From Bradymonadia bacterium (GTDB lineage Bacteria > Myxococcota_A > Bradymonadia > UBA7976 > UBA1532), in NCBI GenBank assembly GCA_046290225.1, contig JBKAGE010000078.1, forward strand, positions 416,001 through 480,000: a DNA stretch of 64,000 nucleotides. The letters run 5' to 3'. The first letter of the stretch is position 1. The number at the start of each line of letters is the position of its first letter. The position numbers were made by a program, and so were the translations under genes. Below the pieces are notes generated by a model. That model was not told where the DNA came from, did not search any database, and saw only the letters and a program-made list of their open reading frames with translations. This document shows, one piece after another, positions 1 to 64,000 of the stretch.

Positions 1-472
1 CCATCTCGAAGTAGAGGCTTGCCTGGGCGTCGCTGTCTCCAGTGGCCTCCACCTGGATGGAGTAGAGCCTGAGCACCATCTCCCAGTTCTCTTGCATCTG
101 GTAGATGGCCCGGGCGGCAGCGAGTGCCCCCACCTGATTGGGATCGAGCTTGAAGGCCCGCTGATACCTCAGCATGGCCTGCTCGAGCTCACCGAGCTTC
201 AGCTCCAGCACCTGACCGACCAGGAAAGCCAGCGAGGCCCCCTGTACCGGATCGTCCACCAGACCCCCCTGATGTTCGAGGGTCTCTGCACACCTTTGCC
301 AGAGCCCCAGAGCCTCGTCTTCGTCGAGGTGCTCTGCTTGGAGCGCATAGGCCTCGACCAACGTCTCGTAGGCGCCCTCTTGGATCAGAGAGGCCTCGAG
401 GGTGTTGAAGGCGTCGATGTTCTGGGGGTCGTCTGCCAGCTGCTTCTGGAAGGTCTCGATGATGTCCTGCAT
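1..472 (-). CDS. TPR-repeat protein, N-terminal part only; runs off the left edge (resembles myxobacterial large TPR proteins)
   Basis: Not in the ORF track because it has no stop in the window. Read manually from ATG at 472: MQDIIETFQKQLADDPQNIDAFNTLE...LGELEQAMLRYQRAFKLDPNQVGALAAARAIY..., open to position 1 with TPR-like helices. Confidence 0.75.
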   Translation of the reverse strand, partial: MQDIIETFQKQLADDPQNIDAFNTLEASLIQEGAYETLVEAYALQAEHLDEDEALGLWQRCAETLEHQGGLVDDPVQGASLAFLVGQVLELKLGELEQAMLRYQRAFKLDPNQVGALAAARAIYQMQENWEMVLRLYSIQVEATGDSDAQASLYFEM

Positions 473-678
473 CCCGGGGAGGCTCCGGTCTCACCCCGTC
501 TGGGGTGTGCCTGAACGAACGGTTGAGTCGACTCAGGGGTCGTGCGAGCGCCCACCACCCCCACCAAGGCACCTGAAACCCTGGGGGAAGACACGGTGGT
601 GAAGTCCGGGCATGGTACAAGTCGCCCTGGCGGATCACAACCGGTTCTCCAGGGAACAGACACAAGAAATAATTAAAG

Positions 679-1488
679 ATGAAGAAGGTAAACCAACCCC
701 CTACATCTACCTTTCTTGTAGGTCCTGGGGTGGCCCTCGGCGAGGGCATTTTCGAGACGATGAGGGCGGTCGACGGCACCATTCGACACTGGTCTTCGCA
801 TCGTGAACGGCTTCTTCGAAGTCATCGGGCGCTGTCCGGAGGACTCTGGCGCCCTGATCTGGACACGCTGCCTCTCCTGAGATGGGTGACCGAACACCTC
901 GAAACACGACAGTTGATGCATGGGGAGGCCCGCGTGCGTCTGGCCCTGCACGCAGGGCCAGCGGAAGGTGCTGGCGAGGTGATCGTTGATGCCAGGGCCA
1001 TGGCCCCATCGATCCAGCGCAGGCGCACCGGAATCAACCCGTGGATCGTGCCCTGGCGACCCCCGATCACAGCGGCGTGGAAAACAACCAGCTACCTGCC
1101 CTACCTTTGGGCCGCTCGGCTCGCCGACGCTCAAGCCCGAGAGGCTGGTGTCGCCGAACCTGTGGAGCCACTGCTCGTCGACGCCCACACCGCAGAGGTC
1201 TTGGAGGGGGCCACATGGAACATCTTCGTCGTGGAGGGCCGCACCCTGCGTACGCCGCCTCTGGACGGCCGGATTCTCCCCGGCACTTCACGTCATCAAC
1301 TCATCGAGCGCGCCCGCGCCCGCGGGTGGACGGTGGTCGAAGCCGCCGTCACCACGGAGATGCTCAGCAACAGCGATGGGGTACTGGCCACCAACGCTCT
1401 GCTGCCGGTGGCACCTCTGGCATGTCTGAACGGCCACACCCCCCTCGCCCACCCCACCACCGCACTCGCGGAGTTGGGCCTATGGTGA
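679..1488 (+). CDS. Aminotransferase class IV (aminodeoxychorismate lyase / D-amino acid or branched-chain aminotransferase family)
   Basis: GEGIFETMR, HRERL, PLP lysine in WKTTSY, VLEGATWNIF, ILPGTSR, ATNALL motifs. Confidence 0.85.
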   Translation: MKKVNQPPTSTFLVGPGVALGEGIFETMRAVDGTIRHWSSHRERLLRSHRALSGGLWRPDLDTLPLLRWVTEHLETRQLMHGEARVRLALHAGPAEGAGEVIVDARAMAPSIQRRRTGINPWIVPWRPPITAAWKTTSYLPYLWAARLADAQAREAGVAEPVEPLLVDAHTAEVLEGATWNIFVVEGRTLRTPPLDGRILPGTSRHQLIERARARGWTVVEAAVTTEMLSNSDGVLATNALLPVAPLACLNGHTPLAHPTTALAELGLW

Positions 1489-2102
1489 AGATGGTCCTGT
1501 GGGGCTTCATTTGCCTCGGGCTCATGGGATGTGGTGAGGGTGCTCGGGAGGTGGTCCCCTCTCAGTGCGATCCATACGCAAACACTGGCTGCAGCGAGGA
1601 CGCAATCTGCCGAATCGTCGGCGACGGCCAGACGCTGTGCCTTGCTCAGGAAGCCCAGCCCGAGGCGCCGTGCAGTCCTGGCAGCTGTGCCGCGGGGGAG
1701 GCCTGCGTAGAGATCGAGGGTTTGCTGGGCTGCAAGGCCATCTGCAGCCCTGAGGGCGACTGTGAAGACGGCGCCAGCTGCGCCTACCGTGTGGGCGATT
1801 CGCCTTGGCGGCTGTGCATCCCGCCTTGTGATCCTCTGGAAGGCTGCGGCCCCTCGGCCACCTGCGCCCCAACCCCCATCCTGCCCTACCCCCAATGCGT
1901 CGCCGACGGCACTCTCGACGAGGACGATCCATGCGGAGGCGCGGAGCGGTGCGGTCACGGACTCGTCTGTATCCAACAGGACGGCGCAGCGCGGTGTCTG
2001 CCGCTGTGTACCCCGGACGATGCGGTGCCGTGCCCGGAGGCTCAGAGCTGCCTTGGGGAGATCCCCGGCTTCACCACCATCGGGTTCTGCCCTGGGGGCT
2101 GA
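1482..2102 (+). CDS. Cys-rich lipoprotein
   Basis: True start is probably MVKMVLWGFICLGLMG|C (lipobox), overlapping the upstream stop; repeated CxPxCxP...C..G..C units. The upstream part of ORF 1041..2102 is shadow frame. Confidence 0.75.
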   Translation: MVKMVLWGFICLGLMGCGEGAREVVPSQCDPYANTGCSEDAICRIVGDGQTLCLAQEAQPEAPCSPGSCAAGEACVEIEGLLGCKAICSPEGDCEDGASCAYRVGDSPWRLCIPPCDPLEGCGPSATCAPTPILPYPQCVADGTLDEDDPCGGAERCGHGLVCIQQDGAARCLPLCTPDDAVPCPEAQSCLGEIPGFTTIGFCPGG

Positions 2103-2110
2103 TTCGACGC

Positions 2111-3283
2111 TCACATCTGCGTGAGCATCGCCTCCAGCTCCTTGCGCCAGACCGGCTCCTGCGCTTCGAGGACGTGCAGCTCGATCTCGAGCATCTCCAG
2201 GGCCGGGTGGGTCTCCATGCACAGCTCGTCGTGCTCGTCGGGGGTGGCCCCGAAGCCCATGTAACCCGCCAGGGCGTCTGCGAGTGAGATGGCCGACACC
2301 AGCCGTACGTGGTTGAACGACTTCTGAGGCTGATGATGAAACATCGACACCTCGCTGAACGACTCGTCGAAGCCCCACTTCGACAGGAGCGTCGAACCAA
2401 ACTGTCCGTGCAAGCCCGAGATCGTCTTGTCGATCTCTTCCAGTGAAAACTGCCCGCCCATGGGGTGCTCTCGGGCCATGTCGTCGAACATCTGCACCAG
2501 CAACGCTCTGCCGATGTCGTGCAACATGCCATGGAGAAAATAGGTCGGGCCGTGGGCCTCGTCGAGCTCGCCGGCGATGTGTTCGGCGATGAGCGCCGTC
2601 GCCAGGCCGTGGTGCCACAGATCGAGCAGCTCGCCCTGAATGTCGGGTGCGCCGAAGCTGAACAGGCGCTGATTGCAGATCGCCAGCAGATACTTGCTCA
2701 GCTCTCGATAACCGATGCGGACCACAGCCTCGTGCAGATGCTTCGGCGGTCGCCCGCCCCGCGTGTAGAACGAGCTGCTGGCGATGGCCATGATCCGGGT
2801 CGACAGCATCGGATCCGTACGCACCAGATCGATGATGCGGTCGACATCGTGCTCAGGATCGGAGAGCAGCTGATTCAGCGTGATCGTCGTCTGGGGGATG
2901 CTCGGCAGCCGCAGCTCCGAGTTCCGATATCGATCCACCACAGCCTGAATGGGTGATCGCACACCCCGATTGGTGGCGCGACGCAGATCTGCGAGGGCTG
3001 CGGGCTCTGCTTCGGAGTTCTCCTCGATGAGGGCCGCATCGGGCCCTGCGCTGGGGCCAAAGTCGAGCTCGAGGGTGCGGTCCACCCCTTCTTTGAGACC
3101 TGCGAGGTAGATCGACGCAAAGAGTTTGCGCATGGCCTCACGGCCGCCACCGGTGAAGGCGCTCATCAGCCGTTTGGCGAGCTGATCGTCCACCGCTCGA
3201 CTCAAGAGCGTGTCGATGGCCTGCCCCTCGGGGACCACCACCCCTACCCCTCTGTACTGCAGCCGGCCCACCGCCATCTCCAT
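2111..3283 (-). CDS. HDOD-domain signal transduction protein
   Basis: LPSIP, DPMLSTRIMAIASS, AVVRIG, LWHHGLATA, GMLHDIGR, HGQFG...KWGF, HHQP. Start codon uncertain. Confidence 0.85.
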   Translation of the reverse strand: MEMAVGRLQYRGVGVVVPEGQAIDTLLSRAVDDQLAKRLMSAFTGGGREAMRKLFASIYLAGLKEGVDRTLELDFGPSAGPDAALIEENSEAEPAALADLRRATNRGVRSPIQAVVDRYRNSELRLPSIPQTTITLNQLLSDPEHDVDRIIDLVRTDPMLSTRIMAIASSSFYTRGGRPPKHLHEAVVRIGYRELSKYLLAICNQRLFSFGAPDIQGELLDLWHHGLATALIAEHIAGELDEAHGPTYFLHGMLHDIGRALLVQMFDDMAREHPMGGQFSLEEIDKTISGLHGQFGSTLLSKWGFDESFSEVSMFHHQPQKSFNHVRLVSAISLADALAGYMGFGATPDEHDELCMETHPALEMLEIELHVLEAQEPVWRKELEAMLTQM

Positions 3284-3528
3284 CGGGTTCGGGCTCGCTC
3301 CTTAGAGCGGGCATCGCCATCACCAAACACTCTTTGATCATCGGCAGATCGGCGGTGTCACTGCCCGCGACACGCCCTCTGGGGACCCAGGGTCGGCCCA
3401 GACCCAGCTGGGTCATGGCCCTTTATCTGGCGCGAGTCTAATCTTTTCAGCGGGTTCTGCTCCGATACGGTCAATGACCAGGGTCATCCTCAACCCACCC
3501 CATCGACGGGGCAATGGGCTTTTACGTA

Positions 3529-3544
3529 TGGCACATCTTCTGCA
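3529..3544 (+). promoter_or_regulatory. Putative sigma54 (-24/-12) promoter
   Basis: TGGCAC-ATCTT-CTGCA gives exact GG-N10-GC spacing; the predicted start (~3555) lies just upstream of the riboswitch. Confidence 0.6.
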
Positions 3545-3583
3545 TCCTCTACTTGGCGCATCGTCGAGGTCATGTCGGCCTCG

Positions 3584-3666
3584 GCTCTACGAAATGGCAA
3601 ACCGCCGGCAACGGTGGGACGCAAAGCCAGGGGTCCCATAGGGATAGCCCAGCCATCGAACGGAGC
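3584..3666 (+). ncRNA. c-di-GMP-I (GEMM-I) class riboswitch, variant with G20/A47/U92
   Basis: GGCAAACC...GGGACGCAAAGC core. P2 CCGCCG-GCAA-CGGTGG with GNRA loop; P3 GGG/CCC plus GTCCC-ATA-GGGAT with AG bulge; P1 GCTCT..CG / CG..GGAGC overlaps the RBS of the gene at 3673. Confidence 0.88.
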
Positions 3667-3672
3667 ATTCCC

Positions 3673-4035
3673 ATGCGTCGTGCAGTCAAGAAGGCCGCGA
3701 TCTCCCTCATTTCCACCTTTGCTCTGGTCTGCCTCGGCGGCCAGGCGCTGGCGGCGGACACTGAGACCGTCGAGGATATGCTGGAGGCCGGTGGCCAGGT
3801 GGATTTCAACTTTGAGGTCGATCCCATGTTGGTCCCTCCGACCATCTCGCCCTCTCAGGTGATGACCGTGACCACCACCCGTGAGGGCGACACGGTCAAG
3901 GGTGTGGTGTTGCTGGTAGACGGGCGCAACGTGCCCTTCACCATGACCCACTCCCGGCCTCTCATCCAGGACCAGGCCCCCCGGCACATCGCCGATGGCG
4001 GAGTCCTCGGGGCCGAGGCCATCGCCCAGAACTGA
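3673..4035 (+). CDS. Small secreted hypothetical protein (120 aa), riboswitch-controlled
   Basis: GGAG RBS 7 nt before ATG 3673; signal peptide MRRAVKKAAISLISTFALVCLGGQALA. Confidence 0.75.
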   Translation: MRRAVKKAAISLISTFALVCLGGQALAADTETVEDMLEAGGQVDFNFEVDPMLVPPTISPSQVMTVTTTREGDTVKGVVLLVDGRNVPFTMTHSRPLIQDQAPRHIADGGVLGAEAIAQN

Positions 4036-4131
4036 GCCTCTGTGGGCTCGGGAGCTTGAAAACCATTTTCCACGGCGCCTCCTTTGGGCTAAGACCGCTT
4101 CCCGGTCCCACACCCAGCAGGAGGCAATGTC

Positions 4132-6558
4132 GTGGCCCAATCCAAGTCTCCCGGCCCTCAGGTGCTCCCGCTCGAACAACTGCGGTGGCGGTGTGATCCC
4201 GCCGTTTTTCAGCGCTACCGCAAGGTGAGGGCCAACCGCCCTCACATCATCGGCCAGCCCCGTGCCGTGGAGGCGATCCTCCTGGGCATGGAGATGGAGA
4301 GCCCCGGGTTCAACGTCTTCGTCTGCGGCCCCAGCGGCACGGGGAAGATGTCCACAGTGCGGGCACTCCTCGGCGAGGGCCCCGATCGTCGTCGCCCACT
4401 GCACGATTACGTGTACGTTCACCGCTTCGAGGATGCTGATCGCCCCCGTCTCATTCGGATGAAGGCCGGCGACGGTGCTCGCTTCAAGCGTCAGGTCGAG
4501 GCCTTTGTCGAGGGCCTGCCTGATCTGCTGCCCAAGATCCTCGACTCCGAGGGCGTATTCGGCCGTCGACAGCGCCTCGTGGAGGCCTTTGAGGCGGAGG
4601 AGAACGTCCTCGTATCCGACCTTGAGGTGCAGTGCGAGGAGTCGGGCCTGCAGCTGGCCCAGATTCAGATCGGCGAGGTGGCTCAGCTCGACATCTACGC
4701 GATCCACAAGAAGAAGCCCATCGACATCGAGGAGCTCAACGAGCTCGTGGCCCAGGGCAAGGCCAAGGTACCCCACCTCGAAGAGCTCAACGCACGCCAC
4801 GCCGAGCTCAAAGATGCTCTACGCACTCTGTTGGGCATCCTGCGCAAGCGGGCCCGCAAGCTGCACGACGAGGTACACGCCCTGGAGTCGAAGGCCGTCG
4901 CCGAGGCGCTGGCCCAGACCCTCAAGGAGCTTGAAGAGGACTTCCCCTTCCCCGAAGTCTCCGCCTGGATTGCCGAGGTCCGTGGTGCCATCACCGACGA
5001 TCTCGACGTCTTCAAGGCCGTCGAAGAAGAAGAGGCGCACCCTGAAGCCATCGCCGAGCTGCTGCACCGGCTCAAGGTGAACGTGGTCCTCGACAACCAC
5101 AATCAGAGTGGCACCCCGGTCGTCTTCGAGAACTTCCCCACCTTCACCAACCTGCTGGGCACGATCGAGCGTCCCACGGACGACACCCGGGCCACGGTGG
5201 ACTTCAACCACGTGAAGGGGGGCTCGCTGTTGCGGGCCAACGGTGGCTTCTTGATCCTCAACGCCAACGACGCCGTGGGCGAGGCAGGGGTCTGGCGGGC
5301 GCTGAGCCGCGTGCTCAAGACCCGAGAGCTGCAAATCATGCCCCCGGAGCAGTTCCTGGGCCACGGCAGCATCACCGCCCTGAAGCCCGAGTCGATCAAA
5401 GTCGACGTAAAGGTCATCGCCGTGGGCGATGGCGATCTGTACCGGGCGCTGTACGCCGCCAGCGAGGAGTTCCGTCGCATCTTCAAGATCAAGGCGGACT
5501 TCGACGACGTGATGCCCTGCACAGATCGCGGCCTGGAGCTGTATGCCGATCACTGCTGGCGCGTCACCTCAGAAGAAGGCCTGGTGACCCTCAGCGATCC
5601 TGCTCTGGCCCGTCTGGCCGAGTACGGGGTCCGCCTCGCAGAGCATCAGGGCGAGATCTCCACGCGGTTCAGCGACATCACCGATCTGCTCCGTGAGGCG
5701 AGTCACTACGCCCAGATCGATGAGGACTCAGAGATCTCCGTAGCCCACGTCGAGCGCGCCCTCGAAGCTCGGCGCCATCGCCACGCCCTGCCTCAGGAGC
5801 GCCTGAGCGCCCTCATCGAACGGGGCGTCATCGCCCTCGACGTCACGGGCTCCAGGGTGGGCACCATCAACGGCCTTACCGTGCTCGACCTCGCCGATCA
5901 CTGCTTTGGTCAGCCCTCTCGCATCACCGCGCGGTGCTTCCCAGGACACCGTGGGGTGATCTCCTTGGAGCGCGAGGTGGAGATGTCGGGGCAGATTCAC
6001 GACAAGGGCGTGTTCATCCTCTCGAGCTGGCTCCGGGCCCGATACGCCCCCGACGAGAACGTGGCCCTCTCCGCCACGCTGACCTTCGAGCAGCTCTATG
6101 ACGGCGTCGAGGGCGACAGCGCCTCCCTCGCTGAAGCCCTGGCCCTGTTGTCGGCCCTCACCCGCAGGCCCCTCAGGCAAGACGTCGCGGTCACCGGAGC
6201 GCTGGATCCTCGGGGCGGCATCCGCCCCGTGGGTGGCATCAACGAGAAGATCGAGGGTTTCTTCGACGTGTGTGACCACTTCGGACTCACCGGAGAGCAG
6301 GGTGTGGTCATCCCCCAGAGCAATATTGATCAGCTCATGCTCAAGCCCGAGGTGGTGCACGCCGTGTCAGAAGGGCAGTTCCACATCTGGGCCGCTGATC
6401 ACATCGACGAAGTGCTCGCCCTCACCCTCAACGAGCCGAACATCGGCGCCGAGGATGGCGAGGGCCGATTCCCCGCAGCGTCGTTCAACGCCGCAGTGGG
6501 CGCAGCGCTCTTGAGGATGACCGAGAAAGCAGGCCCCAAGCCCCCAGGAGCTTCATGA
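4132..6558 (+). CDS. Lon-related protease (LonC/LonB-like AAA + S16 domain)
   Basis: IIGQPRA, Walker A GPSGTGK, GSLLRANGGFLIL, SGQIHDKG, catalytic Ser in GDSAS and Lys in GGINEKIEGF. Confidence 0.9.
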   Translation: MAQSKSPGPQVLPLEQLRWRCDPAVFQRYRKVRANRPHIIGQPRAVEAILLGMEMESPGFNVFVCGPSGTGKMSTVRALLGEGPDRRRPLHDYVYVHRFEDADRPRLIRMKAGDGARFKRQVEAFVEGLPDLLPKILDSEGVFGRRQRLVEAFEAEENVLVSDLEVQCEESGLQLAQIQIGEVAQLDIYAIHKKKPIDIEELNELVAQGKAKVPHLEELNARHAELKDALRTLLGILRKRARKLHDEVHALESKAVAEALAQTLKELEEDFPFPEVSAWIAEVRGAITDDLDVFKAVEEEEAHPEAIAELLHRLKVNVVLDNHNQSGTPVVFENFPTFTNLLGTIERPTDDTRATVDFNHVKGGSLLRANGGFLILNANDAVGEAGVWRALSRVLKTRELQIMPPEQFLGHGSITALKPESIKVDVKVIAVGDGDLYRALYAASEEFRRIFKIKADFDDVMPCTDRGLELYADHCWRVTSEEGLVTLSDPALARLAEYGVRLAEHQGEISTRFSDITDLLREASHYAQIDEDSEISVAHVERALEARRHRHALPQERLSALIERGVIALDVTGSRVGTINGLTVLDLADHCFGQPSRITARCFPGHRGVISLEREVEMSGQIHDKGVFILSSWLRARYAPDENVALSATLTFEQLYDGVEGDSASLAEALALLSALTRRPLRQDVAVTGALDPRGGIRPVGGINEKIEGFFDVCDHFGLTGEQGVVIPQSNIDQLMLKPEVVHAVSEGQFHIWAADHIDEVLALTLNEPNIGAEDGEGRFPAASFNAAVGAALLRMTEKAGPKPPGAS

Positions 6559-7037
6559 GCCGCATCGACGCCGAGTACACCCTCGCCCACGCCGCCACTG
6601 ATCTCGAAGATCTGATCATCAGCGGTGCCTGGCTCGAACCCCTCACGGCCCGGGTGGGGCAACTCTCTGTCGATGCCTCTGAGCCCATCGATCGCGGCGA
6701 TATGGTGGAGCGCACCTATCGCCTCGTACCCTCGAGCACCCCCTTCCCTGGCTTCGACGGCGCCTGGACGCTGGAGACCATCTACACCCGCCCGGCCCAC
6801 CGCCTCGAGTACGTGGTCATCCCCCAGGATGCACGGCTGGCCCCCTGGGCCATCAACAAGGGTCAGGTGAGCGTTCACCCCGCGGGGGAAGGCCACACTC
6901 GTCTGGTCTTCGAAGGCATCTCTCGATGCCGACTGCCGGTGATCAAGCGTTGGGTGGATCGATGGGCCGCAGGGCGAACCGAGAAGCTCTTCAATGTATG
7001 GGTGGAGATTCTCACCCGGCAGCTTCAGGAGACCTGA
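6555..7037 (+). CDS. Hypothetical protein, SRPBCC/START-like (DUF2505-like)
   Basis: 160 aa, ATGA-coupled to the Lon-like gene; strand pattern with C-terminal helix typical of the SRPBCC fold. Confidence 0.5.
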   Translation: MSRIDAEYTLAHAATDLEDLIISGAWLEPLTARVGQLSVDASEPIDRGDMVERTYRLVPSSTPFPGFDGAWTLETIYTRPAHRLEYVVIPQDARLAPWAINKGQVSVHPAGEGHTRLVFEGISRCRLPVIKRWVDRWAAGRTEKLFNVWVEILTRQLQET

Positions 7038-7112
7038 GCGGCCCAGGTGAGATAAGGGCCCCGTGAGAGGAGAGCCTGCCGTGGCGCAGGCTGTCTGGTA
7101 GGAGAGCTCCGG

Positions 7113-8357
7113 TCAGGCGCTCTTCTTGGCCTCGACGAGCTCGGGGCGCTCGCCGTTGAGCACCACGCCCTCGTGGATCACGCACTCACGGACGCCTTCG
7201 AGATCAGGCAGCTCGTACATGATGTCGAGCATGATCTCTTCCATGATGGATCTCAGACCACGGGCCCCGCTCTTGCGCTTCACGGCGGAGCGGACCATGG
7301 CCCGCATGGCCTCGGGGGTGAACCGCAGGCTGACGTTCTCCATCTCGAAGAGCCGCTTGTACTGGCGCACGAGGGAGTTCTTGGGTTTCCACAAGATCTC
7401 GTAGAGGGCGTCTTCATCGAGCAGCTCGAAGGAAACCTGCACCGGCAAGCGGCCGATGAACTCGGGGATCAACCCGAACTTGTGCAGATCTTCGGGGCAC
7501 ATGTGATGAATCAGCTTGTTGTAGTCCTGCTCTTTGTTCTTGGACTTCACCTCGGCGCCGAAGCCGATGGACGACGACGACATACGCTGCTCGATCACCC
7601 GGTCGATGCCGTCGAAGGCGCCGCAGAGGATGAACAGGATGTTGGTGGTGTCGATCTGGATGATCTCTTTCTGAGGGCGGGTACGGGCACCATCGGGGTA
7701 GATGGTGACCTTGTCGCTCTCGATCATCTTGAGCAGGGCCTGCTGCACGCCCTCGCCACCGACATCGCGGGTGCTTGAGGGCATGTCGCCTCGTCGGGCG
7801 ATCTTGTCGATCTCGTCGACGACGATGATGCCCCGGGAGGCACGCTCCACGTCGCGATCTGCAGCGATCCAGAGCGACTTGATGATGCTCTCGACATCTT
7901 CACCGACATAACCGGCCTCGGTGAGGCAGGTGGCGTCGGCGACGACGAAGGGCACGTCGAGCAGTCGAGCGAGAGCTTGGGCGATGGCGGTCTTGCCACA
8001 CCCTGTGGGGCCCACCATCAAGATGTTCCCCTTGAACAGCTCAACTTCGCTGTCATCGGGCGCATCGATGCGCTTGTAGTGGTTGTACACGGCCACCGAC
8101 AGCGCCTTCTTGGCGATCTGCTGGCCCACGATGTGCTCGTCGAGATAGGCCTTGATGTCTTTGGGGCGCAGATCGCGCCGATCAGGGGCATCGTTGACCT
8201 CGCCCTGGCCGTCCTGGGCGAGTATCTCGTTGCACAGCGCCACACACTCGTCACAGATGTGCACCTGTGGCCCAGTGATGAGCTTGCGGACTTCGATGGC
8301 CTCTTTGCCGCAGAAGGAGCAGCGGAGGTGGAACGTTCGGTTGGGCATTCTGCTCAC
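7113..8357 (-). CDS. clpX: ATP-dependent Clp protease ATP-binding subunit ClpX
   Basis: C4 zinc finger CSFCGK...[42 protein letters not shown] loop, GARGLR. Confidence 0.95.
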
Positions 8358-8401
8358 CCATTCAGTCTGATGGCCAAGGTATCACCGCGAAAAACCAGGT
8401 G

Positions 8402-9634
8402 TCAACTCGGCGACTGGGAGGTTTTGGGCCCCGATCTCGGAGGCCCGCTGCCTACCAAATCGGTCAACCGGGCCCCTTTGCTTGAAGGGTCTCTTCGGGG
8501 CATCTCCGAAGGGGGGCCTTCAGCGGCCGGGCGTACGGCGCCGAGGGTGTCACACCGCGGACAAATGAAGAACGGCTCGTCGGTGGTGTAGCCACAGCGG
8601 CCACACATCGGTTGACCCACCTGACCCAGCTCGTTGGGCAGGTGAACCAGCACCTCTCGAAGCTCGTGTTTCCAGTCCGAAGGCTCTCCGTGCTCGAGGA
8701 GCCACTCGTCGTACCGACGACGCACCTGCCACGCCCGAGGACGCTCGTCGAGGTGCGAGCGTAACAACCCCAGCGCACGCTCTACGGCGCCGGCGTCGAA
8801 GGCTGCCTGGGCTTCTTCGAGGACCTCCATCTCCGTGGAGGCTACTTCGACTGATGCCTCGGGGGGGAAAAGGGTCTCATCAAAACTCGACAGCCACGGC
8901 GCGAGGCGCACGGCTCGAGCGGAGGCCATGTCCTTGTCGGGCTCGCTGCTGTGAATCACCGCCCCGGCCACTGCCGGGAGCAGGCTCTCCGACGAGAGTG
9001 ACTCTGCCCGCTTGAGGGCCCGCTTCGCCCCCTTGCCCTGCCCCATCTGTGCGTACTCGAGGGCACAACCCGAAAGCAGCGCTGCCCAGACGTGGGGCGC
9101 CCGTCGTTTTCTCGGGACCTGGTCTTCATATCGTGCGAGGGCCTCCTCCCACCGCCCGGCCCGTACGAGGGCGGCGACGGCGAGGCCTGTGGGCAGCTCG
9201 GGCGTACGTCGGGCCCAGCTGGCGGCCTCAGCCACCTGCCCTGCGTCGAGGGCGAGGCGCACCTTCAAGGGGATGAGCCACCGTGCTCCTCGAGTCCGCC
9301 GGAGCAGATCGTCGATGATCTGCTTGGCGAGGGCCGCTTCGCCCTGAGCGTTGAGCACAGCCATCAGCCCCACGAGGGCATCTCGTCGGCCGGGGCCGCC
9401 CGCCTTCACCGCCTGCTCCAACACACGCCGGGCTCCCGCGAGATCACCGGAGAGCGCGTGATGCAAGGCGGCGCCGCTCCCCGGACCTGCCGGAGCAGCA
9501 GCGCGACGGGGCCGTCGCCGTCTGCGGATGATCCAGAGCAGCACGAGCAGCAACAGCGCGGCGAACCCGATGCCGATCCACTGGCCGTACTGCTTCACCC
9601 AGAGATTGAGGGTTTCGAGAAACGTGTCGAGCAC
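8402..9634 (-). CDS. LapB (YciM)-like membrane-anchored TPR protein with C-terminal rubredoxin motif
   Basis: N-terminal TM helix, helical repeats, C-terminal CGRCGY...CPRC; lies downstream of rpsA as lapB does in many Proteobacteria. Confidence 0.65.
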   Translation of the reverse strand: MLDTFLETLNLWVKQYGQWIGIGFAALLLLVLLWIIRRRRRPRRAAAPAGPGSGAALHHALSGDLAGARRVLEQAVKAGGPGRRDALVGLMAVLNAQGEAALAKQIIDDLLRRTRGARWLIPLKVRLALDAGQVAEAASWARRTPELPTGLAVAALVRAGRWEEALARYEDQVPRKRRAPHVWAALLSGCALEYAQMGQGKGAKRALKRAESLSSESLLPAVAGAVIHSSEPDKDMASARAVRLAPWLSSFDETLFPPEASVEVASTEMEVLEEAQAAFDAGAVERALGLLRSHLDERPRAWQVRRRYDEWLLEHGEPSDWKHELREVLVHLPNELGQVGQPMCGRCGYTTDEPFFICPRCDTLGAVRPAAEGPPSEMPRRDPSSKGARLTDLVGSGPPRSGPKTSQSPS

Positions 9635-9739
9635 GGTGCCTCTGACGAGTTGCGACTACGCCTATGGTCTATCACGACCCAGGGCAGAGCGTGAGAAACC
9701 ACCGCAGGTTGTCATGCCCGCAGGAAGAAATCCGGGCAT

Positions 9740-9771
9740 AAAAAAACCCGGTGCCGTCGCCAGCACCGGGT
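9740..9771 (-). terminator. Rho-independent terminator of rpsA
   Basis: On the minus strand: ACCCGGTGC, 8-nt loop, GCACCGGGT, then a T-run. Confidence 0.85.
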
Positions 9772-9829
9772 CTCTTCAAGGTTGGGCGCCGAGGTTCACT
9801 CGACGCTCAACCCTCTGGAAGGGTGAAGA

Positions 9830-11590
<1,761 letters not shown>

Positions 11591-11761
11591 GATGGTGTTC
11601 ACTCCCAAATCTTTCTGTATCTCCTCCGGGCAGAATTACCCGAAGGTCCGTCGGCGGGGTACCGGCGGAAGCGGGGCGGCACACTACGGATTTGTCGAGG
11701 AGATGTAAAGACTTTTGCCCGCCCTGGCGAGCGGCGGCCGAAGGGGCCCGGTGAGACGGCT

Positions 11762-13168
11762 TCAGTGAGCGCCGCGGCGGAACACCATGACCTTGATCGT
11801 TTCGAGGATGATCTGGATGTCGTACAGGATGCCCATGTTCTTGATGTAGGCCAGGTCGTACTGCAGCTTCTGCAAGCTGTCGTCGGCAGTCTCGGCGTAC
11901 CGGAACTTCACCTGAGCGAGGCCAGTGACCCCGGGCTTCACGAACAGGCGCTGCCGGAAGAACGGGATCTCCCGCTGCAGCTTCACCACGAAGTAGGGTC
12001 GCTCGGGCCGAGGCCCCACGAGGCTCATGTCCCCCTTGAGCACGTTCCACAGCTGGGGCAGCTCGTCGAGGCGGGTCTTGCGGATGAAGTTGCCGAAGCG
12101 GGTGACGCGGGGGTCCACCTTCGAAGCCAGCTGAGGCCCGGTCTTCTCGCTGTCGGTGCGCATCGAGCGGAACTTGTAGATGGTGAACACCTTGCCGAAC
12201 TCCCCCACCCGCTCCTGGGCGTAGATGGCGGGGCCCGGGCTCGTGATCTTCACCAGCAGCGCGGTGATGGCCATGGGGATGCCGGCGACGATGAGGCCGA
12301 AGAGGCTGGCGGAGATGTCGAGCAGGCGCTTGGACACCTTGCGCAGATCGCTGCGGCGGAACCCGTCGCTGAAGATCATCCACGAGGGCTTGAGATCGGT
12401 CAGGTAGATTTTCTCGGCGAACCGCTCATAGAGGGCCACGCCTTCGACGATCTCCACCCCCTGGAACTTGAGGTCGAGCAGATCGCTTACCGGCAGGTTG
12501 CCGCGACGATCGTTCATGGCCACCACCACCATGTCGGCCTGGCTGCTGCGGCAGATCTCCTTGAGCTGATCGCTGGTGCCCACGACGTCGGGCTCCACGG
12601 CCTCGATCTCTCCGGAGACCTCCGGAGGCTGGGTGTCGCCCTCGCGGCGGCGTCGGTCGTCCTTCTGGCCACGGAGCAGCCCCACCAGCCGGTAGCCGAG
12701 GGGCTCGCGCTCTTTGATCATGGTGCTCAGCTCCGCAGCGAGAGAGCCAGTGCCCATGATGAGGACCCGGGTGCGGGCCTGAGCGCCGATGTAGCGGCTC
12801 AAGATCGTCCGCCAGATCACGAAGATGATCGCCGAGAGCCCGAGGGCGGCGGCGAAGACCCGACGATCGCCGAGCTCGGTGAAGATGATGTAGGCCAGGC
12901 CACCGATCAACACGGCGAGCACCAGGGCGGCGATGAGCCGGCTCAAGAGCGCCCGCGGTGGGATGACCGAGCGGAAGTCGTATAAGTCGCTGTAGAAGAG
13001 GCTGGCCTGGAAGATCATGGCGAGCAGTACCCCCTTCATGGGGGCCAGGTACCAGCTGATCTCGAGGTTGGCGTCGAGGAGCGTCCACATCCAGGTGGAC
13101 ACGAGGAACATGGCGAAGAACAACAAGGTCTCCACCAGTGCCACGAGCAAGGAGAAACGACGACTCAT
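11762..13168 (-). CDS. Polyprenyl-phosphate hexose-1-phosphate transferase (initiating sugar transferase, EpsZ/WbaP/TIGR03013-like)
   Basis: N-terminal TM helices, [52 protein letters not shown]. Confidence 0.92.
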
Positions 13169-13321
13169 CAATTCATCCGGGTGATTGTGGAGTCAAACAC
13201 GGGATGTGCCTTCAGTGGCCCGTCGAGCGGTAATCTGGTCGATGCTCCGCTCAAGCGGTGAAGGTCTCCGTGGGGCTGGACAGGCGCCATACGGCGAGGG
13301 GTTGAGGTCCGAGACCGCAGG

Positions 13322-14827
13322 TCAGGTGATGCCCTTCGGGGTCGGTCTTCGATTGTTTTCCGTCCTGATCTGCTTGCGCTGCTTGCGCTTGTCTTTGATC
13401 TGCATCGGCTCGTAGGAGGCGATGCTGACCAGCACCGGCAAGTCGGTCACACGCTTGAGTTCATACTCGTTGTATACGGTCTGATCGAAGTACACCATAA
13501 TCAAGGCCACGAGAATGCCCGCGAGCAGCGACACGATCCCGCCGAGGGCCAGGAGCACTTTGCGCCCCAATCCCACAGGGGAGATGGGCAAGTTCGCGGG
13601 ATCCTGAATCTCGAAGCGGTTCCCCCGCTCGGCGAGCTCCATCTGGTAGAGGGTCTTGGCCTCGGAGAGCTGTTTGTCGGCGGTGGTCATCTGCTTGATG
13701 AACCGCGCGCGCTCACGCTCCATCTCGTCGAGACGGGCCTGGACCTCGGGCACTCTGGGATTCAGCGCCTCGGCCTCTTTCACCTTGCGCTCGAGGTCAC
13801 TTCGCTTTCTCTTGGCGCGCTTGAGCTCACCCTTGGTGCTCGCGATCTCAGATCTCAGATTGGAGACCCGTGGATCATAGCCCCTCTTCTTCGGCTTTGC
13901 GTTGGGGCTGGTCGACCCGCCGAGGATCTCGATCTTCTGCTTGACCACTTTGACCTTGCTGCGCGCGGCCACAACATCGGGGTGAGCTGATGTGTACTGC
14001 TTCTCGAGCTGCCTCAAGTTGGCCCGGGCCTCGGCCAACTCGATCCTCGCAGCTTCGAGCCTCGGGTTCCGTGTGGGACCGCTCGCCTGGATCGGATCTG
14101 CGAGGATGGCGTTCAGCTCGGAGTAGAGGGTGGACAGCCTGATCTCGGAAGCCTCGATGCTCCCGCTGGTGATCTCGAGTTGCTGCAGCAGAGGCCCCAG
14201 GGGGTTGTCGATCTCGGATTGCTGGAGAGTCTTCCAATTGTCCTTCTTATAGGCGGTGATCTTCTCGTCGATCATCTGCAGCGAGCGATCGTACTCGTTC
14301 ACCATCTGCTGTGCCCGCTCCATGTTGACCCGGCGCTCTTTGAGCTCCTCGGTCTGGTTCTGCTCGATGATGAGCTTCGACAGGAAGTCGGTGACGAGCT
14401 GGGCCGTGAGCGGGTTCTTATGACTGAAGGAGACCTGGAACGAGTCTTTGCCGCGCTGGTTGACCCCGATCTTGGAGCGCATCTCGTTCACGATCCACTC
14501 CATCGGTTTGTTCTCCGACCGCTCCTTCTTGTAGAGGTCGTGCTCACCGATGATGCGCTCGAGGGTGGTGCGGCTCTTGAGCACAGGCACCAGGTTGTGC
14601 AGCGACGTCTGGATCTTCTTGCCGACGCCGGTGTTCATGTCTTTGAGCTTGGGCGCCTGGACCAGGATCAGCGCCTGCGACGTGAACTTCGGGGGCTTAC
14701 GCCAGACCACCACGCCGATGATGGTGGTGAGGGTGAAGAAGATGCCGAAGATGAGCCACTTCCGCATCATTACGCGGCGAGCGATCTGAACATAGTCGGC
14801 GATGGACTTGGGCTTGAAGAAGGCCAT
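13322..14827 (-). CDS. Polysaccharide co-polymerase (Wzc/Wzz, EpsV-like) without a fused tyrosine kinase
   Basis: TM, long coiled coil with YTSAHPDV, IQDPANLP, second TM, LPVLVSI, short basic tail. Confidence 0.88.
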   Translation of the reverse strand: MAFFKPKSIADYVQIARRVMMRKWLIFGIFFTLTTIIGVVVWRKPPKFTSQALILVQAPKLKDMNTGVGKKIQTSLHNLVPVLKSRTTLERIIGEHDLYKKERSENKPMEWIVNEMRSKIGVNQRGKDSFQVSFSHKNPLTAQLVTDFLSKLIIEQNQTEELKERRVNMERAQQMVNEYDRSLQMIDEKITAYKKDNWKTLQQSEIDNPLGPLLQQLEITSGSIEASEIRLSTLYSELNAILADPIQASGPTRNPRLEAARIELAEARANLRQLEKQYTSAHPDVVAARSKVKVVKQKIEILGGSTSPNAKPKKRGYDPRVSNLRSEIASTKGELKRAKRKRSDLERKVKEAEALNPRVPEVQARLDEMERERARFIKQMTTADKQLSEAKTLYQMELAERGNRFEIQDPANLPISPVGLGRKVLLALGGIVSLLAGILVALIMVYFDQTVYNEYELKRVTDLPVLVSIASYEPMQIKDKRKQRKQIRTENNRRPTPKGIT

Positions 14828-14838
14828 ATTTCACCTGC

Positions 14839-16374
14839 TCACTGTGGGGCGCCGGGGCGAAGACCGGGGTAGTTGATCGTCAGGCCGAGCAAGAATCGAT
14901 GGCTGACCTGCTGGTCTTGACGATCGATGCCACTGAAACGGTGATTGTAATTGTAAGCAAGCGACAAAACCATGCGGTTGCTCAATTGATACAGATAATT
15001 CACAGCCCCCTGAAAGTTGTCACTCGTCAGGGCTGTGTCTCCGCGTTCCAGGGCTTCCTCCGGGGTTTCACCGGGCAACGCCACTACGAGGAGCGGCTGC
15101 TGCCTGATGTAGCCAACTGTAGCACGAAAGTTCGACTGGTCGATGAACTGGCCCAGGATGCTCACGGTGCCGCCGATGTTGTCGAACACCGCACCCAGCT
15201 CACTGCGCTGAATGGCCCGGAAACCCGCAAACTCATATCGCCACTGTTGCCAGGTGTAGATCAGCAGGCCCCGAGCGAGCACCCCGATCTGCTGCTGATC
15301 TGGATCGTCTACGGGGTAGAGCAGGTTCATCCCGAGCTCGGCCCCCACGGACCACAGCGGGGTCAGGTTGTAGGCGATGCCCCCTGATCCCAGAACGCTC
15401 TGGGTGGCTGTCTGGGCCCCAGCATCAACACCTTCCCGGGTGCTCACGGGCTGGAACCAGGTCCGGTTCCCTTGCAGGGTGAGGTTGAGTCGGGTGAGCG
15501 CAGCCGGGGTGTGCTCCCAGTTGATGCCCACGTTGAGCGCCTGGGAGTCGAAGAAGTTCAAGTTGAACTCTCGAATCAAGTCGCGGTCGATGAACAGCTG
15601 ACTGTCGAAGCCCGCCTGGGCAAGAATCCGCGTCGTCGGGGAGTAGGTGTACGCCACCCCGGCGAACTCCGTATGTCGGATATATCTTACAATGCTGATG
15701 AGGCGCGCGCCGGTGGCCCCTTGAGCGTTGATGCCCTGCTGATCCTCGGGGTTGGTCACCTCTGGCGTCTGCACGCCCCCCTGGTTCGGGTCGACTGCAT
15801 CTCCGGGGAGCTGCCCGCCACCGACCTGGGTGGGATCGAGGGCGGCGGTGCCGAGATCCTGTTCGGCCCGGAAGACCCCCCAGAACAAGTTGCCGCCAAC
15901 GTTGATCCGCCACCGGGGCGTGGGGGTGATCAGCGTCTGGATCAACACCGCTTGGAGCAGATCCTCAGGCTGTAAGATGAGATCCCCGGCCACCTGACCA
16001 CCGACGGTGTAGGCGGCGAGGGTGTCGGTCTTGGGGGTGAGATATCGGATCCCTGTGGCGCCGAGGATGCTGTAACCAGCGAGCGTACGGGTGTTCTCCG
16101 TGCGCTGAGTGGTGATGTCCTGCTGCTCGCCGTCTTCACCCCCCGTAAGCTCATCGAGCTGGCGGGTGTTGGTGGCCTCCAGGGTGCTGAAGACCGAGCC
16201 CGAGGCGAAGAACGTCCACGGTTGAGTCCGCCCGCCCAACACGCCACCGGCGCCGCCACCCCCCTGACCACCACCACCGATGCCAGCGCCACCACCGCCC
16301 TGCTGCTGAGCTGAGGCGCTGGCGCTGAAGGCGAGCACGGCGATCCCTGCCGCCCATGTTCTGAATCGAACCAT
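14839..16374 (-). CDS. Outer-membrane beta-barrel of polysaccharide export (EpsX-like)
   Basis: Signal peptide, Gly-rich linker, alternating beta-strands, C-terminal FLLGLTINY; located between the OPX and PCP genes. Confidence 0.7.
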   Translation of the reverse strand: MVRFRTWAAGIAVLAFSASASAQQQGGGGAGIGGGGQGGGGAGGVLGGRTQPWTFFASGSVFSTLEATNTRQLDELTGGEDGEQQDITTQRTENTRTLAGYSILGATGIRYLTPKTDTLAAYTVGGQVAGDLILQPEDLLQAVLIQTLITPTPRWRINVGGNLFWGVFRAEQDLGTAALDPTQVGGGQLPGDAVDPNQGGVQTPEVTNPEDQQGINAQGATGARLISIVRYIRHTEFAGVAYTYSPTTRILAQAGFDSQLFIDRDLIREFNLNFFDSQALNVGINWEHTPAALTRLNLTLQGNRTWFQPVSTREGVDAGAQTATQSVLGSGGIAYNLTPLWSVGAELGMNLLYPVDDPDQQQIGVLARGLLIYTWQQWRYEFAGFRAIQRSELGAVFDNIGGTVSILGQFIDQSNFRATVGYIRQQPLLVVALPGETPEEALERGDTALTSDNFQGAVNYLYQLSNRMVLSLAYNYNHRFSGIDRQDQQVSHRFLLGLTINYPGLRPGAPQ

Positions 16375-16409
16375 CTCGAGCCTCCCGAGCTGCGTATCTC
16401 AGAGAAGTC

Positions 16410-16994
16410 TCAGGGCACGACGATGGTGTCGCCGGTCTGCAGGTAGATGTTGTCCTTGAGGCGGGTGCCGTTGATCACCGCGTCGTAATCGAAGAGCAGC
16501 CGCTTCTGCCCGTCGGGGAACCGACGGATGATGATGGTCTTGTGAGGGCTGGCGAACTCATTGAAGCCGCCGGCCATCGACAACCCCTGGAGCACGGTGA
16601 CGAGCCGGTTGGAGGTGTACCGGTTGGCGCCCCGCACGTTGCCCACGACATAGAACTCGTAGCTCTGCAGCTCGACGAGGGTCACGGTGACGATGGGGGT
16701 CTTGATGAAGGCGGCGAGCTTGCGCACGACCTGATCTTTGACCTCGGTGGGGGTCAGCCCCACCACCCGAATGTCGTCGATGAGGGGCAAAGTGATGAAA
16801 CCGTCGGGCCGCACCACCACGCGCTCAGCGCTGAAGCTGGGGTTGTCCCGAACGCTCACCTCGAGGATGTCGGCCACACCGAGACGGTACTCGGGGGCTG
16901 CGGTGGGGCTGGTGGCGAACTCACCCTTGGGCCCCCCGCCACAGGCGGTGAGCAGGGCAAGACAGATCATCAGCGGTGTCATCAGGCTGCGCAT
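16410..16994 (-). CDS. Short OPX/Wza-family polysaccharide export lipoprotein (EpsY-like)
   Basis: Start ATG 16994 after RBS GAGGGG; lipobox LLTA|C; PES motif YRLGVADIL...VRPDGFITLPLI; one SLBB domain; ends at GDTIVVP with no C-terminal helix. Confidence 0.9.
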   Translation of the reverse strand: MRSLMTPLMICLALLTACGGGPKGEFATSPTAAPEYRLGVADILEVSVRDNPSFSAERVVVRPDGFITLPLIDDIRVVGLTPTEVKDQVVRKLAAFIKTPIVTVTLVELQSYEFYVVGNVRGANRYTSNRLVTVLQGLSMAGGFNEFASPHKTIIIRRFPDGQKRLLFDYDAVINGTRLKDNIYLQTGDTIVVP

Positions 16995-17120
16995 GGTTCC
17001 CCTCTTCGCTCTTCGCCACTTCACGGACAGTGTGGTTGCCACACCGTGCTGTATACAAAGCCCTTCGGCGGGAGTCCAACTCACCTTGCGAGGGTGGGTC
17101 CAGGCTCGTAACCTCCGCTC

Positions 17121-18023
17121 ATGCACACGCGACCTCTTTATCTGGCCCTTGCTCGTTTGCCCCTCGCAGTGGGTGCTCTGTCTCTGTTGACCCACTGCGG
17201 CAGCCCGCCAACACGGGTCGCCGAGGTGAAGGTGATTCGCCCTCAGGGGTGGCCTCAAGCGGCCCGGGCCTCAGTAGAAGAAGCCATAGAAGAGGCCAGA
17301 GAGGTCACCCAAAAACATGGAGGCATGGGCGACATTGTGAACGCCCGCACGCGCTTGCGTGGGGCGATGAAGACTCAGGTGAGGCGCTATGGCCAGGCCC
17401 CTGCAGAGCTCCTCACGGCCTCTGCAGAAGCGCTCTCGGGGCTTGAGGCCGCCGAGATCGCCATGATGCGGCAGTCGATACAGCTTCAGGATGAGCTGTC
17501 AGCAGCGGCCACTCAAAAGGCAGAGGCAGAAGAGGAAGCGGCTGCTCAAAATGAGACCGCGCCCCCCGCCCCTTCGGAGTCAGACCTGAAGACGGTGTTC
17601 CTCCGCTGGCCAGTCGAGAAGATGAAGATCACCAGCCTGTACGGCCCACGAAAGAGCCCTCATCTACTTGAGAACAAAAAGCGCGTGTTCCACGACGGCA
17701 CTGACTTCAGGGCGGCAGAGGGCACCCCCATCATGGCCTGCGCCGGAGGGGTGATCACCCACGCGAAGCGAAAAGGCGGCTACGGCCTGATGATCTCGGT
17801 GGACCACGGGCTCGAGGTCTCCACCCACTACGCCCACCTCTCGGAGATGAAGGTGGTGGTGGGGCAAAAGGTGCAGGCGGGTGAGGTGATCGGTCTCGCC
17901 GGCCAGACGGGAAAAACCACAGGCCCTCATCTTCATTTGATGGTCACGGTGAAGGGCCGAAAGCGGGATCCGATGTCTGCCCTGGGCCGAACCCTCGCAC
18001 AAATCACGGCCCCAAACCGCTGA
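17121..18023 (+). CDS. M23 family metallopeptidase, possibly a lipoprotein
   Basis: ITSLYGPR, HDGTD (HxxxD), GYG, YAHLS, TTGPHLH; N-terminal LLTH|C. Confidence 0.88.
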   Translation: MHTRPLYLALARLPLAVGALSLLTHCGSPPTRVAEVKVIRPQGWPQAARASVEEAIEEAREVTQKHGGMGDIVNARTRLRGAMKTQVRRYGQAPAELLTASAEALSGLEAAEIAMMRQSIQLQDELSAAATQKAEAEEEAAAQNETAPPAPSESDLKTVFLRWPVEKMKITSLYGPRKSPHLLENKKRVFHDGTDFRAAEGTPIMACAGGVITHAKRKGGYGLMISVDHGLEVSTHYAHLSEMKVVVGQKVQAGEVIGLAGQTGKTTGPHLHLMVTVKGRKRDPMSALGRTLAQITAPNR

Positions 18024-18080
18024 CTTCACTCAAAGAAATCAGGCCACTGCATTTTTTTTGAGGTTGATCGACATTTTTTC

Positions 18081-18109
18081 TTGCCCATCGGGGAAGCCGT
18101 CCGTATATT
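18081..18109 (+). promoter_or_regulatory. sigma70-type promoter of tRNA-Gly
   Basis: TTGCCC-17 bp-TATATT with an AT-rich upstream tract. Confidence 0.6.
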
Positions 18110-18178
18110 CCCGCTCACCTTCGGCGCTGAGCCGGCCCCAAAACGGGCAGCCAAACAAGGTCAAAGGAAATCCACTGA

Positions 18179-18253
<75 letters not shown>

Positions 18254-18255
18254 AG

Positions 18256-18286
18256 AAAAGCCCCTGGTTTTCCAGGGGCTTTTTTT
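18256..18286 (+). terminator. Rho-independent terminator after tRNA-Gly (bidirectional-looking)
   Basis: AAAAGCCCCTGG-TTTT-CCAGGGGCTTTTTTT. Confidence 0.9.
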
Positions 18287-18550
18287 ATTCCGTGCTCTGA
18301 ATTTCCATTCCTATCCAATCAGCCTCTCCCCTGCGTGCTCCATACCTCACGCTTTCAACCCTCCCGACTCAAATTGAGCCCGGCCCACAATGAGCCAGAT
18401 CTGGCAGATGATGATGTGCAGCTGCACAGACTTCAGAGTTGCCGACGTGTTTGGTGTGTATCCTGGCGAGACAGTGTCTCAGACATCTGTTAAAGACGTT
18501 CGATACACTGCATATTTCAGATGTGCCCCATATTGAGAGGGTACGTCGGC

Positions 18551-18580
18551 AAGAGGCCCTCAAGAGATGGCGGGCCTCTT
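18551..18580 (-). terminator. Hairpin directly after the metzincin stop codon
   Basis: AAGAGGCCC...GGGCCTCTT inverted repeat; U-tract weak. Confidence 0.4.
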
Positions 18581-19205
18581 ACTGAGGCGACACCGGCACG
18601 ATCTCCACCACCTCACCTGTGCTCTTGTGCAGCCACAGCGCGACGTCCTTCAGATGCCGGGCGTGTGTTCTCGGTGTAACTGGCTTGGCCCCCTTTGGGG
18701 TCACTCCGTTGGACATCACGCTGCTGGCGTCAGCAACTGGCGATGTGGGGTGTTGAGCGCCAAAGGCGTACTCATCATAAGCCCCCAACATGTGTCCCAC
18801 CTCATGGGCGATGACCCACGCTGGATCCTCGATGTTCCAGTTGAGTTTGTCAGCGTGGCCTCGTCCCGGGCGAACCAGAACGATGTGTTGAGGATGTGTG
18901 GCGTGGAAATCCAGATCCACCTCGATGGGCACCCTTCTATCACCGAAGGCAGCCTCGAACTTGCCGGTCCACAGCGCCTCGACCTCCTTCTCCCATACAG
19001 CTCTGCGCGCCCTCAGCTCTTTGGCTGTGACCCCAGCAGAGACCAGCTTGATCCCGAGACGAATCGAGATCCGCTCGGGGTACACGCTGAGCGTATATTT
19101 CACCGTCCACCCGAAGCCCCCGGTCTTCACCCGGTGGCTGACATCTACCGTGTGTGTGGGGCCCAGCACAAAGAGGCCACATAATAAAAAATTAGAAAAT
19201 TTCAC
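18579..19205 (-). CDS. Small secreted metzincin-type zinc metalloprotease
   Basis: HEVGHMLGAYDEY (HExxHxxGxxD) followed by SSVM Met-turn; hydrophobic N-terminus; GTG start. Confidence 0.75.
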   Translation of the reverse strand: MKFSNFLLCGLFVLGPTHTVDVSHRVKTGGFGWTVKYTLSVYPERISIRLGIKLVSAGVTAKELRARRAVWEKEVEALWTGKFEAAFGDRRVPIEVDLDFHATHPQHIVLVRPGRGHADKLNWNIEDPAWVIAHEVGHMLGAYDEYAFGAQHPTSPVADASSVMSNGVTPKGAKPVTPRTHARHLKDVALWLHKSTGEVVEIVPVSPQ

Positions 19206-19340
19206 GGCAACGAAGAGTCAGAAGGCAGATGTCCTGTGATGTACGGCGTGTGAATTCTATCAAAGGGGGTGTGTTTTTTAGGGGCTTCACAGATCCAGGG
19301 TTTCCTTTTCACTTGATGTGCCCCATGATGCCACGTGTAA

Positions 19341-19547
19341 GCACTTGAGGGGAGTGCGCCTGCTCAACACCACAGGGATTGTACCTGTGGAGCAGGTTGC
19401 TGGCGTGACTGGACGTGTCCAGACATGCTGAACATTCAAGGCCCGAGTAGGGCGCACGCCTTGGGCGGTTCGACTTCGATGAGGGATTGAAGTCGAACTG
19501 GCCGAGGGTCGATTTTTCGAGCAATTCCGTCGAGTTGCTCGAAGATC
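19341..19547 (+). ncRNA. Highly structured leader RNA candidate upstream of the giant operon (unclassified)
   Basis: Six contiguous hairpins whose imperfect pairs are mostly G-U on the + strand, e.g. CGGTTCGACTTCGAT-GAGGG-ATTGAAGTCGAACTG. Confidence 0.6.
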
Positions 19548-19585
19548 TCCCCGCAGGAACAGATTATGTGGAGGTAACGGTCGTG

Positions 19586-22500
19586 ATGCGTATCCGTCAT
19601 GCGGTCGTAGTTTGTCTTCTCTGGACAGTCGGGCTCTTCGTGGCCCCCGCTGCGGCGCAGGTCGCCGAGCACTCAGGGACCATCACCGCGCAGACGACAT
19701 GGTCCGCTGAGGTGACCCACCTCATCACAGGTGATGTAACGGTCAACGCCGACGTCATCTTGAACATCGATCCAGGCACGGTGATCAAGTTCCGCAGCGG
19801 AACCCGACTCACCGTCAATGGGGCGATGATCGCGCGCGGTGTAGAAGGCGGTGAGATCTACTTCACCTCCTACCGCGACGATGAGATTGGCGGTGACACC
19901 AACGGTGACGGCCCCTCGTATGGCCGCCCGGGTGACTGGGAGTACATCCGCTTCTCCAGCACCGTCGCCGCTGACGTCACCAAGCTTGAGCACGTCCACG
20001 TGCGGTATGCGGGTCAGGGCAACTTCACCGGCATCTACCTGGAGTCGGCGCCCATCACCTTCCGCGACGGCTCGATCACCGACAGCAGCGCCCACGGTCT
20101 CTACCTGACCAGCGCCAATGCCCTCATCGAGCGCAACGTCTTCGCCCGGAACGGCTTGGACGGCATCTGGATGCAGCACAGCTACCCAACCATCCACGAC
20201 AACACGATCAGCGAGAACAACGACGGCGTGAGCGTCCAGTACTCAGCCCCCGACCTCGTGGGCAACACGATCGTGAACAACCGTGGCTGGGGCATCAACT
20301 ACCGCTCCAGCGCCACCTCCACGGTGCTCTCGGGCAACACCATCACTGGCAACCTCCGCCCCGCCCGTATCCCCGCGAGCGCCCTACCCAACCTGGAGGA
20401 CGGGAACACATTCGTGCCCAACCAGATCCCAGCGCTCTGGATCTACGCAGGTACACGGAACAGTGACATCCGACTGCCAGTGCTGCGGGATGGGGACTCC
20501 GTCCTGAGGACTTACTACGTCCACAATGGCCGGCTCCGCATCACCGACGGCCACACCTTCACCGTCGACCCTGGCGTGGTGATGAAGTTCGGCAACGACA
20601 GTGGTCTCCAAATCGAGGGGACCATGAACGCCATCGGCACCGCCGACGAGGAGATCGTCTTCACCTCGGTCTACGATGACAGCTACGGCGGCGACCTCGG
20701 TGCCAATGGGGGCCGCCATCCCGCCAGGCGCGACTGGTACGGGCTCCTGTTCTCGAGTGCTGAGGAAGTCAACCTCGAGCACACCCGGGTGCTCCACGCC
20801 GGTGACAACCAGGGTGCCATTCAGCTGAACAGCACCACGTTGAACATGACGCACTCGGAGATCGCCTTCTCCTACGCCCAGGGCCTCTACTTCTACGGCA
20901 ATGGCAACACGCTCACCTTCGACAACGTCGACATCTATGGTTGCCGTGGCGACGGCATGTACTTCCAGAGCAACGGCACGTTCAACGGCACCAACATGCG
21001 CGTCTTCGCCAACGGTGACGACGGCATTCACACGGATCACAGCGCCGCCATCACCATCACAGGCGCCATCTTCGGCAACCGTGGCCATGGGGTGAGGGGC
21101 AGTGGCAGCGCTGTTCTGACGGCTCAGGACGTGTGGTGGGGTGCCGCCGATGGGCCGAGCGGTGATGGTCCGGGCTCCGGTGACTCCATCGTCAACCAGG
21201 TGGATGCTTCCAACCCCCGTGGCGTGGGCGACCGCTACAGCTACCTCGACGCGGGCCCCAACAACACCACTGGTGGCGACCTGGCGACGCCCAACGTCGT
21301 GCAGGGTCTGCCCTCGGTAGAGTTCGGCACCTCCCGCGACTACGACCTTCTCTATGATCTCGATCAGGTGATCGTGGACTTCGGGGCGGTGAACACCGCC
21401 CGGGCCCTGGAGGCCATCCTCGTCTATCACAACAACGATTCGACGGCGAACGTCGGCGGCAATGTGCAGCAGCTCCTGGACGGCAACGGCGATCTGCTCC
21501 ATGGCCCCATCGAGCTGGGGAGCAGCCTCCCCCACGCCATCAAGGTGCCCATCCCGGCCACCGCCTACGACAACGAGCCGCTCCGCCTGCAGGTGGACAA
21601 GGTCTTCGGCCAGCGTGCTGTACTCGCAGAGGTCTACCTGCTCGAGCGCGATGGCGGAGCTGATGTGCCCACCTCCTCCATCACCTCTCCCGCCAACGGC
21701 GATCGCCTCGCTGGCTCCACCATCGAGGTGAAGGGCCAGTCCAACGCCGCCAGCGGCGTCACCCAGATCGAGGTGGGCGTGGACGGCGGCGATGGCTTCA
21801 CCTGGCACCCGGTGGCCTCGGTCGATGGCAACAACTGGATCTTCCGCTGGTCCACCCCCGTAGACGGCACCTACACCCTCACCGCCCGTGCCCTGAGCAG
21901 CAGCGGCAACTGGGAGGTGGCTGGGGCCGGCATTCAGGTCATCGTCGACAACACCGCCCCTGATGCCGCCACCGAGGTCTACGCCTACGACACGCCGGTG
22001 GACGCCGGTGGTCGCATCGAGGTGCGTTGGACCGACTCTGCCTCCAGCGACGTCGCGCTCTACCGCGTGGAGCGCAAGGCTGCGGATGAGATCTTCTACA
22101 CTGAGCTCGGCACCACCGTTCAGCCTCAGTGGAGCGACGCCACGGCGGTGAACAATGTGTTCTACACCTACCGGATCGTCACCGAGGATCTGACGGGCAA
22201 CCGCACCACCTCCGAGGAGAGCGCTCCTGCCCAGGCCATTCTCAACGGTGGCGCAGACGCCACTCCCCCAGAGAACGTCACCAACCTGAGCGCTTTCGCC
22301 GGCGACGGGTTCGTCCAGCTTAACTGGACCCGCAGTGTGGACTCTGCCAACGATCTGGCAGACCAGCTCATCCAGGCGTCTGTGGACGGCGGGGCCAGCT
22401 GGGGGGTCGTGGCGCCCAACTACAACGACGCTGGTGCAGTCACCGTCAACAAGCTGACCAAGGCCTATTTCTTCGATGGCCTGGCCAATGGGACCACCTA

Positions 22501-25500
22501 CCGCTTCCGCGTACTCACCCGAGACAGCTCCAACAACGTCTCCGCTGGTGTAGCGACGGATGATCTTACGCCCGATGCCAACCTGTTCAACCAGGTGAGC
22601 GGCACCATCTCCAGCGACACGGTGTGGAGCGCTGGTGTGTTCTATGTCTCCAGCGACCTCACCATCAACGACGGCGCCACCCTGTACATCGAGCCTGGCG
22701 TCGTGGTGAAGCTCAAGAGCAGTGTCCGGATTCTGGTGCGCGGTGGCTTCCAGGCCATCGGTACCGCCCAGGCTCCGATCACCATCACCGCCTACGCCGA
22801 CGACTCGGTGGGTGGCGACACCAACAAGGATGGCCCCTCTCAGGGCACGCCTGGCGCCTGGGAGCGCATCCAGTTCGACTACGCCGATGATTCGGTCCTC
22901 CGGCACGTGAACATCCGCTACGCCGGTCAGGGGAACATCAGCTCCATCTACGCCCACCGCTCCAACTACGAGCTCACTGACGTCACCATCACCGACAGCA
23001 GCTCCCACGGCATCTATAACGACTCGGCCTCCCCCACGATCCGCCGCACGGTCATCACCGACTGCAACAACGAGGGCATCTACCTCAACGGGACCAACGG
23101 CAGTGCCCCGGTGATCACCGATACCCGAGTGGAGCGCTGCAGCCACGGCTTGCGCTTCTCCAGCGCTGGCCCGGTCCTGGAGAACAACACCCTCCGCGAC
23201 AACGTGGGCTATGGCATCTACTTCAACAACACCACCAGTGGTCCGGTCATCCGTGGGAACACCATCGACGGCAACCGCACCGGCGTACGGCTCCCGTTCG
23301 CCATGGTGCCGAGCGTCGAAGACGGCAACGTCATCGGGCCCAACGATCGCGATGTGCTCGAGATCGTCGGCAACAGCCGCAGCACTTCCTTGGAGCTGGG
23401 CACCGACCACGTCTACTACGTCGTCTCCGGTGACGCATCGGTGGCCAGCGGCGCGGCCCTCACGCTGCAGCCCGGTGTGATCTGGAAGAGCCAGGGCAGG
23501 CTGCGGATCTACGGTGGCCTGTACGCCGTAGGCACCGCCGAGTCGCCCATCATCATGACTTCGTACCGCGACGACGAGTTCGGCGGCGACACCAACAATA
23601 ACGGGCTGTCTTCCGGCGCCCCCGCCGACTGGCGCGAGCTGCGCATCGAGTCCACCGCCCTGGTCTTCCTGACCCGGCTCGAGCACGTCCACACGCGCTA
23701 CGGTCGCGGCCTGGTCATCGACACCCAGCGCGACATCGTGGTTCGGAACAGCAAGTTCAACCATCACAGTGGCAATGGGTTGAACAGCAACAACGCCTCA
23801 CCGACCATCATCGACAGTGAGTTCAACCACAACACCAGCCTCGGCATGTACTTCGGGCATGGTGGCAGCCCCACCCTGATCGGCAACACCGTGTCGAACA
23901 ACGGCACCGACGGCATTCAGTCGTACGCGCCTTTCGCCGCCTTCGATGACAACACAGTCACCGACAACAGCACCTGGGGCGTGCGGTTCCTGCACAACGT
24001 GCATACGGCCAAGCCCACGGGCAACGTCATCACCGGCAACCGCCACTCGATGTACATCTCGGCCCGCTCGCTGCCCAACCCCGAGGACAACAACGTCTTC
24101 GCCCCGAACGAGGTCAACGGGTTGTGGATATACGGCGACGTGGTCAGCCGGGATCTGAACCTCTCGGTGCAGCAGGCGGAGGTCAATGGTCCGGCCCTGA
24201 CCACCTACGTGATCAATGGCAGCCTCAACATCAACAACGGGTACACCCTGGACATCGGCCCGGGCACCATCTTCAAGTTCAGCAGCACCAGCGGGCGCCT
24301 CTACATCTACAGCGATGCCACGCTCAATGTTGCTGGCACCGCCGAGCAGCCGGTGTACTTCACCTCCGACGAGGACGACATCGGCGGGGATATCAACCGC
24401 GACGGTGACAGCAATGTTGGCCAACCCGGCCAGTGGGATCACATCTACATTCAGGGCACGGCCAACATCGATCATGCCCACATCCGGTACACGAACGATG
24501 GCAGCAGCGCGCTGTACTTCAGCGGGGCCACCGCCCTCGTCCGCAACAGTATCATCAGCGACTCGCGGTACGACGGCATCCAGGCGCACAGCTCCAACCT
24601 GACCCTGGAGAACACCTCGGTCTACGGCAACCTGCGCCGCGGCATCTACCTGAGCAACTCCGAGACCACCATCACCGGTGGTGAGATCATCGCCAACACC
24701 TCCCACGGCATCGAGTCCGTGAACCACGTGTCCACCAACGTCAGCGGGACCTCCATCTTCGCCAACCAGGGCGTGGGCTTCACCAGCAACCGCGCCTCCA
24801 CCGCGCGTAACGTGTGGTGGGGCGCCGCCGACGGCCCTTCTGGTGAGGGCTCGGGCGCCGGCGACGACGTGAGCGCCAACGTAGACTTCGCCGACCATCT
24901 TCAAGATGGCCGACGCTTCCTCTACATCGACGCAGGGCCCACCGTCAGCACCGATGGTGATCTGGTGAACGCTCCGGTGGTGGCTCAGGGCACCCCGACG
25001 ACGGACTGGGGCAACTCCCCCTCTACGCGCTCGCTCTACGATGCTGATGAGGTCCGGTTGGAGTTCGACGAGATCGCCGGTGGGTCCTCCTTGGAGGTCA
25101 TCGCCCGGTACCTCAACGCCGACAGCGCCAGCGCCGTGGGCGGCAACCGCCAGACCATGCAGCTCGGCGACGGCACTCAGGTCCACGGGGCCACGGCCGT
25201 GGGCGCCAGCTACGCCCAGACGCGTCGGGCCTTCCTGCCCAGCGTCGCGGGCCCGCTGACCCTCAAGGTCGTCCGCGAGAGTGGCTACCGCACCGCCTTC
25301 TCCGAGATGTGGCTCATGGAGAGCGCCGGGAGCGCCGACAGCGATGCCCCCATCTCCCAGATCACCTCGCCGGCCCCTGGGCAGTCCCTCAGCGGCAGCG
25401 TGTTCATCATCACCGGTGTCGTCGCCGACACCAGCGCACTCCACGCCGTAGAGATCGGAGTGGACTCGGGTGGCGGCCCCAGCTGGCGTCCCGTGACCCA

Positions 25501-28500
25501 ATGGGCGCCTGACGGCAGCTTCAACTACCGCTGGTCCCTCCCTGAGGACGGCAACTACACCCTCTACGCCCGCGCCACGGACGCCGCTGGCAACGTCGAG
25601 GTGCCCGCGGCGGGCGTTCTGGTGACCATCGACCGTCATCCCCCGGAGCCGGTGGAGTCGGTGGGCGCCACCGTCACCGTGGATGGCCAGGACACCCACA
25701 TCACCGTGGGCTGGAGCCTGTCACCTGATGATGGTGCTGGCGACGACGACGTGGCCGAGTACATCATCGAGCGTCGCATCGAGGGCCTGGTCGACTTCGA
25801 CCCTGTAGGCACGACAGCGGGTGGCGCCGATCGCTTAGTGGACACCACCGTCGTGGCCGGAGTGCCCTACGAGTACCGCGTCATCACTGTGGACGATGCC
25901 GGCAACCAGACCCCTTCCAACGCAGTGAGCTCCGGGGTGGCCACCACCGACGGAGTGGATGCCACCATCCCCGCAGACGCCACCGATCTCGTGGCCACCG
26001 CCGGCAATGCGTCGGTGAGCCTGAGCTGGACCGCCAGCGTGGACGAGGATCTGGACATCTTCCTGCAGCAGGTCTCCGTCTCTGCCGACGGCGGCATCAC
26101 CTGGGGCGCCAACGCGCCGCTCTTCAATGACGGGCAGGCGTTCACCTTCAGCAACCGACTGACCAACTACCTCGTGGGCGGCCTCACCAACGGGAGCCCC
26201 TACCACTTCCGTCTGCAAATGGTGGATGCCGCGGGCAACACCTCTCCTGGCATTCAAGCGGGCCCGACCACGCCGACTGAGGACGCCTTCATTCGGATCT
26301 CGAGCCACATCTCCACTGACGCCCGCTGGGCCGCTGGCGTCTTCGTCGTCGCCGGTGACATCCAGGTGCGCTCCGGGGCCACCCTCACCATCGACCGTGG
26401 GGTCATCGTCAAGTTCGAGCCCGGCAGCAGCCTGCGTGTGCAGAGCGGCAGCCGTCTCATCGCCAACGGTGTTGCCGGTGACGAGATCGTCTTCACCTCG
26501 GTGCGAGACGACTCTGTGGGCGGCGACACCAATGGTGATGGTGACAGCAGCGCGCCGGCGGCCAACGACTGGGAGAACGTGATGTTCTCCGACGCCGCCG
26601 ACGGCAACCGCATGAGCCACTTCGTGCTGCGGTACGCCGGCAGTCGGGGCATTGGCGGCCTCTACTCTGAGCGCAGCAGCGTCGCGATCACCGACTGCTC
26701 CATCAGCAGCACCAGCTCCTACGGCATCTACTTCTACCAGGGCGGCGCCTCAGAGATCTCCCGCTGCGACATCTCCAACACCACGCATTCCGGGATCTAC
26801 GCCTTCCAGGCCACGATGGACATGGAAGACAACGAGATCTTCGAGACCAACCACGGCATCGAGGTCTACTCCGGCACCACCGAGATCATCGGTAACACCC
26901 TTCGGGACAACCGCGGCCACGGCGTCTTCTTCCACACCGTGGGGGCCACCTCCGTCCTGGAGGACAACGTCATCACCCGGAACGTCACCCCAGTCCGAGT
27001 GCCCTTCTCGGCGATGCCCGGTCTCGGTTCTGGCAACGTGATGACCGACAACAGCCGCGCGGTCATCGAGGTCTACGGCGCCACGCGCAACGACTCGCTG
27101 GAGGTCACGCCCTCCCACGTGATCCATCAGTACAGCGGCAACTCCACACTGAGCGCCGGCGTGGTGCTCCGCGTGCAGCCCGGTGTGGTGTGGAAGTTCA
27201 CGGGTGGCCGCCTCGACATTTATGGCGCCCTCTACGCGGTGGGCACCGCTGAGGAGCCGATCTACTTCACCTCATACCGCGATGACGCCGTGGGCGGTGA
27301 CACCAACAACAACGGCACCACCACCGGTGTGGCCGGCGACTGGGACCGACTGTACGTCCGCAGCCAGAGCTTGAGCTTCCTCACGCGGCTGGAGCACGTG
27401 CACGTCCGTTATGGCGATGGTCTCTTGATCGAGAACTCCCCCATCAACGTGGTGGACAGCCGCATCGACCACAGCGCCCAGCAGTGCGTTTACGTCGACC
27501 GGAACGCCCCGGTCATCACCAACACCTACATGGGCGACTGTCGCCACGACGTCATCTACGCCCAGAGCGCCAGCCCTGTCCTCATCGGCAACACCATGGA
27601 GCGGGGTACCAACGGCCTCAACGCCACGTGGTCGACGGCCACCCTCGAGAACAACATCTTCCGGGACAACCGGGACTGGGGTGTCTGGTTCAACCAGAAC
27701 ACCACGATGCCTGTCATGACGGGCAACACGGTCACCGGCAACCTGCGCAGCGTCCACATTCCGATCTCTGGTGTGCCCAACACCGAAGACGGCAACACCT
27801 TCGTGCCCAACGAGATTGACGGCCTCTTCATTCGCGGGGGTACCCGCAGCACGCCGCTGCGCCTCTCGGTGCAGACCGTCGGCGATCGCAGCATGAACAG
27901 CTACTACTTCGAGAACGTGACCATGAACGCCCCCATGGTCATTGATCCCGGGGTGGTGCTGAAGTTCCCCGACGGCCATCGGCTGACCATGCAGGACACG
28001 CTCACCGCAGTGGGTACCGCCGCTGAGCCGATCTACTTCACGTCCTACCGCGATGACGCCATCGGCGGCGACATGAACAACGATGGCACCTCCACCCCGT
28101 ACGCCGGCGCGTGGCGGAACGTCTGGCTCAACAACAGCGACGGCCACGTCATCGACCACGCCGAGTTCCGGTTCTGCGGTAGCAGCACTGCCTGCCTCGA
28201 TGTGGACAACGCCACGCTGACCCTGAGCAACTCCACCATCATGTCCTCCCGCTACCAGGGCATCGATGCCTGGCGCTCCAGCACGACGATGACCAACGTG
28301 GACGTCCTCGGGCACCGGGGTCACGGCATCTACCTGCACGACTCCGGCACCCACGACATCAGCAACAGCCGCATCTTCGGCAACATCGGCGATGGCATTC
28401 AGAGCCACAACACGGTGGTGGTCACCGCCCGGAACGTGGAGTTCTTCGCCAACGGCGGCAATCATATCCGGCACAACGGCAACCAGCCGATGGACGCCCA

Positions 28501-31500
28501 GCAGTGCTGGTGGGGTGATCCGGTGGGCCCTGCTGACCGGGTCAGCGGCAACGTCGACACCACCAACTTCCTGAACGACGGCACCGAGTACAGCTGGCTG
28601 GACGCCGGCCCGAACGAGACCCTCTCCTACGGCATCAACACCCCTGTGTACGAGGGCTTGACCTCTACGGTCTGGGGCACCGGTGTGGACGAGGATGTGC
28701 TGTACGATGCTGAGGACCAGCAGCTCACCGTCTCTTACAACGGCATGGACGAGAACAAGTCCTTCCGAGCGCTGGTGGGCTACTACAACGGTGACGCCCG
28801 AACCACGGTTCAGACCCTCACCGACTTCGCCGGCCAGGTCATCCACGGCCCCATGCCTCTGCCCACTGGGCGGGCCACCCGCTTCCAGTACGGTCTGCCC
28901 CGTGCCGCTGGTGGCCAGCTTCAGCTGCTCTTCACCGCGACGCAGGGTGAGCGCGCCCTGCTGTCGAGCATTCTGCTCTTCGCCGACAACAGCGTGGACA
29001 CCACCGCCCCCACGGTGACCATCGCCCGACCCGAAGCCAGCGACATCCTGTCCGCCGACACCCACAGCATCGGCGGCGTCGTCTCCGACGACGACACTGT
29101 CGTCAGCGTCGAGGTGGGCATCGAAAAGGACGGGGCGCTGACCTGGCACCGCGCAGACAACTTCAGCAACGGCCACTGGCAGTTCCGCTGGAACCCCTCT
29201 GAGGGTGTCTACACGCTCCGGGCCCGCGCTCTGGATCAGACAGGCAACCTCGGGGTGGCCAGCCCGGTCACCGTCACCGTGGACACCACTCCGCCCCTCG
29301 CCCCCACCAACCTCCGGGTCAACCAGGTGGCTGGCGCCTTGCGGGCCACCTGGTCGCGCTCCTTCGAGGACGCCAGCGGCCAGAACGGAGTCGTGCGCTA
29401 CGACATTCTGCGGAGCACGCGCCTGGACGACGAGTACGTGGCCATTGGTCAGGTGCCCGCCGGCGTGGCCCAGTACGACGATCTCAACGTGCAGAACGGT
29501 GAGCTCTGGCACTACCGGGTCCGTGCCGTGGACGCTGCGGGCAACACCGCCACCAGCAGCCCCTACGGCCCGGTTGAGGTGAACCAGAGCTTCGATGACA
29601 CCCCGCCGGAGGAGGCCTCGAACCTCACGGCTCAGGCCAGCCACCTCGACGGCGTCACCTCTGCCTTCCTGCGGTGGAGTGGCAGCCCAGACAGCGACGG
29701 CGATCTGATCGGGTATCGGATCTCGGTCTCCGCCGACAACGGCACCACCTGGGGCTCCTTGGCCCCGGCCTTCAACAACAACGCCTACACGACCGTGGGC
29801 ACGGCCATCCGCAGCCACCAGATCCCAGGTCTCTCCGTGGGCAGCACCTACACCTTCCGGATTCAGGCGGTGGACGCCTCCCAGAACGTGAGCGCGGGAA
29901 TCACCACGGACCTCACCGTCAACGGCGGCGAGTTCATCGAGCTGAGCGGCAACATTCAGGGCACCACCACCCTCGGCGCCGGTGTCTACGTCTTCAACTC
30001 AGTCACCGTGCCTCAGGGTGCACAGCTGCTCTTCGGCCCCGGCGCGATCATCAAGATGCGCTCCAACACACGCCTCAACGTGCAGGGCCTGATGCGGGCC
30101 GTGGGCTCCGAGCAGCAGCCCGTCGTCTTCACCGCCTTCGATGATGACTCCATCGGCGGCGACACCAACGGCGATGGCTTCTCGGAGAGCGCCCCTGGTT
30201 ACTGGCGCGGCATCTACTTCTACAACACCGCCGATCATCTGCGCTCTCTGATGCAGTTCGCCGAGATCCGGTTCGGTGGCCGCTCGGGTCAGGCCTCGTT
30301 GAGCGTCGAAGCCTCCATGGAGATCACGGACACCCGGATCCTCGACGGCGACGCCTACGGCATCTACGTACACAACTCCACCCCCACCTTCCGACGGGTG
30401 GAGGTGCGCAATCACCGGCTCGACGGGGTCTACCTGACCTCCGCCAACGCCCACCTTGAAGACTGCGTGGTGGCGGAGAATGACAACCACGGTGTCTTCA
30501 CGCAGTTCAGCCACCCCGGCTTCGAGGGCTGCGAGATCACCGACAACGCCAAGTACGGCATCTACTATGCCTATGCTGGCTACTCAGTTGCGACGTTCAA
30601 CAACAACACCATCACGGGCAACCACACCAGCGTCCGTATCCCGGTGAACGGCCTCACTGGTGAGAACAACGTCCTCACCCCGAACACCCGCGCGGTGGTC
30701 GAGATCTCCGGTCAGACGGTGAGCTCGGATCTGCGCCTCAGCGTGCTCGCCGACGACACCCCCGATCGGATGAACACCTACTACCTGATCTCCGACATGA
30801 CCATGGCCGGCGGCACCCGGATCGAGTTCGACCCCGGCGTGGTGATGAAGTTCGGCGCCAACGCCCGACTCACCGTACGTGGCGAGATCGCCGCTCGAGG
30901 CACCCTGGCGCAGAAGGTGGTCTTCACCTCATACAAGGACGAGCAGCACGGCTACGATCTCACCAGCGACTCCACGCTGCCGGTGAGCGGCGAGTGGGAT
31001 GGTGTGTACCTCAACCGCGATGGCTTCGCCCCGCCCTCGCGGCTGGAGCACACCATCATCCGCTACGCCGACTACAACTTGTATGTTCAGAACGGGTTCC
31101 AGGTCCTCTCCACGGACTGCGAGCTCACCAACGCCCAGCACGATGGTCTCTACGCCTACATCGCCGATGTCGAGCTCATCGGCTGCCGCATCTGGGGCAA
31201 CTCCGGTGACGGCGCCGAGATCAACCACCCGAACACGTACGTGGCCATCACCTTCAGCCACATCTCGTCCAACGGCGAGGACGGCGTGGAGATCCACAAC
31301 AGCGGCCGGGCCGATCTGCAGAACAACCGCTTCTTCCAGAACGGCTCCCGGGCGCTGAACAACCGCACCGGCAACGTCATCGACGCTGGCCAGAGCTGGT
31401 GGGGTGACAACGACGGCAGCGGCCCCTACCACGCCGACGACAACCCCAACGGCATTGGCGACGGGGTGAGCGACAACGTCACGTTCTTGCCCTTCGTGGT

Positions 31501-34500
31501 CGATCCGCCCTTCGAGTACGGGTACCGCAACTTCTCGGCGAGCGCCCCGAGCACCGCCGGTGGCCTGCCGGCCCCCACCGTCACCTTCGGCACCATCGGT
31601 GAGGAGTCCGACGCCTGGGATGCACAGGCCCGCCCCCCGTACACCATGGCCTTCGACAACGAGCTGGTGCAGGTGTCCTTCACCGGTCTCGATCCGAACC
31701 GGCGCTACAAGGCCCGCGTGACCTACTACAACGGCGACGCCACCAACACCAACCAGAGCCTCGCCGATGGTGAGGGCCGGCCGATCCACCCGAGCTACAT
31801 CATGCCTCGGGCCCGACCGGTGCAGTACGAGTTCCCCATCGCCCAGGCCTACACCAGCAGCGGCGAGATGCAGCTCAACGTGGTGAACGAGAACCCCAAC
31901 AACTCCATCCGCGGGGCCATCTCCCAGGTGTGGATGATCGAGGATCTCGCCGAGGTGTCTCCGCCCCGCTTCGAGCTGGTGTCGTTCAACGACGTGGACG
32001 GCAGCGGTACCCTCACTGTGGGCGACGAGTATCACTTCCAGTTCTCCGAGGCGATGGACACCACCAACACCGTGGCCGACGCCCAACTGGTCATGGTGGG
32101 CGGTGGCAGCTACGGCAACGAGAACCAGGTGGCCTGGAGCCCCGATGAGCGCGTGGCGGTGGTCACCCTCAACGAGGGCTTCACCGTCAACGGCGATGAG
32201 CAGGTCACTCCGGTGGACATGTTCGACCCCTACGGCAACGCCGTGGTGGGCACCCAGGTCCTGTCGGACATCGACACCGTGGCCCCCACCTTCCTGGCCA
32301 TCGACTGGGTAGACGTGGACGACAACGGTCAAGGCAGCCTGGGCGATCAGCACATCTTCCGCTTCAGCGAGGCCATGGACACCACCATCATCGAGGGTGG
32401 GGTGGATGCCAACACCCACCTGCGCCCCCAGGGCAGCCGCCGCTACGGCAGCACCAACGTGGTGGAGTGGAGCGCTGATCGCCGGTCGGTCACGGTGACC
32501 ATGACCGAGGGCTACACCATCCAGGACAACGAGCTGGTGGTGCCCACCCGCTTCGTCACCGATGTGGCCGGCAACTCGGTCGTCGGCACGCAGAACCTCA
32601 GCGGTCGCGACGAGATCGCACCGGAGATGCTGGCCATCCGCTTCAACGACGCCAACGGCAACGGCGCGGTCTCCCTCGGTGACAGCTTCACCTTTGTCTT
32701 CAGCGAGCCCATGCGCACCGCACCGGTGTCCAACGGCACCACTGAGGCCAACATCAACCTGTCCCCTGCCGGCCGGCGCTACGGCACGGTGAACCAGGCC
32801 CGTTGGAACGCCGACAACACCGAGGTCACCGTGACGGTGACCCCGGGCTTCACCATCGTCGGCAACGAGCAGGTCGCACCGGCCCCCCTCATCGCCGACG
32901 TGGCAGGCAACACGGTGATCAACGGCCTGGCGCTGAACGTCCAGGACGTACAGCCCCCGAGCCTCGTGGAGATCAGCCCGCGCTACATCAGCCCGCTGAG
33001 CCCGGTGAGCGACTACCGCCTGACGCTGCGCTTCAACAGCGCCATGGATCCGAGCCAGCTGCCCAACATAGTCCTCAACAACGACGATGGCCCCAACCCC
33101 GTGGTGGTGGACGGCGAGTGGCTGACCACGCGTTACCCGAACGACACCTACACCACCGGGAACATCGACCTCACCGCGGATCACCACGGCATCCTCACGG
33201 TGGACGTCACCGACGCCACCGATGTGGCCGGGAACACCATGACCTCCGCCGAGGGGGCCTACACCCTAGATCTCGACGCCATCGAGCCCGCTGCCCCGAA
33301 CACTCAGATTCAGGTGCAGGGCTGTGACGCTGCCCGCCTCAGCTGGGCGGGCTACGACGCCCCCGAGGATCTCGCCGGCTTCCAGATTTACCGTGAAGGC
33401 GCCGCCTTCAACGAGGTGGACGGCGTGAGCCTGTTCGACCAGATCGCTTCGGATCGTCGGGAGTACACCCTGACCGGTCTGCAGCTGGACACCACCTACC
33501 ACGTGGGCGTGGCCGCCCTGGACCGGGTGACCAACTTCAGCGCCAACGTGGTCTCTCAGGCCGTGCGCATCGATCAGGTGGTGCCTCCGGCAGTGCCTGT
33601 GAGTCTCGCCGCCGGCGCTGATCCCACAACGGTGGTGGTTCGCTGGAATGGCTACAACGCCAGCGCCTACTGCGGCCTGGCAGGCTTCCGGGTGTACCTG
33701 CAAGAGGCGAACTTCAACGACGTGGGCGCCCTGGCCCCCGTCTCCACCCTCGGTGCCGAAGCGACTCAGACCGAGCTCGTGGGCCTCGCCCGGGATCGCG
33801 TCTACTACATCGCCGTCGTGGCCTTCAACGAGGCCGGCGAGGCGCTGAACGCGGTGAACACCCGCGAGTGGACCGACCCCCTCTCCGGTGCGGTCTCCAG
33901 CGATCTCACCCTGGGCAACGGCGCCCAGCGCGTCATCGACGTGAACGAGACCATGGTGGTGGTGGGCGGCGCGGTGGTCACCATCGCCCCAGGGACCACG
34001 GTGCGCTTCGGCCCCGACGCCGGCATCGTGGTGCAGGACGGCGCCCTCGTCGCCGAAGGCACCGTCTTCGAGCCCATCCTGCTCACCAGCCAGAACCACA
34101 CCCCTGCCCGGGGTGACTGGAGCGGTGTGGAGCTCACGGCGGGTGCCGGCGGCTCCATCTTGAACCATGTCGCCTTGGAGTACGGCGAGGGCCTCACCAT
34201 CGACGGCTCCAGCCCCTCGGTGGAGAACTTCACCGCTCGTCATAACCAGGGCTCCGGCATCAGCGTCAGCGGCGGGAACCTGGACCTCAGCGACGACACC
34301 CTCCTGACCTTCAACGACACGGGCATGTCGGTGGGTGCTGGCGGCAACTTCAACATCACCGGCAGCGTCATCAAGAACAACACCGTCAACGCGCTCAACG
34401 ACGGTGGCACCCTCACCGCCGAGGGCAACTGGTGGGGCTCCCTGGACGCGGGCACCATCGCCGGCGGTGTGCAGGGCGCCGTGAGCACCGACAACTTCCT

Positions 34501-37500
34501 CGACTATGAGCCGGTGCTCTCCCCTGCGGTCCGCGTGGCCGGTGGCGAGACCCTGGTGGTGCGACGCCGCATCAACCTCGACCTCACCGCCCGCAACGCC
34601 GTGGAGATGCGGTTCAGCGAGGACGACACCTTCAATGGTGTGTTCTTCGACGACTTCGCCACCACGGGGGAGCACCTCGTCTCCAGCGGCTCCGGGGCCA
34701 AGACCATCTACGCCCAGTTCCGCAGCATCACCGGCACCAACTCGGCGCCGGTGGCCTTCGTCTTCGACTTCGACACCACCGAGCCGGTCATCGACAACTT
34801 CAGCCTCGAAGAGGGCCAGGTCGTCGGGCGTCCCATCGAGGTGGTGGGCCAGGCCTCCTCAGGCATCGGCCTCACCCGTCTCGACATCGAGATCAACGGC
34901 GAGATCGTCTCCAGCAACGAAGTCTCCCCGGTGACCTACGCCTGGGACCCGCGTCAGTGGCCCGAGGGCATCTACACCGTCCGTCTGTGGGTGTACGACG
35001 TCGCCGAGAACGTCGTGGTCGTGGAGCGCACCGTGTTCGTCGAGCACCAGGCGCCGCCTCAGCCGGTCATCACCGATCCCCAAGATGGCCGTCTGTTCAA
35101 CGTGACCCAGATCAACATGCAGGGCACTGCAGAGCCCAACGTCACCGTAGACGTGAAGCGTGATGGCTTTACCGTCGGCCGGCCGGTCGCCGCAGCGAAC
35201 GGCATCTGGACCCTCGCCGACGTGGATCTGGTGGAGGGCACGCAGACCTTCGTGGCCCGCGCCGTAGACGAGATCGGCACCAGCCTGGCCTCCGAGGGCG
35301 TCACCGTGGCGCTGGACACCGGGGCGCCCGGTACGCCGGTGCTCACCGAGGCCCATCTCATCCTGGGTCGTGGTGTCATCGTAGGCTGGGAGCCTCCGGC
35401 ACAGGGCGAGGAAGCCGTCCGCTACGACGTCTACCGTCACGCCGTGGACTTCGGCAGCCCCGCCGAGGCCGTTCGGGTGGCTCAGAACATCGAGGAGCTG
35501 TCCTGGCTGGACGAGACCGGCGATGAGGGCAACTGGTACTACGCCGTCGTGGGTCTCGACACCCCCGGCAATGCCAGCGGCCTCTCCAACCGCCTCTCGG
35601 CACAGTACGACCTCACGCGGCCGGCCATCACCGTCAGCATCCCCGATCAGGCCAGCTTCGGCATCGGCCCCGTGGCGCTCACGGTGGAGTCCAGCGAGTC
35701 GCTGCAGCAGGCCCCCACCCTCACGGTGACCCCTCAGGGCGTCGGCCCAGTGGCGGTGAGCCTCGTCGAGGTGGGCGCGAACCGCTACACCGGTGTGTTC
35801 AACATCACCGGCGCCACCCCCTCCGGTCCGACAGTGCTCCGGGTCACCGCCACCGACGTGGTGGGCAACGTGTTCTCCGGCGCCCCTGTAGGGGCAGGCC
35901 CCGTGGTGGATACCCAGGGCCCCGAGGTCCAGTCGCTCACCTACAACGTGGATCCCCCAGTTCAGGTGCTCGACACCAAGGATGTGCAGGTGGATCTGGT
36001 GCTCGACGAGCCTGCGGCCATCGGCACCATCCCCAACATGACCTACGATCCGCCCATCGGGAACCCCGTGAACGTGGGCCTCGCGGGCTCTGGCGCCGTC
36101 TGGCGGGGTACCCTCCGCCTCACCTCGGCCATGGGCAGCGGCCTCGGCACCTTCAGCGTCACCGCTGAAGACACCTTCGGCAATATCCGGACCTCCCCCG
36201 GCGGCTCGCTGGAGATCTACGACGACGATGCCCCGAACCCCACCGTGCCCCCGTCGCTCACCTCGGCCACCAGCCGACCCGCAGGTGCCGTGGAGTTGCG
36301 GTGGAACGCCGTACCTCAGGCCAGCAGCTACAACGTCTACCGCAGCACCGGGAACTGCCCGGGTGACGGCTGGGTCGAGATCGCCAGCGGCATCAACGAC
36401 CTGACCTACACCGATACCCCTGAGACGGATGGCGTCTACTGCTATGGTCTGACCACCGATCGTCTCGGCGCAGAGAGTGGGGCCTCCAACCGCTTCAACG
36501 TCCTGTCCGATCGCGTGCCCCCCGAGGCGCCGACCAACCTCGCCGTGGTTCTGGCCCCTGCCGGTGTGCGGGTCACCTTTGACGCCTCACCCGGCGACGA
36601 GGTGCCCACCCGGTACCGTGTCCTGCGCAACGGCGATCAGATCCGCAGCCTCAACGGCGGCCTGAACACGTACACCTACAACGATCACCCCCCTGCTGGT
36701 GGTGACTTCGACTACACCATCGAGGCTCAGGACGGCGCCGGCAACACCGCCACCACCGCCCCCGAGACCTTCTCGCTGGCTGTGGGCGCCGTCACCCAGC
36801 TCGAGGTCCTGCTCGACCACTTTGAGCCCCCCCTCCTCACCTGGGGTCGCAGCGATCCGAACACCACCGGCTACCATGTGGAGCGTGGCGGTGTGCGGAT
36901 CACCCAGCAGCCCCTGCAGGAGCCCCGCTTCGTCGACGAGACCTACCCGGGCAACAACGTCGTGGAGTACGCCGTCATCGCCGTCAACGCCGAGGGGCAG
37001 GAGAGCCCGCCCCGAACCGTCAGCGTGAAGCCCGTCTTCTTGGACGTCTTCGCTGATCGCACGGTGTCGCACTACTTCAACCAGCTGCAGATCCAGCTCA
37101 TCAACTCCGACGGCGTTGTGCACGTCGACAGCATCGAGACCCAGATCACCGTCAACGGCGAGGAAGAGTTCCTCACCACCGACGAACTCGGTGTGGATGT
37201 TGCCGGCGCGCCCTTCGAGTTCATCCGGGTCTTCCCCACCTCGGCGAACCTGGATACCCGCATCGTCCGGGTCACCGCCCGCGTGAACAGCGAGGCAGCC
37301 ACGGTGCGGTACCGCCGCTTCGCCGCAGCCAACGTCTATCGCGCCCTGGGGCAGCTGGACCTTGTCGCCGCCGACACTCCGGTGGCCGGTACGCTCAGCA
37401 GCATCGAGGTGTGCATCAACAACCGCGGCCAAGCCCCCATGGACGTCGTCACCGCACGCGAGAACGGCAGCCAGCCTGGCGATCTCACTGTGGCGGTCAC

Positions 37501-40135
37501 CAGCGCCGATGGGCAGGAGCTGAGCCGGGGCACCGTGCAGACCATCCCCGCCGGGGCGCGCTTCGACGGCAACACCATCTTCACCCGAATCCCCGCCAAC
37601 GGTCGGACCTGCGTGGACGTCAACGTCGTGGTGCCCGAGGCCCTCGAGGAGGGCGCTCAGATCCAGTTCGTGGCCACAGTGCCTGCATTCTCCTGGGCTC
37701 GGGATGGCGCCAACATCCCTGCTCTGGCGCAGCTCACTGGCAGCATGAACTCCAGCATCACCACCACCGCCTACTTCGGCACAGCCCAGGCGGACCGGGA
37801 TATCTACATTGGAGACGACACGGTGGTCATCACCGGTCAGGCCATCGATCGGGAGACGAACAACCCGCTGCCCAACACGGCCCTCAAGGTGGGCTTCACC
37901 ACCCGGGGCTTCTCGTGGACCGAGGATGTCACCACCGACGACGACGGCAACTTCCAGTACAACTACAACCCGGCCCACGGCCTCGCCGGTGAGATCGTCA
38001 TCTGGGCGGCTCACCCCGACGTGGTCGATGTCCTCGACCAGGATCGGTTCACCATCTACCGGGTCTACACCCGACCCTCGAGCATGAACCTGCGCTCGGC
38101 CAAGGCGGACACGCTGGACTTCAACGTCAAGGTGCTCAACCCCGGCGACGTCCCCCTCACCGGCTTGCAGCTGGCCACCGAGGCCTTCATCACCGACGAG
38201 AACGGCGACGAGCAGCCCATCGACAGCATCCGGGGCAGCATCATCGACCTGCCTGCGGACTTCGAGGTGGCCGCTGGTGGCGAGGGCGAGATCACCCTCC
38301 AGCTGGAGGCGGACATCGACGCCCCGGATCACGCCCTCGTCCTCTACCGGCTGACCTCCGCCGAGGGGGCCGCCGTGGTGGTGGACGCCAACGTCACGTT
38401 GTCCGAGGCCATCCCCATCATCAACGTGAAGGCGCCGGCCCGGGGCTTCGTGGACGTCAGCATGCGGCTCGGCGAGATCGAGACTGTGCCCGTCACCCTC
38501 ACCAACGAAGGTCTGCGCCCGCTGGAGAACGCTGTCCTCACCGTACCCGCGGTGCCCTGGATCACCACCAACCGCGAGGTTGTGGATGGACAGGTGGCCC
38601 TCGGCGACATCGCCGTCGGCGAGAGCGTCACCCTCGACGTAGTGCTGACCCCCGGCGAGGATCTGGAGCAAGGCCCCTACGCCGACCAGTTCCAGCTCAC
38701 AGGCGACAACTCGGCCCAGGTGTTCGACCTGAACGTCTTCGCCCTGCTCACCTCTGCCGACGAAGGCGCCGCGGAGTTCCGGGTCCTGGCCAACACCGGG
38801 GATCCGGTGGAGGGCGCCAAGGTCCGACTCCAGAACAGCGCCATCCGCGCTGCGGACTCGGCCACCACCGACGAGAATGGGGTGGCGCGCTTCAACGCGC
38901 TGTCCACCGGGACGTGGTCCTACCAGGTCACCGCCCCAGGCCATGCCAGCGTCTACGATGTCGTGGAGGTCGAGGCAGAGCAGACCACCGTCACCACGGT
39001 GGAGTTGGAGCGGGAGCTGGTCTCCATCAACTTCCGAGTGGAGCCGGTGCCCTTCACCGACCGCTACGAGATCAAGATCGAGCAGACCTTCGTGACCAAC
39101 GTGCCTGTGCCCGTGCTCGTGATCGACCCGCCCTTCGTGCAGATCGACAACCCCGAGCCCGGGTTCCAGACCACCATCATCGCCAAGGTGAAGAACGAGG
39201 GCCTCAAGGCCATCGACGACGTCACCCTGACCCGGGACGAGATCGAGGAGGCCAGCCTCATCCCCCTCATCGAGTACATCCCACGCCTAGGCGCCATGCA
39301 GACCGTTGAGGTGCCCTTCCGGATCATCTACCGCGGTGATCAGCAGCCGGACCAGCCGGCGTGCACCGTAGGCGACGCCGGCAGCGCTGGTCAGGCGGCT
39401 CTGGGCATCGCCTCGATCATCGCCGGCAGCAGCCGCTCGGACATCTCCGGTGCCGAGAAGCGGGCCGCCGCCACGCTGACGACGGCCTTGCTCCTGCTCG
39501 CCGATCTGTCTGTCTGCCCAGGCATCCCTGGCACTCCGAGCCTCCCCGGCGGCGGCAGCTGCCTGGCGGGTCTGCTGATGCAGTTCATGCCATGCATCGG
39601 CAGTGGTAGCTCCGATGGGGGCAACAACAATGGCCCGAGCGGCCCGGGCAACAGCAGCCCTGGTGGCTTTGGTCCTCCTGGCTGCTTCACCGAGGGTACG
39701 CCGGTGCTCATGGCCGATGGCTCCCGTCAGCCCATCGAGAGCATCCAGGTGGGCGACAAGGTCGCGGGCCTGGACGGCGAGGCCGCCGAGGTCACCCGCA
39801 CCTATGTCCGAGAGAGCAGCCACGTACGCGAGGTGCGCTACCGCGACGAGAAGGGCCAGCTGAGACGGCTGGAGACCACCGACGGCCACGCATTCAGAGA
39901 GAAGAAACGAGGATGGGTGCCTGCCGGCAAACTCGAGGTGGGCGACACGCTCATCCTCGTGGAGGGAGAGGCCACCATCGTCTCCACCGAGCGCTATGAT
40001 GAGGCCGTGGAGGTGTTCAACCTCGACGTGGCCGATCAGCACGCCTACTTCGCCAACGATGCCTGGGTACAGCAGAAGTGCGATGCCGAGGTGAAGCTGG
40101 ATGAAACCAACATGACCGAGGAGGAGGGGCAGTGA
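19586..40135 (+). CDS. Giant (~6,850 aa) secreted protein: right-handed parallel beta-helix modules, Ig-like/FN3 domains, carboxypeptidase-regulatory-like domain, C-terminal Hint domain
   Basis: RBS GGAGGT then ATG 19586; signal peptide MRIRHAVVVCLLWTVGLFVAPAAA; repeated TIxPGxxxKF...FTSxRDDxxGGDTNxDG and NxxxGI turns; FN3 (YxYRVxAxDxAGN); CFTEGT...TDGH...VFNLDV at the C-terminus. Confidence 0.92.
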   Translation: MRIRHAVVVCLLWTVGLFVAPAAAQVAEHSGTITAQTTWSAEVTHLITGDVTVNADVILNIDPGTVIKFRSGTRLTVNGAMIARGVEGGEIYFTSYRDDEIGGDTNGDGPSYGRPGDWEYIRFSSTVAADVTKLEHVHVRYAGQGNFTGIYLESAPITFRDGSITDSSAHGLYLTSANALIERNVFARNGLDGIWMQHSYPTIHDNTISENNDGVSVQYSAPDLVGNTIVNNRGWGINYRSSATSTVLSGNTITGNLRPARIPASALPNLEDGNTFVPNQIPALWIYAGTRNSDIRLPVLRDGDSVLRTYYVHNGRLRITDGHTFTVDPGVVMKFGNDSGLQIEGTMNAIGTADEEIVFTSVYDDSYGGDLGANGGRHPARRDWYGLLFSSAEEVNLEHTRVLHAGDNQGAIQLNSTTLNMTHSEIAFSYAQGLYFYGNGNTLTFDNVDIYGCRGDGMYFQSNGTFNGTNMRVFANGDDGIHTDHSAAITITGAIFGNRGHGVRGSGSAVLTAQDVWWGAADGPSGDGPGSGDSIVNQVDASNPRGVGDRYSYLDAGPNNTTGGDLATPNVVQGLPSVEFGTSRDYDLLYDLDQVIVDFGAVNTARALEAILVYHNNDSTANVGGNVQQLLDGNGDLLHGPIELGSSLPHAIKVPIPATAYDNEPLRLQVDKVFGQRAVLAEVYLLERDGGADVPTSSITSPANGDRLAGSTIEVKGQSNAASGVTQIEVGVDGGDGFTWHPVASVDGNNWIFRWSTPVDGTYTLTARALSSSGNWEVAGAGIQVIVDNTAPDAATEVYAYDTPVDAGGRIEVRWTDSASSDVALYRVERKAADEIFYTELGTTVQPQWSDATAVNNVFYTYRIVTEDLTGNRTTSEESAPAQAILNGGADATPPENVTNLSAFAGDGFVQLNWTRSVDSANDLADQLIQASVDGGASWGVVAPNYNDAGAVTVNKLTKAYFFDGLANGTTYRFRVLTRDSSNNVSAGVATDDLTPDANLFNQVSGTISSDTVWSAGVFYVSSDLTINDGATLYIEPGVVVKLKSSVRILVRGGFQAIGTAQAPITITAYADDSVGGDTNKDGPSQGTPGAWERIQFDYADDSVLRHVNIRYAGQGNISSIYAHRSNYELTDVTITDSSSHGIYNDSASPTIRRTVITDCNNEGIYLNGTNGSAPVITDTRVERCSHGLRFSSAGPVLENNTLRDNVGYGIYFNNTTSGPVIRGNTIDGNRTGVRLPFAMVPSVEDGNVIGPNDRDVLEIVGNSRSTSLELGTDHVYYVVSGDASVASGAALTLQPGVIWKSQGRLRIYGGLYAVGTAESPIIMTSYRDDEFGGDTNNNGLSSGAPADWRELRIESTALVFLTRLEHVHTRYGRGLVIDTQRDIVVRNSKFNHHSGNGLNSNNASPTIIDSEFNHNTSLGMYFGHGGSPTLIGNTVSNNGTDGIQSYAPFAAFDDNTVTDNSTWGVRFLHNVHTAKPTGNVITGNRHSMYISARSLPNPEDNNVFAPNEVNGLWIYGDVVSRDLNLSVQQAEVNGPALTTYVINGSLNINNGYTLDIGPGTIFKFSSTSGRLYIYSDATLNVAGTAEQPVYFTSDEDDIGGDINRDGDSNVGQPGQWDHIYIQGTANIDHAHIRYTNDGSSALYFSGATALVRNSIISDSRYDGIQAHSSNLTLENTSVYGNLRRGIYLSNSETTITGGEIIANTSHGIESVNHVSTNVSGTSIFANQGVGFTSNRASTARNVWWGAADGPSGEGSGAGDDVSANVDFADHLQDGRRFLYIDAGPTVSTDGDLVNAPVVAQGTPTTDWGNSPSTRSLYDADEVRLEFDEIAGGSSLEVIARYLNADSASAVGGNRQTMQLGDGTQVHGATAVGASYAQTRRAFLPSVAGPLTLKVVRESGYRTAFSEMWLMESAGSADSDAPISQITSPAPGQSLSGSVFIITGVVADTSALHAVEIGVDSGGGPSWRPVTQWAPDGSFNYRWSLPEDGNYTLYARATDAAGNVEVPAAGVLVTIDRHPPEPVESVGATVTVDGQDTHITVGWSLSPDDGAGDDDVAEYIIERRIEGLVDFDPVGTTAGGADRLVDTTVVAGVPYEYRVITVDDAGNQTPSNAVSSGVATTDGVDATIPADATDLVATAGNASVSLSWTASVDEDLDIFLQQVSVSADGGITWGANAPLFNDGQAFTFSNRLTNYLVGGLTNGSPYHFRLQMVDAAGNTSPGIQAGPTTPTEDAFIRISSHISTDARWAAGVFVVAGDIQVRSGATLTIDRGVIVKFEPGSSLRVQSGSRLIANGVAGDEIVFTSVRDDSVGGDTNGDGDSSAPAANDWENVMFSDAADGNRMSHFVLRYAGSRGIGGLYSERSSVAITDCSISSTSSYGIYFYQGGASEISRCDISNTTHSGIYAFQATMDMEDNEIFETNHGIEVYSGTTEIIGNTLRDNRGHGVFFHTVGATSVLEDNVITRNVTPVRVPFSAMPGLGSGNVMTDNSRAVIEVYGATRNDSLEVTPSHVIHQYSGNSTLSAGVVLRVQPGVVWKFTGGRLDIYGALYAVGTAEEPIYFTSYRDDAVGGDTNNNGTTTGVAGDWDRLYVRSQSLSFLTRLEHVHVRYGDGLLIENSPINVVDSRIDHSAQQCVYVDRNAPVITNTYMGDCRHDVIYAQSASPVLIGNTMERGTNGLNATWSTATLENNIFRDNRDWGVWFNQNTTMPVMTGNTVTGNLRSVHIPISGVPNTEDGNTFVPNEIDGLFIRGGTRSTPLRLSVQTVGDRSMNSYYFENVTMNAPMVIDPGVVLKFPDGHRLTMQDTLTAVGTAAEPIYFTSYRDDAIGGDMNNDGTSTPYAGAWRNVWLNNSDGHVIDHAEFRFCGSSTACLDVDNATLTLSNSTIMSSRYQGIDAWRSSTTMTNVDVLGHRGHGIYLHDSGTHDISNSRIFGNIGDGIQSHNTVVVTARNVEFFANGGNHIRHNGNQPMDAQQCWWGDPVGPADRVSGNVDTTNFLNDGTEYSWLDAGPNETLSYGINTPVYEGLTSTVWGTGVDEDVLYDAEDQQLTVSYNGMDENKSFRALVGYYNGDARTTVQTLTDFAGQVIHGPMPLPTGRATRFQYGLPRAAGGQLQLLFTATQGERALLSSILLFADNSVDTTAPTVTIARPEASDILSADTHSIGGVVSDDDTVVSVEVGIEKDGALTWHRADNFSNGHWQFRWNPSEGVYTLRARALDQTGNLGVASPVTVTVDTTPPLAPTNLRVNQVAGALRATWSRSFEDASGQNGVVRYDILRSTRLDDEYVAIGQVPAGVAQYDDLNVQNGELWHYRVRAVDAAGNTATSSPYGPVEVNQSFDDTPPEEASNLTAQASHLDGVTSAFLRWSGSPDSDGDLIGYRISVSADNGTTWGSLAPAFNNNAYTTVGTAIRSHQIPGLSVGSTYTFRIQAVDASQNVSAGITTDLTVNGGEFIELSGNIQGTTTLGAGVYVFNSVTVPQGAQLLFGPGAIIKMRSNTRLNVQGLMRAVGSEQQPVVFTAFDDDSIGGDTNGDGFSESAPGYWRGIYFYNTADHLRSLMQFAEIRFGGRSGQASLSVEASMEITDTRILDGDAYGIYVHNSTPTFRRVEVRNHRLDGVYLTSANAHLEDCVVAENDNHGVFTQFSHPGFEGCEITDNAKYGIYYAYAGYSVATFNNNTITGNHTSVRIPVNGLTGENNVLTPNTRAVVEISGQTVSSDLRLSVLADDTPDRMNTYYLISDMTMAGGTRIEFDPGVVMKFGANARLTVRGEIAARGTLAQKVVFTSYKDEQHGYDLTSDSTLPVSGEWDGVYLNRDGFAPPSRLEHTIIRYADYNLYVQNGFQVLSTDCELTNAQHDGLYAYIADVELIGCRIWGNSGDGAEINHPNTYVAITFSHISSNGEDGVEIHNSGRADLQNNRFFQNGSRALNNRTGNVIDAGQSWWGDNDGSGPYHADDNPNGIGDGVSDNVTFLPFVVDPPFEYGYRNFSASAPSTAGGLPAPTVTFGTIGEESDAWDAQARPPYTMAFDNELVQVSFTGLDPNRRYKARVTYYNGDATNTNQSLADGEGRPIHPSYIMPRARPVQYEFPIAQAYTSSGEMQLNVVNENPNNSIRGAISQVWMIEDLAEVSPPRFELVSFNDVDGSGTLTVGDEYHFQFSEAMDTTNTVADAQLVMVGGGSYGNENQVAWSPDERVAVVTLNEGFTVNGDEQVTPVDMFDPYGNAVVGTQVLSDIDTVAPTFLAIDWVDVDDNGQGSLGDQHIFRFSEAMDTTIIEGGVDANTHLRPQGSRRYGSTNVVEWSADRRSVTVTMTEGYTIQDNELVVPTRFVTDVAGNSVVGTQNLSGRDEIAPEMLAIRFNDANGNGAVSLGDSFTFVFSEPMRTAPVSNGTTEANINLSPAGRRYGTVNQARWNADNTEVTVTVTPGFTIVGNEQVAPAPLIADVAGNTVINGLALNVQDVQPPSLVEISPRYISPLSPVSDYRLTLRFNSAMDPSQLPNIVLNNDDGPNPVVVDGEWLTTRYPNDTYTTGNIDLTADHHGILTVDVTDATDVAGNTMTSAEGAYTLDLDAIEPAAPNTQIQVQGCDAARLSWAGYDAPEDLAGFQIYREGAAFNEVDGVSLFDQIASDRREYTLTGLQLDTTYHVGVAALDRVTNFSANVVSQAVRIDQVVPPAVPVSLAAGADPTTVVVRWNGYNASAYCGLAGFRVYLQEANFNDVGALAPVSTLGAEATQTELVGLARDRVYYIAVVAFNEAGEALNAVNTREWTDPLSGAVSSDLTLGNGAQRVIDVNETMVVVGGAVVTIAPGTTVRFGPDAGIVVQDGALVAEGTVFEPILLTSQNHTPARGDWSGVELTAGAGGSILNHVALEYGEGLTIDGSSPSVENFTARHNQGSGISVSGGNLDLSDDTLLTFNDTGMSVGAGGNFNITGSVIKNNTVNALNDGGTLTAEGNWWGSLDAGTIAGGVQGAVSTDNFLDYEPVLSPAVRVAGGETLVVRRRINLDLTARNAVEMRFSEDDTFNGVFFDDFATTGEHLVSSGSGAKTIYAQFRSITGTNSAPVAFVFDFDTTEPVIDNFSLEEGQVVGRPIEVVGQASSGIGLTRLDIEINGEIVSSNEVSPVTYAWDPRQWPEGIYTVRLWVYDVAENVVVVERTVFVEHQAPPQPVITDPQDGRLFNVTQINMQGTAEPNVTVDVKRDGFTVGRPVAAANGIWTLADVDLVEGTQTFVARAVDEIGTSLASEGVTVALDTGAPGTPVLTEAHLILGRGVIVGWEPPAQGEEAVRYDVYRHAVDFGSPAEAVRVAQNIEELSWLDETGDEGNWYYAVVGLDTPGNASGLSNRLSAQYDLTRPAITVSIPDQASFGIGPVALTVESSESLQQAPTLTVTPQGVGPVAVSLVEVGANRYTGVFNITGATPSGPTVLRVTATDVVGNVFSGAPVGAGPVVDTQGPEVQSLTYNVDPPVQVLDTKDVQVDLVLDEPAAIGTIPNMTYDPPIGNPVNVGLAGSGAVWRGTLRLTSAMGSGLGTFSVTAEDTFGNIRTSPGGSLEIYDDDAPNPTVPPSLTSATSRPAGAVELRWNAVPQASSYNVYRSTGNCPGDGWVEIASGINDLTYTDTPETDGVYCYGLTTDRLGAESGASNRFNVLSDRVPPEAPTNLAVVLAPAGVRVTFDASPGDEVPTRYRVLRNGDQIRSLNGGLNTYTYNDHPPAGGDFDYTIEAQDGAGNTATTAPETFSLAVGAVTQLEVLLDHFEPPLLTWGRSDPNTTGYHVERGGVRITQQPLQEPRFVDETYPGNNVVEYAVIAVNAEGQESPPRTVSVKPVFLDVFADRTVSHYFNQLQIQLINSDGVVHVDSIETQITVNGEEEFLTTDELGVDVAGAPFEFIRVFPTSANLDTRIVRVTARVNSEAATVRYRRFAAANVYRALGQLDLVAADTPVAGTLSSIEVCINNRGQAPMDVVTARENGSQPGDLTVAVTSADGQELSRGTVQTIPAGARFDGNTIFTRIPANGRTCVDVNVVVPEALEEGAQIQFVATVPAFSWARDGANIPALAQLTGSMNSSITTTAYFGTAQADRDIYIGDDTVVITGQAIDRETNNPLPNTALKVGFTTRGFSWTEDVTTDDDGNFQYNYNPAHGLAGEIVIWAAHPDVVDVLDQDRFTIYRVYTRPSSMNLRSAKADTLDFNVKVLNPGDVPLTGLQLATEAFITDENGDEQPIDSIRGSIIDLPADFEVAAGGEGEITLQLEADIDAPDHALVLYRLTSAEGAAVVVDANVTLSEAIPIINVKAPARGFVDVSMRLGEIETVPVTLTNEGLRPLENAVLTVPAVPWITTNREVVDGQVALGDIAVGESVTLDVVLTPGEDLEQGPYADQFQLTGDNSAQVFDLNVFALLTSADEGAAEFRVLANTGDPVEGAKVRLQNSAIRAADSATTDENGVARFNALSTGTWSYQVTAPGHASVYDVVEVEAEQTTVTTVELERELVSINFRVEPVPFTDRYEIKIEQTFVTNVPVPVLVIDPPFVQIDNPEPGFQTTIIAKVKNEGLKAIDDVTLTRDEIEEASLIPLIEYIPRLGAMQTVEVPFRIIYRGDQQPDQPACTVGDAGSAGQAALGIASIIAGSSRSDISGAEKRAAATLTTALLLLADLSVCPGIPGTPSLPGGGSCLAGLLMQFMPCIGSGSSDGGNNNGPSGPGNSSPGGFGPPGCFTEGTPVLMADGSRQPIESIQVGDKVAGLDGEAAEVTRTYVRESSHVREVRYRDEKGQLRRLETTDGHAFREKKRGWVPAGKLEVGDTLILVEGEATIVSTERYDEAVEVFNLDVADQHAYFANDAWVQQKCDAEVKLDETNMTEEEGQ
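39683..40075 (+). other. Hint (Hedgehog/intein-like, BIL/pre-toxin type) domain within the giant CDS
   Basis: Block A CFTEGTPVLMADG, block B TTDGH, WVPAGKLEVGD, block F VFNLDVADQHAYFAN, block G WVQQ; 131 aa. Confidence 0.9.
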
Positions 40136-43100
40136 TGCGTCGGCTCACACTCATCTTCGTATTGCTCTGCCTGAGCCTGCCCGCTCAGGCGGCCCGTCAG
40201 TTCGACGGGGTCTGCTCCGTCGTCAAGATGGAGATCCTCCAGGAGCTCACGCTTGAGCGGATCGGCTTCCTGGCCACCTTGGAGATCACCAACAACGAGT
40301 CGGACGCCAGCATCACCGACTTCTCCGCGGCCCTCACCTTCCAGGTGGAGGACGAGAACGGAGAGCTCGTGGAGGCTGCCGACCTGTTCTTCGTGCAGGC
40401 CCCCGAGCTGCGCGGGGTGAGGTCCATCGACGGCACTGGGGTCATTCGCCCCGGTGAGACCGCCACCATCAGCTGGTTCATCATCCCCACCATCACCGCC
40501 GGCGGCACCGACGCCAACGGCATCAACTACAACGTCGGGGCCCTACTCGGTGGCTCCCTCCTCGGAGAGCCCATCGATCCCGACACCCTCGCGGTCATCC
40601 CCGACACCATCACGGTGCGGCCGGAGCCTCAGCTGGAGATTTTGTACTTCCAGCCCCGGGACGTGCAGGGCGACAACCCCTTCACCCCCAACGTCGAGAG
40701 CCCCATCCCCTTCACCCTGGGGGTCCGGGTCAAGAACGTGGGCTACGGCACCGCTCGCAAGCTGAAGATCGCCTCCGAGCAGCCCCGCATCGTGGAGAAC
40801 GAAGGGGGGTTGCTGCTCGTGCCGCAGCTCCTCGGCGCCCGAGTGGACGATGATCCTCTGGACAACAGCACCCTCACGGTGGACCTGGGGAACATCGAGC
40901 CGAGCAGCTGTCGAAAGGCCTCGTGGGACATGATCACCAGCCTCTCTGGTGAGTTCACCGAGTTCGAGGCCTCGTACACCCACGACCTCGACCTCGGCGG
41001 CGGCCGGGACATCTCGGTCATCACCGCCATCGACGCCCACTTCATGGTGGCGGAGGTGCTCAACGATCAGCCTGGCCGCGACAGCCTCCTGGACTTCCTC
41101 GCCACCACTGACGACAACACCCGGGAGCTGATCCCCGACACCTTGTTCGAGAGCGACTGCAACACCCTGCCGGTGAACCACCTGCAAGACGTGGAGCTGC
41201 TTGAGTTCGCCAACCTCACCGCCCGCATCCGGGTCAACGTCGATGTGGCCAACCACATCTTCTTCCGCCTCGACGATCCGGGCCAGGCCCGCTACGACAT
41301 CGTCCGAGTGACCCGCTCCGACGGCAAGGTGCTCGACAGCCACAACAGCTGGACCAACATGCGGTACCGCGAGGAGGACAACGCCCGCCTCGAGTACCTC
41401 AACGTCTTCGACTTCGCCCCCCTCGGCGAGTACGAGTACCTGGTGGAGTTCTCTGCCCCCGAGGTGGATCTCGCGCCCCCCGTGTCGCAGATGCTGTTCT
41501 CTGGCCCCCGTGAAGAGGTGGGCGGGATCAACTACATCACTCCCGAGACTCAGATGCTGTTTCTCGTGGAGGACGCCAGCCCGGTGAGCAGCTACTACCG
41601 CCTCGACGGCGGTGACACTCTCCCAGGCTTCCCCTTCACCGTCCCCGCCAGTGGGGCCCACGTGGTGGAGTTCTGGGCTGAGGATGCCTCCGGCAACATC
41701 GAGGACGTACAGCGCGCCGACCTCTTCGTCACTGTGGACGATCCCGCCCTCGCGGGTGTCGCCACCAGCACCGGTGAGGTCTTCACGGGCGGCAACTCCG
41801 TCACCGTACGACCCGAGCAGGTTGAGGTCAGCTTCGACGGCCAGACCCAGGGCGCCACCTTCACCACCTCCGCGGAGGTCTACCGCGGCGTCTACGCCTT
41901 CCCCACCCTCGCCGGCACCCCGTCCTCCCCCACTCGGGACACCGTGGCCAGCCTCACCGTGGGCGGGCACCTCGTGGACTTCTATCAGTACCGCGTCGGT
42001 GTAGAGGACTGGAGCGATGAGCGCCCTGTGGATCAGGTCATCGAGCTCGAGAACCTCTCGGGCACAGTCATTGTCTCCGTGCGGGGCCGCAGCCAGCACT
42101 CCACCGAGTGGAACACCGCCGAGCAGACGGTGACCTGGGAGGTGAATCCCCTGGCGCCCCTCACCGCCATCAGCGGTACGCCAGCCAGCCCGAGCCGGAC
42201 CGGCGACGCCACCTTCACCGTCAGCAACGTGGAGCTCTACCGCTGGCGCTTCCCCGGCAGCTTCTACCGCGCCGAGGCCGCGCCCTCCGTGGTCGTCAAT
42301 CTCAACCAGCTCGACGATGGCCAGCAGGCTCTGGACGTCATCGGGCGCAACGGCGGCCAGTGGCAGGACGAGGAGGCCCCCACCTTCGTCAACTGGCGAG
42401 TCGATCGACTCTACGGCACCCGCCTCCCCGCTGATGCCCGGGTTCGTCACGAGGCCCTCGGCGACGCCGAGCGTTTCGTGTGGGACGCCCGCAACGACGA
42501 CGGCGTGCCGGTCAGCTCGGGGTGGTACTCCATCAAGATCACCATGACCGACGGCCTGGGCCGCGAGACCGCCCAGATCGTCCCTGTGCGGGTGGGCGAT
42601 CTGCTCCCCGACGGGGAGGCCGTCTCCTACTCCGGCGCTGCCAGCCAGCGAGAGGCATACGCCTCCGGTCGGTGGGCTGTGTGGTCGGACCAGCGCCTCG
42701 GCGACTGGGACATCTGGTACCGCCCCCTCGACGTCGACGCCCCTGGGGCCCCGCTGCTCGTGAAGGCCCTGAACCAGGAGCGCCCCCACACCGATGGCCG
42801 CTATGTGGTCTGGCAGGATCGCCAGGCCGACGGCAACTACGACATCTGGATCAAGCCCATCGAGGGTGGAGAGGCCACCGCCATCACCAGCACCGCGGGT
42901 CAGAACGAGACCCGCCCGGTGGTCTCGTGGCCGTGGGTGGTCTACCAGAGCCAGTCGGTGGCGGATCAGAACAACCCGACCCAGCTCTTCGCCCACAACA
43001 TCCAGCAGCAGGAGACCTTCCAGGTGGATCCCACCGACTGGAACCAGGCAGATCCGCGCATCGACGGGGATCGGATCGTCTGGCAGGACTTCCGCGATGC

Positions 43101-44052
43101 CGGCTTCGGCGAGATCTACTTCGCCAACCTGCGCACCCGCGCAGTGCGCCGCATCACTGATGATCCCGGGGGTCAGTACCACCCGGTCATCGACGGCAAG
43201 TGGATCGTGTGGGCCGACAACCGCGATGGAGACTTCGACCTCTACGGCTTCAACCTGAAGCGTGGTGTGGAAGTCGCCCTCACCGACACGGCCATCAACG
43301 AGACCCGCCCCCACATCAACGACGGCTGGGTGACCTTCGAGGCCGACACCGCCTCGGTGGAGTACACCGACTTGCGGATGATGAACCTGGGCAACCTGGC
43401 CACCATCCAGCTGACCAACACCCCCTCCGAGAAGGAGAAGCCGGTCCACGCCGACGGCGAGCTGGTGTGGGTGGATCATCGCTCTGGCAAGCGCGATGTC
43501 ATGCACGGCGCCCTGCCCAACCTGCAGGCGGTGTACAACAACAAGAACGCTGTGGCCCTCACCGCGGGCCTCATCGCCCGAGCCAGCACTGCCCATGAGC
43601 TGCTGGCCCTGTGGCAGGCAGAGGCCGGGGTGACCGCCCTGACCCGCTACACCACCCTGCTGCCCTCGCCGGCAGCGGAGGAGGTCCGGTGGGAGAACGG
43701 CGCCCCTGTGGGCGACGACTTCAACCTCGAGGCGGGCAGCTTCCTCTGGGTGGAATTCGCCGACGGCCGCGTGGTGGACCTCATCGACGATCCCTGTAAC
43801 GCCCCGAGCCTCTCTGCTGGGGTGAACGCCTTCGGCTTCGCCTGCTTCCCCGACGACTACTCGGCTTGGCAGCTGGTCCGGGAGCTGGGGGCGGCGAACG
43901 TCAACGCGGTGCGGATGCTCGACTCGGCCACGGGCCGCTGGGTGAGCTCCGCCGTCGTCGGTGGGCAGCTCGCCGGTGACGACTTCGCCATCCCCCGGGT
44001 GGCGGTGGTGATGTTGGACATGGCAGCCCCGGTTGCGGAGTGGAACCCATGA
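40132..44052 (+). CDS. Large secreted protein with Ig-like/FlgD-Ig domains and beta-propeller repeats
   Basis: GTGATG overlap with the upstream stop; signal peptide ending LPAQA; FVWDARNDDG..VSSGWY (FlgD-Ig-like); repeats VVWQDRQADGNYDIW, IVWQDFRDAGFGEIY, IVWADNRDGDFDLY. Confidence 0.85.
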   Translation: MMRRLTLIFVLLCLSLPAQAARQFDGVCSVVKMEILQELTLERIGFLATLEITNNESDASITDFSAALTFQVEDENGELVEAADLFFVQAPELRGVRSIDGTGVIRPGETATISWFIIPTITAGGTDANGINYNVGALLGGSLLGEPIDPDTLAVIPDTITVRPEPQLEILYFQPRDVQGDNPFTPNVESPIPFTLGVRVKNVGYGTARKLKIASEQPRIVENEGGLLLVPQLLGARVDDDPLDNSTLTVDLGNIEPSSCRKASWDMITSLSGEFTEFEASYTHDLDLGGGRDISVITAIDAHFMVAEVLNDQPGRDSLLDFLATTDDNTRELIPDTLFESDCNTLPVNHLQDVELLEFANLTARIRVNVDVANHIFFRLDDPGQARYDIVRVTRSDGKVLDSHNSWTNMRYREEDNARLEYLNVFDFAPLGEYEYLVEFSAPEVDLAPPVSQMLFSGPREEVGGINYITPETQMLFLVEDASPVSSYYRLDGGDTLPGFPFTVPASGAHVVEFWAEDASGNIEDVQRADLFVTVDDPALAGVATSTGEVFTGGNSVTVRPEQVEVSFDGQTQGATFTTSAEVYRGVYAFPTLAGTPSSPTRDTVASLTVGGHLVDFYQYRVGVEDWSDERPVDQVIELENLSGTVIVSVRGRSQHSTEWNTAEQTVTWEVNPLAPLTAISGTPASPSRTGDATFTVSNVELYRWRFPGSFYRAEAAPSVVVNLNQLDDGQQALDVIGRNGGQWQDEEAPTFVNWRVDRLYGTRLPADARVRHEALGDAERFVWDARNDDGVPVSSGWYSIKITMTDGLGRETAQIVPVRVGDLLPDGEAVSYSGAASQREAYASGRWAVWSDQRLGDWDIWYRPLDVDAPGAPLLVKALNQERPHTDGRYVVWQDRQADGNYDIWIKPIEGGEATAITSTAGQNETRPVVSWPWVVYQSQSVADQNNPTQLFAHNIQQQETFQVDPTDWNQADPRIDGDRIVWQDFRDAGFGEIYFANLRTRAVRRITDDPGGQYHPVIDGKWIVWADNRDGDFDLYGFNLKRGVEVALTDTAINETRPHINDGWVTFEADTASVEYTDLRMMNLGNLATIQLTNTPSEKEKPVHADGELVWVDHRSGKRDVMHGALPNLQAVYNNKNAVALTAGLIARASTAHELLALWQAEAGVTALTRYTTLLPSPAAEEVRWENGAPVGDDFNLEAGSFLWVEFADGRVVDLIDDPCNAPSLSAGVNAFGFACFPDDYSAWQLVRELGAANVNAVRMLDSATGRWVSSAVVGGQLAGDDFAIPRVAVVMLDMAAPVAEWNP

Positions 44053-44753
44053 AGAATCTTCTGATTTTCGCGTTGCTGATGTTGCCGTGCGCCGCCGAGG
44101 CCATGACCGTTGACGAGCTGCGCGCTCTCCAAGAAGAGCACGCCCGGGTCATCGTCATCGACGTGCGCTCACCCTACATGTTCTCTCAGGGGCACATCCC
44201 CGGAGCCCTGAACATCCCCGCGGGCGAGCTCGCAGAGAAGCGCTTGCCCCAGCTGGGCCAGGTGGTGGTCTACGGCGACGGCATCCACGTCGATGCGGTG
44301 GACCAGGCCGTGACCGCCCTCAACAACAAAGAGGGCATCCAAGCAGAAGCCCTCGTGGGCGGCTTTCCTACCTGGGAAGGCCGCAACGGGATCACCACCC
44401 ACGCAGCGGGCATGGAGAGCCACCATGCCAAGACGCTCGACTACAAGCAGCTCAAGGCCTTGTCCACGGACCGCCCGGTCATCCTGGTGGACCTGCGCAA
44501 GCATCGGACCAACCTGCGCCGGCACTTCCCTCAGGGGCGGATGCAGTACACCTTGCCGCGCCGCGTCGACGACAGCGGTGAGATCCTCTACGTGATCATC
44601 GACGACGGTGACGGTCGCGCCGAGAAGGCCGCCCGCAAGCTGAAGGCCATGGGCACCCCCCGGGTGGCCATCCTCTCTGGTGGCGCCCACGCCATCCGCA
44701 GCGAGGGCCGCCCGCAACGCAAGATCATCCGCCCGAGGGGGGAGCAGCAGTGA
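44049..44753 (+). CDS. Secreted double rhodanese-fold protein lacking the catalytic Cys
   Basis: ATGA overlap; signal peptide; IDVRS...GHIPGALNIP, LVGGFPTW, second domain LVDLR...ILSGG; VVVYG where active rhodaneses have Cys. Confidence 0.8.
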   Translation: MKNLLIFALLMLPCAAEAMTVDELRALQEEHARVIVIDVRSPYMFSQGHIPGALNIPAGELAEKRLPQLGQVVVYGDGIHVDAVDQAVTALNNKEGIQAEALVGGFPTWEGRNGITTHAAGMESHHAKTLDYKQLKALSTDRPVILVDLRKHRTNLRRHFPQGRMQYTLPRRVDDSGEILYVIIDDGDGRAEKAARKLKAMGTPRVAILSGGAHAIRSEGRPQRKIIRPRGEQQ

Positions 44754-47700
44754 GCACCAAGATCGCAGCCATGAGTCTACGGATCGCCCTCAGCGTGGCG
44801 GCACTGACCTGCGTCGCGCCTCTGCACGCTCAGGCGCAAATCGCCATGGATGATGTGCAAGTGGTGGACGTGAGCCCCACCGGGTTCTCGGTGACCTTCA
44901 GCGCCGACGAAGGCGTGCCCCGCATCGCCATCTTTGCAGGCGACGTTGGCCAGGAAGCCGAGGTCAAGCTCTACGAGCACGAGTCGTGGCCTCTCGACTC
45001 GGGTGATCCCACCATCGTCGAGCCGTATGACCAGCGTACCTACCTCGCGGAGGTGCGTCAGGAGGCCGCCGCCCTCGGGCTGATGTGGGCCCGAGTGGAG
45101 GGCCTTGTCCCCGGTGAGACCTACAAGTACCGGGTGCTCACCGAGAGCCAGGGCGACAGCGGCACGTGGCCCGCTGATGGCAGCCTCGCCTCCATCACGT
45201 TGCCTGACGAGAACAAGTTCCTGTCTCACAGCACCGCCATCTGGCTGGGGCTGGATGACGACACCGCCCGAGGCTGGGTGATCACCGCCACCGCCCCGGG
45301 CGTCCTCTCCCCCGTCTCCGCCATCGCAGGTGACGGCGCTCCTCGGGGCAAGGCCTACATCAACCTCGCCGGCATGCTGATGCCCAATGGCGAGAGCTGG
45401 TCCCCCAACGGCGATCCCGTCACCCTGGAGGTCCAGCGCGGTGCGGGCCAGTCCAGCGCGGTGGTCGTGGACGTCGAGGCCTCCAACGGCTTCGCAGTCG
45501 GCGAAGTCATCGAGGTCCAGATCGGCGGCGCCATCTCCGCGGCCTTTGATCCTGTGGAGACCATCGTTCCTCAGCCCGACGCCCTCGACATCGACCTGGT
45601 GTTGAGCCACGTGTTGGAGGCCGACGTCCCCGTTCAGATCGCCCTGGCCAGCGATCCCCCCGGCGTGCTTTTCGACGACAGTGGTCTGCCGGACACCATC
45701 CCGGTCAACGACGAGATCGTGGCCCCTGTGGGTCTGACGCCGCCCGGACCCGGCGAGTACACCATCATCGCCACCATCACCCCCGACGAGGGCAACGCCA
45801 TCGCCACCTCGGCGACGGTCCGGTGGCTTGATCCTGCCCTGGCGCCCACCATCACCGCCATCAACTTCCCGTCGCCTGTCAACGAGGGCACCGGCTTCAC
45901 CCTCAGCGTAGAGGCTGATGATCCCAACGATGACGTCGCCACGCTCACCTATGCGCTGGATCAGGACAACGACGGCACCTTCGAGGTGAGTCAGACGGGT
46001 AACCCCGACTTCAACCTGCTCTTCGCCGACAATGGCAACATCACCGTCACCGTGGCGGTGATCGATCCCGAGGGTGGTCGTGTGGAGCAGGCTCAGCTTC
46101 TCGCTGTGCAGAACGTCGCCCCCACGGTGGACAACGTGGCGCCCGCAGTGGGCCAGGAAGGCCAGCCCTACGCCTTCGACCCTGTGGTCAGCGATCTGGG
46201 CACCGACACCTTCAGCTTCGCCTTCAACCGCGCCCCCGAGGGCGCCACCGTGGACGCCGACACCGGCGCCGTGCGGTGGACCCCCACCCTGGCCAACCGC
46301 CGGAACCGCGACACCACCTTCACCCTGGCGGTGAGCGATGATGATGGTGGCGTAGGCCTCTACACGTGGCAGGTGGATGTGAGCCTCATCGATGACAACG
46401 GTGACGGCGTGCCCGACACCTGCGCCGATGAGTTCAACCTCGCAGGCCCTGGTGATGATGATGGCGACGGCCGCTCCAACGCCTTGGAGTGCAGCGAGGG
46501 CGGCAACCCCCTCGCTGGCAGCCTCCCCACGGCGCCGGTGACCATCCGCCCCCGCAACTGCCCCACCGTGGCTGAGCGCCCCACCCTGGAGATCGAGGCC
46601 AGCTCGGATCCGGAGAACGACGCCCTCACCTACACCTTCCAGATCCTGTTCGACGCCCCCGACGTCCAGAACGCCGACGATCTCGACGTGGCGGCGGAGA
46701 TCACGGGCATCGATGCCCTCACCTGGGCGCCTGATGCCGATCTCGCGGATGGCTTCTACCACTGGCGTGCTCGGGCCAACGACGGCGTGGGCGATGGTCC
46801 CTGGAGCGTGGTGGAGCAGTTCACCGTCAACCTGCAGGCAGCCTGTGGTTGCCCCATCGGTCAGCCTGACCTCGACGGCGACGGCATCTGTCAGGACGTG
46901 GACAACTGCCCCGGAACCCCAAACCCCGATCAGACGGATGACAACGGCGACGGCTTCGGCGACGCCTGCGTGAGCCCCTCTGCCGACATCGATCCCACCG
47001 CCATTCTCGGCGAGGGCATCGTCATCGGTGAGAACGCCGAGATCGGGCCCTTCGCTCGGGTGGACGACGGCGCTCGGGTCATGGGCACCATGGGCTCCAG
47101 CTCTCGCCTCGGCGCCGGCTCGGTCCTCAGCGCAGGCTCGAGCCTGAGCAACGGCGCTCAGATCGGTGACAACGTGGGCATCGGCACCGGCACCAGCATC
47201 GGCACCATCACGCGCATTGGCGACGGCGCCACCGTGGGTGACGGCGTCACCATCGGGGCCCAGGTCAACATCGGCGCCGGCGCTGTCATCCCCGATGGCG
47301 TGCAGATGGGACAGATCATTCAGGTGGGGGCCAACACCCAGCTGGGCGGTGGCTGTGTTGTGGGCGATAACGTCATCATCGGCGCCAACGGCACGATGGG
47401 GGCTGGCTGCACGATCGAGTCGAACGCCCGCGTGGGCAACGATTTCGTCTTCGGCGCCGCCGTGCACATCGAGGCCAACGCTGTGGTCGACGACGAGGCG
47501 AACTTTGGTGAGGGTACCCGCGTGGGCGACTACGCCTTCGTGGGTCGCAACGCTCACCTCGCTGCCGGTACCACCCTCTCCTCTGGCGCCACCCTCGGCG
47601 AAGACGCCAATGTCGGCGCCAACTCCGAGATCCGCGGCGCCCTGGGCAACGGTGTGACCTTGGGTGAGGACTGCTTCGTGGGGAACCAGAGCAGCCTCGC

Positions 47701-48223
47701 CGACAGCTGCACCTTCGGCGACCGCGTCACCACCGGCATCTTCGTGAGCCTCGACGCGCGCTGCGACATCGGCGAAGACACTGCCATCTACGACGGGGTC
47801 GTCCTTGGCGCCGATGCAACGATCGGTGCCCGCGGCATCGTCTTGTTCCGGACCAACATCGGCGCCCGAGCCAACATCGGCAACGACACCATCGTCGACG
47901 CGCAGATCACCATCGGCACCGACTTCAGCCTGGGCAACAACAGTCGTCTGTGGCCCCGCTCGACCTACGGCAACACCGTCACCATCGGCAACAACGTGCT
48001 GATTCGCGACACCGCCGACGTAGGCGACGACGTCACCATCGAAGACGACGTCATCATCTTCCCCAGCACCACCATCGGCGACGACGCTACGATCCGCCAG
48101 GGTGTGGGCATTGGCGTAGCAAACTGCAGCAACCGTGTTTGCGGTCAGGTCACCATCGGCGAGTGCGCCGATGTCGACGCCGATATGTCCCCCCGCAGCA
48201 ACCGAGAGAGCGCCTGCAACTGA
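44750..48223 (+). CDS. Secreted protein with FN3/PKD/Ig domains, thrombospondin type 3-like repeat and long C-terminal hexapeptide (left-handed beta-helix) domain
   Basis: GTGA overlap; signal peptide; DLDGDGICQDVDNCPGTPNPDQTDDNGDGFGDAC; [IV]Gxxxx hexads from ~46970 to the end. Confidence 0.85.
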   Translation: MSTKIAAMSLRIALSVAALTCVAPLHAQAQIAMDDVQVVDVSPTGFSVTFSADEGVPRIAIFAGDVGQEAEVKLYEHESWPLDSGDPTIVEPYDQRTYLAEVRQEAAALGLMWARVEGLVPGETYKYRVLTESQGDSGTWPADGSLASITLPDENKFLSHSTAIWLGLDDDTARGWVITATAPGVLSPVSAIAGDGAPRGKAYINLAGMLMPNGESWSPNGDPVTLEVQRGAGQSSAVVVDVEASNGFAVGEVIEVQIGGAISAAFDPVETIVPQPDALDIDLVLSHVLEADVPVQIALASDPPGVLFDDSGLPDTIPVNDEIVAPVGLTPPGPGEYTIIATITPDEGNAIATSATVRWLDPALAPTITAINFPSPVNEGTGFTLSVEADDPNDDVATLTYALDQDNDGTFEVSQTGNPDFNLLFADNGNITVTVAVIDPEGGRVEQAQLLAVQNVAPTVDNVAPAVGQEGQPYAFDPVVSDLGTDTFSFAFNRAPEGATVDADTGAVRWTPTLANRRNRDTTFTLAVSDDDGGVGLYTWQVDVSLIDDNGDGVPDTCADEFNLAGPGDDDGDGRSNALECSEGGNPLAGSLPTAPVTIRPRNCPTVAERPTLEIEASSDPENDALTYTFQILFDAPDVQNADDLDVAAEITGIDALTWAPDADLADGFYHWRARANDGVGDGPWSVVEQFTVNLQAACGCPIGQPDLDGDGICQDVDNCPGTPNPDQTDDNGDGFGDACVSPSADIDPTAILGEGIVIGENAEIGPFARVDDGARVMGTMGSSSRLGAGSVLSAGSSLSNGAQIGDNVGIGTGTSIGTITRIGDGATVGDGVTIGAQVNIGAGAVIPDGVQMGQIIQVGANTQLGGGCVVGDNVIIGANGTMGAGCTIESNARVGNDFVFGAAVHIEANAVVDDEANFGEGTRVGDYAFVGRNAHLAAGTTLSSGATLGEDANVGANSEIRGALGNGVTLGEDCFVGNQSSLADSCTFGDRVTTGIFVSLDARCDIGEDTAIYDGVVLGADATIGARGIVLFRTNIGARANIGNDTIVDAQITIGTDFSLGNNSRLWPRSTYGNTVTIGNNVLIRDTADVGDDVTIEDDVIIFPSTTIGDDATIRQGVGIGVANCSNRVCGQVTIGECADVDADMSPRSNRESACN

Positions 48224-48713
48224 TGCTCTCCAGCCGTCTCGGAGACGGTGTGCGTTGAGTCAGACGGCTGCCCAAGCCGCTTCAACACATCTGACATCCC
48301 ACCCCTATACAGAGCACAACACTCTTTCCCAGCCTGCATCTGCCATCCCACTTTCAGAGGGTGGGTGAGCATGGGCAACCATGCCCCAGTGCACGCACTC
48401 ACGGGCCTCATTTCCGGGGCGTGGAATGTGCACCACAGCGCTCTATGGCCTCTGATGAGCCCCAATTGTGCAGCTGTGCACGATTCACATGGACACATCC
48501 GTGTGACGTCGGCGCTCACACAGTGAAGCCGTACACACCTGAAAACAAAAGCCTTCTACACCAATCGGTGTGACTGAGCCCACATTCACCACAGCTCACC
48601 ACACGATATCCGGTTGCCTGAATGTGCATTCATTCACAACAATCCACCACAGCTCAGGGCGCCCGGCATGGGCATCCACAGCACACATCATCGTTCTCCA
48701 AAGGAGGCCCGAC

Positions 48714-49409
48714 ATGGCTGAAGTCATCACGCTCGGCACGCGACTGAAAGGCATCTTGAAGGAGCGTGGTCGCTCCCAGACCTGGCTCGCCGAGAAGACC
48801 GGCATCGATCGCAGCGAGATCAACCGCATCTTGAACGGCCGCAAGGCCCCCCGCGGGGAGCACCTGCGCTGGATGGCCACGGCCCTGGGCATGGACGTCG
48901 ATCAACTCGTGGGCGACGCTCAGATTCCCCAGGAGACCGTCCGCGAGGCCGAGCGTCTCCAGTCGGTCATGGAGAAGAAGCTGCTCGCCGAGAGCGAGCG
49001 GGACATCGCCCTCGCTCGGGTGAAGAGCCTCGAGGCTCAGCTCGAAGCCGAGACTCAGCGGCGCATCTCTGCGGAAGCAGAGTTGGAGACCATCAAGAGC
49101 GAGCAGGCCGAGACCACCGAGATCAACCGCAGCCTGCGCAACAGCATTGATGGCATGAAGGAAGCCCGCCAGAAGCTCGCCGGGTACGCTGAGCTGCTCA
49201 AGCAGCAGCGAGACAACGCTCAGGCGGCCCTCGACGAGGCCCGCAGCTGGATTCAGCGTCTGTCCGCCGAGCACTCCGCTCAGGAGAGCTGGAACACCTT
49301 CCTCGGCCGCTTCGATCGCTTCTTCAACACGTCGTTCTCTCAGAGCGGCAACGAAGACGCCGAGCCCACCGAAGACGAGCAGCTCAACGGCGCCGCCGCT
49401 CAGGGCTGA
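48714..49409 (+). CDS. XRE/Cro-family HTH regulator with long C-terminal coiled coil
   Basis: RBS AAGGAGG then ATG 48714; LGTRLKGILKERGRSQTWLAEKTGIDRSEINRILNG; heptad-rich remainder. Confidence 0.85.
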   Translation: MAEVITLGTRLKGILKERGRSQTWLAEKTGIDRSEINRILNGRKAPRGEHLRWMATALGMDVDQLVGDAQIPQETVREAERLQSVMEKKLLAESERDIALARVKSLEAQLEAETQRRISAEAELETIKSEQAETTEINRSLRNSIDGMKEARQKLAGYAELLKQQRDNAQAALDEARSWIQRLSAEHSAQESWNTFLGRFDRFFNTSFSQSGNEDAEPTEDEQLNGAAAQG

Positions 49410-49425
49410 GCTCAGCCCCCAGAGC

Positions 49426-51042
49426 TCACAGGCCCAACCCCACCAGCACCGTGTCGATGCCGAACCGATCATCCCGCCGCTCGGGATAGTCGGTGGTGAA
49501 ATGCAGGCCTCGGCTCTCCTTTCGGAGCATGGCCGAGCGAATGGTCAACTCCGCCACGAGAGCGAGGTTGCGCAGCTCGAGCAGATCCGGCGTCACCACG
49601 TAGTTCCAGTAGTACTCGTGGATCTCTTCTTGGAGCAGCTCGACGCGTCGACGGGCCCGGGCCAGGCGGCGATCGCTGCGCACGATGCCCACGTAGTTCC
49701 ACATGAACCGGCGGATCTCCTTCCAGTTCTGCAGAATGAGCACGCCCTCGTCGGTCTCTCGGGCGTCGCCTACGTCCCACGAAGGGATCTGCGCAGCCCG
49801 GGCGAGGGCCTTGCGGTGTTGCTGCGCATGATCTGCGGCACGTGTGGCAAAAACCGCCCCTTCGAGCAGGCTGTTGCTGGCGAGGCGGTTGGCGCCGTGC
49901 AAACCCGTACACGCCACCTCTCCGATGGCGTAGAGTCCCTGGATGCTCGTCTGCCCGTGTGCGTCGGTCTGCACGCCTCCGCACATGTAGTGGGCCGCAG
50001 GGACCACAGGGACCGCCTCGGTGCGCATATCGATGCCCAGAGCGAGGCACCGGCCATGAATGTTGGGGAACCGCTCCGCGAGGAAGGCGCCATCTTCTGC
50101 GGTCATGTCGAGCAGGACGTGCTGCTCGCCGCTCTTCTTGAGCTCGTTGTCGATGGCTCGGGCCACCACGTCTCGCGGGGCGAGGCTGGCGAGTGCGTGG
50201 TAGTCCTCCATGAAGGAGGTGCCATCGCGACGCCGCAAAATGCCCCCTTCCCCCCGCAACGCTTCGCTGATCAGGAAGCTGTTGGCCTTGGGGTGAAACA
50301 GGCAGGTGGGGTGGAACTGGAAGAACTCCAGGTTGGCGATGTTGGCCCCTGCCCTCCACGCCATGGCCACCCCATCACCCGTGGCCACGTCGGGGTTGCT
50401 GGTGAACTTGTAGAGCTTGCCCGCTCCACCGGTGGCGAGCACCGTGACATCGGCGTGGATCAGCTCCACACGTCGGTTGTCCACGTCGAGCACGTAGGCG
50501 CCGAGGCAGGTGTTGACGCCACCTTCGCTGAGGTGCTTCCGGGTGGTGATGAGATCGACACCGTGGAAGTCGTCAAGGATCCGAATGTTCGGGTGAGCCT
50601 CGCAGGCCGCCACCATGGCCTTCTGGATCGCCTGGCCGGTGATGTCACCGGCGTGAAGCACCCGTCGGTGGCTGTGGCCGCCCTCTTTGCCCAAGTCGTA
50701 GTCGCCGTCAGCGCCAAGATCGAAGACCACGCCAAAGCGCTCGAGACGCTTGATGGCAGCAGGGCCCTCTTCAACGCAGAGCTGAACGATATGGGGCTTG
50801 CACAACCCTGCACCCGCGGTGAGCGTGTCCTGGACATGGGCGTCGAAAGAGTCATCGTCGCCGAGGACGCTGCTGATGCCACCTTGGGCGTAGCGTGTGT
50901 TCGCCTCCTGCCGACTGCGCTTGGTGGCGATGATCACCTGCCCCTCGTCTGCAGCTTCGAGGGCGAACATCAATCCGCTGATGCCGCTGCCGAGGACGAG
51001 GTAGTCAGTCTTGATGGGAGGGCGAGGCTGATTCTGGCTCAT
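49426..51042 (-). CDS. nadB: L-aspartate oxidase
   Basis: GSGISG, YAQGGI, EGGHSHRR, QFHPT, LISEALRGEG, AAHYMCGG, HGANRLASNSLLE, ESRGLH. Confidence 0.96.
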   Translation of the reverse strand: MSQNQPRPPIKTDYLVLGSGISGLMFALEAADEGQVIIATKRSRQEANTRYAQGGISSVLGDDDSFDAHVQDTLTAGAGLCKPHIVQLCVEEGPAAIKRLERFGVVFDLGADGDYDLGKEGGHSHRRVLHAGDITGQAIQKAMVAACEAHPNIRILDDFHGVDLITTRKHLSEGGVNTCLGAYVLDVDNRRVELIHADVTVLATGGAGKLYKFTSNPDVATGDGVAMAWRAGANIANLEFFQFHPTCLFHPKANSFLISEALRGEGGILRRRDGTSFMEDYHALASLAPRDVVARAIDNELKKSGEQHVLLDMTAEDGAFLAERFPNIHGRCLALGIDMRTEAVPVVPAAHYMCGGVQTDAHGQTSIQGLYAIGEVACTGLHGANRLASNSLLEGAVFATRAADHAQQHRKALARAAQIPSWDVGDARETDEGVLILQNWKEIRRFMWNYVGIVRSDRRLARARRRVELLQEEIHEYYWNYVVTPDLLELRNLALVAELTIRSAMLRKESRGLHFTTDYPERRDDRFGIDTVLVGLGL

Positions 51043-51078
51043 CTTCTTGCTCCACCGGCCCTCAGGCGGGGTGAACGT

Positions 51079-51711
51079 CTATTCGGAAACCTGAGCGTCC
51101 GGGCCGTCACCCTCGCCACGCTTGGCGTCGAGGGCCTGGAAGAAGCCGCGGAAGTACCCAAAGGCGCTGGTCAGGCTGAAGAAGACCGACCCCCACATCA
51201 CGATGATGCCCACGCGGTGAAAGTCGACGGTGGCGTCGTACAGACCGAAGAAGGACAGCTCGTAAGGGTAGTGCACCACCAGACACATAATGCCCATCAT
51301 CTGCAGGGCGGTCTTGTACTTCCCCAATTGCCCTGCGGCGATGACGAGCCCTTCGTTGATGGCCATGGCCCGTAAGCCCGTAATCGTGATCTCTCGAGCC
51401 AGGATGATGACCACCAGAGAAGCCGGCACCCGATAGAGAGGCACCAGCATCACCAGCATGGCCATGACCATCAGCTTGTCGGCGAGGGGGTCGAGGAACT
51501 TCCCCATGACAGTGACCAGCCCCTGGCGTCGTGCGAGCCACCCGTCGAGGAAGTCGGTGATGCTCGCAGCAGAGTAGACATAGCCAGCCCAGACGCAGTC
51601 TTCGGGAGAGCCTTGCCAGATGAGGGCCATGACCACGGGAATCGCCGCCACGCGGGCCAGGGTCAACAGATTGGGGAGGTTGAGGAGCTCGGCCTTGAGG
51701 GTGGACTTCAT
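51079..51711 (-). CDS. pgsA: CDP-diacylglycerol--glycerol-3-phosphate 3-phosphatidyltransferase
   Basis: NLPNLLTLAR, TDFLDGWLAR, GKFLDPLADK, GKYKT. Confidence 0.93.
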   Translation of the reverse strand: MKSTLKAELLNLPNLLTLARVAAIPVVMALIWQGSPEDCVWAGYVYSAASITDFLDGWLARRQGLVTVMGKFLDPLADKLMVMAMLVMLVPLYRVPASLVVIILAREITITGLRAMAINEGLVIAAGQLGKYKTALQMMGIMCLVVHYPYELSFFGLYDATVDFHRVGIIVMWGSVFFSLTSAFGYFRGFFQALDAKRGEGDGPDAQVSE

Positions 51712-52445
51712 CAGCGCCCAGGGACGGGGGGGTTGTCTTTGAACTGGTAGTAGGCGTTGAGCACGGCCCGCACATACTTGGCGGTCTGCTCATAGGGGAT
51801 CTTGGGGGTGCTGTTGCGCCCGACCGCGCCTCCACCGGCGTGGTAGCCGGAGAGGGTGAGCACCAGATCGCCGTCAAACTGGTTGGCGAGGATGCGCAGA
51901 TAGCGGGCGCCACCGAGGATGTTCTGTTGGGGATCGAAGGCGTCGGTGACCCCCATGTCACCGGCGGTCCCGGGCATGAGCTGCATGAGGCCCTGGGCCC
52001 CCTTGTTGCTCACTGCCCGCGGGTTGAAGCCGCTCTCGATCTTCATCACCGCCCAGATGAGCGCCTCGGGCAGCTGATAGTGCTCGGCGGCCTGCTGCAC
52101 CATGGGGACGAAGCTGGCAGGCACCATCACCTTGCCGCCCTTGGAGCGTGCACGCCGCTTGCCCTTGACCTTCGGTCGCTTGCTCGCGGTCGGCCGCGCC
52201 TCACCTTCGCCCTTGATGTGGTTGAGGATCTTCCCACGCTTGGGCTTGTACGAGGTGATGCGCACGACGCCTTTGTGCTCGCTGGTGTAAACGTCGGCCT
52301 CGGCAGTGCCGGGCCACACGAGCCCAGTACAGATCAACCCAGTGCAGAGCAGTCCAGCGCATGACACAGAAGACACGCTCACCCACGCCCGCATACGCGC
52401 GCGGGTCAGAAAAAACGGTGAAGGGGGGCTGTACATCTTCATCAC
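51711..52445 (-). CDS. Lytic transglycosylase (SLT domain)
   Basis: AVMKIESGFNPRAVS.KGAQGLMQLMP, NILGGARYL; TGATG-coupled to pgsA; the start may be ATG 52394. Confidence 0.9.
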   Translation of the reverse strand: MMKMYSPPSPFFLTRARMRAWVSVSSVSCAGLLCTGLICTGLVWPGTAEADVYTSEHKGVVRITSYKPKRGKILNHIKGEGEARPTASKRPKVKGKRRARSKGGKVMVPASFVPMVQQAAEHYQLPEALIWAVMKIESGFNPRAVSNKGAQGLMQLMPGTAGDMGVTDAFDPQQNILGGARYLRILANQFDGDLVLTLSGYHAGGGAVGRNSTPKIPYEQTAKYVRAVLNAYYQFKDNPPVPGR

Positions 52446-52599
52446 GCCTCACGTTCTACCACAAACCATCCCAAAAGACGCCAACTGCGCCACAGCGAGA
52501 CGGGCAGTGACCTCGCCTCAAAAACGGCGGGGGTCTTCAACAACCTGAACGAGAGAAGGCCCTGAAGGATTCCAGGGAAAGGTGAGCGAAGGCTGTGAC

Positions 52600-54474
52600 T
52601 CAGGGACAGCCGGCAGCGGCGCCGCAGTCAGCGTCGGCACAGTCGACGTCACCATCGCCGTCGTTGTCGATGCCGTCGAGGCAGAAACCCGCCTCGGACA
52701 TCAGGCGGCCATCACGGCCACAGGCGCCGATGTAGGGGTTGCGCTGGCATGCGAAGTCGTCGCAGTCGGCGAAGCCGTTCTCATCGTTGTCGATGCCATC
52801 GGTGCAGGTCTCGAAGGTACCCTCAGCCTGCTCGCCACAGACAGTGACGAAGGGGTTGTACTGGCAGGAGAAGTCGTCGCAGTCGGCGAAGTTGTTGCCG
52901 TCGTTGCTCACCATGTCGCTGCAGGTCTCGTCGGAGTTCTCGCGATCACCGGGGCAGCCCACTGCGGGGTTGTACTGGCACTTGAAGTCGTCACAGTCGA
53001 CGAAGCCGTCGCCGTCATCATCGACACCGTTGCTGCACATGCCGGGGCTGGACTCGTGCTCGGCGTCGATCACCGGGGGCATGCCGCCACCGGCGCCGCC
53101 CATGCCACCGCCAGCACCGCCCATGCCGCCACCGGCGCCGCCCATACCACCGCCGGCGCCGCCAGCGTTGCCGTCACACGCCGCAGCAGCGTTGCAGTCG
53201 CTGTCGTTGCAGTCGGTGTTGCCGTCGCCGTCGTTGTCCACGCCGTCGAGGCAGAAGCCACCCTCGGAGGTCAGATCGCCGTCGCGGCCACAAGCGCCCA
53301 CGTAAGGGTTGCGCTGGCAGGCGAAGTCATCACAGTCGGCGAAGCCGTTCTCATCGTTGTCGATGCCGTCGGTGCAGGTCTCGAAGGTACCCTCGGCCTG
53401 ACCACCGCAGACGGTGACAAAGGGGTTGTAGCGGCAGGTGAAGTCATCGCAGTCGGCAAAGTCGTTGCCGTCGTTGCTCACCATGTCGCTGCAGGTCTCG
53501 TCGGAGTTCTCGCGATCACCGGGGCAACCCACTGCGGGGTTGTACTGGCACTTGAAGTCTTCGCAGTCAGCGAAGCCGTCGCCATCGTCGTCCACACCGT
53601 TCACGCACAGCTCAGGGGTGGCCTCGTAGTTGCTGGCGGAGAAGGGCCCACCGCCACCGCCGCCACCAGCGCCGCCACCGGCACCGCCGCCGCCACCACC
53701 CGCACCGCCGCCACCGCCGCCACAGGCCGCAGCGCCACTGCAGTCGCTGTCGTCACAGTCGGTGCTGCCGTCGCCGTCGTTGTCCACGCCGTCGAGGCAG
53801 TAGCCGCCCTCGGAGCTGATGGCACCATCACGGCCACAGGCACCGATGTAGGGGTTGCGCTGGCAGCTGAAGTCGTCGCAGTCGGCGAAGCCGTTCTCGT
53901 CGTTGTCCACACCGTCGGTGCAGGCGGCGAAAGTGCTCTCGCCCGCCTCGCCACAGACGGTGACGAAGGGGTTGTACTGACAGGAGAAGTCATCGCAGTC
54001 GGCGAAGTCGTTGCCGTCGTTGCTCACCCCGTCGCTGCAGAGCATGTCGGAGTTCTCGCCGGCGTCGGGGCAGCCCACTGCGGGGTTGTACTGACACTTG
54101 AAGTCGGCGCAGTCGGCGAAGCCATCGCCGTCATCATCAACACCGTTGCTGCACAGGGCCGCGGTAGCCTCGTACCCGTTGGGGTTGAACCCGTTGGGGC
54201 CAGCGCCACCGGCGCCGCCAGCGCCACCGCCCGCGCCACCACCAGCACCCCCTGCGACACCGCCAGCGCCGGCAGCGCCGCCGCACGCAGCGGTCCCGGC
54301 ACAGTCGGGATCCGAGCAATCGAAGAAGCCGTCACCGTCGTTGTCGGTGTCGTCGTCGCAGATCTGCTCCCGGGTGTCCTCACCGCTGTCGTCTTCTGCG
54401 CACCCGCCCATGGCGGCGGTGATGCCTGCTGCCGCGAGCAGGGCGATGCTGAACTGCATAGGCCGAAACTTCAT
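52600..54474 (-). CDS. Lipoprotein with 13 CxxGxxNDGDGxxDCxDxxC-type Cys/Asp repeats and Gly-rich linkers
   Basis: RBS GGAGGAG, ATG 54474, lipobox-like AMGG|C; one single unit plus three blocks of four units. Confidence 0.85.
   Translation of the reverse strand: MKFRPMQFSIALLAAAGITAAMGGCAEDDSGEDTREQICDDDTDNDGDGFFDCSDPDCAGTAACGGAAGAGGVAGGAGGGAGGGAGGAGGAGPNGFNPNGYEATAALCSNGVDDDGDGFADCADFKCQYNPAVGCPDAGENSDMLCSDGVSNDGNDFADCDDFSCQYNPFVTVCGEAGESTFAACTDGVDNDENGFADCDDFSCQRNPYIGACGRDGAISSEGGYCLDGVDNDGDGSTDCDDSDCSGAAACGGGGGGAGGGGGGAGGGAGGGGGGGPFSASNYEATPELCVNGVDDDGDGFADCEDFKCQYNPAVGCPGDRENSDETCSDMVSNDGNDFADCDDFTCRYNPFVTVCGGQAEGTFETCTDGIDNDENGFADCDDFACQRNPYVGACGRDGDLTSEGGFCLDGVDNDGDGNTDCNDSDCNAAAACDGNAGGAGGGMGGAGGGMGGAGGGMGGAGGGMPPVIDAEHESSPGMCSNGVDDDGDGFVDCDDFKCQYNPAVGCPGDRENSDETCSDMVSNDGNNFADCDDFSCQYNPFVTVCGEQAEGTFETCTDGIDNDENGFADCDDFACQRNPYIGACGRDGRLMSEAGFCLDGIDNDGDGDVDCADADCGAAAGCP
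52610..54170 (-). repeat. Three intragenic tandem super-repeats, period about 550-570 nt
   Basis: For example 52891-52989 and 53461-53559 are nearly identical at the DNA level. Confidence 0.85.
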
Positions 54475-54547
54475 GAGCGCTCCTCCAACTGTGACAGGAC
54501 CACCTCCGCTGGGTGACAACGAGGCGGCACGAACAGGTCCAGATACG

Positions 54548-54581
54548 AAAAAGCCCCCCCGAGGGGTGCTCGGGGGGGCTT
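54548..54581 (-). terminator. Rho-independent terminator after tRNA(CAT)
   Basis: AAGCCCCCCCGAG, 5-nt loop, CTCGGGGGGGCTT, with a T-run on the minus strand. Confidence 0.85.
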
Positions 54582-54588
54582 GTTTCAG

Positions 54589-54662
54589 TGGCTTCGCAGG
54601 GACTCGAACCCCGAACCTAGCGATTATGAGTCGCTCGCTCTAACCAGTTGAGCTACGAAGCC
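54589..54662 (-). tRNA. tRNA with CAT anticodon (elongator Met most likely; Ile2 not excluded); CCA not encoded
   Basis: Acceptor GGCTTCG/CGAAGCC with paired G1-C72 (so not initiator), anticodon arm AGCGA-CTCATAA-TCGCT, TTCGAGT loop. Confidence 0.93.
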
Positions 54663-54726
54663 GCCTCGATGCCTTCGATGGCAGCTGCCTGGGGGGTCAG
54701 ATTCCCTCTGACCTTGAGGCGGCGGA

Positions 54727-54756
54727 AACCTATCACTGCCCTGCTGACCACTGCAA
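54727..54756 (-). promoter_or_regulatory. Possible sigma70 promoter of tRNA(CAT)
   Basis: Minus strand TTGCAG-18 bp-TAGGTT with a TGn extended -10. Confidence 0.4.
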
Positions 54757-55112
54757 GATGTTTCTTTGCTCTTTTCTCAGAGCTCACATTCTCAGGGGGT
54801 TAGCTGGATCCCAAGGGTTCGAGCAGACGCTCCGTTCTGGACGTGAAGGCTTTGGAATCACATACAAAAGCAGCCATCGCCCACATTCTGCCCACACCTG
54901 AAGATCAGCGGAACCGAAACGATCACAGTGACTTGCGAAAAGTTTTCCACAGGTTTTTTTGGCGCATGAAGCAAACGCTCCTATATTACCGACATCACTC
55001 GGTTTTTGCCTCAAAAACCACTCAACAAGCGTTCAGTAGAACACGGTTCATCGGGTACGGCTCATGCCATGCTCTATGACCCCTTTTTGCCTCAGCGGGG
55101 ACTCTGAGAGAC

Positions 55113-56495
55113 ATGAAGCTGCGCATTCTCACACCTGGTTTGTTGCTCGTCCATGTGCTGGCCCTGCACGGTCTCGGCGCCTGGTTCAAGTGGGGCACGC
55201 CCGATGAAGAGGTCGAGGCAGCTTCTGGAATGACCGCAGCACCAGAGATCCATCAGAGTGGCTCGGGCCCCCTCGCCCACCCACCCGAGACGTCGCCCGG
55301 CATCGAGATGATGGCCTCCGAGGCCACGAGGGCTGCGGTGGAGACTCTGCCCGGTCACCTCGATCTCGACAGCTTCGTGACCGAAGATGGGGCGATGTTT
55401 GGCGATCTGGGCAACGGTTGGACCGCAGAGCTGACCCTGGATCCCGTGCTCCAGAAGCTGGCCACTCGCGGGCTCACTCGGGGGCGGGTACCCTTTGGCG
55501 CTGTGGTCCTCCTCGATCCTCGGACCGGCGACGTGCTGGCCATGGCTGATCGCGCGCTTGCGGGCAACCCCGCTGTACCGCCGGCATCTCCCGACGGGCC
55601 CTCTCACGTGGCGCTTCGTGCTGCGGCCCCGGCAGCGAGCATCTTCAAGATGATCACCGCCTCTGCGCTGCTCGACTCTGGCATGCGCCCGCACAAGCGC
55701 GTGTGCTTCAACTCTGCTCGGCGGACGCCGAAGGCTGTGCATCTCGAGGCACCCAAGGCGGGTGGCGAGTGCAGCAACATGTTCGACGCGCTGGCGAACA
55801 GCGAGAACGCCTTCTTCGCCCGGGCAGCGCATACACAGTTCAAAGATCCGCGGGGCCTGCGGGACACGGCCCATCGATTCGGGTTCAACAAGGTGCTGCC
55901 CTTTGAGGCCAAGACCGACGCCAGCGTGGCTCAGGTGCCCGACAACCCTCTGGAGCGCGCTCGGATGGCTGCGGGGTTCTGGCATGCCCGCCTGACACCT
56001 CTGCACGGTGCTCTGCTCGCGGCCACCATCGCCGAGGGTGGCTTGATGCCCACCCCGCGTCTGGTTGCTCGAGTGCGTACGCCTGGTGGTGAGGCCCTGG
56101 ACTCCCCCACCTCTGATCCGCTGGGTCGTCCTCTGAGCCCTCAGCACGCACGCTCGGTGGCCAAAATGATGAAGCGCACGATGACCCATGGCACGGGTCG
56201 CAAGGCCTTCACCGAGAAGTTGAAGATCTACAAGCACCTGCGTGGGGTGCAGATCGCGGGCAAGACCGGTACCCTCGACGAGCGGACCGAAGACCGCACC
56301 ACCCGCTACACGTGGTTCGTTGGGTATGCCCCTGCAGACAACCCGCAGGTGGCCATCGCGGTCCTGGTGGGGAACGGCGAGACCTGGTGGCAGAAGGCGA
56401 TCCACGTGGCCCGCTATGTCCTCGACGGCTACTTCAAGCACTACCCCAACGCCCGACCCCAGTCGGTGGCCACCACACCCAGCCGCCGCGGCTGA
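55113..56495 (+). CDS. Penicillin-binding protein, transpeptidase domain
   Basis: LTLDPVLQ, GAVVLLDPRTGDVLA, SxxK (SIFK), SxN (SEN), KTGT, WFVGYAP. Confidence 0.9.
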   Translation: MKLRILTPGLLLVHVLALHGLGAWFKWGTPDEEVEAASGMTAAPEIHQSGSGPLAHPPETSPGIEMMASEATRAAVETLPGHLDLDSFVTEDGAMFGDLGNGWTAELTLDPVLQKLATRGLTRGRVPFGAVVLLDPRTGDVLAMADRALAGNPAVPPASPDGPSHVALRAAAPAASIFKMITASALLDSGMRPHKRVCFNSARRTPKAVHLEAPKAGGECSNMFDALANSENAFFARAAHTQFKDPRGLRDTAHRFGFNKVLPFEAKTDASVAQVPDNPLERARMAAGFWHARLTPLHGALLAATIAEGGLMPTPRLVARVRTPGGEALDSPTSDPLGRPLSPQHARSVAKMMKRTMTHGTGRKAFTEKLKIYKHLRGVQIAGKTGTLDERTEDRTTRYTWFVGYAPADNPQVAIAVLVGNGETWWQKAIHVARYVLDGYFKHYPNARPQSVATTPSRRG

Positions 56496-56620
56496 GCGGT
56501 ACACGGGTCCGCGAACACCCCCCCTTCAGTACCCACCCTCCTCGCTCCGTTGCCCGTCCATGAGCAGGACCACACGCTGTGGCTCTGCAACTGAGACTTG
56601 CCGACCGGGAGAGGAGCGCG

Positions 56621-58132
56621 ATGCGCCCCGCACCCCCATCCTCCGTTGCCTCTGCCTTCTGGCTGGGCTTGCTGCTGCAGGCGGTGGTGTGGTGTGCCCC
56701 GGCACATGGGCAGATGAGCGGGCCCTTCGTCGATCAGGGCTTCACTGGGCGTTCAGCGGACAATGATCCGGATCTGATCGTGGTCCGGGAGCTCTACGAC
56801 TCGGCCACAGGTGTGCAGAGCATCTACCTGCGCGTGCACGACGGCGCGCCCGACTTTCTTCTCATGAGCGGCCGGCTGACCTTTCGAGGGGTAGAGGTCC
56901 TCGGGGTGATCACAGATGGTGACGCCCTGGAGAACCTCGACGCGCAGTGGGGTATCCCCGAGGGGCCCTATGCCGGTGAGCGCCGTGGTCTTGAGGGTGA
57001 AGATCCCCTCACCCATGTTCCTACCCCGGGTGATGTGCGAGATGCGGCTCGGATGGAGTCCGAGAGCTCGGTGCGCTTCTGGTTCGCCAACGCCGCCGAC
57101 GTGGACGATCTCCGCGTCCTCATCCGATACCCCGGCGAGCCCGGCTCTGCCGAGTTCGACGTGGTGCTCTTCGAGAATGACCTGTTCCCTGATCCAGATG
57201 GCTGGCCCGCGACGACGACCCCAGGCATCCAAGTGGGGCGCCTCGAAGACGCCACACCTGACGACGGCGACTACTCCGAGGTGCACCGTGTCAGGCGCAT
57301 CAAGCTCACCGTGGAGGATGTGGATCTCGTCGAGGACGAGGTCTTCATCGGCGCCCTGCCTGAGGGCTCGGGTGTCGCGGGACCCGCGACGATCACCGTG
57401 GACAATTACTCCAGCGGCCAGGATGTCGATCAGGACAACGGCTTCGACCAGAACGGTTTGATCTCGCCCATCCGCACGGCCGAGGGCCTCGACCACCTGG
57501 TCTGGCGTTTGGAGCCCATGATCTCTCGCGGTGGGGCGGTCCTCCCTGCTGAGCACATAACACTGGCTTCGGCCCCTTCCGCTCTGGGCCTTGGCGAGCG
57601 TGTAGAAGTGTCGATCACCGTGGACGTGCCCTCGGGCACGCCCGTCGGTCACTACGTGGGCCGGGTCGAGGTCTTCGAGGACAACAACGAAGATGGTGAG
57701 CCAGGCCTGGGAGAGCCCATCGATCAGGCGGAGATCTCTGTCACTGTGGGCACCCCGGTCGACATTGACGCCGGGCCCGACTTCGGACCGCCTGAAGATG
57801 GCGGCCCAGGCGGTCCAGGTGGCGCTGGGGGCATCGGCGGTGCTGGTGGTGGAGCAGCCGGTGGCAGTGGCTCCGGCGGGATCGGTGCTGGGGGTGTGGG
57901 CGGCTCTGGTGGCTCTGGAGGCCTCGGTGGTTTTGGCGGCTTCGGCGGTGGCGGCGATGGCGGGGTAACGCCCCGCAGGCCGGGGGGAGGCGCTGACGGA
58001 GATCTGGGCCGACCTCGAGGCGGGGCTCTCGGCTGCGCTTCGACCCCCTCCGGCGGGGTGCCGATCTTCACAATGCTGTCACTGCTCGCCCTGATGCCTT
58101 TCAGAAAGCGACTCTTCAGGAGGAGGGGCTGA
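56621..58132 (+). CDS. MYXO-CTERM-type sorted surface protein
   Basis: Start ATG 56621 after GAGGAG; signal peptide ending PAHG; Gly-rich linker; C-terminal GC, TM segment, RKRLFRRRG. Confidence 0.8.
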   Translation: MRPAPPSSVASAFWLGLLLQAVVWCAPAHGQMSGPFVDQGFTGRSADNDPDLIVVRELYDSATGVQSIYLRVHDGAPDFLLMSGRLTFRGVEVLGVITDGDALENLDAQWGIPEGPYAGERRGLEGEDPLTHVPTPGDVRDAARMESESSVRFWFANAADVDDLRVLIRYPGEPGSAEFDVVLFENDLFPDPDGWPATTTPGIQVGRLEDATPDDGDYSEVHRVRRIKLTVEDVDLVEDEVFIGALPEGSGVAGPATITVDNYSSGQDVDQDNGFDQNGLISPIRTAEGLDHLVWRLEPMISRGGAVLPAEHITLASAPSALGLGERVEVSITVDVPSGTPVGHYVGRVEVFEDNNEDGEPGLGEPIDQAEISVTVGTPVDIDAGPDFGPPEDGGPGGPGGAGGIGGAGGGAAGGSGSGGIGAGGVGGSGGSGGLGGFGGFGGGGDGGVTPRRPGGGADGDLGRPRGGALGCASTPSGGVPIFTMLSLLALMPFRKRLFRRRG

Positions 58133-59871
58133 TGAAGCACATCATCACCACGGCCCTCCTGCTCTGGGGGGCCCAGGCGACAGCTCAGGGCGCCAATACC
58201 CGCAGTTTCGTACCTCGGCCCTCAGGCTCGCCAACGCTCACCCTCGATGGCACCGCCCCCCTGGGATATGGCGGCCTGTCGGCGTCCCTGTGGACCGGCA
58301 TCGAGTCGCAACCGCTGATCTTCTATCGCGAGGGGGATCACACTGCGGACATCGTCACCGAGCGCACCACCCTCGACGCCGCCTTCGCCGTGGGGGTCGC
58401 CCAAGGGGTAGATCTGGGCCTCGTGGCCCCCATGGTGCTGATGCAGTCCGGACGGCAGCTGGACGATCCGAGCCCCATCGCCCGCTTCGCCTTTGGTGAT
58501 CCCCGGTTCGCCCTGAAGAGCCGGCTGCTCGACAAGCGGGTCATCAACCTCGGGCTGGCACTCACCCTCGCGGGCACCCTGCCCCTCGGTGACGCTGACG
58601 CCCTCACCGGTGAGCCCAACGCCACCGGCGAAGCTCTGCTGGCCTTCGAGGTGCCCCTCGGCCACCGACTCGATCTCCTGGTGAACACAGGCGCGCGCTT
58701 CAGAGAGCCCACCACCATCGACGAGCTGACGCTGCACCACGAGTGGCTCATGGGTTTCGGCGCCAGCTGGAGGGCCTTTCCGGGGCTGGCGGTCTCCGCA
58801 GAGGTGGTGGGACGTACGGATCTCGGCGCCCCCTTCGCCGAGGTGGAGACCTCCCCAGTGGACGTGAACGGCGCTGTGCGCATCTCGCTGTGGCACGGGC
58901 TCTCCCTCACAGTGGGTGGCGGTCTCGGGGTTCAGGCAGGCTACGGCGCCCCCGCCTGGCGGGGCATGGTGGGCATCGAAGCGGCCCCTCGACGACACGA
59001 CTTCGACGGCGACGCCCTCGCGGACGGCCTCGATCGCTGCATCACGGTGGTGGGCGTGCCAGAGCGAGACGGCTGTCCGGCACCAGTAGTCGAGGTGGAG
59101 ACCCCCACTGAGCCTGAGGCGCCCGTGATCGCGGATCGAGACGGCGATGGTCTCGAAGATGCCGTGGATGAGTGCCCCGAGATCGCCGAGGACGCTGACG
59201 GGTTTCGCGACACCGACGGCTGCCCGGACCCGGACAATGATCTCGACGGCATCGCTGACGTAGATGATGGCGCTCCACTGGCACCAGAAGACTTCGACGG
59301 CTTCGCTGACAACGATGGCGTGCCTGATCTCGACGATGACGATGATGGCGTGCTCGACGTGGTAGACGCGTGCCCCGAGGTGGCGGGGCCTGAGAATGGC
59401 TGCCCCGCACAGGTGCAAAGGCCCCGACGTGGGCCCGAGCCTGGAGGGCCTCTGCTGCTGGGCGACACGCTGCACCCCGCCTCCCCCATGCGCTTCGAGT
59501 TCGCCCGAGCCACCCTGCACGCCGCCTCTGCGGATCTGCTCGACGGCCTCGCAGATTTTCTCAACGCCCACCCCGACTGGGGCCCGGTGGAGGTGGGGGT
59601 TCACACCGACGCCCTGGGCAGCCAGTCGTGGAAGCGCGCGTTGTCGATCCAGCGGGCCGCGCAAGTACGGGCGGCCCTGGTGGCCCGTGGGGTGCCCGCA
59701 GCGCGACTCACGGCGAAGGGGTACGGCCCCTCGATCCCCGTGGCGAGCAACGAGACCCGCGAGGGCCGATATCGCAACCGCCGCGTGGAGCTGCGGTTCC
59801 TCCAACCTCCTCCGGTGAAGACCCGAGATGCCGCTGGCACCGGTCCCGTGGCCGTGGAGGATCACCGATGA
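58132..59871 (+). CDS. OmpA-family protein with N-terminal beta-barrel and TSP3 repeats (TraB-like architecture)
   Basis: Signal peptide, barrel strands ending APAWRGMVGIE, DxDGDG...DxCP and EDxDGFxDxDG repeats, HTD...LSIQRA...NRRVE. Confidence 0.88.
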   Translation: MKHIITTALLLWGAQATAQGANTRSFVPRPSGSPTLTLDGTAPLGYGGLSASLWTGIESQPLIFYREGDHTADIVTERTTLDAAFAVGVAQGVDLGLVAPMVLMQSGRQLDDPSPIARFAFGDPRFALKSRLLDKRVINLGLALTLAGTLPLGDADALTGEPNATGEALLAFEVPLGHRLDLLVNTGARFREPTTIDELTLHHEWLMGFGASWRAFPGLAVSAEVVGRTDLGAPFAEVETSPVDVNGAVRISLWHGLSLTVGGGLGVQAGYGAPAWRGMVGIEAAPRRHDFDGDALADGLDRCITVVGVPERDGCPAPVVEVETPTEPEAPVIADRDGDGLEDAVDECPEIAEDADGFRDTDGCPDPDNDLDGIADVDDGAPLAPEDFDGFADNDGVPDLDDDDDGVLDVVDACPEVAGPENGCPAQVQRPRRGPEPGGPLLLGDTLHPASPMRFEFARATLHAASADLLDGLADFLNAHPDWGPVEVGVHTDALGSQSWKRALSIQRAAQVRAALVARGVPAARLTAKGYGPSIPVASNETREGRYRNRRVELRFLQPPPVKTRDAAGTGPVAVEDHR

Positions 59872-61478
59872 GGGCTCTGCTGACGATGATTGCAGTGTGC
59901 TGGGCGATGCCCGCCGCCGGGCAAGGCCCGCCAAACGGGTTTCACATCCCTTTGGGAGAAGGGCCGCCCCCTAAGTCCGCCCCAGAGCCACCACAGACAG
60001 ATCCGCCACCCAAGGCCGCTCCGAAGGCTGGCCGGAAAGAGTCACCCAAGCAGGCAAAGCCAGAGAGAGCGGTGGCCACCCCCTCTGAGCAACCATCGGG
60101 CTCGACCCAGGCCGCCCCTGCCGCTCAGGTGGCCGATGAGGGTGTCTCTGATCGTCCGGTGCGTTCCCGCGCAGTGGAGCGTGTGCTTCGAAGGGCGCTG
60201 AAACAGAGTCGAGCCCGACGTCCACGGCCGGCCTCTCCCCGACGGGCGAAGCGATATGTCGACCGCTGGGCCAAAGCGAAGGCTGTGACCCCACTCGATG
60301 CCGCGAGCCGACGGGTGCAGATCCGCGGTGACGAGGTGGAGCTGCCTGATCGGGTGCTCTTCAATCACGACGCGGTCACCTTCGCCAAAGGCACACAGTC
60401 GGTCATGCAGGCCGCAGGTGATCTGCTCCAGGCCAGCCCGGAGGTCGAGCTGGTCCTCATCGAGGGCCACACAGATGCCACGGGCCCCGCCGACTACAAC
60501 CAGCGCCTGAGCGAGGCGAGAGCGAGCGCGGTCCGTGAGGCCCTGATTCGTCATGGCGTGGCACCAGAACGTCTGGTGGCCTACGGCTTTGGGGAGACCC
60601 GGCCGGCGCAGAGCAATCAACGCGCCTCCGGCCGTCAGCGCAATCGCAGGGTGGTGATCCGGCTCATCGAAGCTGATCGCAAAGCCCTCGATGCCCGTGC
60701 CCCTGTGGAATGGGGACATGGGGTGGTGGTGGCCGCCCGCGGGGAGGCTCGATGGCACTCTGGTGAGGCCGAGGCGGCGGAGATCACCCTGGGTACATCG
60801 CTTTCCGAGGGCTCCACGATCATCACCGGTGAAGGTGAGCTGACGCTTCGGCTGCCTGATCTGGGGGTCGTCACCCTGATGCCCCACACCGAGCTGACCC
60901 TCACCAAGATCTATGCCGACGCCGAGGGGCACACGCACTACACCGCCATCAAGCTGCTCCGTGGCCGCCTGCGGGGGCTGAGCAACCCTCGTGCCCTCGC
61001 CGACAGCCGCACCCTCGTAGCCCTGCCCGGTGGCTCTGTGGAGCTCAGTGAAGGCCGCTGGGACCTCTCGGTGAAAGGTCAGCAGCGATGGCTGCGCGTG
61101 GACGAGGGCACGATGCACGTGGCCCGCGGCGGGGCACAGTCCCTCACCCTCACCGACGGCGCCATGGTACGCCTCGATCTCGATGACGCAGCCCCTGAGG
61201 CGGTCCCGGCGCCGTGGGTGGTCGTGCGACCCGCCGACGACGCACCTCAGAAGGCACTCCAGTGGGTGATCCCCGAGGGGCATGTGGGGGCCAGCGAGGT
61301 GGAGATCGCCACCGACATCGGCTTTGGGGCGTGCATCGTGCGGGAGGTCGTCGACATCGACACGCTCCCGCTGGCGGGTTTGCCTCTGCAGGTGGGTCAG
61401 ACTGTGTACTGGCGGGTGGTGCCGGTCTTCGAGGACGGCCGCCGAGGTCGGCCCTCGGCCATCTACGCCATCACGCCT

Positions 61479-63473
<1,995 letters not shown>

Positions 63474-63487
63474 CCTCTCACCTCACT

Positions 63488-64000
63488 TCAGCGGCGACGA
63501 CGGCGCCGCTTCTTCTTTTTGCCGCCATTGATGCGATTGGCCAGGGTCAGCGCGGCCTCGGCGGCCCGGGCGCGGATCAGAGGCTCTTTGTCGGTCATGC
63601 CGGGGATCACGAGCTCCAGGGAGGCCTCGCTGCCGTAGTTGGCCAGGGCGCCGTAGGCCTCGGCCCGCACGGGCAGGTGCTTGCTCTCGAGCTGCTTGCG
63701 GTAGGTGGCCATGGACTCGCCCTTGCGCATATCTGCGAGGGCCTTGAAGGCGGCGGTGGCGGTGTCGGCGTGGGCACCGTTCACCAGGCCCAGCAGGCGC
63801 GTGGCCCCGGCGTTGCCCCGAGAGACCAGGCCGTCGACGGCGTAGACCCGCTGCTCGTCGCTCCCCTTCAGGGCGATGGCCTCGAAGACGGCGATGTCCA
63901 CCTTCTCGTCTTTGGCGAGGGTCTCAATGTGGCTGGGCTGCATCCAGCGCACGGCGCTGTTGAGGCTCTTCAAGGTGGTCTTGGGGTCGAGCTTGAGCAG
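63488..64000 (-). CDS. HEAT-repeat protein, C-terminal part; 5' end lies beyond the window
   Basis: Frame open to the window edge; VRAEAYGAL and DKEPLIRARAAEAAL repeats; basic tail KKKKRRRRRR. Confidence 0.7.
   Translation of the reverse strand: MLKLDPKTTLKSLNSAVRWMQPSHIETLAKDEKVDIAVFEAIALKGSDEQRVYAVDGLVSRGNAGATRLLGLVNGAHADTATAAFKALADMRKGESMATYRKQLESKHLPVRAEAYGALANYGSEASLELVIPGMTDKEPLIRARAAEAALTLANRINGGKKKKRRRRRR

Follow-up and report, generated by a model that had tools for sequence, protein, structure and literature searches.

A leader at 3584–3666 of the window (the whole stretch of 64,000 nucleotides analysed here) has a c-di-GMP-I (GEMM-I) fold but carries U at position 92, where the consensus is C. 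In Vc2, G20 reads the alpha guanine of the ligand, whereas C92 forms a pair with the beta guanine, as reported in PMC6140456. Geobacter cGAMP switches use A20, according to PMC5888326. GEMM-I matches are assigned to c-di-GMP or cGAMP from position 20 alone. Which ligand, then, would a natural G20/U92 pocket serve, and how would it control the gene behind it?

Overall structure of the leader

The window matches RF01051 (c-di-GMP-I) at 3586–3660 on the + strand, with a cmscan score of 57.5 bits (cut-off 35; E 1.3e-8). The match is full length, covering 87 of 87 model positions (1–87). RF01051 is the top clan match in the E-value scan, from which two weaker overlapping clan matches were excluded. 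The features of the locus are as follows.

3529–3544 (+): sigma-54-like promoter motif, GG-N10-GC (-24/-12), with a predicted start near 3555
3584–3666 (+): aptamer with c-di-GMP-I (GEMM-I) fold and pocket G20/A47/U92, P1 extended onto the ribosome-binding site (RF01051 and covariation)
3584–3591 (+): P1 5' strand, in which C13-G14 (3590–3591) pair with 3658/3657
3584–3588 (+): anti-Shine-Dalgarno part of the P1 5' strand, pairs with 3662–3666
3596 (+): G20 (RF01051 alignment), which recognises the alpha guanine by its Hoogsteen edge according to PMC6140456
3602–3617 (+): P2 hairpin with GNRA loop 3608–3611 (RF01051; four of six pairs covary)
3620 (+): C44, pairs with G83 at 3647 (RF01051; invariant in 10 of 10 leaders)
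3623 (+): A47, which intercalates between the ligand bases (RF01051; invariant in 10 of 10 leaders)
3626–3653 (+): P3 with a short loop and bulged G83 (3647) (RF01051 and covariation)
3656 (+): U92, the Watson-Crick ligand-reading position, consensus C (RF01051; two independent contigs)
3662–3665 (+): Shine-Dalgarno sequence GGAG, 7 nt before the ATG (3673), paired by the P1 extension
3673–4035 (+): regulated gene (open reading frame, family-restricted) for a 120-aa protein with a signal-peptide-like N-terminus and a three-stranded beta core

G3596 falls in the G20 column of RF01051, and A3655-T3656-C3657-G3658 is aligned to the consensus g-C-C-g, both with the top posterior class ('*'). T3656 is therefore position 92. 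The Vc2 pairs, numbered as in PMC11705072 and, including C44/A47, in PMC3764141, have counterparts in the window: G21-C46 and C22-G45 are 3597–3622 and 3598–3621; G50-U89 and C51-G88 are 3626–3653 and 3627–3652; and G14-C93, C13-G94, and C44-G83 are 3591–3657, 3590–3658, and 3620–3647. Another register with C at position 92 is excluded by the posterior, and is rejected as well because the G50-89 and G14-C93 pairs enclose exactly three bases. The sequence-only reading had proposed a complete c-di-GMP-I fold with G20 at 3596 and position 92 at T3656; the covariance model gives the same assignment, with U and no C in the 92 column. It had also placed a G50-C89 pair in register. The pair is in register, but Vc2 itself has U89 and U90 (the latter pairing with A48) at the positions of C3653 and C3654.

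Covariation was examined in an alignment of the window with eight orthologous leaders and one non-orthologous leader (G026). In this alignment 90% of cells are paired and both partners vary in 12 of 25 pairs, as compared with 26–43% of cells in controls with a slid structure, a lenient control because the tested structure derives from the covariance model and the window sequence. In helix 1 (P1), five of seven pairs change on both sides and 77% of cells are paired.

Compared with Vc2 (RF01051; PDB 3IRW/3MXH), the leader has the same three-way junction, G20, A47, C44-G83 and G14-C93 pairs, and GNRA loop on P2, and differs in U92, C89 and C90, a J1/2 of 4 nt, a short P3, and a P1 that runs into the Shine-Dalgarno sequence. 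G20 and A47 of RF01051 are present (G3596, A3623), but the canonical C92 that pairs with the beta guanine is replaced by T3656. We file the leader as a pocket variant of the RF01051 structural family and not as a canonical c-di-GMP sensor. Two relatives in the same clan, CL00126, come close. The consensus of c-di-GMP-I-UAU (RF03168; U20, A47, U92) has U in the 92 column, but its U20 is G20 in the window, and RF01051 outscores the clan relatives; c-di-GMP-I-GGC (RF03167) has G47, but the window has A3623. No separate family for a G-A-U pocket is among the Rfam matches obtained.

J1/2 is one nucleotide shorter than the 5 nt of Vc2, as had been observed from the sequence. However, the short form is also present in seven of the eight C92 orthologous leaders and in 24 of 58 scorable G20/U92 aptamers. 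The shortness of J1/2 is therefore not tied to U92, and J1/2 is excluded as a co-determinant.

Origin and conservation of U92

The eight orthologous leaders of the family are all G20/C92, as are the host's two other GEMM-I aptamers; beyond these three covariance-model matches, a loose regular-expression scan of the genome gave noise only. With C in every ortholog and both paralogs, T3656 might be taken for a sequencing or assembly error, a reading we consider barely credible. Contigs from two other studies keep the same T. A 4456-nt DNA contig (study P1) covers the leader with the gene order of the window, and shows 357 differences from it over 2150 nt in the adjacent Lon gene (~83% identity). 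A 236-nt contig (study P2) comes from an RNA library, an origin that does not demonstrate transcription. Both are assembled contigs rather than raw reads, with differences listed from 1%; in both, 3656 lies at least 50 bases from the piece ends, and no T>C row is present. Because T is kept in both studies, U92 is not an assembly error.

The aptamer stretch checked in these contigs is ~3609–3675. The differences listed there are the loop bases 3638–3640 and positions 3615 and 3645; the latter two turn G-U into G-C and preserve pairing. By comparison, the DNA upstream of 3579 is unalignable between the window and the related contigs. Since the contigs keep T, the stem changes preserve pairing, and the flanks have diverged, U92 is fixed in a small clade, and purifying selection acts on the fold that contains it. 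As to descent, U92 is derived here, because all eight family orthologs are G20/C92, and by sequence it is one change away from a c-di-GMP-type pocket. Of the observations that were to refute the sequence-only reading, C at position 92 in relatives is seen in part: the eight family orthologs all have it, but the closest relatives keep U.

A search of sequencing runs found no run that holds the window (best share 0.06); three runs contain 5–6% of its words, a share too small to name a habitat. In run X2, a contig pair (records 5 and 6) resembles another orthologous leader.

Interactions of P1 with the ribosome-binding site

The aptamer occupies a 5'-leader position, and the Shine-Dalgarno sequence lies within the P1 extension, an arrangement conserved in the orthologs. 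A start near 3555 is suggested by the sigma-54-like motif at 3529–3544. The genome contains 41 copies of the strict motif (0.00036 per 150 nt), and a looser form (at most two mismatches) is found upstream of six of the eight orthologous leaders.

The 120-aa gene has matches in eight of 40 relatives, all of the same family, and in a ninth by alignment (G007). The riboswitch precedes the gene in eight genomes; one member, G008, keeps the gene, and no aptamer core was found in front of it. The protein, which is probably secreted, has no Pfam match, no homolog in a 5.8-billion search, and no Atlas match. Its AlphaFold model (pLDDT 67, pTM 0.42) has no PDB match at E<=0.001.

The effect of the aptamer on the ribosome-binding site was modelled by 2D folding, which has no tertiary or ligand energy. 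When the aptamer core is forced (bound-like), pairing of the Shine-Dalgarno sequence with P1 goes up in each of the nine leaders with one or both of the assumed starts, and ligand binding is therefore likely to turn translation off. That P1 reaches over the ribosome site with covariation also points to a translational OFF switch. When bound, the leader would likely silence a small, probably secreted protein at the level of translation.

In the ligand-free ensemble with a start near 3555, U92 raises closure of G14-C93 from 0.13 to 0.64, by pairing of A3592 with U3656 and by an alternative pairing that buries G20. Pairing of the free Shine-Dalgarno sequence with P1 is 0.64 or 0.06, depending on which of two starts is assumed; with the start 21 nt later, the effect of U92 on the Shine-Dalgarno sequence is small. 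A clearly open Shine-Dalgarno sequence was never seen in the free ensemble in these 2D models.

Such pairing would fit a crippled, mostly ligand-independent switch, in which U92 pairs internally, keeps P1 shut, and damps translation. The internal pairing would be A3592-U3656, or 3594–3597 with 3653–3656; in 2D folding of the free ensemble A15-U92 reaches 0.49 and G20-C3654 0.79, with the Shine-Dalgarno sequence paired. The A after G14 is present in 57 of 58 scorable G20/U92 aptamers, but C92 aptamers usually have it as well (14 of 15 scorable). Pockets with G92 (four) and C20 (one) in the phylum hint at relaxed constraint within one clade, and G008 has the gene with no aptamer core found. On the other hand, relatives with unalignable flanks keep ~3609–3675, including C44-G83 and A47, and change stems in a pair-preserving manner. 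Conserved tertiary bases count against a crippled switch, because a plain hairpin needs none. We consider this reading improbable.

Distribution of G20/U92 aptamers

The U92 pattern occurs in ~660 stretches of GTDB genomes and ~1100 of metagenomes, as estimated from partial scans. After a structural filter, 21 of 120 sampled GTDB loci and 39 of 120 sampled metagenome loci are G20/U92; the 78 genome loci and most of the metagenome loci that were dropped are filter failures or C92 with a chance tail. Twenty of 20 genome loci (of the 21) reach the gathering score in the clan, and the 92 column holds U for all eight U92 loci among the 10 Rfam alignments listed. The hosts include Alphaproteobacteria, Actinomycetota, Nitrospirota, Myxococcota, Desulfuromonadales, Rokubacteria, Chloroflexia, Gemmatimonadaceae, and Desulfosporosinus. 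Scaled up roughly (21/120 of ~660 stretches), this puts U92 in some hundred species-level genomes of GTDB.

When any base was allowed at position 92, 72 matches were obtained in 401 genomes of the window's phylum, probably Myxococcota to judge from the shared aptamer subtype and gene types. Of these matches, 58 have C, nine U, four G, and none A; one match (G162) was dropped as chance, so that U92 is found in nine of 71 aptamers, or about one in eight. In 161 Bacillota-type genomes, U92 is found in one of 101 readable aptamers, a count that excludes the centre genome and five rows ending before position 92. The difference is significant when the window's own genome is excluded (8/69 versus 1/101; Fisher p 0.003), in a comparison that ignores kinship. 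The Nitrospirota sample (19 matches in 151 genomes) holds one U and 13 C among readable aptamers without the centre genome, too few for a rate, and viral contigs have U92 in none of 10 structurally good aptamers (29 loci). Rarity of U92 finds no support, as it recurs at ~1–12% of GEMM-I aptamers in these samples. It is conserved between congeneric species at two loci in one pair (G393/G239) and at one locus in another (G356/G149).

A20/C92 (seven) and G92 (four) pockets also occur in the clade where U92 is most abundant. The G92 aptamers, which combine G20 with a purine at the Watson-Crick site, are three loci of one genome (L331, L357, and L358; G166) and one of another (L336; G158). Other odd pockets are C20/C92 (L330) and A20/A92 (L368). 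These pockets reflect either relaxed constraint or other ligands. Metagenome contigs also carry U20/U92 (UAU-like) and U20/C92 pockets (L095 and L059). At three loci (L085, L129, and L156), a G20/C92 aptamer is followed by a G20/U92 aptamer 177 nt apart, with one gene behind the pair. At two others (L066 and L244), a U92 and a C92 aptamer lie ~500–560 nt apart.

Genes behind U92 aptamers

A domain scan of 41 ORFs behind U92 aptamers, including 34 of 53 listed, found PilZ (four), HDOD or EAL-HDOD (five), GGDEF (two), FlgM (one), and type IV pilin (two) genes, as well as adhesin-type domains; three SCPU pilins come in addition. Proteases are also present among these ORFs and a further set of seven. 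This is the usual c-di-GMP set. A20 cGAMP switches, by comparison, precede cytochrome genes, according to PMC6456294. In 120 genomes of Desulfuromonadia, with the centre genome dropped, the ORFs taken behind 12 U92 aptamers contain no CxxCH motif, and none of the 12 represents a swap of A20/C92 for G20/U92 before a cytochrome gene. This search yields no rate for U92, because C92 was not counted there. In three Desulfuromonadia genomes, G20/U92 leaders are conserved before duplicated S8 protease-Ig genes, and in three other genomes they stand before SCPU (Csu-type) pilin genes (loci L373–L375, L377–L379, L366, L367, and L369).

Association with Hypr cyclases

The host genome has 14 GGDEF matches, comprising canonical and Hypr cyclases; one of the 14 has the Hypr signature, which is Ser348 with GGDE[F/Y] according to PMC6456294. 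It lies at C34:302208–302678 (-), with a receiver-like domain, a GGDEF domain, and the serine (Ser348) 26 residues before the motif aspartate. By this signature, it is a candidate 3',3'-cGAMP synthase. The premise that the host can make cGAMP thus gains a predicted cyclase, as would befit a GEMM-Ib host. Of nine family members with the riboswitch that were searched, eight have between one and three Hypr-type genes.

With such a cyclase at hand, the leader might be a dedicated 3',3'-cGAMP sensor in the orientation opposite to GEMM-Ib, with G on G20 and A on U92, recruited into the Hypr pathway. This reading, which is possible but somewhat unlikely, draws on several observations. Neither of the other GEMM-I aptamers in the genome has A20, and the engineered C92U aptamer binds cGAMP according to PMC12032345. 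Six of seven U92-bearing genomes of the phylum have a Hypr gene, and the seventh has two congeners with one. In addition, U92 is kept between congeners, and the structure is under purifying selection with U92. Across the wider sample, the Hypr signature is present in nine of 21 U92 hosts and none of 18 C92 control hosts (p 0.002), in a search with one pattern, with many hosts incomplete bins, kinship ignored, and the controls clumped in few clades. U92 is also commoner in this phylum, where Hypr cyclases are frequent, than in the Bacillota-type sample (8/69 versus 1/101), a comparison likewise confounded by kinship, and the 28 aptamers of eight Hypr-less genomes of the phylum are all C92.

However, the signature is missing in 12 of the 21 hosts, and within the phylum there is no association at the genome level (Hypr in five of six U92 genomes versus 16 of 24 others; Fisher p 0.64) and a p of 0.13 by aptamer (7/40 versus 1/29). 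Moreover, A20/C92 aptamers already exist in the same clade, the downstream genes are of the c-di-GMP type, with no cytochrome genes behind the Desulfuromonadia U92 aptamers, and the orthologs here are G20/C92 rather than A20/C92. Together these points argue against a dedicated cGAMP class as first envisaged. The GEMM-Ib (c-AMP-GMP) riboswitch of Geobacter (Gs1761, A20/C92) shares the scaffold and a host lineage with a Hypr cyclase, but the window has the mirror pocket G20/U92, no cytochrome regulon, and descent from G20/C92 orthologs.

Candidate ligands of the G20/U92 pocket

The closest engineered counterpart is Vc2 C92U (PDB 3MUR; Smith 2010, Shanahan 2011), with the same G20/A47/U92 pocket, a weaker c-di-GMP response, and reported binding of 3',3'-cGAMP, the last as stated in the review PMC12032345 citing Shanahan 2011. 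In V. cholerae, the substitution lowers c-di-GMP-dependent RNA 30-fold, a defect partly rescued by more c-di-GMP in vivo, as described in bioRxiv 617340. The window aptamer differs in that it is natural and under selection, its host encodes a Hypr cyclase, and it has an A next to G14 that could pair with U92 in the free RNA. A literature search found no measured ligand preference for a natural G20/U92 aptamer; its scope lay outside the primary surveys and supplements (Kellenberger 2013/2015, Nelson 2015, Weinberg 2017, Ren 2015, Smith 2010, Shanahan 2011), which may bear on novelty.

We judge the chances about even that the leader is a detuned, probably bispecific c-di-GMP/cGAMP OFF switch. 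The transcript would start near 3555 from the sigma-54 promoter. The ligand would stack on A47, and G20 would read a guanine. U92 would take the other base, either by a G-U wobble (c-di-GMP, weaker) or by an A-U pair (cGAMP), and cGAMP bound in the latter way would be flipped relative to Geobacter A20/C92. Binding would lock G14-C93 and hold the P1 extension on GGAG, which would keep the ribosome off. When no ligand is bound, U92 may pair with A3592, next to G14, which would pre-close P1 and shift the set point further. U92 likely raises the threshold for c-di-GMP, and the switch would accept 3',3'-cGAMP as well; cGAMP could dominate, because an A-U pair chemically fits better than a G-U wobble. 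The option of a low-affinity c-di-GMP sensor, already raised by the sequence-only reading, best fits the comparative data, with binding as a prediction. The best explanation of these patterns would be that U92 has repeatedly retuned ordinary c-di-GMP switches and does not mark a separate cGAMP class.

In principle, the leader could sense a different dinucleotide, either c-di-AMP or a mixed purine-pyrimidine cycle. A DAC domain and a CD-NTase-like gene are encoded in the genome, and the G20A/C92U double mutant binds c-di-AMP according to PMC7288161 and PMC9049102. However, c-di-AMP binding requires A20 too, G20 hydrogen-bonds the O6/N7 edge of guanine (as reported in PMC6140456), and the CD-NTase is located in a defence-like cassette. 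A sensor of this kind is very unlikely. The CD-NTase-like (SMODS) gene (L365 853–1779 (-), G000:C39) is followed by a probable two-helix membrane effector and adjoins a restriction-type cassette, in an arrangement that resembles a CBASS defence system.

By itself the locus is ordinary, a known riboswitch whose pocket variant is real, recurrent, and under selection. It is nevertheless a clean test pair, because U92 and C92 orthologs precede the same gene. If U92 flips specificity, the regulons behind such aptamers carry the wrong annotation, and nature has a second route to cGAMP sensing; if U92 does no more than detune, it is a simple natural dial that sets the threshold and the pre-closure of P1. 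We are doubtful that G20/U92 aptamers form a natural but so far overlooked class of 3',3'-cGAMP sensors with flipped orientation. Were it true, the class would have evolved many times by one C-to-U change and be enriched in lineages with Hypr cyclases, the leader would be the cGAMP receptor of a genome with a Hypr cyclase and no A20 riboswitch, and tandem C92 and U92 pairs would be two-signal gates.

Neighbouring genes

A gene for an HDOD/HD-domain protein (window 2111–3283 (-)) is transcribed away from the leader; HDOD genes are also found behind several U92 aptamers elsewhere. Directly after the regulated gene lies a LonB/LonC-like AAA protease gene (window 4132–6558 (+)), and a related contig in run X1 has the same order, the regulated gene and then a LonB/LonC-like gene. 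The window also contains tRNA genes (RF00005) at 18179–18250 (+) and 54589–54662 (-).
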